NCBI RefSeq assembly: GCF_001481685.1
Contig: NZ_CP006867.1
Location: 360,001-392,000 of the forward strand
DNA from: Ignicoccus islandicus DSM 13165
GTDB taxonomy: Archaea; Thermoproteota; Thermoprotei_A; Sulfolobales; Ignicoccaceae
Direction: 5' to 3'
DNA: 32,000 bases
The notes below the pieces were generated by a model. The model did not search any database. It worked only from the letters and a program-made list of their open reading frames with translations, and was not told the origin of the DNA. Position numbers and translations under genes: made by a program. This document shows positions 1 through 32,000 of this stretch, in pieces; positions within the stretch are counted from its first letter, which is position 1; the number at the start of each line of letters is the position of its first letter.

Positions 1-56
1 TTAGAAGGCACTAACCGTTTTTAGAGACCTTTTCGATGCTATAAAGGGTCTTTAGC

Positions 57-842
57 TTGATCGAAACCGTTTTCCTCATCTTCTTAGCCCTGGCTATCGT
101 AACTCCCCTCGCGAGGAGTTCAATAAAGGTAATAAACGAGTATCAGAGAGGAGTGGTGTTTCGATTAGGTAGGTACTCGGGGATCGTTGGTCCCGGCTTA
201 GTGGTGGTAATTCCCGTAATAGATTACTTGAGAATAATTGATATGAGGGTTACTGTCGCTGACGTTCCTGAACAAAGGGCCTTAACCAAGGACAACGTAG
301 AAGTTACAGTGGACGCTGTAGTTTACTACAGGGTCGTGGATCCGGAGAAAGCCGTTACGAGCGTGGAAGATTTCCAAGAAGCAGTAAGGTTGTTAGCTCA
401 GACTACATTAAGAGAGGTAATAGGTCAAGTGGAGCTAGACGAGTTACTAAGCAAAAGGCAAGAACTGAATTTAAAGATGCAAGAAGCAATGGATGAAATT
501 ACAGAGAAATGGGGGATAAAGGTAGTTAGGGTTACAATAAAGGAAATAAAATTGCCGGAAGAGCTACTTAGAGCTATCGCTAAGCAAGCTGAAGCCGAGA
601 GGTGGAGGAGGGCCAAGATAATAGAGGCCGAAGGCGAGAAGCAAGCCTCGAGCTTACTGACGGAGGCAGCGAAGCTGTACGAAGAACACCCTGTAGCTCT
701 TAGGCTAAGGGAGCTCCAAATGCTTCTAGAAATAGCTAAGGAGAAGAACCTAATAGTAATTGAAAGGGGAGACGGAATTGGCCTACCAGTTGCCTTAGCG
801 AAGGGCGTTAGTAACCCATCTACAGAAGAAAAACGCACCTAA
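57..842 (+). CDS. SPFH/band-7 (stomatin/prohibitin family) membrane protein
   Basis: 261-aa ORF with TTG start and TAA stop. An N-terminal TM helix is followed by a stomatin-like core (INEYQRGVVFRLGRY, TKDNVEVTVDAVVYYRVVDP, LREVIGQVELDELLSKR) and an AEAE/EAEGE coiled-coil tail. Confidence 0.9.
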   Translation: MIETVFLIFLALAIVTPLARSSIKVINEYQRGVVFRLGRYSGIVGPGLVVVIPVIDYLRIIDMRVTVADVPEQRALTKDNVEVTVDAVVYYRVVDPEKAVTSVEDFQEAVRLLAQTTLREVIGQVELDELLSKRQELNLKMQEAMDEITEKWGIKVVRVTIKEIKLPEELLRAIAKQAEAERWRRAKIIEAEGEKQASSLLTEAAKLYEEHPVALRLRELQMLLEIAKEKNLIVIERGDGIGLPVALAKGVSNPSTEEKRT

Positions 843-907
843 TCAATGTAATAGAATCGATGCCTGTATTAGGTTTTCATGCCTCCGAGAGTTAGGACCT
901 ATGGATT

Positions 908-1180
908 ATGGACGCCCAACAGTACCTTTTAGGAATAGCTCTAATAAGCGTCATCGTAATACTCTTGATCTTCTCAAGCTCCGCCAAGAAAGACGAAATA
1001 GTAGGGAAGAAGGGGAGAGTAGTAAAGATCAATAAAGAAACATGGGTAGAGATTGAAGGGGAACTATGGAAGGCGCGATCAGAGGAGAAATTAAGCGAAG
1101 GAGATGAAATAGAAGTTTTAAGGAGAGTTGGCTTAACCTTAGAAGTAAAGAAAGTGGAAAAGAAGGATGACAATATATAG
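908..1180 (+). CDS. Short NfeD-like protein (TM helix plus C-terminal OB-fold), partner of the stomatin
   Basis: 90-aa ORF with ATG start. It has an N-terminal TM segment, then GRVVKINKETWVEIEGELWKARSEEKLSEGDEIEVLRRVGLTLEVKK, typical of the NfeD C-terminal domain. It lies directly beside the SPFH gene, the known stomatin-NfeD operon pairing. Confidence 0.75.
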   Translation: MDAQQYLLGIALISVIVILLIFSSSAKKDEIVGKKGRVVKINKETWVEIEGELWKARSEEKLSEGDEIEVLRRVGLTLEVKKVEKKDDNI

Positions 1181-1303
1181 AATACGAAATAACTATGATG
1201 AAGTGAGATTAGAGACGGAATACGACTTATAGAGACTAACCGGTTAGGTCTATTCTTTTTAGGGATGTTTTCGTATTTCTTTCTTGCAAAGAGGTAATAT
1301 GTA

Positions 1304-2269
1304 ATGAGAAGGCTATTTGCACTACTAGTCTTAGGTATGATCGGCTTTTCGTTGAACCTAACGTTAGTCGGAAAGGCCGAAGTTGACGGAAATCCTATAA
1401 AGGTATTTATCGGCAAGGGTTATTCTATAATAGCAACTTATCAAGGGAAAATCTACGCAACTGATCTAAGTGGTAGGGTTCTAGGAGAGTACGATTTAGG
1501 AGAAGAGATATACGGAATGGACGTAAGTGGATCCGTAGTATACGTTACGACCATGGGCTTCGTTCACGCTTTCTCCTTAAACTTAAGGCCTCTAGCAAGC
1601 ATCGAGGTAGAAGAAGGATTTTCGGGTGCAATAGATGTAATTGGACCTTTCGCAGTGTTAGCTTTCTACAACATAGGTCTATTTCACTTAGATTTGGTAA
1701 ACGAAGAGGCGAAACTCGTTTGGGGATACAAGGGACTGAACGGCGTAATGCCCTTGGCCTTAAAGATAGCGTTTAGCCCATATCAGGAACGAGCTGAAAT
1801 AATATTTGGGGATATGGAAGGTAAGCTGTATTCAGTAAACCTCAAAGGGGAAGTGCTGAACAGCGGGAATTACGGCGACGTAATACTCTCTATTGACAAT
1901 TGCGGAAACTTAATTGCCATCTCGAAGGACGGCGGTTTCCTAGTAGGTTCCGGAGAGAAGGGTAAGCTTATAGAGAAAGAGACCAAGGGACCGACTTTCG
2001 TAGCTTTCGACGACCTATGCTCGAAGCTAGCAGTCGCAGAGAACGGCAAGTTAACTATATACGACCTAAGCGGTAAGGTAATAACTCAAGAGGAAATAGG
2101 TAAACCGGTAACCCTCTCGTGGTCTAGAGGAATAATAGCCATTGCTGAGAAAGGGAAAGGGGAAGTTAAGTTCTACGTCCTGGGTACGAACGCAGAACTC
2201 CCTACAAAAGAGATAGGCGAGATTAAGGAAGTTGAAAAGGTTAACGAAACCCTTCCATCCTTAGGTTAA
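1304..2269 (+). CDS. Secreted beta-propeller repeat protein (PQQ/WD40-like), paralogue 1 of 3 in this window
   Basis: 321-aa ORF with an N-terminal signal/anchor (MRRLFALLVLGMIGFSLNL). It has repeated strand motifs of the type KIYATDLSGRVLG, GKLYSVNLKGEVL and GKLTIYDLSGKVI. It shares motifs with the ORFs at 11307..13388 and 13827..14861 (AFSP..., ..W..N/G IIAI.., VKFY/VKVY). Confidence 0.6.
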   Translation: MRRLFALLVLGMIGFSLNLTLVGKAEVDGNPIKVFIGKGYSIIATYQGKIYATDLSGRVLGEYDLGEEIYGMDVSGSVVYVTTMGFVHAFSLNLRPLASIEVEEGFSGAIDVIGPFAVLAFYNIGLFHLDLVNEEAKLVWGYKGLNGVMPLALKIAFSPYQERAEIIFGDMEGKLYSVNLKGEVLNSGNYGDVILSIDNCGNLIAISKDGGFLVGSGEKGKLIEKETKGPTFVAFDDLCSKLAVAENGKLTIYDLSGKVITQEEIGKPVTLSWSRGIIAIAEKGKGEVKFYVLGTNAELPTKEIGEIKEVEKVNETLPSLG

Positions 2270-2272
2270 TTT

Positions 2273-3889
2273 TTACCTATCCATTTCCGCTACGCACGTG
2301 TCTAAGCTTATGTACGTAGCCAAGAAGTCTTGTAACAACAAGTTCCTTCCTATGTACTTCAAGCTTAAGGTATGGATGAACACTGGCGATCTCATGTGGA
2401 CCCTCCACGGCCTCATCCTAGCCTTGGGATCCTTCGGATTGGCGACCACTAATACGCCGTTCTCCCCTCTGGCTCCTTCGTGAATTCCGTAAGCCATTCC
2501 TACTTCTCTGGGGAACGGCGGTACCCTCTTCAAATGAGTTCCTAGGTCCCCCCTAGTGGTTAAGGTCTTGAGGACTTGCCTAACTATGTTTAAGCTCTGC
2601 TTTATTTCTTCGTACCTTATCAGAACCCTATCTAAGTTATCGCCTCTGGTGCCTATAGCTCCATCGAACTCTAGCGCGTCGTAGCCCATGTAAGGTTTGT
2701 TTATTCTGTAGTCCCAAGCCACTCCAGTGCTCCTTAAGTTAGGCCCAGTCCATCCGTACTTTATAGCAGTTTCGGAACTAACCGGGCTGACTCCCTCGAG
2801 CCTCATTACTACAAGCGGGTTCTCCAAGCTCAAATCAATTAATTTCTCAAAGTGCTTCTCGAATCTAACAATAACCTTCTCTGCAATATCCCTAAATCCT
2901 TGAGGTAAGTCCCTAGCGACTCCTCCGAACCTTATGTAATTGAAGGTCATTCTCTGACCGGTCAGCATTTCTAATAAGTTAATGAACGCCTCTCTATCCC
3001 TAACGGCCCACGCGAAGCCAGTGAGCTGGTTGATGTTTTCCAAGAACGAACCTATGTAAAGTATGTGAGATTGTATTCTGCTTAGCTCAGCCGCTAGGAT
3101 TCTTAGCAAATTGGCCCTCTCGTCCACCTTGGCTCCTAGAAGCTCTTCAACAGCTAAGACGTAAGGAATTTCCCACCCTATTCCATCTACGTAGCACTGC
3201 CTATCTAAGAGAGGTATTACCTTTAAGTACTCCTTCTGCTCGAAGATCCATTCCACTCCTCTGTGAACGTAGCCGATCCTAGGTATTACGTCCCTCACTA
3301 TTTCGCCTTCCAATCCCAGTAAGAAGCCGGCCGGACCGTGGGTAGCCGGGTGCTGTGGACCAACGTGCACGTAAACTAAATCGTCTCTTAACTTGTCTTT
3401 GTCCTCGACGTCAGTGCCCTTAATCTCGTTCCAGTCAACCTTAGGTAGATTGGTGTAACCTCCGGAGTCCTTCAGTAAGGGAAACCTGTCTTTAGGGAAT
3501 AACCTCGGGTCTTCCGAGAGCAACAGCTTCCTTATCCTACCCCATCTCTTATAGTCGGGGTGGTTTAGGAAGTTCACTCCGAACATTTCATACGTTTCGT
3601 TCTCATGCCATTCTACACCCGGAAAAATATCGGCTAGGGAGGGAATCTCTCTCTTATCTCTATCTAGCTTAGTACTTAGCGCAACGGTCTTAGCGTCTGA
3701 GAGCCTGTGAAGAACGAGGAGCAACTGGACTTTCTTCTCTGCAGGCCAATCAACGGCAGTTAACATTTGCGGATACAAGTATCCGTCTTCCTTGAGCTGG
3801 TAAGCGCTCTCGTACCAACCTTGAGGTTCGACTTCCACGTAAGTTAAGTTGCTCCACTCCTTCCTATTTACCTCCCACGTTAGCTTCAT
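2273..3889 (-). CDS. nuoCD: NADH-quinone oxidoreductase fused subunit C/D
   Basis: 538 aa. The N-terminal third is NuoC-like (IFPGVEWHENETYEMFGVNF). The remainder is NuoD-like (VHVGPQHPATHGPAGF, IGYVHRGVEW, C-terminal DTCVAEMDR). A GGTGA Shine-Dalgarno-like motif lies 7 nt upstream of the ATG. The start overlaps the nuoB end by 26 nt. Confidence 0.9.
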   Translation of the reverse strand: MKLTWEVNRKEWSNLTYVEVEPQGWYESAYQLKEDGYLYPQMLTAVDWPAEKKVQLLLVLHRLSDAKTVALSTKLDRDKREIPSLADIFPGVEWHENETYEMFGVNFLNHPDYKRWGRIRKLLLSEDPRLFPKDRFPLLKDSGGYTNLPKVDWNEIKGTDVEDKDKLRDDLVYVHVGPQHPATHGPAGFLLGLEGEIVRDVIPRIGYVHRGVEWIFEQKEYLKVIPLLDRQCYVDGIGWEIPYVLAVEELLGAKVDERANLLRILAAELSRIQSHILYIGSFLENINQLTGFAWAVRDREAFINLLEMLTGQRMTFNYIRFGGVARDLPQGFRDIAEKVIVRFEKHFEKLIDLSLENPLVVMRLEGVSPVSSETAIKYGWTGPNLRSTGVAWDYRINKPYMGYDALEFDGAIGTRGDNLDRVLIRYEEIKQSLNIVRQVLKTLTTRGDLGTHLKRVPPFPREVGMAYGIHEGARGENGVLVVANPKDPKARMRPWRVHMRSPVFIHTLSLKYIGRNLLLQDFLATYISLDTCVAEMDR

Positions 3890-4514
3890 TCTCGTTCACC
3901 TCCCCAGCTTTTCTCTTACCATGGATATATCTCTTCATGGGATCTACTAGCTTCTTATTAGAACCTTCCCTATCGTTAACGGGATATTTAGTTAGCTTAG
4001 CTTCGCTCAGATCCCCTCCCCTGATTAATTCTTCCATTTTCAAGATAGACCGTATTAGAGCCTCGGGCCTGGGAGGACATCCGGCCAAGTTAACAACGTA
4101 CGTCTGTTTTCGAATCTCCTCCGGAAGGGACCTTATCAGCTCGTGAATTCCGTCTAGAACGTACTCGCTCTCCCACCAAGGCCCACCGTTTATAGCGCAC
4201 TCACCCATTACTATAACGTACCTAGGACCGGGCGTTTGCATGAATAACCTTCTCAGTCTCTCAGCTATTTTCCTATTGACGGGGCCATTGACCAATATTA
4301 CGTCTACTTGCCTAGGAGTGGCCCTCGCCAAAACGCCTATCCTCTCGAAATCGTGAAAAGCGAAACCTGCTTGCATCATTTCTATTGCGCAACACATTAT
4401 ACCTAAGTGGAGGAGCCACAGACTGTTCCTTCTGGCCCACTTAACGCCCCTTCCAATTGGTTGTATCTTCTTCAAATCCGGTCTCTTAACTAACTTAAAC
4501 GCCATGGAAATCAC
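3864..4514 (-). CDS. nuoB: NADH-quinone oxidoreductase subunit B (20 kDa, N2 Fe-S subunit)
   Basis: 216 aa. All four N2-cluster cysteine positions are present (GIMCCAIEMM, MGECAINGG, LAGCPPRPE). It has an ATGA start/stop overlap with nuoA and carries a roughly 45-aa C-terminal tail. Confidence 0.9.
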   Translation of the reverse strand: MISMAFKLVKRPDLKKIQPIGRGVKWARRNSLWLLHLGIMCCAIEMMQAGFAFHDFERIGVLARATPRQVDVILVNGPVNRKIAERLRRLFMQTPGPRYVIVMGECAINGGPWWESEYVLDGIHELIRSLPEEIRKQTYVVNLAGCPPRPEALIRSILKMEELIRGGDLSEAKLTKYPVNDREGSNKKLVDPMKRYIHGKRKAGEVNENEANVGGK

Positions 4515-4879
4515 CTCATCCAGACCATTATTCTAATCTTCCTCATCCACGCTATTCCGGCGAGTAGCGCAAAGAATAGCATACTTAATCCAATTAACGC
4601 ATTAATGGACGGATTGTTAGCTCCGACTAGCGCTAGGGCACCAGTAACTTCTGCAACGAAGAAGGCTATCAAGTAGGGGAAGAAGTTCACTGTATACCTA
4701 ACTTCCTTGGGATCACCTAAGGTAAGTTCACCGCACTCATAGGTCTCGTACTTATCGGGGTGTTCGGGGGTTGGGTCTTCAAGCAACTTGTTGATAACGA
4801 GGGAGCCGCCTTCCAAGACGGCTCCGACTGCCATTGCGGTCGCTACTGCTGTTATGGCTATAGCTCCAGGCTCGATCAT
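4511..4879 (-). CDS. nuoA: NADH-quinone oxidoreductase subunit A (ND3-like)
   Basis: 122 aa with three hydrophobic segments and a YECGE motif in the loop. It sits directly upstream of nuoB, with an ATGA overlap with the preceding gene. Confidence 0.75.
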   Translation of the reverse strand: MIEPGAIAITAVATAMAVGAVLEGGSLVINKLLEDPTPEHPDKYETYECGELTLGDPKEVRYTVNFFPYLIAFFVAEVTGALALVGANNPSINALIGLSMLFFALLAGIAWMRKIRIMVWMR

Positions 4880-6369
4880 CCCGGTACCACCCCCGTTAGA
4901 GCTAGTGGAGTTTGAGTAACCGCGGTCTTTAAGGGTCCCATTACCAGATGGGGCATGATTCCTATTATGACGCTTATTGCCAGTAAGTAGAGTATTGGAC
5001 CTATGTGGTAGAACTTAACGTCTTTTTCGAGCTTCACTGGAGGTCTAGTGAAGAGCATTCTCTGTCCATCCCATACCAAGTAGCCTGTAACGGTAGCTAT
5101 AGCTAACAGCAAGAAAGCGGCAACTATCGTTCCAGCCGAAGTTTGCTTGGCCATGCCCAAGCTCGAGGCTACCAAGCTAAGTTCAGCCGGATATCCGGAA
5201 GTACCTGGCAGTCCGAAACCGGCGAATATTGCTATCATTATTACGGTACTCATGATAGGGACAACGAAGGCGAGTCCCCTTATCTTCGGTATTTCTCTCG
5301 TATGTAGGTAATGCTTAATGACTCCGCTTAAGAGGAATAGCGCACCTACTACGAAGCTGTGTGATATCATTTCGAATACTGAACCAACGAAGCCGAGGTA
5401 AGAAGCGTTACCTATCCCCATTCCCCATATCGCCGCGCCTATTGTTGACATGCTCATGTGGCTTATACTGGTGTAAGCAACTACTCTCTTGAAGTCTACT
5501 TGAGCTATTGCAACGGTGGCAGCGTAAGCGGCTGCTAAGGCCGCCCAAATTGCTATGAACGGTAGGTACATCATTAGCATGTAGGGTACTATTCCCAAAG
5601 TTATCCTAATGAAGGCGTATCCTCCCATCTTAAGCATTAGGGATGCCAGTATCACTGAGCTCGGGCTAGGCGCCTCTACGTGAGCTGCTGGCAACCAAGT
5701 GTGGAAAGGCGGAACTGGCACCTTTATGAAGAACGCTAAGAGGGTTAGCCAAGCGAACGCCGCTTTAACCCACTCTGGAGCTACGCTTAGTCCGGCGGCG
5801 AAGTCCTTCATGTCGAAGGTGTGGGAGCCGTAGAGCCACCCTAAGGCTATGGCCACTAAGAGCATCATTCCTCCTATTTGCGTATATACGAAGAACTTGT
5901 AGGCCGCGTAGACCTTCCTCTCACCGCCCCAATAGAGTATGTGTATGAACATTGGTAGTAGAGTGAACTCCCAGAATAGGTAGAACCAGAAGAGGTTCCA
6001 CGAGGCGAATACTCCTATTAGGGCTGCCTCAGCAGTAAACATTAGCGCTAGGTAAAGTTTCGCCCTCTCTTCTATTTCCCAACTCGCTGCCCAAGCAACG
6101 GCAATGAATATCAAGCCGGTAATGGCAAGGAAGAGGGCCGATAGGGAGTCAACTCTAAAGGTTAGATCGGCGCCTATCTGATGCAAACCCGGTAGTACGT
6201 AGTTCTCGTAGTACGGCTCCTCTATGCCCCTAAGTATCGGAGATACTAGTAGTAAGGCAACAATTATCGTCAATATTATTGACGCTTGCTTAGCTCTCCT
6301 ATCGCTAACTAACATTACGCCAACGGAACTAACGAGCGATAATATTATAGCAGCAAGGAGCTCGCACAT
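4876..6369 (-). CDS. nuoM: NADH-quinone oxidoreductase antiporter-like subunit M (ND4-like)
   Basis: 497-aa polytopic membrane protein. The motif HTWLPAAHVEAPSPSSVILASLMLKMGGYAFIR matches the NuoM/ND4 signature (WLP.AHVEAP...LLK.G.YG) rather than NuoN. Confidence 0.8.
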   Translation of the reverse strand: MCELLAAIILSLVSSVGVMLVSDRRAKQASIILTIIVALLLVSPILRGIEEPYYENYVLPGLHQIGADLTFRVDSLSALFLAITGLIFIAVAWAASWEIEERAKLYLALMFTAEAALIGVFASWNLFWFYLFWEFTLLPMFIHILYWGGERKVYAAYKFFVYTQIGGMMLLVAIALGWLYGSHTFDMKDFAAGLSVAPEWVKAAFAWLTLLAFFIKVPVPPFHTWLPAAHVEAPSPSSVILASLMLKMGGYAFIRITLGIVPYMLMMYLPFIAIWAALAAAYAATVAIAQVDFKRVVAYTSISHMSMSTIGAAIWGMGIGNASYLGFVGSVFEMISHSFVVGALFLLSGVIKHYLHTREIPKIRGLAFVVPIMSTVIMIAIFAGFGLPGTSGYPAELSLVASSLGMAKQTSAGTIVAAFLLLAIATVTGYLVWDGQRMLFTRPPVKLEKDVKFYHIGPILYLLAISVIIGIMPHLVMGPLKTAVTQTPLALTGVVPG

Positions 6370-6372
6370 TTC

Positions 6373-8466
6373 TTACCACCCCACGCCTATAGTTAGAATT
6401 AACGTTATCACGATTACCAATGCTAGACCAGCCACCGAAAGGACGAGGTATAGGTTTATATCTCCCGATTGTAGACGCCATAAAGCCCTTCCAATTCTAA
6501 CTGCGGCCCTCGCCAAACCATCTATTACCTTTTCGTCCCACAAGTCCTCGTCTGCTAACCTGACGCTCACTGCCCAGCTCCAAGCATAGAACCTACCTAT
6601 AACGAAAGCAGTGTTTACTAAGAAGTTGGTGTAGGCTCTTTCTACTAGATCAGTGATCTTTGCAACTACCCTTATCCAGAAGTTGGCTACCCCATGATAT
6701 AGCTCGTGGAACCATAATTCTTTATATAGAGGATACCATATGTAATAAATGAGTTTGTTCTTAACTATTCCATAAAGCGAGTAGTAAGCTATTGGAGTTA
6801 GGAAACCTAGTATCGCTAAAGTTAGAGCCACGTTACCCAAAGGCAACTCGACTTTCTCACCGTGAGCGTGGGCGTGGTAGTGAAGGGCCTCCTCAAGCGT
6901 ATATACTATTATCGGACCGGAGACGAGTACTATGGCAGCCAATGATACTAGCGCGAACCTCATGGCGGGTCCGGCGTCGTGAACGCTCGCTTCCGGATGA
7001 CCTTCCTTCCATCTCTCGTTACCGAAGAAGGTTAAGTAAAGCAATCTACCGCTATAAAATCCAGTTAGACCAGCAGCCACTGTTAACAAGATACCGACTA
7101 TGGTTGAATGGGGAACTGGGCTGTGCAATGAGCTCTCAATTATCAGTTCCTTCGACCACCATCCCGCGAACGGCGGTATGCCTACTAGGCTCAGTAAGGC
7201 TATCAAGGTTGTAAAGAAGGTCACCTTCATGTATTTCCATAGACCACCCATGTTGAACATGTCCCTAGATTCGTAGGGATCGTGAAGGACGTGCTCTAAT
7301 GCGTGAATAACGGCGCCTGCCCCTAGGAAGAGGAGCGCCTTGAAGAAGGCATGTATGTATAGGTGAGCTGCGCCGGCCAGCAAGCTTCCGAGGCCTAGGG
7401 CAGCGAACATGTAGCCGAGTTGGCTCATGGTTGAGAATGCTATTACTTTCTTTATATCTCTGGCAGCTGAACCGAAGAGTCCGGCCACGAAAGCGGTAAT
7501 GGCACCTATTAGAGCGATCGCGTCCATTAAGCTCAGGTTGTAAATTACGTAGGACTCGTAAAGCGGGAAGAGTCTAGCTATGAGGTAAGCTCCGGCAGCA
7601 ACCATAGTAGCCGAGTGAAGAACTGCCGAAACGGTAGTTGGGCCCTCCATTGCATCTGAGAGCCAAGGGTGGAAGGGCATTTGAGCGCTCTTTCCTAACG
7701 CTCCTATGCTCACGCCAACGAGAATAGCAGTTAAAGCGACTGCCCCGAATAGCTTCTGATGAGTAAGTTCTATACTATGGGAAATTTGGAGAACGTTGCC
7801 CGTTCCGGCTAACGCAATTAAGGCCCCAACGCCAGCTAGGAAGAACACGTCCGCCGTCCTAGTAACCAATATGGCCTTCCTTCCAGCTCTAACTGCGTTA
7901 GGACCGACCTTGGGGTGGTACCAGTAGTACGAAATAAGAAGGAACGAGGCCGCTCCTACGAGCTCCCAGAACAGCAATATCAAGATGAGGTTTGAAGATA
8001 ACACTATTCCTTCCATAGAGGCCAAGAAGAGAAGCATTTCGCTGTAGTACCTATGAGGTCCCCTGGCGCCTTCCATGTATTCCCAACTATAGACCAAATC
8101 GAGGAACGTTATGATTGCAACGACCAAAGCCATGATGGAAGATATAGTATCTATTAGTAAGCTGAAGTAATTCTCGTGATGACCCACTGGGTACCACGGA
8201 TAGTACTTCACTTCCAGCTCGTTACCTATGCCTACCGCAGCGAGCGCGATAGCTGCCAAGAGCGTTATTCCAGCTCCTAGGACTCCGAGGGACCACTCCC
8301 ACCAGTCCTCCCTCTCGCCGGCCCAAGAGGGCTTCACGCGCTTAATTCTATTTTTGTATAAAGGCGTTAAGAGGACTACTATACTCAGCAGTAACGGTAG
8401 GGCTATCGGAACTATCGCTACTGGAGGTACCCACCAAGGAACGGGAGAGTGGGTGATGGTCTCCAC
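6373..8466 (-). CDS. nuoL: NADH-quinone oxidoreductase antiporter-like subunit L (ND5-like)
   Basis: 697-aa polytopic membrane protein with GTG start. It has the LLFWELVGAASFLLISYYW and PFHPWLSDAMEGPTTVSAVLHSATMVAAG motifs and a long C-terminal extension consistent with the NuoL lateral helix plus final TM. Confidence 0.85.
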   Translation of the reverse strand: METITHSPVPWWVPPVAIVPIALPLLLSIVVLLTPLYKNRIKRVKPSWAGEREDWWEWSLGVLGAGITLLAAIALAAVGIGNELEVKYYPWYPVGHHENYFSLLIDTISSIMALVVAIITFLDLVYSWEYMEGARGPHRYYSEMLLFLASMEGIVLSSNLILILLFWELVGAASFLLISYYWYHPKVGPNAVRAGRKAILVTRTADVFFLAGVGALIALAGTGNVLQISHSIELTHQKLFGAVALTAILVGVSIGALGKSAQMPFHPWLSDAMEGPTTVSAVLHSATMVAAGAYLIARLFPLYESYVIYNLSLMDAIALIGAITAFVAGLFGSAARDIKKVIAFSTMSQLGYMFAALGLGSLLAGAAHLYIHAFFKALLFLGAGAVIHALEHVLHDPYESRDMFNMGGLWKYMKVTFFTTLIALLSLVGIPPFAGWWSKELIIESSLHSPVPHSTIVGILLTVAAGLTGFYSGRLLYLTFFGNERWKEGHPEASVHDAGPAMRFALVSLAAIVLVSGPIIVYTLEEALHYHAHAHGEKVELPLGNVALTLAILGFLTPIAYYSLYGIVKNKLIYYIWYPLYKELWFHELYHGVANFWIRVVAKITDLVERAYTNFLVNTAFVIGRFYAWSWAVSVRLADEDLWDEKVIDGLARAAVRIGRALWRLQSGDINLYLVLSVAGLALVIVITLILTIGVGW

Positions 8467-8524
8467 TTTAGCACCCTTCCAGAAAAAGAGGGCCGATTGA
8501 TAAAAGGACTACGCGTTCTGATCA

Positions 8525-9781
8525 TTAGGTCAGGCGGGCTCTTAGAAGCAGGCCCGGAGTATAAATTGACCCAACCCATCTACCTTCCTTACCTGTATCG
8601 AGAAGTCCTTCGTTTAGGAGATCTAGTACGTTAGCGCTTAGGACCGCTTCCACGTGTTCGCCCTCGTAGAACGCAGGTGAGAGGACTACGCTCATGTAAC
8701 CCGTCTCCGGGCTCGCAGTGTGAAGTCCGGTTAGGCCTAAGACTTTAACGCCTTCTTCGCTAGCGTTACCGGCTCTAACTATTAGATTGGTGTAGGTAGG
8801 GGAAGGCTTGGAGAAGGGATCCTCTCTGAAGCCCCTGCCCTTCTCAATGCCTAATTTATAGCCCCACATTAAGTCCGCTAGGAAGCCCTTGACAACGCCT
8901 TTCTCAATAAGGGTCAAGGGCTCGCTCCTCACGCCTTCGTGATCGCATCCGTGAGAGGACGGACCTCCAGATAACCTCGGATGGTCGTCTACGCTCAACT
9001 TCTCCGAGAACGCCTTCTTACCTAGTGAAGAGGCCAACGGACTGTGACCTTTGGCTACTTCGTCTGCCATGAACATTTCGATTAAAAAGTCCAAAAGCTC
9101 CGCAGAGGCCCTTGGATCGAAGAAGAGCTCCTTCTCGCCTTCGATCCTCTTAGGCCTTATCCTTAAGGCAGCTGCCTCTTCAAAGAGCTTCGAGGTTACT
9201 TCGCTAGGTTCGGGCAACTTAGCGTGAGACGTGAAAACGTCCCATACGCTCTTACTAGTGTAGCCACCTTCCTTCTTGCTTACGCTAACGGTCATGGAGG
9301 CTTGAGTTGATCTTTCCTCAAATGCCGTGCCCTCGGTATTAGCTATAGCCCAATAAGTAGAGCCAACCGAGATAGAGGAACTTAAGGAGTAACCTTCCTT
9401 GAATTCGATGCCTTTAGCTATATCCTCCAGCTCCCCTATTCCCACGTTTTCGAGGGAGGGAGAGTAAATGCCGGCTACTTTCTGACACTTTGATGAAGGG
9501 AATCCTTCCCACCATGGTATTTCCTGAGCGAGGTTCGAAATCTTGATCGCTTCCTCGTAGAGCGAGGTAATGATCTCCTTCAAGTCCTTGGTACCGATAG
9601 TAGAGGACGCAATTCCAAGTCTCTTGTTCCTCTCAACCCTTACGCTGACTGCACCTACTACTCCGCCCTTGACACCAACTAACTTGTTGTCCTCTATTTC
9701 TATATTGTTGTTCTTTTCAATATAGATGAAAACCTCAGCGTTCTCCAATCCTTTAATTGCGCTATCGATCTCTTCTAACAA
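8525..9781 (-). CDS. TldD/PmbA-family metallopeptidase-like protein
   Basis: 418 aa with TTG start. The layout and C-terminal motifs are typical of PmbA/TldD (GHSPLASSLGKK, HGCDHEGV, PTYTNLIV.AG, VLGLTGLHTASPETG). No partner TldD/PmbA gene is adjacent. Confidence 0.8.
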   Translation of the reverse strand: MLEEIDSAIKGLENAEVFIYIEKNNNIEIEDNKLVGVKGGVVGAVSVRVERNKRLGIASSTIGTKDLKEIITSLYEEAIKISNLAQEIPWWEGFPSSKCQKVAGIYSPSLENVGIGELEDIAKGIEFKEGYSLSSSISVGSTYWAIANTEGTAFEERSTQASMTVSVSKKEGGYTSKSVWDVFTSHAKLPEPSEVTSKLFEEAAALRIRPKRIEGEKELFFDPRASAELLDFLIEMFMADEVAKGHSPLASSLGKKAFSEKLSVDDHPRLSGGPSSHGCDHEGVRSEPLTLIEKGVVKGFLADLMWGYKLGIEKGRGFREDPFSKPSPTYTNLIVRAGNASEEGVKVLGLTGLHTASPETGYMSVVLSPAFYEGEHVEAVLSANVLDLLNEGLLDTGKEGRWVGSIYTPGLLLRARLT

Positions 9782-9872
9782 ATCGCTCCTCCACTTGAAA
9801 GCTTGGTAAGGAAGATGAAGAAAGTTTTCGTGACGGCATGGGAATGTTGTTATCCAAGGGAGATTAGGGACT

Positions 9873-10778
9873 TCACTTCGATTTCTGGTCTTGGTCAGCC
9901 CCTAACAGTTTCGCTAAGATATCCATTATAGTACCAGCGTCAATTTGATCGCGAGTATTACACTCACAGCAGAATAAGTAGGAATAGATTAGGGCCATTG
10001 CATCGCCTAGCCAGGGGCAATAGGGGAACTTGAAGTTATTGTTATCGCTTGATAACGCTGCCCTGACAACTTCATAGAACCATTCCGACCTATCTTTAAG
10101 TTTTCCAGTAGCTTTCAAGTAGGTTACGGCTGCTGCTAAAGAGAGGAATTTGCAAAATTGTGTGTTTAGCTTCCCTTTCACGTTGTTTAAAGCACTAGCG
10201 AAATTGGAGGCTTTATTATCACCGTAACATGTATCCAGCATATATATAAGGTCTTTGAGAGTATTCTTTATAGCTTTTACCAATTCGTTCTTCTTCTTAT
10301 CTTCATCAATATCTTTTCCTAGTATTCTCTTTAAGAGATCTTCTCCTTTCATCTCTGATATCTTCTCATGCATCTCTTTTAGTGAACTTAGCAGTCCTTG
10401 TACGGTTTTACAATCTCCGTTGCTTGTCCCATAGTTTTCTATAAGCCCGACTAGTTCATTCACACACCTATTTATTTCAAATGCCTTAGCAACATTTTGA
10501 TCGACGTCCCTTAGTTTATTTTTGATCTTTATACAAATAGCTTCGGTCACTTTTCTAATTAGTTCGCGGGCCTTCTCGTTACTTGAGAAGCTACATAAAT
10601 CTAATTCGTTATTATTCCCGCTCTTATTTTTACCAGTTTGGATCTTCTTGTATATGAGTTCATTCATGAGCTCATTGATTACATCTTTTACCTCTACCGA
10701 CTCTTTTGCGTCCTTTTTCAGTGTTATCTCGAGTAACTCGTTGAGCTTATATAAACCAGATTTGCTAGAGTTAGACAC
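9873..10778 (-). CDS. Hypothetical all-alpha, Cys-rich, Lys/Asn-rich protein (ORFan)
   Basis: 301-aa ORF in a markedly AT-rich stretch, with ATG start and TGA stop. No family was recognised. Many Cys residues are present, including PYCPW and FCCECN near the C-terminus. Confidence 0.55.
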   Translation of the reverse strand: MSNSSKSGLYKLNELLEITLKKDAKESVEVKDVINELMNELIYKKIQTGKNKSGNNNELDLCSFSSNEKARELIRKVTEAICIKIKNKLRDVDQNVAKAFEINRCVNELVGLIENYGTSNGDCKTVQGLLSSLKEMHEKISEMKGEDLLKRILGKDIDEDKKKNELVKAIKNTLKDLIYMLDTCYGDNKASNFASALNNVKGKLNTQFCKFLSLAAAVTYLKATGKLKDRSEWFYEVVRAALSSDNNNFKFPYCPWLGDAMALIYSYLFCCECNTRDQIDAGTIMDILAKLLGADQDQKSK

Positions 10779-10902
10779 TCCCTTTTCACCTATCGAGTTT
10801 CTCGCATGATGGATTCATATATCTAACTTCTTAGAATGTTCTACGCCAATTAGAGTGTAATTACATTACTGTATTAGTTGGTAAGGTTGATCGGGGATTG
10901 AA

Positions 10903-11319
10903 GTGTATATCAAATTTAAACAAGGATCTATAAAAGTAGAAGTGATAGGGAACGCATTATACGTAGGAGACGAAATAGTTCTGGATGCGAGAACAATAAC
11001 GTTTCCGAAAGGAAGCAAGGTTTACTACGCTGAACCTACTAAGAAGAAAATGGTTATAGTAATAGAACATCCTCCGATAAGGTTCGTTGAAGATCCACCT
11101 AGGGTAGACTTAGTCGCTAACGATAGGTTTTACTATATGGGGTTCGATGTCAGAGCAACAGACCTGGATTTCGAAAAGTACCTAACAGTAGTAGTACCAG
11201 GTTCGTTTTTATATGATTACGTTATAGTTACTTCAAACAAGAGCGAAGTCGCTATGAGCGCAAAGAGGAAAGCATATCTAGAGGAAACTGAAAAAAGTTC
11301 GATTATTTACTTATTGTAA
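10903..11319 (+). CDS. Hypothetical protein
   Basis: 138-aa ORF with GTG start, divergent from the 301-aa ORFan. Its end overlaps the convergent 693-aa gene by 13 nt. No recognisable motifs. Confidence 0.45.
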   Translation: MYIKFKQGSIKVEVIGNALYVGDEIVLDARTITFPKGSKVYYAEPTKKKMVIVIEHPPIRFVEDPPRVDLVANDRFYYMGFDVRATDLDFEKYLTVVVPGSFLYDYVIVTSNKSEVAMSAKRKAYLEETEKSSIIYLL

Positions 11320-13388
11320 GCCCTTCGCTTGAGTAACTTGCGAGAAGCTATGGAAGCCAACCCACCAATCAATGCAACAGACGGAATGCCCTTTTCGGCG
11401 CCACTAGAGCTACTGGTTATAATGAGTTCTGACTGCGATGCTGCTATCGGAGTTACTTTATATATTTTCGCATATCCAAATAGAGAAGCTACTACTATCT
11501 TGTCACCGCTCCATGCTACATGTCCAAAATCAACTGGATTCACTCTACCCAAAACTTCTCCATCCCTATTAACAACTAAAAGTTTTGAACTCGAAAGTAA
11601 AGCTAAGTAGTTGCAATCTTGTGAAAAGGCTTCCATATGAATCCATGGAGATTTATCTATATCTATTAGGTGTGAATTATCAATAACGGGAGTACTGAAA
11701 GTCTTTTCCCAGAGAACTTTAGCATGTGAAGGATCGCTTATATCTATCATAGATCTTGTTAGGTAGCTTCGCGTTAGTAAATAGCTTCCGCACGACTCAA
11801 TTCTTTTAATATGATGAGATTTAGGATTATTTTTAAATATTATTGTTTTGAACGTTATTTTTCCGTCTCTAGGGTTCACTGTGTATAAGTACAAGTAATA
11901 GTGTGCATTTCCACTATCGTCATCTTTACTAACTTCCAAGAATAAGTAGAATTGATCATTAGAATTAGACCTTGCAATGAATACTTCTGTAAGACTCCCA
12001 TCGACAGTGCTCACATTCAATTCAGTTTCCCACTTAAGAGTACCAGAGTAGTCGAGCTTAACGCACTTTACTAACTTTTGGGAAGAATTGAGATTACATA
12101 ATGCTATACCGTCTTCAATGATGAGTGGGTACTTGGCTGAGAGAATACCTTGAGTGTTTATTTCATTAATAAGGGTTCCGTTTTTGTTAACTAAATAGAC
12201 ACTGTTACCGGTACCTAAGGCGAAGAATCCATTGTAGTAATCTATACTATAAATATTTCCATCAGTATTGATGAGGTTAACTAGGTCTCCTTCTATTGTT
12301 TCTATTATGAAAATATTATGAAACGAGGCTCCTATATATCCATCTGGTGTGACTTCCAAGTTTCTTATGAGGAAAAATTCAAAATCGAGGGACGATATTG
12401 ATTCTTTTATTGAAAACTCTATTATTTTCTCTATTTTAACCTTAAGACCCATCAAGGAGGGGGTTGGCGGAGAGAGCGCGCTCTCATCGACAGTAAATGC
12501 ATAGATTTCTCCCGGAGTTACAGCGAATAAATTATTGTTCTGCCAGAACACAAAGAACGTGTTTGGGACTACTTTCGTGAATACGAGCTTTCCTGTAATA
12601 TCAAATACCTTCAATCGTCCAGTGTCAACGTCACCGACGGCTATATATCGGCAATCGGGCGAGAACGCTATTTTCTCAAAAGGTTCTCCTCCTGCTTCCG
12701 AGCTTTCCCAAACAACTGAGGGAACTACTTTCGATATATCCATCAAATAAAGATTAGTTAGAGTTAGCACAGCTAAATAATTTCCACAAGTGGTCATAGC
12801 TACAGCGGTGAAACGTCCCCCTAGGTTAAAGGAACTCTCTGCTACGTTCCTACCGTTCTCTAAATCAAGGACATAGATTTTACCAACTGGTAATAAGGAA
12901 TAGTAAAAGTATTTCCCACGAACCGCACCAGCTGTAGCTTCATGTGGATAACGTAATGTTATAGTCCATTTGGTACTTCCATTAAGGTCTACTAACTTAA
13001 TATCACTACCATAAAGTAGTATTCCGTAATCCGTTGTCTCGGCTCTATAGACACTAGCATCTTGGATAGTGAGCGTTTTCCATAAGCTCCCGTTCTCATA
13101 TATTAGCCAGAGTTTATCCCCCTCCGGTTCCATAACGATAAACAAGCCTTTGTTATAAACTATGTCTGAAATATCCCCATAAACATTAACTTTAGCAATG
13201 AAGTTCCCATATCTATCAAACAAGTAAACTAAGTCTCTATCCGTGAGGACAGCTAAGGTACCGCTATCGGAAACAGCGGCCGAAACTATAGTTCCATCAA
13301 CTTTTTGCATCCACTTTAAATCTAGGTTCAGAGAGAAGCCTATCGAGGCTATAATTAGTATTACTATTAAGCTATTCAGATTTTTCAT
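11307..13388 (-). CDS. Surface-anchored double beta-propeller repeat protein, paralogue 2
   Basis: 693 aa with an N-terminal signal (MKNLNSLIVILIIASIGFSLNL). Two repeat-rich halves are joined by a PPTPS linker. The N-terminal half aligns by eye with the 344-aa ORF (VSDSGTLAVLTDRDLVYLFDRYGNFIAK vs FSDNGHLGVASGDKCAYVFDANGSLLGK; IAFSPDCRYIAV vs FAISPDSSYAV). The C-terminus has a Ser-rich stalk, GIP, a TM helix and a basic tail. Confidence 0.7.
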   Translation of the reverse strand: MKNLNSLIVILIIASIGFSLNLDLKWMQKVDGTIVSAAVSDSGTLAVLTDRDLVYLFDRYGNFIAKVNVYGDISDIVYNKGLFIVMEPEGDKLWLIYENGSLWKTLTIQDASVYRAETTDYGILLYGSDIKLVDLNGSTKWTITLRYPHEATAGAVRGKYFYYSLLPVGKIYVLDLENGRNVAESSFNLGGRFTAVAMTTCGNYLAVLTLTNLYLMDISKVVPSVVWESSEAGGEPFEKIAFSPDCRYIAVGDVDTGRLKVFDITGKLVFTKVVPNTFFVFWQNNNLFAVTPGEIYAFTVDESALSPPTPSLMGLKVKIEKIIEFSIKESISSLDFEFFLIRNLEVTPDGYIGASFHNIFIIETIEGDLVNLINTDGNIYSIDYYNGFFALGTGNSVYLVNKNGTLINEINTQGILSAKYPLIIEDGIALCNLNSSQKLVKCVKLDYSGTLKWETELNVSTVDGSLTEVFIARSNSNDQFYLFLEVSKDDDSGNAHYYLYLYTVNPRDGKITFKTIIFKNNPKSHHIKRIESCGSYLLTRSYLTRSMIDISDPSHAKVLWEKTFSTPVIDNSHLIDIDKSPWIHMEAFSQDCNYLALLSSSKLLVVNRDGEVLGRVNPVDFGHVAWSGDKIVVASLFGYAKIYKVTPIAASQSELIITSSSSGAEKGIPSVALIGGLASIASRKLLKRRAYNK

Positions 13389-13468
13389 TACTTACCAGCA
13401 CACGCAGAAAGATTTACGAACTCATCCTTAAAAAGTGAGCTAGCAAAAGGAAAGGGTAGGTTAGGGCG

Positions 13469-13762
13469 ATGGGTTACGACCCCTTACTAGTAATAGTATT
13501 GAGTCTGATAACTCTAATGGTAGTTACCTCAATTATGTTTAAAATGAATGTAGTATTAAGCGCTGGTATAGGAAGCGTTTCCGCTGCTGTAGGTGGCCTC
13601 GGTTCATATTTAATATGTACTATACTATTCCCCTCGACTTCTCCAATAATATGTGCAACGATAGGGTCTATATCAAGCATGTGGAGTTCGGTATTGACTC
13701 TATACCTAAGCGCTAGCTTGCAACAACAAGGAATAGGCTTAACAATGTATATTCATGGATAA
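13469..13762 (+). CDS. Small hydrophobic membrane protein (about 3 TM)
   Basis: 97-aa ORF with ATG start, almost entirely hydrophobic or small residues. It lies between the two divergent propeller genes. No family was recognised. Confidence 0.4.
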   Translation: MGYDPLLVIVLSLITLMVVTSIMFKMNVVLSAGIGSVSAAVGGLGSYLICTILFPSTSPIICATIGSISSMWSSVLTLYLSASLQQQGIGLTMYIHG

Positions 13763-13826
13763 TCAGTAAGCGTTAACTTATTAGATGCGGTTTTGTAGGA
13801 GTAGCTTGAGTTGAAGGAGAAGAATA

Positions 13827-14861
13827 TTGAAACTAGTTACAGTAATTTTAGTCTCCATAGCATTGGTTGTCATTAACGCATACGATTTAGTTCTGGTATG
13901 GGAAACGCACGAACCTAAAGACGGAATACTCAAAATAACATTTTCAGATAATGGACACTTGGGAGTAGCCTCCGGGGATAAGTGCGCTTACGTATTCGAT
14001 GCGAACGGTTCGCTACTTGGTAAGAAGTGTGGAAGCAAAGGCATGAGAGATGTCGATTATTCCAATGGTACTTTTGCTTTCAGTAACTATGACGATTACG
14101 TGTATTTACTTTGGGAAAACGGAACTTATTGGAAAGAAATATACGTTGGCGATGAAAGGAACGTAGCAGTTGAGATGCTAGGAAACGGCTTTGTAGTTTG
14201 CGAATCTCATTGCACTCGTTACGATTTACAAGGAAACGTGATATGGGACCGGGTCGTTACTGATAGGTACGTTATAGATTTAGAAAGTAGTGGTAATTAC
14301 CTTTATTTAACTAATTTTAAAGGTACGCATAGTTACTTAGAAGTTAGAAACTTGAGCGACGGTAGCTTAGTAACGAACATAGATCATGAAAACAACGTCA
14401 TAAAGAACTTAGCCTTGAGGGGGAACTTCCTAATAGCTTCATCGTTCGGAGTTAGCTACGTTTACGATATCTCAGATCCTCAGAACGTAAGTATTCTCGG
14501 AGCTCTGGGTCCGGCCGAGGATTTCGCTATCTCGCCAGATAGTAGCTACGCAGTAATGGTCAACTCAAGTAAAGTAGTTATCTATAACACCCAAGGAGAA
14601 GCGATATACGAGGCTCCGATTTCTAATGCACTGAGAGTAGATTGGTGGAACAACTTAATTGCAATAGGTTTCGAAGACGGTACCGTAAAGGTCTATAAGT
14701 TCTTAATTGAAGATGAGGAACCTCAAGAGGAGGTCGCTACAACAGTACTTCATACAGAGACGAATACTCAGAGCACGGAATCACAAAGCGTTTCAGGAAT
14801 ACCTTTCATTAGTATAGCCGTAATTCCGCTAACAAGACTTAAGAGGAAGTTGAGAAAGTAG
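13827..14861 (+). CDS. Surface-anchored beta-propeller repeat protein, paralogue 3
   Basis: 344 aa with TTG start and an N-terminal signal/anchor. Repeat motifs include CAYVFDANGSLLG, TRYDLQGNVIWD, VVIYNTQGEAIYE and GTVKVYKF. The C-terminus has a Thr/Ser/Gln-rich stalk, then GIPFISIAVIPL and RLKRKLRK. Confidence 0.7.
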   Translation: MKLVTVILVSIALVVINAYDLVLVWETHEPKDGILKITFSDNGHLGVASGDKCAYVFDANGSLLGKKCGSKGMRDVDYSNGTFAFSNYDDYVYLLWENGTYWKEIYVGDERNVAVEMLGNGFVVCESHCTRYDLQGNVIWDRVVTDRYVIDLESSGNYLYLTNFKGTHSYLEVRNLSDGSLVTNIDHENNVIKNLALRGNFLIASSFGVSYVYDISDPQNVSILGALGPAEDFAISPDSSYAVMVNSSKVVIYNTQGEAIYEAPISNALRVDWWNNLIAIGFEDGTVKVYKFLIEDEEPQEEVATTVLHTETNTQSTESQSVSGIPFISIAVIPLTRLKRKLRK

Positions 14862-14872
14862 CTAGGTGATTT

Positions 14873-17311
14873 TTATAGTATATTGTGGAGGGCTCTGAAG
14901 TCCTCCTCGAAGCCCTCTAGACCGCTAACGTCTATTCCATGCTCCTCTAGTTCTCTCAAGCTAATTGGATCCTTTAGCTTTCTTTTTAGAACCTCTTTCT
15001 TCAATTTCCATACTTGGGAATTGAGTTCCATAACCCTCCTACCTATTTCCAGTTCCCTCTCGAAGTTCCACTCCTTCCTGGGTTTGGGCATCTCTTGAGC
15101 GTGGACGCTTTCCTTCGAATACAGCTGTCTCCAAACGTAATCGGTTATGGCTGGAGCGATTGGAGCGAGGACCAATAGAACGTGCTTGAGGGATTGGTGG
15201 AGGGCGTACCAAGCCCCCATAGCGTCTTCCTCAGTGAACCTTTCGTCTAGCAATCTCGCCCTCTTCTTGCTCAGCTCGATGTAGTGGGAGGCGAGCTTAT
15301 CCCAAACGAAGTGGTATATCTCTTCCGCTACAGCGTGGAAGTCCAGTTCCTCGTAAGCTCGGTTTATTTTCTCTAGGGACTGATTTAACTCGGCCAATAT
15401 CCACTTATCCGTTGCTCTTAATTGGGCGTTATCAACTATTGGGAAGGAGCTAATGTATCTCGCAACGTTAAGTAGTTTGGTAAGGAATTTGTACGCGCCT
15501 AAGATCTTGCTCTCAATGACCCTGTAGTTCTCACCGGGCTTCACTTCTAGGGCTATCCAGAACCTGGTCGCGTCTGCACCGTACTTATCGAGGATTTCCT
15601 CCGGTTTTATTACGTTTCCGTACCTCTTGCTCATTTTCCGGCCTTTCTCATCCAATCCCATTCCATTGATGAAGACCCATTCGAAAGCTCTCTTGCCAGT
15701 TAATTGGTGAACCCTAAGGAGGGTATAGTAGAGCCAAGTTCTAATTATGTCGTATCCTTGAGGCCTTAGCTTAGTGCCCTCTAGGAACGTCTTCCTCCAG
15801 AACTCCTCGTCCCTCAAGTATTTCGTTATGTATAGAATTGATATTGAGGAGTCCATCCACGTATCGAAAACTCTCTTCTCGCCTTCCCATTCAGACGATC
15901 CGCACTTAGGACACCTATCTATAGGCGGATTCTCCTTCCATGGCCTGTAGTACTTACCTGGCGGGGGAACGTACTTGTAGCCACATTTCTTGCAAGTCCA
16001 AACCGGTATTTCTGTTGCATAGAACCTCCTTCGAGAAATTGGCCAATCGGTAGTAACTGAATCGATCCATTGAATTAAGTTGGCCCTGTACCTCTCGGGT
16101 TGCCACTTCATTTCATAGGCGTACTTCTTTAGAACGTCCTTGTAAGGCAATTGCTTTAGGTAGTATTCCTTCATTGGAATTATTTCAATTTCCGTTTCGC
16201 ATCTCTCGTGCACGGGTACTTTGTGAACTATCTTCTCTACTTTCACTAAGTAACCTTCTTCCTTTAGTATCTCTACTATTTTCTTCTTGGCTTCCTTAAC
16301 CTTGAGACCTTTAATAGGACCGGCGCACTCGGTCATTCTTCCATCGATATCTATTGCTTTTATGGGCTTGAGGTTCAGCTCTCTAAACAGTTGAACGTCC
16401 CTCCAATCTCCAAACGAACAAACCATCATGGCGCCTGTACCGAAGTTCGGGTCTGCCATTTTGTGAGGAATAATCGGAATCTCTCTATTGTATATCGGCA
16501 CTACCGCTATCTTCCCATGGAACCTCTTGTACCTCTCGTCGTCCGGGTGCACTATTACGGCTTGACACGCGCAAAGGAGCTCCGGCCTGGTAGTCGCTAT
16601 AGTTATGAATTCGTTGGTTTCCTTCACTCTGAAGTTTACGTAAGCTAGTATGCCCTCCCTCTCTTTATACTCGACCTCGGCGTCCGCTATGGTAGTTTTG
16701 CACTTAGGGCACCAGTTGTTAGGCCTCTCGGCCTCGTATATCAGGCCCTCGTTCCAAAGCCTTATGAAAGTCGCTTGAGTAAGAGCTCTATAGTCAGGAG
16801 AATCGGTCATATATGCGTTATCTATATCTGCAGCAATTAACAACCTCTTCAAAACGTTCTTCATGTTAACTACGAACTCGTCCAATGCCTTCCTACAAGC
16901 CTCTAGGAACTTCTCCCTATCCGTGTTCCAAGGCGTTAAGCCCAGGTATTTCTCTACGTAAAGTTCGATTGGGAGGCCGTTCCTATCGAAACCTATCGGA
17001 TAAAGCACTTCGTACCCTAACATCCTCATGGCTCTCGCTATCATGTCGTGTAGCGAATAGCTAACGGCTGCCCCAATGTGCCAAACGGGAGCTGGATAGG
17101 GCGGTGGTGTATCTATTACGAACTTCGGTTTGGGGGAATTGACGTCGAACTTCCACCAGTCCTCCTTTTCCCACCATTGCCTTACTTCATTCTCTATTTT
17201 AAAGTCCCATCTCTTTAGTTCTATCTTCGGCTTGAACTCCATTTCCTGGCTCCTTTCGTTCAATCCATGGGAGTGAAAAATTAACGCTTTCCGTGAGATC
17301 TCCTTAGTCAA
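14873..17311 (-). CDS. valS: Valine--tRNA ligase (class I aaRS, archaeal type)
   Basis: 812 aa. The motifs are: IDTPPPYP...WHIGAAVSY (HIGH region); the editing-domain signature TTRPELL..QAVIVHPDDERY and FGTGAMMVCSFGD; FDTWMDSS; and KMSKR. The maximal ORF starts at TTG 17311, about 28 nt downstream of a TATA-like box. An alternative ATG at 17242 (MEFKPKIELKRWDF...) cannot be excluded. Confidence 0.85.
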   Translation of the reverse strand: MTKEISRKALIFHSHGLNERSQEMEFKPKIELKRWDFKIENEVRQWWEKEDWWKFDVNSPKPKFVIDTPPPYPAPVWHIGAAVSYSLHDMIARAMRMLGYEVLYPIGFDRNGLPIELYVEKYLGLTPWNTDREKFLEACRKALDEFVVNMKNVLKRLLIAADIDNAYMTDSPDYRALTQATFIRLWNEGLIYEAERPNNWCPKCKTTIADAEVEYKEREGILAYVNFRVKETNEFITIATTRPELLCACQAVIVHPDDERYKRFHGKIAVVPIYNREIPIIPHKMADPNFGTGAMMVCSFGDWRDVQLFRELNLKPIKAIDIDGRMTECAGPIKGLKVKEAKKKIVEILKEEGYLVKVEKIVHKVPVHERCETEIEIIPMKEYYLKQLPYKDVLKKYAYEMKWQPERYRANLIQWIDSVTTDWPISRRRFYATEIPVWTCKKCGYKYVPPPGKYYRPWKENPPIDRCPKCGSSEWEGEKRVFDTWMDSSISILYITKYLRDEEFWRKTFLEGTKLRPQGYDIIRTWLYYTLLRVHQLTGKRAFEWVFINGMGLDEKGRKMSKRYGNVIKPEEILDKYGADATRFWIALEVKPGENYRVIESKILGAYKFLTKLLNVARYISSFPIVDNAQLRATDKWILAELNQSLEKINRAYEELDFHAVAEEIYHFVWDKLASHYIELSKKRARLLDERFTEEDAMGAWYALHQSLKHVLLVLAPIAPAITDYVWRQLYSKESVHAQEMPKPRKEWNFERELEIGRRVMELNSQVWKLKKEVLKRKLKDPISLRELEEHGIDVSGLEGFEEDFRALHNIL

Positions 17312-17339
17312 TCAAGTGTGATCTGATTCAAGGGTCAAG

Positions 17340-17356
17340 ATTTATATGTTTTATAG
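17340..17356 (-). promoter_or_regulatory. Putative TATA-box promoter of valS
   Basis: The minus strand reads CCTATAAAACATATAAATCTT. The ATATAAAT element ends about 28 nt upstream of the TTG at 17311, consistent with a near-leaderless archaeal transcript. Confidence 0.35.
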
Positions 17357-18016
17357 GTTTTCTTGAAGTCTTTCCCTGATACGTTCTTCTATTTGTTTTG
17401 TATTCGATTTCGATCCTAGTACTTCTCTGAAAGGAAGAAGCAAGTAAATCACTCCAGTACAGTGATTACATGAATACAATGGAAAGAATATGGCGGTGCT
17501 TCGCCTCCTTTTCTCTCCTTGTCGCCTTGGCCCTCCCAAATGGGGGACAAGGTTGTAGCCGTTCAAACTATGATAGAGGAGAAGATAAACGAATAGGTTC
17601 TAATAGGAATCGTATTTAGGTCTAATTACAGCCTTTCCTATCGAATCCATAAGCTCTTCTACCTTCTTTGTACTACTTGGGACAATCCCTACGTCAATAA
17701 CACTCAAGCTCGGCACGTTATCAATTAGGTTAAATGAGCTAGCTCATCCAGTTTTTCTGCTTTTAACATTGTGTATTCCGAACATAAACTTTAACAGAGC
17801 GAGTTTCAATGTACCTTCGGGTAAGCTAATACTTATAGGGAAACTTTCTTCTACTATTTTGTAATCAAGCTTATTTCTATTATTTATAAAGCTAGCTAAA
17901 GCAATCCTGCTGAGCCATCTCATTCTTCCAATTATCGAATAAGATCTAGGACCTCCTACGAAGAGTAACTCTCCGTTAATTAATTTAAAATTCTTACCTT
18001 GAGCGTCTTCGCCCAT
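17351..18016 (-). pseudogene. Decayed gene: one 222-codon reading frame interrupted by two in-frame stops
   Basis: The 90-aa ORF (18016..17744) ends at TGA 17746..17744. The same frame stays open for 47 codons to TAG 17602..17600. It then stays open again, still in frame, through the 71-aa ORF to TAA at 17351. No frameshift is needed. The product is unrecognised. A weak resemblance of GELLFVGGPRSYS to a degenerate RecA/KaiC-type P-loop is speculative. Confidence 0.5.
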
Positions 18017-18264
18017 ATAGGGCGTTCAATTCACGAATCTGAGTTTTACTCTTGGAAGATCCTTTAATATTCCCTTACTAAATTCGCTTAACTCATAAAG
18101 AAAAAGGATATATTTCTTTAGGTTATCACCGGATCGTAATCGTAACTGTAGATTGGACGACACAACTAGAGGATCTGATCATCGAAATCAAGCTTTTCAG
18201 ATCTTCGCCTCGCTCTCAACCTTTTTACCTTCCCCTCCCAATTAACTCCCTTCGGGAACATTGA

Positions 18265-18810
18265 TTGTCCCTCCCCGATCAACTGCTCGACCTAGCCTTC
18301 CAGTACGCTTCCCAGAAGTTCGCGGAAATACTCGATAAGCTCAGAGCTGGCAAGCCCATTACTGATTCCGAAGCGAACTTCATTTTGCTCTTCATGGTCC
18401 TTAATCAAACCAAAGTGAGTTACGATAGCTTGTACAAGCAAATGGAGCTCAACAGGATGGAATTGAGGGAAGTCGAGAAGAGGCTGGAGAAGAGGATTGA
18501 TGAGACTGATAAGAGGATAGAAGAAGTTGAAGCTAGGTTAAACAAGAGGATAGATGAGGTGAAGGAAGAGCTCAATAGGAGGATAGATGACGTTAGGAGC
18601 GAACTAAACGGTAGGATAGATGAGACCAATAGGAGGATCGATCAATTACGGGAAGAGATGAAGCTCATGGAAGAGAGGTTAAACAAGAGGATGGACGACA
18701 TAGAGCAATCGATCGACGAATTGAAGGCGGGAATGGCGGGATTGAACTCCCAGATGAAGTTGGTAACGGACATGCTGGGCAAAGTGGTGGAAGCGCTGGC
18801 TAAGAGATAG
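18265..18810 (+). CDS. Coiled-coil protein with 7/11-residue RID-type repeats
   Basis: 181 aa with TTG start immediately after an in-frame TGA. The central region is RIDETDK / RIEEVEARLNK / RIDEVKEELNR / RIDDVRSELNG / RIDETNR / RIDQLREEMKLMEERLNK / RMDDIEQ. Confidence 0.65.
   Translation: MSLPDQLLDLAFQYASQKFAEILDKLRAGKPITDSEANFILLFMVLNQTKVSYDSLYKQMELNRMELREVEKRLEKRIDETDKRIEEVEARLNKRIDEVKEELNRRIDDVRSELNGRIDETNRRIDQLREEMKLMEERLNKRMDDIEQSIDELKAGMAGLNSQMKLVTDMLGKVVEALAKR
18493..18700 (+). repeat. Intragenic tandem periodicity (33-nt and 21-nt units) encoding hendecad/heptad repeats
   Basis: The AGGAT(A/T/C) core recurs at 18493, 18514, 18547, 18580, 18613, 18634 and 18688. The spacings are 21, 33, 33, 33, 21 and 54 nt. 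Confidence 0.8.
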
Positions 18811-18943
18811 TGGAGAAGAATTGTAATCGCAAATCGTGGATCCAGTGATGAAATGGTGGCGTAGATATATACTGACGATAAACAGCTAGAAGAAAAATCG
18901 TATTATACAGAATTTCTAGTAATACGAGCTTAGGTAAAGGAAG

Positions 18944-21436
18944 ATGTCTAAGAGTTGCAGATCTAATGAGTCACTCCCAGAGACCGTTTTGAGAGTTATC
19001 AGAGGGAGGATAGGAAGGGACTTCGGCGTACCATTTATTATTGCCTCAATATATATGTTATTCTTCATAGAACTTTCGCGGGGGATAGACTATATTACCT
19101 CCATTCTTCTTCTGTCTTTCTACATACTAGCTACCGAAAAGGGGCTTCATCAAAGGTCATATAAACTCATTCGAAATTTAGTTTCGAGGTGGAAATTTCG
19201 TGGCAGATACTTGATGTCTTTCAGAAGATTGGGGGAAATGCTACGACCTTTTCAAGAGTTTATCATAGCATTTTTAGTAGCAGTTTTATCAGACGAAGCG
19301 TTGCGTGCTACAGCCAGCGTTATAGTAAACGCTACTGAAATATCGATTCGGCTCTTTACTGAGTTAATTGGAACATCGTTCGTTCAAGGTATATTGTACA
19401 TAACGCAGCACTTCATATTGGGCATAATAAATATATTTTCACCAGTAAGTCCTGCGTTAGTAACGACGTTGGTAGTTCTATTATATAGCTTTGTATTAGT
19501 AAAGGGGATACTCAGAGTTTCGTCGCCGGATCCAAATGATCCTACGAAGAGTCTCTTATACAGGGAAGTAATACGTGATACTATAGATGACTTTGATAAG
19601 GCTTTGGGTAACTTAAAGAGAGAAGAGCGTTTAGCGATAAGAGGTATTGCAATTGCTCTAGGTTTAGTTACGGGTCTCGTACTCATCTTAGGATCTAGAG
19701 ATACTAGGCTATCCCACATCTCGCTACTTCTATCTCTAGCTGCAGGGTACGTTTTCTATAAGCATATAGAGCCTCGTTACGTAGCGATGAAGTCGCGAGA
19801 GAGGATAGAGAGCGGTAATAATCTCCTCGAAAACGTTTACCTCAAGCGATTGCAACGCTTTGGGAGCCTTTCACCGGAATTCAAGAGCACTGCGACTTTC
19901 ATATTTTCATCTCTAATCATATACGTATTTCAGTTAGAGTCGAGAAACCGTAAATTCGAGCGGATATACGTACCGAAAGAGGTGAGATGGGAAGGGGGCA
20001 AGTTAAAGGCCGAATACGTGCGAGTCTATCCACCGAATGAGATCGGAATTATAGAAGTAGAGGCTACACCTACTCCCAAGATCCGAACTGGGACTACTAA
20101 TAGAAACGCTGTACTGGAAGTACGCACTACTATTAATGACGACATTGACAGTGAATGGAACAACGTGAAGTTTGAACTGAGCCTCGAAGACGTACATGGA
20201 AACATATGGAGGGCGTTTCTTATTAATGAAAGCGACTTCAGCTTCGGTATTGTCGCGTTCTTCGCGCCCGGTGCTACAGAGATTCTCTGTAAACCTGGTC
20301 TAAAAGTTAGACCTTACTTAGAGCCGAAGTTCGACTCGGATGTCCATGGCTTAATTGAGAGGTTCCTCCCATCGTACGTAGTGAAGGATCTTGATAAACA
20401 CTTAAAGGGTACTGGCTTCAGTAATCTCAAGCCAAGACTCGTAGACCTCAGCAAGGACGTAAGCAATGATTTCATTAGCATTAGCTTTGCAGTAACTACT
20501 GCTAGAGACGAGTTCTTGATCCACAAGTCGCCCGATTACGTATTTGGGCCGAGCTATGAGAGAAGTATAAGGGACGTCATAGAGCCTCATTTATTTAAAC
20601 TGAGTTTCCACTTCACTTGTAATAGCGTAACGCCCGAAGGCCCCCTACAAGAAATCCGGAAAGGAGGCGTCATAAATTTACTACCCTTACCAAATCCCGT
20701 AGGAACCGACTTAATAGTAGTTACTAAAGATGGATACATATTGTTCCAATATAGAAGCGGTGGTGCAACCCTAGCTGCTGAAAGAGGAAACTTTGCCCAT
20801 GCCATCTCCGGAGGTCTAGATTTCTCTACAGTGAAAAATGTCATCAGTAAATACGAGGGTAGAGCTCAATACGAAAATTGTAACGATTTTCTTGAAGAGT
20901 TATCAAGGCAAGAGGAAGGCGAGGAAGAGGAAGTTAGCATATCTGATGAAGAAATAGGTAGAGCAACCCTCGCGATATCAATTACCAGAAACGCTTTGTA
21001 TCTGGGCCTCCCTGGGTTCTTCGGTTTCAAGAGGTACGACGAAGACTGGAATAACGTTAAGGAAAGACGTGATGCACTGATACAACTAGGTCTAGAGAGT
21101 AGAAACGTCTTGGCAGTTAAGTTACCGGAAACTATCGCTCCCAGTAAGGTAACGAACGAGTTCCTAGAATCACTAATAAAGAACTGGATCCTTTACGTAT
21201 TCAGGTACAGCGCAACCAAGGACGAAGCGATAGTAAACGATTTCGAGGAAAGGATAGACGTTATTGAGAGGGGTGGAAAGGAAGTCTCCGCGGACGCACG
21301 GAAGTCCGTAACCAAGAGCTTCTTGAATTACAATAACTACAGTGCGATCTTGGCCGTATCTATACTCTCCCTTCTCCAGTATTACTACTGCAATAAAATG
21401 GGGTGGAAAGAAATTAGCGAGGTGGGAGCGAAGTGA
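18944..21436 (+). CDS. Large polytopic membrane protein with about 500-aa soluble region (possible degenerate Nudix-like fold); function unknown
   Basis: 830 aa with ATG start. About 7-8 hydrophobic helices lie in residues 1-330. A beta-rich segment follows. Next comes GTDLIVVTKDGYILFQYRSGGATLAAERGNFAHAISGGLD ... FLEELSRQEEGEE, which resembles the first strands of a Nudix fold plus a degenerate, insertion-containing Nudix box. No kinase, P-loop or other catalytic signature was recognised. Confidence 0.7.
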   Translation: MSKSCRSNESLPETVLRVIRGRIGRDFGVPFIIASIYMLFFIELSRGIDYITSILLLSFYILATEKGLHQRSYKLIRNLVSRWKFRGRYLMSFRRLGEMLRPFQEFIIAFLVAVLSDEALRATASVIVNATEISIRLFTELIGTSFVQGILYITQHFILGIINIFSPVSPALVTTLVVLLYSFVLVKGILRVSSPDPNDPTKSLLYREVIRDTIDDFDKALGNLKREERLAIRGIAIALGLVTGLVLILGSRDTRLSHISLLLSLAAGYVFYKHIEPRYVAMKSRERIESGNNLLENVYLKRLQRFGSLSPEFKSTATFIFSSLIIYVFQLESRNRKFERIYVPKEVRWEGGKLKAEYVRVYPPNEIGIIEVEATPTPKIRTGTTNRNAVLEVRTTINDDIDSEWNNVKFELSLEDVHGNIWRAFLINESDFSFGIVAFFAPGATEILCKPGLKVRPYLEPKFDSDVHGLIERFLPSYVVKDLDKHLKGTGFSNLKPRLVDLSKDVSNDFISISFAVTTARDEFLIHKSPDYVFGPSYERSIRDVIEPHLFKLSFHFTCNSVTPEGPLQEIRKGGVINLLPLPNPVGTDLIVVTKDGYILFQYRSGGATLAAERGNFAHAISGGLDFSTVKNVISKYEGRAQYENCNDFLEELSRQEEGEEEEVSISDEEIGRATLAISITRNALYLGLPGFFGFKRYDEDWNNVKERRDALIQLGLESRNVLAVKLPETIAPSKVTNEFLESLIKNWILYVFRYSATKDEAIVNDFEERIDVIERGGKEVSADARKSVTKSFLNYNNYSAILAVSILSLLQYYYCNKMGWKEISEVGAK

Positions 21437-22269
21437 AGTTCGAATGTATAGCAGCTTTTACCTCAAAGAGTCCATCGAAAACCTATAACGAGGACCAAGC
21501 GATCTGCACCGACTACTTGGCAGCGGTAATTGACGGAGCCTCGCCGTTAGTAAATGACCTTCAAGCGAAGCTTCGGACGAGGTGGCTAGTGGACGAAATA
21601 GTTTCGGAACTAATCTCGCTTAAGGGCGATTTAAGGAGCGGCTTGAACGATTTAATAGATTCCCTTAGGTCGAAGTACGAGTTAAAGTTCGGTTTTCCAA
21701 GCAATGTCGGGAAATACGAACTACCGTCCGCTGCTGCTTCAATAACCAAACTCAATGCTGAGGGATTAGAGTACGCTGTGTTCGCGGACTCCCCGCTAGT
21801 AATCACCTTCAAGGGAGGTGGGGAGAAGGTAATTACCGATGACTCTATTAAGGAGCTCGACCAAGTAGTAGTGAATAGAATAGAGGAGTTAATGGCTGAA
21901 GGCTTAAGCTTCAACGAAGCCCTCAAGGAAGTACGACCGATATTAAGGAAGAATAGGGAGATGATGTGCATAGGCTATAGCGTGATAGCGCCTCTGGGTG
22001 AATGCAAGCGCAACTTTATATACGGAAAAATGAACCTCGAAAGCGTAGAATACTTGGCGTTAATGAGCGATGGAATGGCTAGGTTAGTCGATACGTACGG
22101 GTTCTTCCGGAGCTATAGGGAAATGATGTTATATGGAATTGAAAATGGATTCGGTGATTTGCTTAGAATTCTGCGGGAAATAGAAAGGGAAGATGAAGGC
22201 GTGAAAGTGTTCAAAAGAGTTAGCGTCTACGACGACGCCTCCTTAGTGGTCTTGCGCCCGTCTCCGTAA
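21433..22269 (+). CDS. PP2C-like (PP2C_2-type) putative protein phosphatase
   Basis: 278 aa. The GTG start overlaps the stop of the 830-aa gene (GTGA). Motif order fits PP2C-like proteins: KTYNEDQA, AAVIDGASP, LALMSDGMARL and C-terminal VYDDASLVVL. The assignment rests on motifs only. Confidence 0.55.
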   Translation: MKFECIAAFTSKSPSKTYNEDQAICTDYLAAVIDGASPLVNDLQAKLRTRWLVDEIVSELISLKGDLRSGLNDLIDSLRSKYELKFGFPSNVGKYELPSAAASITKLNAEGLEYAVFADSPLVITFKGGGEKVITDDSIKELDQVVVNRIEELMAEGLSFNEALKEVRPILRKNREMMCIGYSVIAPLGECKRNFIYGKMNLESVEYLALMSDGMARLVDTYGFFRSYREMMLYGIENGFGDLLRILREIEREDEGVKVFKRVSVYDDASLVVLRPSP

Positions 22270-22380
22270 ACTTTGATATCGAATGAGTACTCGTGGACCT
22301 AACTGTTTCGCTCGAAACGGATAAGGTTTACGGAAAACCGTTAAATCGCTTAACCTACATACGTAAATAGAGGTGGAGAT

Positions 22381-23256
22381 TTGAACCTAGAGGACCTCCC
22401 AACTGACTCACTGAGCGAATTCCTGGCAGCAACGGAAACTTTAAGCTGTTCTGATCTGGGCGAGCTCCTAGAACAAGGGATATCACTGCTGGATCCCAAG
22501 CCCCAAGAGCTGGACCCATCGAAGCCCGCGCTCTTTCACGGAGATCTACATGGCGATATAGAAACTCCTTTTGAGGTATGGAGGAAAGTTGGCGATATCA
22601 AAGGCTTTAACTTGATATTCCTTGGAGATTACGTCGATAGGGGTCCCAATCAAATAGAGACCCTCCTATTGGTTCTATCTCTAAAGGCAAAGAGGCCGGA
22701 AGAGGTCGCCGTATTAAGGGGTAATCACGAGCCTCCGAGGAACCTCATACCTTCCCCTCACGATTACCCAATAGAGCTAAGGGAGAGGTGTGGGGACGAA
22801 ATGGAACTATACGAACTTTCCCTGAAGCTCTTCGATAGGATGCCGTTGTTCGCTATTTACGGACGATATCTAGGCGTACACGGAGGCCCTCCCTTTAGGA
22901 AGGGTTGCAAGGGTATTTCGTGTTTAGATCAGCCCGACCTAGAAGCTGTGCTTTGGAGCGATCCGGACGAGCTCTTAGGAGAGGAGATATGCGCCTACGA
23001 GGATCCCTTGGAGAAATGTATTGAAAGGAATTACTATAGAGGCGCCGGTTACATATGGGGCGCTGGGGCAACGAGGGAGTTCCTAGAGGCGACCGGCTTT
23101 GAGAAAATAGTAAGGGGTCACACTGCGGTCAATGGAATAGCGTTCACCCATAGGAATAGGGTGATAACGCTATTCACTAGGAGAGGTCCTCCGTACTACA
23201 ACGAGAGGGCGGCGGCACTGCTCGTTAAAGGCGAAGAGAAGGCAGTGTTGGTTTGA
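22381..23256 (+). CDS. PPP-family Ser/Thr protein phosphatase (PP1-arch type metallophosphoesterase)
   Basis: 291 aa with TTG start. It carries the canonical PPP motifs GDLHGD, GDYVDRG, RGNHE and later GVHGG and RGH. Confidence 0.88.
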   Translation: MNLEDLPTDSLSEFLAATETLSCSDLGELLEQGISLLDPKPQELDPSKPALFHGDLHGDIETPFEVWRKVGDIKGFNLIFLGDYVDRGPNQIETLLLVLSLKAKRPEEVAVLRGNHEPPRNLIPSPHDYPIELRERCGDEMELYELSLKLFDRMPLFAIYGRYLGVHGGPPFRKGCKGISCLDQPDLEAVLWSDPDELLGEEICAYEDPLEKCIERNYYRGAGYIWGAGATREFLEATGFEKIVRGHTAVNGIAFTHRNRVITLFTRRGPPYYNERAAALLVKGEEKAVLV

Positions 23257-23374
23257 GACTTAAATGGTTGATCTATCCCGAGTGAGAGATTCCTAATTAT
23301 TACACCAATAAAATTCTATTTCCTAACTGCCCAATAATAATATTTGGATTACTTCCTAACCTCGGTAAACCGCC

Positions 23375-24826
23375 ATGGGGATGAACGGGATACTAACCGG
23401 CATAAGGATGGCCTTCAATAATCCTATAATGAAAAAGATATTGAGCGACGTAGTTAGGGAAGTCGAATGTAACTACAACGGAGAAAAGGTGAGGATGAAG
23501 GTCTCAGATTACGTAATGTTGAAGTACGCCGGCGAAAAGGTTAACTGCGGGATAAGGGAGGAAATAGTTTACAAGACGTTAGCTGGAGTGTTCGACCTCT
23601 CTTTAAGGATCTTCAAGGGAAATAGGGAGGAGGTAGTTGAAGCGTTCCGAGACCCGGCGGTTAGGAGGGGCTTAACCCTCGTATTCGAAGGTTTGGCCAA
23701 GTACGGGGTAACTGTTCCCCAGAGGCTTCCCGCGCCCTTCTTAATTGTATGGAACTTCACTAACATGTGTAACTTGAGGTGCAAGCACTGCTACCAAAGG
23801 GCAGATAAGCCGTTACCGGACGAGCTTACCCTAGAGGAGAAACTCGCTGTAGTAGAGGACCTAGATAGGGCTGGGGTGGCTGCAGTCGCCCTCAGCGGAG
23901 GGGAGCCTACAATACATCCCCATTTCTTCAGAATAGTTGAAGAGCTGTCCTCTAGGGGAATCTACGTTGCCGTAGCAACCAACGGGTGGTTATTTTCGGA
24001 AAAGAAGTACCTCGCCAAGGCTAAGGAGAAGGGAGTTAGGTACGTAGAAGTGAGCGTTGACTCCGCCGATCCCCGAAAGCACGACGATTTCCGGGGAGTT
24101 CCCGGCTCTTGGAAGAAGGCCGTTCAAGCGTTAAGGAACGCTGTGGAACTAAAAGTGAACCACGCAATGGCAGTTACTATCACTAGGAACAACTTAGATG
24201 AGGTGGACGATATACTGAACTTGGCGGAAGAGCTTGGAATTTGGAGAGTTGTCTTCTTCAATTTCGTGCCCGTTGGAAGAGGTAAGGAAATAATTGACTT
24301 AGATCTAACTCCCGAAGAAAGAGAGGGGTTCATGAGGAAAATAGCAAAGGAGATGGTTAGGAGGAAGCTCGAGATATACACGACGGCTCCGCAATACAGC
24401 AGAGTCACAATGGAGGTCTTGGGAATAACGACCCCTACCCACTTCTCTGCCCCCATAAACAGCGGCTACAACAAGCTGGTCTCGGCTTTGGCCGAGTTCA
24501 TAGGAGGATGCGGGGCTGGCAGGATATACGCGGCCTTGGAACCCAATGGGGACGTCACGCCTTGCGTTTTCCTACCCATAGTGGTCGGTAACGTGAGGCG
24601 GAAGAGCTTCAGGGAGATATGGGAGACGAGCGACCTCTTCCTTAAGCTTCGGGACAGGAGCAACTTAGCAGAGAACTGCAAGAGTTGTCCATATAGAGAG
24701 GTTTGCGGGGGCTGCAGAGCTAGGGCTTACGCTTACTTCAACGACCCCTTGGGCCCCGATCCCGGATGCATTATAAACAAGAAGTGGTTCGAATCGTTGA
24801 AGAGGGAGGCTGCAATTGCCCAATGA
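23375..24826 (+). CDS. Radical SAM enzyme with C-terminal SPASM domain (NirJ/AhbC-D/PqqE/tungsten-cofactor-maturase-like)
   Basis: 483 aa. It has the CNLRCKHC radical SAM cluster motif, GGEPT, and a SPASM-type Cys cluster (GGCGAG...TPCVF...CKSCPYREVCGGCRARA). About 115 aa of unassigned N-terminal extension precede the core. Confidence 0.85.
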   Translation: MGMNGILTGIRMAFNNPIMKKILSDVVREVECNYNGEKVRMKVSDYVMLKYAGEKVNCGIREEIVYKTLAGVFDLSLRIFKGNREEVVEAFRDPAVRRGLTLVFEGLAKYGVTVPQRLPAPFLIVWNFTNMCNLRCKHCYQRADKPLPDELTLEEKLAVVEDLDRAGVAAVALSGGEPTIHPHFFRIVEELSSRGIYVAVATNGWLFSEKKYLAKAKEKGVRYVEVSVDSADPRKHDDFRGVPGSWKKAVQALRNAVELKVNHAMAVTITRNNLDEVDDILNLAEELGIWRVVFFNFVPVGRGKEIIDLDLTPEEREGFMRKIAKEMVRRKLEIYTTAPQYSRVTMEVLGITTPTHFSAPINSGYNKLVSALAEFIGGCGAGRIYAALEPNGDVTPCVFLPIVVGNVRRKSFREIWETSDLFLKLRDRSNLAENCKSCPYREVCGGCRARAYAYFNDPLGPDPGCIINKKWFESLKREAAIAQ

Positions 24827-24830
24827 ACCC

Positions 24831-24835
24831 TTTTT
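24831..24835 (+). terminator. Oligo-T tract, possible archaeal terminator after the radical SAM gene
   Basis: A T5 run lies 5 nt after the TGA stop (AACCCTTTTTGCTTC). Archaeal RNA polymerase terminates at oligo-T tracts. Confidence 0.3.
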
Positions 24836-24871
24836 GCTTCTAGTTCGCGTTTAAGCCCTTGGGAGTTCGCT

Positions 24872-25714
24872 ATGAAAGTAGCTCTGGCCTTCGATCACCC
24901 CAGATGGGAAGAGAAACACATACTTGAAGTAATAACTAGTATGGGCTACAAGGCCGTCCCAATCCCACTGAGATCTACCTCCCTAGACCTATCTAAGCCG
25001 AAGCTCGATGCGAACGTAGTAATTCAAAGGGCGATCAGCAGCGTTAGAGCTATTACTTCAACTTCTTACTTTGCAGCCGCAGGAGTTCCAGTGGTTAATT
25101 CTCTGTTTACCCAATTAATTTGCGATAACAAGGTACTAACTGATATGGCCTTGTCCAGGGCCGGCGTTCCGAGACCGAGGACTATAGTGGCTTACAGCGA
25201 AGAGGAGGCCATGAAGGCCGCGGAGGAACTGGGTTATCCGGTAGTGGTAAAGCCTATACAAGGGAGCTGGGGGAGGCTTCAAGCGTTAGCCAAGGACCCC
25301 GATACCCTCTTGACGGTGCTCGAGTTCAGGGAAGCCATGCCTAGTCCGCAATTCAAGGTTCATTACATACAAGAATTCGTCAAGAAACCAAATAGGGACA
25401 TAAGGGCCTTCGTAGTAGGAGGCTCAGTTAGGACAGCAATATATAGGATCTCCTCCAATTGGAGGACTAACACAGCGCTGGGAGGTAAGGCCGAGCCGGC
25501 GAAAATAGATAGCGAATTGGAAGAGATAGTATTGAGGGCAGCTGGAGCGGTTGGAGGAGGAGTTCTCGGGGTGGACGTGGTTGAGGATCCCGAAAGAGGC
25601 TACCTAGTGCTCGAGGTTAATTCTAACGTAGATTTCAAGAACACGTATAGGGTAACTGGTCACGATTTGGCGAAAGACATAGTTGAATATGCAGTTAACT
25701 TAGCTAAGATGTGA
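24872..25714 (+). CDS. ATP-grasp ligase of the RimK/LysX/ArgX family
   Basis: 280 aa. The full-length pattern is typical of LysX/RimK: FDHPRWEEK, VPVVNS, CDNKVLT, GYPVVVKPIQGSWGR, YIQEFVKKPNRDIRAFVVG, WRTNTALGGKAEP, GGGVLGVDVVED, LEVN. No LysW-like zinc-ribbon carrier and no other lys/arg genes are nearby. Confidence 0.85.
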   Translation: MKVALAFDHPRWEEKHILEVITSMGYKAVPIPLRSTSLDLSKPKLDANVVIQRAISSVRAITSTSYFAAAGVPVVNSLFTQLICDNKVLTDMALSRAGVPRPRTIVAYSEEEAMKAAEELGYPVVVKPIQGSWGRLQALAKDPDTLLTVLEFREAMPSPQFKVHYIQEFVKKPNRDIRAFVVGGSVRTAIYRISSNWRTNTALGGKAEPAKIDSELEEIVLRAAGAVGGGVLGVDVVEDPERGYLVLEVNSNVDFKNTYRVTGHDLAKDIVEYAVNLAKM

Positions 25715-25983
25715 GAGCCTTGAAGGTGAAGGTGAAGTTCTACGCTTACCTTCGCGAGAGCTTGGGTTCGGAGGACCAATTCGAGTGCAACTGCTCGACG
25801 GCAGAGGAATTGTTTCTCGAGCTCTTGAAGAGGTACCCCGTTTTGAAGGAAGAGAGGAAGCGGTACGAGGAGAGCGGCTTGGACTTGGGCGTCCTAATTA
25901 ACGGTAGAGATTGGAGACACTTAAAGGAGATTAATTCCGCTGAAGTTAAGGTCTCCGTCTTCCCTCCCGCTGCCGGAGGTTAA
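25711..25983 (+). CDS. MoaD/ThiS-like beta-grasp (ubiquitin-fold) protein ending in Gly-Gly
   Basis: 90 aa from a GTG that overlaps the ATP-grasp stop (GTGA); an alternative TTG at 25720 would give MKVKVKFYA. The pattern is typical of archaeal MoaD-family proteins ([30 protein letters not shown] then stop). Confidence 0.8.
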
Positions 25984-25991
25984 GGGTCACA

Positions 25992-26735
25992 TTGGTAGTC
26001 CCACCCGATCACCCACGCTATTACTCCCTCTTATATAGGGAGAGGTTGATAGAGAAGTTCAAAGAAGGAATAGTGGTGGCACAAGGTCTAATAGCCCACG
26101 GGAGAGGCGAAGCGTTCGATTACATACTAGGCGAGAGAACCGTTCCCAGCGCGTTAAAGGCGGAAAAGGCAGCTGCTGCCCTATTGAAGCTGGCTAAGAG
26201 ACCGGTTGTGAGCGTTAACGGTAACGTTGCTGCCCTGGTACCGAGGGAATTGGTCAAGCTATCTGAGGCCTTGGGGTGCCCACTCGAGGTGAACCTCTTC
26301 TACAGATCCGAAGAGAGGGCCAAGAAAATAGCGGAGTTGCTTGAGGCCCATGGCGCAAGGGAAGTCCTTTGGGTCCCTGAGGAGGAGCTACCGAACCTCA
26401 GTAGCGAGAGGAGGAAGGTGTCCAAGAGAGGGATCGCAACGGCTGACGTAGTGCTCGTAGCCCTAGAGGACGGGGACCGGACGGAAGCCTTGAAGAAGTT
26501 GGGGAAGAAGGTAATAGCCATAGATCTAAACCCCTTCTCTAGGACCGCTAGAAGCGCAGACATATCGATTATCGATAACGTAATAAGAGCCATTCCAAAC
26601 ATAATTAAGTTCGTAAAAGAAATTAGCTACGAGGAAGCTAAGAAGGTATTAGAGGAATACGATAACTCCCTTACTTTAAAGGAATCAGTTAAGGAAATAC
26701 GTGAGTGGCTGGATAAGATGATAGAGGAGATGTAA
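25992..26735 (+). CDS. Archaeal phosphopantothenate synthetase (4-phosphopantoate--beta-alanine ligase, COG1701 family)
   Basis: 247 aa with TTG start 8 nt after the Ubl stop. Family motifs are [48 protein letters not shown] and [12 protein letters not shown]. Confidence 0.8.
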
Positions 26736-26737
26736 GA

Positions 26738-27130
26738 ATGGACGCCTCTAAGGCAATCTACGAGGCAAGGAAGAAGTTAGTTAAGAAAGGCGTGGACGAT
26801 CTAAAGGACACCATACCGTTTGAATACGTGCTTACGTGTCCCGATGAGTCCCAGTGGTTGAAGGTAGTGGTTAAGTTCAAAGATCCAAAGAAATCCACGA
26901 TCTACGTAACTGATTTCCACGATTACTTGTATACCGTTTACCACACGGATCCGAAGATGTACGTAGTTGATAGGCTAGTTCCTACGGAAGGAGTCAGGCT
27001 CTTGGAGGGATGCGAGTTAGTTTACGGTAACGAGGAGGAAGTTAAGGCAGACCTAGAAAGGTTTAAGGAATTGGCGAAGGAGTTCCTTGAGAACCTCCAA
27101 GAAGTGATGAGAACCTTCAAAAGGGCTTGA
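26738..27130 (+). CDS. Hypothetical protein, last gene of the ATP-grasp/Ubl/PPS operon
   Basis: 130-aa ORF whose ATG lies 2 nt after the PPS stop. No recognisable family. Confidence 0.5.
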   Translation: MDASKAIYEARKKLVKKGVDDLKDTIPFEYVLTCPDESQWLKVVVKFKDPKKSTIYVTDFHDYLYTVYHTDPKMYVVDRLVPTEGVRLLEGCELVYGNEEEVKADLERFKELAKEFLENLQEVMRTFKRA

Positions 27131-27170
27131 GGCAGCTTTTAAGCTCTTCGATACCCGTATTTCGGGGACC

Positions 27171-27638
27171 CTGAAACTTGCTGGCGATACCAACGTTCTT
27201 TTTCGTTTAATAACTAACAGAGAGGCTTTCATCAAACTAAAGAGAGCTCACCACAGCGGTAAATTAAGGTGGTTCATTAGCTACGAGTTGCTCCAAGAGC
27301 TTAAGGAGCACGTAGACGTTATAGTTAAGTTAGCTATGAAACACGAAAGGAAGGCCGATTGCAAGGTAGCTTGAGAAGTAGGTGCTGAAACGCTTTTAGA
27401 GTTAGCTACCTTGGATTTCGGTACTACTGAACCTAACGTAGAGTGCTTTGAAGCATTGGAATTAGTTGCACTGAGGGATCCAGACGACGTTCACGTAGCC
27501 TCTTTAGCTATAAACGTGGCACCATCAATTCTAGTAAGCGACGATAAAAAGGCATTTAATAAAGAAGTTAAGGAGGCTTTAGCTAAGTATAAGGTTGAGG
27601 TGATGGGCTTTGCTGAACTCCTTAAACTCCTTGAGTAA
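27171..27638 (+). pseudogene. PIN-domain (PIN_3/VapC-like) nuclease gene with one in-frame TGA and no canonical start
   Basis: A single frame reads (L)KLAGDTNVLFRLI...SYELLQELKEH...KADCKVA, then TGA at 27372..27374, then EVGAETL...ALRDPDDVHVASLAI...ILVSDDKKAF...LLKLLE. All four PIN acidic positions appear present. The only possible start ahead of the DTN motif is CTG (27171) or ATT. The ORF track reports only the C-terminal 75 aa. Confidence 0.6.
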
Positions 27639-27646
27639 GGAAATAG

Positions 27647-27880
27647 ATGAGAGACTTTCAAAAGAGAACTATAGCTCTACTGATCCTCAAGTCTAAGGGC
27701 TTCAAGGTAGTCATACCGGAAATTAGGATAGGAGACAAGGTAGCCTACGGAATAGCTATACAAGGAGATAAGGCATACGTAGTGTTCCCAAACGGTTTAG
27801 AGGAAGAAATCAAGAAGGTTTTGAAGGTTAAGGAAGTGGTAGTAGTACCTTGGGTCCACAGGCCTGAGCGCGAGGAGTGA
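27647..27880 (+). CDS. Hypothetical small protein
   Basis: 77-aa ORF with an ATG 8 nt after the PIN gene stop. No family was recognised. Confidence 0.4.
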   Translation: MRDFQKRTIALLILKSKGFKVVIPEIRIGDKVAYGIAIQGDKAYVVFPNGLEEEIKKVLKVKEVVVVPWVHRPEREE

Positions 27881-28167
27881 AACGCAACGTAAACCTAGCT
27901 GTTAAATCGCATCGTTACGTGAAGGGTCCTTAACCCGAAGGCCAAGGATTTAACTTAGTCTAAGCTTTTCTAGAAGATGCGAAAGTAATGACTAATCGCT
28001 CTCTGGTTCTTTCTAGAAGGACGTGCGTTAAGAATTTCGAAGCGAGAAGCTGAAGCGAAGAACAATAAGGTCGATGAACCATGTCCTTGTACTTAAACCA
28101 AAGGAAATACTCACATATAATACAATAATGGAATAAATTGACAATAGAAAGAAGCAGAGAACCATTA

Positions 28168-28220
28168 GGCGCCGGGAAGGGTTAAGCGGGATCACGTGCC
28201 CCAGCGGTCCCAGTTTACCG

Positions 28221-28242
<22 letters not shown>
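28168..28242 (-). other. 3' strand of the 23S rRNA processing stem
   Basis: 28168..28207 is complementary to 31395..31434 (40 bp, one G-U). 28221..28242 is complementary to 31360..31381 (22 bp). The two helices are separated by an irregular 13-nt/13-nt region (28208..28220 opposite 31382..31394) where a bulge-helix-bulge-type site is expected. Confidence 0.85.
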
Positions 28243-31359
<3,117 letters not shown>

Positions 31360-31381
<22 letters not shown>

Positions 31382-31434
31382 TTGCGGTCCGGAACCGCTG
31401 GGGCACATGATCCCGCTTAACCCTTCCCGGCGCC
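31360..31434 (-). other. 5' strand of the 23S rRNA processing stem
   Basis: This is the complement of 28168..28242, as described for the 3' strand. Confidence 0.85.
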
Positions 31435-31610
31435 CATTGTCCCGGTGGGGAGCTTCCGGCCCTAAGGCCGCATTGCTGCCCCCACCGGGGCGTCGCGCCC
31501 TTAAGCCGGGAGCTACCGCTCCCGGCCCGCATCTTTGAGCGCTCGCCTGTGAGCGTGCTTCTTCGCCGCGTGCCGGGTTTCTCCCCGGCGCCCCGCGGCG
31601 CTCTCCGTGT
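31435..31610 (-). other. GC-rich structured 5' leader (external transcribed spacer) of the 23S transcript
   Basis: This GC-rich block lies between the only AT-rich promoter-like element and the processing stem. It contains hairpins, for example GCCGGGAGC-GGTA-GCTCCCGGC and CCGGTGGGG...CCCCACCGG on the minus strand. No tRNA-like T-loop or anticodon architecture was seen. Confidence 0.5.
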
Positions 31611-31630
31611 TTTCCAGTAGGGGCGTGGGG

Positions 31631-31644
31631 GTTATAAAATTAAC
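31631..31644. promoter_or_regulatory. Near-palindromic TATA element shared by the divergent 23S rRNA and BtpA-family gene
   Basis: GTTATAAAATTAAC reads TTATAAAA on the plus strand. Its centre lies about 22-27 nt upstream of the ATG at 31658, which implies a leaderless mRNA. On the minus strand it reads TTTTATAA. It is the only AT-rich box upstream of the GC-rich rRNA leader. Confidence 0.5.
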
Positions 31645-31657
31645 TGATAAGTAGTTT

Positions 31658-32000
31658 ATGAACTATCTCTTTTATTTCCTTTCCAGTAAGTATAGTGTGG
31701 GCGCTTCCTTGGAAGTCATAGGCGTAGTCCACCTACCTCCCTTACCTTCTTCCCCCCAATGGAATGGAGACTTAGAGGAGGTGATTCGAAGGGCAGTTAG
31801 AGACGCAAAGGCGCTAGAGATAGGGGGCGTCGATAGTATCTTAGTAGAGAATTATGGTGACTATCCGTATAGAATAAGGGTTGACCCGTTAACAGTTGCT
31901 GCCGTTACGCGAGTTACAACGGAGGTACTCTATTCAGTCAACGTAAACGTTGGCGTGAGCTTGTTACGCAATTCCGCACCAGAAGCTATAGCTATAGCCT
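31658..32000 (+). CDS. BtpA/SgcQ-family TIM-barrel protein, 5' partial (runs off the window)
   Basis: The ORF is not in the supplied track because it has no stop in the window. It translates as MNYLFYFLSSKYSVGASLEVIGVVHLPPLPSSPQWNGDLEEVIRRAVRDAKALEIGGVDSILVENYGDYPY... This matches the BtpA-family N-terminal pattern (IGV.HL.PLPGSP ... A..L..GGVD.I.VEN..D.P). Confidence 0.7.
   Translation, partial: MNYLFYFLSSKYSVGASLEVIGVVHLPPLPSSPQWNGDLEEVIRRAVRDAKALEIGGVDSILVENYGDYPYRIRVDPLTVAAVTRVTTEVLYSVNVNVGVSLLRNSAPEAIAIA

Follow-up and report, generated by a model that had tools for sequence, protein, structure and literature searches.

A membrane protein of a very small family and an overlapping PP2C-fold phosphatase gene in Ignicoccus islandicus: a candidate two-gene accessory cassette

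In Ignicoccus islandicus DSM 13165, a gene for a large polytopic membrane protein (EYM_02225) runs into a gene for a PP2C-like phosphatase (EYM_02230), with a second phosphatase gene, of the PPP family, downstream and no kinase gene near the pair. This arrangement—found within a stretch of 32,000 nucleotides, hereafter the window—raises the question of whether the membrane protein and the phosphatase work together and, if so, in what kind of system. An initial annotation, made from the sequence alone, had proposed a membrane signalling or conflict module in which a Nudix-like protein is coupled to a PP2C-like one. The open reading frames that it described (830 aa, 278 aa and the PPP gene) are all present on the + strand, in the following layout:

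18265–18810, + strand: EYM_02220, hendecad coiled-coil protein, 181 aa, PaREP15-like, upstream neighbour
18944–21436, + strand: EYM_02225, polytopic membrane protein, 830 aa, ALU12303.1 (GenBank), ORF from the first possible ATG
18944–19885, + strand: EYM_02225 residues 1–314, species-specific N-terminal extension (hydropathy, exhaustive phmmer and family alignment)
19886–21436, + strand: EYM_02225 residues 315–830, last TM helix and soluble domain (family alignment)
20708–21127, + strand: EYM_02225 residues 589–728, 'Nudix-like' stretch, LIVVTKDGYILFQYRS ... ISGGLD ... QEEGEEEEVS ... ITRNALYLG
21419–21424, + strand: GAGGTG, putative Shine-Dalgarno-like site within the 3′ end of EYM_02225 (read from the sequence)
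21433–22269, + strand: EYM_02230, predicted PPM/PP2C-fold metal-dependent phosphatase, 278 aa, PP2C_2-like clade, GTG start
22381–23256, + strand: PPP-family Ser/Thr phosphatase, 291 aa, ALU11536.1, TTG start (Pfam and PDB matches)

The stop codon of EYM_02225 and the start codon of EYM_02230 share the tetranucleotide GTGA (21433–21436), as first reported, and the GAGGTG precedes the GTG start by 8 nt. Overlap and upstream site together read as the usual signature of co-translation and agree with the coupling suggested earlier; taken by itself, the overlap says little about a functional link, since this genome is compact and such junctions are common in it. The PPP gene follows on the same strand after a spacer of 111 nt. 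Because it encodes a canonical PPP (Pfam Metallophos at 5.7e-21; PDB entries for PP2B, PP2A and PP1 at E 4e-26 to 1e-17; motifs GDLHG, GDYVDRG and GNHE), has its own SD-like site (GGTGGAG, 3 nt ahead of the TTG start) and is set apart by this spacer, it is probably an ordinary independent neighbour outside the cassette, as the initial annotation had allowed.

On the other side of the pair, the hendecad coiled-coil assignment of EYM_02220 was borne out by an 11-residue repeat (identity autocorrelation 0.26 at lag 11 vs a background of ~0.07), and the protein is named PaREP15 in UniRef. A 'decayed gene' formerly placed at 17312–18264 is no more than a 953-bp gap, where short ORFs in shifting frames lie on the minus strand and nothing matches Pfam. 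Compared with housekeeping neighbours (GC 0.47–0.51, GC3 0.51–0.62), the AT-richness once ascribed to the whole region holds for EYM_02225 (GC 0.43, GC3 0.45) but not for the PP2C gene (GC 0.46, GC3 0.55).

Judged by its structure model and by alignment, EYM_02230 is a true PPM/PP2C-fold enzyme with metal ligands intact. The model (pLDDT 94.9, pTM 0.92) has PstP, Stp1, PPM1K and tPphA as its top Foldseek matches in the PDB (E 6e-10, probability 1.0; TM-score normalised to target 0.6–0.7), which agrees with the fold initially predicted. By sequence, the family profile matched tPphA at 3e-10 with the first four motifs aligned, while EYM_02230 alone scored 13.7 bits against Pfam PP2C_2, below the threshold of 24. 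The expected PP2C motif order (NED / IDGAS / SDG / DDAS) is invariant in a 34-sequence family alignment, whose ten invariant columns include every metal-binding Asp (D21, D34-G35, D119, D213-G214 and D267-D268), so the conservation of these ligands, raised earlier as a point to check, is confirmed. D21, D34-G35, D119 and D213-G214 align with NQDA, DGMGG, GDS and SDG of tPphA, in an alignment that stops short of the C-terminal DDAS. With bacterial PPMs (PstP, Stp1, tPphA; Pfam PP2C_2, PF13672), EYM_02230 shares its predicted fold, the metal-ligand motifs NED, IDGA[ST], GD, SDG and DDA[ST] and, where these are single-domain proteins, a similar size; it differs in having DGAS where they have DGMGG and in carrying a long helical insert (residues ~138–175) with a near-invariant R-x3-N motif, which reads LRKNRxxMN in close relatives.

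Bacteria commonly possess PPMs; among archaeal PPMs, a single enzyme, that of a euryarchaeon, has been studied (PMC5007285). EYM_02230 belongs to a mainly bacterial group of enzymes, yet its host is a hyperthermophilic crenarchaeon. Nearly all relatives of EYM_02230 are bacterial or lie on mobile elements: those with names are all bacterial (Virgibacillus, Bacillus, Microvirga, Sphingomonas, Streptomyces and Sphingopyxis plasmids), two sit on IMG/VR contigs and the closest, at 33% identity, has T4SS genes adjoining. As the other members of the clade come from bacteria, plasmids and phage-like contigs, the gene was probably acquired horizontally and is probably of bacterial derivation.

The length of the membrane protein EYM_02225 varies by source (830 aa in GenBank, 732 aa in RefSeq, 740 aa in Prodigal/Logan); its reading frame opens at 18938, which makes the ATG at 18944 the first possible start, and the 90 stop-free codons 5′ of M91 have a chance probability of 0.003. 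Hydropathy gave ~8 hydrophobic helices within residues 1–333, in line with the 7–8 TM helices originally counted in the first ~330 aa, with ~7 of them in residues 1–314; it also gave a conserved amphipathic C-terminal helix. The remaining, soluble part had been described as free of kinase, P-loop and transporter signatures; EYM_02225 matched no family in Pfam, NCBIfam, PADLOC or PHROG, and its AlphaFold model has a low pLDDT of 37.4. An exhaustive phmmer search of 1.84 billion representatives matched residues 487–736 only, leaving residues 1–314—where the AT content of the gene is highest (GC3 0.38–0.43)—with no homologue anywhere, and the family alignment begins at residue ~315.

That search yielded just four distant cluster representatives and metagenome scans added four further loci, making a family of ~10 sequences once cluster members and metagenome matches are counted. 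Named members come only from Desulfurococcales MAGs ('Desulfurococcales archaeon'), and the family has no relative in Pfam or the PDB. Members have two TM helices and a ~400-aa domain with invariant acidic residues; the distribution of lysine and arginine (positive-inside) across the family would place the soluble domain on the cytoplasmic side. Invariant residues include D596, G597, R604, S605, E613, G623 and D626, followed by E657, E660, E663, S665, R682, N683 and E718, and the acidic cluster among them suggests that the domain may be a metal-dependent enzyme. Relative to its family, EYM_02225 carries an insertion of ~65 aa (residues ~375–440) and degenerate versions of several motifs (such as AVTTARDEF for EPTTYYYSF and LAAER for VAVEQ). 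Within this very small, membrane-anchored family it is the member that has diverged furthest, with an expanded N-terminus; given its degenerate motifs and AT-richness, it may be evolving fast or losing an ancestral function.

The Nudix assignment of EYM_02225 is not supported. The motif string on which it was based is present and conserved in the small family, but neither a Nudix box nor a profile signal goes with it. Neither a strict nor a loose box pattern matched any of the ten family sequences (7–8 of 9 E. coli Nudix proteins match as a control). The stretch had no match in Pfam even at E ≤ 10 and none in the PDB by sequence; hhalign of the family against Nudix gave a probability of 1–2%, equal to the reversed-sequence control, whereas two Nudix half-profiles recognised one another at 99.5%. 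The likeness to Nudix hydrolases (Pfam NUDIX; E. coli MutT, NudF, RppH) is one of loose motif order: a hydrophobic strand, DG-x-hLL, RS, GG-LD and an acidic helix with three invariant Glu. The family differs in its absent GX5EX7REUXEEXGU box, in ~12 additional residues between the G and the acidic helix and in a Glu spacing of i, i+3, i+6.

The EYM_02225/EYM_02230 pair is real and found in I. islandicus only. No PP2C gene occurs at the eight loci of EYM_02225 relatives and no EYM_02225 relative at the thirteen loci of PP2C relatives, so the conservation of the pairing on which the initial annotation had staked its proposal is not seen. Five of the eight closest PP2C relatives nevertheless have, directly upstream on the same strand, a gene for a membrane-associated protein; in three of the five, its stop codon overlaps the start of the PP2C gene (membrane association here was called from hydropathy only, in a small sample of eight close contexts). 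These partners comprise three homologous TPR-like + 3TM proteins (BLASTP 5e-23 and 1.5e-11), one 8xMP protein (PF24838) and one lipoprotein. The three TPR-like + 3TM / PP2C-like pairs, from bacteria and phage-like contigs (L004, L006 and L027), share a PP2C clade with EYM_02230 and likewise have a membrane-anchored protein directly upstream; stop and start overlap in two of them, with a 4-nt gap in L006. EYM_02225 shows no homology to their membrane partner (best BLASTP E 0.046, within a TM segment). This pair is itself undescribed, with only weak TPR matches in Pfam and no PADLOC or PHROG family.

Chance juxtaposition is the alternative to be taken most seriously, although we consider it rather unlikely: an acquired PP2C gene would have come to lie behind an unrelated orphan membrane gene in a variable AT-rich patch, with the overlap a product of compaction and the two proteins working separately. 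This would fit a pairing conserved at none of ~21 related loci, the unlike GC3 of the two genes, the quite different partners of farther PP2C relatives (e.g. GntR and CHAT) and the presence of overlapping junctions elsewhere in the window (for example 4511–4514, 4876–4879 and 25711–25714). However, those other overlaps belong to functional operons, the SD-like site is correctly positioned within EYM_02225 and membrane-associated upstream partners recur among the closest PP2C relatives.

The conflict or defence module, with a membrane-tethered Nudix-like nucleotide-processing effector or sensor switched by PP2C dephosphorylation, now appears improbable. Toxin-antitoxin genes adjoin EYM_02225 relatives in four of seven distinct neighbourhoods (PIN + AF2212-like; DUF433 + DUF5615; PIN; HEPN + nucleotidyltransferase), which is weak evidence because hyperthermophilic archaea have very many such pairs. 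PP2C relatives on plasmids, on IMG/VR contigs and beside T4SS genes point the same way, as does one that follows a CHAT protease with a SAVED_CHAT match in PADLOC; so do the Nudix-reminiscent beta-beta-helix order, the invariant E657, E660 and E663 and the best, non-significant hhalign alignment, which sets the acidic helix on the Nudix-box helix. Yet neither protein nor its relatives match any PADLOC or PHROG family, no EYM_02225 relatives were found in viral contigs, and the missing box, the blank Pfam result, the control-level hhalign score and the unconserved pairing all tell against it. Slightly less probable still is a reading of EYM_02225 as an orphan gene in decay or in very rapid evolution, its ancestral function lost, with the PP2C gene alone functional. 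Its motif degeneracy is confined within the family to the I. islandicus copy, the gene is AT-rich, its start codon differs between annotation pipelines and the gap just upstream holds only short, frame-shifted ORFs; but without selection an uninterrupted frame of 830 codons would be very improbable at 43% GC, 40 family positions, acidic cluster included, are still invariant in it, and its 3′ end supplies the SD-like site on which EYM_02230 would depend.

Our preferred reading, to which we assign a probability of about 0.45, is a lineage-specific two-gene accessory cassette whose membrane protein and phosphatase act together at the membrane; of the original idea, a partnership of membrane protein and phosphatase survives in this more general form. 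A PPM catalytic unit joined to a membrane part, polytopic or anchored, is familiar from Bacillus subtilis SpoIIE (~827 aa, with 10 TM, a regulatory domain and PP2C) and Mycobacterium tuberculosis PstP (C-terminal TM). EYM_02225 has a SpoIIE-like layout, with a TM block in its first ~330 aa and then a predicted cytoplasmic part of ~500 aa; unlike in SpoIIE and PstP, the phosphatase is a separate polypeptide, and the soluble part of EYM_02225 has no PP2C similarity (hhalign 0.5%) and no SpoIIE Pfam match. Within the cassette, we infer a physical or functional coupling of the two proteins, and any enzymatic activity of EYM_02225 is likewise putative. EYM_02230 would be translated by coupling to EYM_02225, and the soluble phosphatase would act at the membrane with the EYM_02225 product, either dephosphorylating its cytoplasmic domain or being recruited and controlled by it, much as bacterial PP2C relatives appear to act with unrelated membrane-associated upstream partners of their own.

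The gene pair lies in chromosomal DNA, and the window contains, among others, the following features (window coordinates):

17312-18264: 953 bp without a long ORF
18265-18810, + strand: EYM_02220, a 181-aa ORF (UniRef name 'PaREP15, coiled-coil protein')
18944-21436, + strand: EYM_02225, an 830-aa polytopic membrane protein (ALU12303.1)
21433-22269, + strand: a 278-aa ORF of PP2C type, 100% identical to EYM_02230 of Ignicoccus islandicus DSM 13165
22381-23256, + strand: a 291-aa ORF annotated as a Ser/Thr phosphatase (ALU11536.1)
28299-31352: 23S rRNA

All ORF coordinates in the initial annotation proved correct, as did its report of a GTGA stop/start overlap within the pair: the 830-aa frame ends in GAG GTG GGA GCG AAG TGA and the 278-aa ORF begins at the GTG in aaGTGAag (21433), with a Shine-Dalgarno-like GAGGTG 8 nt upstream. 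This GTG start is also backed by homology, as bacterial relatives start at the aligned position (e.g. the relative P0023, with MKFECL). The PPP gene starts after a 111-nt spacer and is preceded by a separate GGTGGAG site 3 nt 5′ of a TTG start. Its product is a canonical PPP, as had been proposed, with GDLHG, GDYVDRG and RGNHE in the translation, a Pfam Metallophos match at 5.7e-21 and PDB matches to PP2B, PP2A and PP1 at 4e-26 to 1e-17; it is most simply read as a canonical archaeal PPP that is a mere neighbour of the pair.

The fold of the 278-aa protein, described earlier as PP2C-like from its motif order, was borne out by structure prediction. An AlphaFold2 model built on a 34-sequence alignment (pLDDT 94.9, pTM 0.92) gave 129 Foldseek matches in the PDB at E<=0.001, and among the matches listed all 50 had the PPM fold, headed by PstP (6e-10), Stp1, PPM1K and tPphA. 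As a single sequence the protein reached 13.7 bits (E 0.045) against PF13672, which has a cut-off of 24; a profile made from it and its one close homologue drew in 52 proteins of 250-300 aa, with PF13672 present in 17, and the family profile matched PDB PPMs by sequence (tPphA at 3e-10). The metal-binding Asp and Gly residues of PP2C are retained, D21 (NED), D34-G35 (preceded by I33, IDGA[ST]), D119, D213-G214 (SDG) and D267-D268 (DDA[ST]) being invariant across the 34 sequences, together with R262. For the first four motifs only, NED, DGAT, GD and SDG in the family profile align with NQDA, DGMGG, GDS and SDG in tPphA, which are the metal-binding motifs of tPphA and PstP. Judged by its predicted structure, the product of the 278-aa ORF is a genuine PP2C.

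The clade to which it belongs is marked by a helical insert at about residues 138-175, in which an R-x3-N motif is nearly invariant. In the window copy this insert (21853-21960, residues 141-176) matches the small-protein family UPF0181/YoaH (Pfam 3.6e-4; NCBIfam 1e-4) and also phrog_29644 (1.2e-4), with which it has a short helical motif in common.

All named relatives of the PP2C are bacterial, among them proteins from Virgibacillus, Bacillus, Pontibacillus, Microvirga and Sphingomonas; plasmids of Streptomyces, Sphingopyxis, Verrucosispora and Amycolatopsis carry further copies, and two relatives lie on IMG/VR contigs. The closest, at 33% identity, adjoins T4SS pilin, PrgI and TraC-like genes. 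No protein from Ignicoccus hospitalis or any other archaeon was named among the matches. Since the named relatives are bacterial, some contexts are those of mobile elements and no archaeal match was named, we infer that the gene was likely acquired horizontally from bacteria.

A gene for a membrane-associated protein lies directly upstream on the same strand in five of the eight closest relatives (a small sample, with transmembrane helices called by hydropathy), and in three of those five its stop overlaps the PP2C start. Three of the upstream proteins are homologous to each other, combining a TPR-like helical domain with three C-terminal TM helices, and are encoded on bacterial and IMG/VR contigs:

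L004, 4553-6004: TPR-like + 3TM gene
L006, 4406-5401: TPR-like + 3TM gene
L027, 4845-6029: TPR-like + 3TM gene

BLASTP between members gives 5e-23 and 1.5e-11, two of the three genes overlap the PP2C start, and searches of PADLOC and PHROG found no family, with weak TPR matches only in Pfam. From these alignments they appear to be a conserved, undescribed family of PP2C partners; a KKF[KN]K-type motif lies between TM helices 2 and 3. The other two membrane-associated partners are an 8xMP 'octameric membrane protein' (PF24838, 9.7e-14), on which a literature search found nothing relevant, and a lipoprotein-like protein, the stop of its gene overlapping the PP2C start. The remaining three upstream genes encode a CHAT protease, an HTH-like protein and an unknown 164-aa protein. 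The CHAT protein, a 783-aa protease (L032, 342-2693; PADLOC SAVED_CHAT, 1.6e-8) directly 5′ of the relative P0004, gives this one clade member a neighbour of conflict-system type. Among more distant copies, those on actinobacterial plasmids adjoin GntR regulators. Extra phosphatase genes were seen near PP2C relatives twice, an anecdotal count: LMW-PTP and PAP2 in L004, and a Metallophos gene in L003.

The start of the 830-aa partner is placed differently by different sources: at window position 18944 in GenBank (830 aa), at 19214 by Prodigal (740 aa) and at about 19238 in RefSeq (732 aa). The long form is favoured because the frame is open from 18938, with ATG 18944 as the first possible start, and because the 90 stop-free codons 5′ of M91 would arise by chance with a probability of about 0.003 and encode two hydrophobic helices. 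In agreement with the initial annotation, about eight hydrophobic helices lie within residues 28-333, by hydropathy only. The protein matched no family in Pfam, NCBIfam, PADLOC or PHROGs, and a word-index homology search returned only the protein itself. Exhaustive phmmer against 1.84 billion cluster representatives recovered four distant proteins of 448-529 aa (E 1.5e-10 to 2.6e-4) covering residues 487-736, and for one of the four, proteins in its cluster are annotated as 'Desulfurococcales archaeon' MAGs. A metagenome scan added four further loci; viral contigs scanned for the family gave no match.

These relatives, which correspond to residues 315-830, share a basic N-terminus, two TM helices separated by a loop of 3-19 residues (K/R-free in most members), a basic stretch, a soluble domain of about 380-450 aa and, at the C-terminus, a conserved amphipathic helix whose last residue is Cys. 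The soluble domain is predicted to be cytoplasmic by the positive-inside rule. The family alignment has 40 invariant positions, including DG, RS and RN motifs and an acidic set made up of E613, D626, E657, E660, E663 and E718 (window protein numbering). The I. islandicus copy is an outlier, with a 314-residue N-terminal extension contributing about seven extra TM helices and without a homologue anywhere, a further insertion of about 65 residues, and degenerate versions of motifs that are strict elsewhere (EPTTYYYSF becomes AVTTARDEF, GWNEFK becomes GFSNLK and VAVEQ becomes LAAER). Two other relationships were considered and ruled out: that the soluble part is a degenerate, SpoIIE-like PP2C (hhalign 0.5%), and that the N-terminal TM block is kin to the TPR-like + 3TM partners of bacterial PP2Cs (best match E 0.046, inside a TM helix).

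The soluble part had also been thought to hold the start of a Nudix fold with a degenerate Nudix box. The motif string behind that suggestion exists and is family-wide (GIxIIIITKDGYILL-x2-RS-x2-VAVE ... G[GS]LDWKTL ... QEIxExEE[LIV]S ... RNLRxLGKP). By regular expression, the Nudix box GX5EX7REUXEEXGU was found in none of ten family sequences, strict or loose, and in E. coli Nudix proteins (from NC_000913.3) in seven of nine strictly and eight of nine loosely. Residues about 589-728 matched nothing in Pfam at E<=10, and querying the PDB with the family, by sequence and by profile, found no Nudix protein, only a chance-level PEP-carboxylase segment. Against a reference profile of nine E. coli K-12 Nudix genes, hhalign gave the family a probability of 1-2% and a score of 18.5-21.3, compared with 17.2-18.0 for reversed Nudix and 19.1-19.8 for an unrelated PP2C profile; one half of the Nudix set aligned to the other half at 99.5% (E 9e-23). 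The family's similarity to Nudix is indistinguishable from its similarity to the reversed-sequence and PP2C controls. The best, non-significant alignment puts the acidic helix onto the Nudix-box helix, a placement that we treat as a lead rather than as evidence. The AlphaFold2 model of the whole protein, built from five sequences only, was of low confidence (mean pLDDT 37.4), and Foldseek on that model returned nothing at E<3, only noise. Because the box, Pfam, PDB and hhalign tests all failed, we do not assign a Nudix signature.

The pairing was not conserved. Eight loci with 830-aa relatives (L008, L009-L011, L012, L013, L023, L024/L025 and L026) have no PP2C gene, and, in reverse, 13 loci with PP2C relatives have no 830-aa relative. 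Scans of genome contigs for synteny in other Ignicoccus, with the PPP protein and the 830-aa family alignment as queries, gave no match. Other neighbours of the 830-aa relatives include a Vut_1 transporter, a conserved unknown 187-aa ORF and housekeeping genes. The 187-aa ORF, without a Pfam family, lies 40 nt 3′ of the relative P0055 on three independent contigs (L009 6536-7099, L010 1915-2478 and L011 1882-2445) and was absent from the other contigs of the family examined; its product may be a genuine partner of the 2TM-domain family. Toxin-antitoxin genes lie about 0.1-0.5 kb from four of the relatives:

L012, 2121-2680: PIN and AF2212-like
L013, 2699-3299: DUF433 and DUF5615
L024, 2109-2546: PIN
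L026, 2484-3243: HEPN and nucleotidyltransferase

Around the pair, the window holds an SPFH gene, a Nuo/Mrp-like cluster, TldD/PmbA, an aminoacyl-tRNA synthetase (ValRS, judging by its motifs), a radical-SAM/SPASM gene and a LysX-like gene. The initial annotation had called the region more AT-rich than housekeeping genes (GC3 0.51-0.62), which held for the 830-aa gene (GC3 0.45; 0.38 for residues 91-314) but not for the PP2C gene (0.55). EYM_02220 does have the hendecad coiled coil ascribed to it, with an identity periodicity of 11 residues (0.26 at lag 11); the periodicity is mixed, of 11 and 7 residues with peaks at lags 11, 18 and 22, and the gene's GC3 of 0.65 is unusually high against AT-rich surroundings. 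The gap upstream of it holds a run of short minus-strand ORFs (71, 38, 90, 45 and 38 aa) with shifting frames and no Pfam match, a pattern that could fit a decayed gene. A second, more AT-rich patch, at 9873-13388 (and 13827-14861; GC 0.37-0.38, GC3 0.35-0.42), lies between TldD/PmbA and the synthetase gene and has ORFs of 301, 138 and 693 aa without a Pfam match. A weak WD40-like ORF comes next, and the patch may represent a further orphan or insertion island. A promoter and terminator scan showed no enrichment, the models being bacterial and not applicable to archaea.

The reading that we find best supported, at a probability of roughly 45%, is that the pair is a lineage-specific accessory cassette in which a PP2C is coupled to a membrane protein and acts with it. 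The phosphatase, horizontally acquired and predicted to be catalytically intact, would be translationally coupled to a membrane-protein gene that evolves fast and is expanded at its N-terminal end, and whose small family has so far been recorded only in Desulfurococcales MAGs and a few metagenomes. By analogy with its bacterial relatives and their membrane-associated upstream partners, the phosphatase would probably act at the membrane, on or with the 830-aa protein. The main rival, an accidental juxtaposition of two genes, is somewhat unlikely, and has to be weighed with the absence of the pair from the loci of either family on one side and the overlapping reading frames and upstream membrane partners on the other.

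A defence or Nudix-effector module is improbable: the toxin-antitoxin-rich and mobile-element contexts speak for it, but there was no PADLOC or PHROG match. The suggestion of a conflict system found no counterpart among known defence systems (PADLOC-DB 2.0), in which the 830-aa protein, the 278-aa protein and the family members tested were without a match; the only PADLOC matches in the cassette region were generic coiled-coil ones to the 181-aa neighbour. At similarly long odds, the 2TM + cytoplasmic-domain family, so far from Desulfurococcales MAGs and hot-spring-type metagenomes only, could be a new metal-dependent enzyme that processes nucleotides, either Nudix-like but extremely diverged or new in some other way, membrane-tethered and housed in toxin-antitoxin-rich variable regions. 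In I. islandicus it would have gained seven more TM helices and come under the control of a PP2C acquired horizontally from bacteria, and the two together would make a module for membrane signalling or conflict that is undescribed in archaea.

The pair occurs in one species, and these findings do not yet amount to a new system. They define a very small membrane-tethered family, unassigned to any fold, in which an acidic cluster is invariant; its members come so far from Desulfurococcales MAGs and a few metagenomes. According to a 2016 review, only one archaeal PPM, a euryarchaeal one, had been characterised (PMC5007285); the cassette adds a PPM/PP2C, structurally confident as modelled, in a hyperthermophilic crenarchaeon, with an apparent origin in bacteria or mobile elements. 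The apparent habit of its clade, broader and undescribed, of lying directly 3′ of a gene for a membrane-associated protein offers a testable lead for membrane-associated phosphatase signalling.
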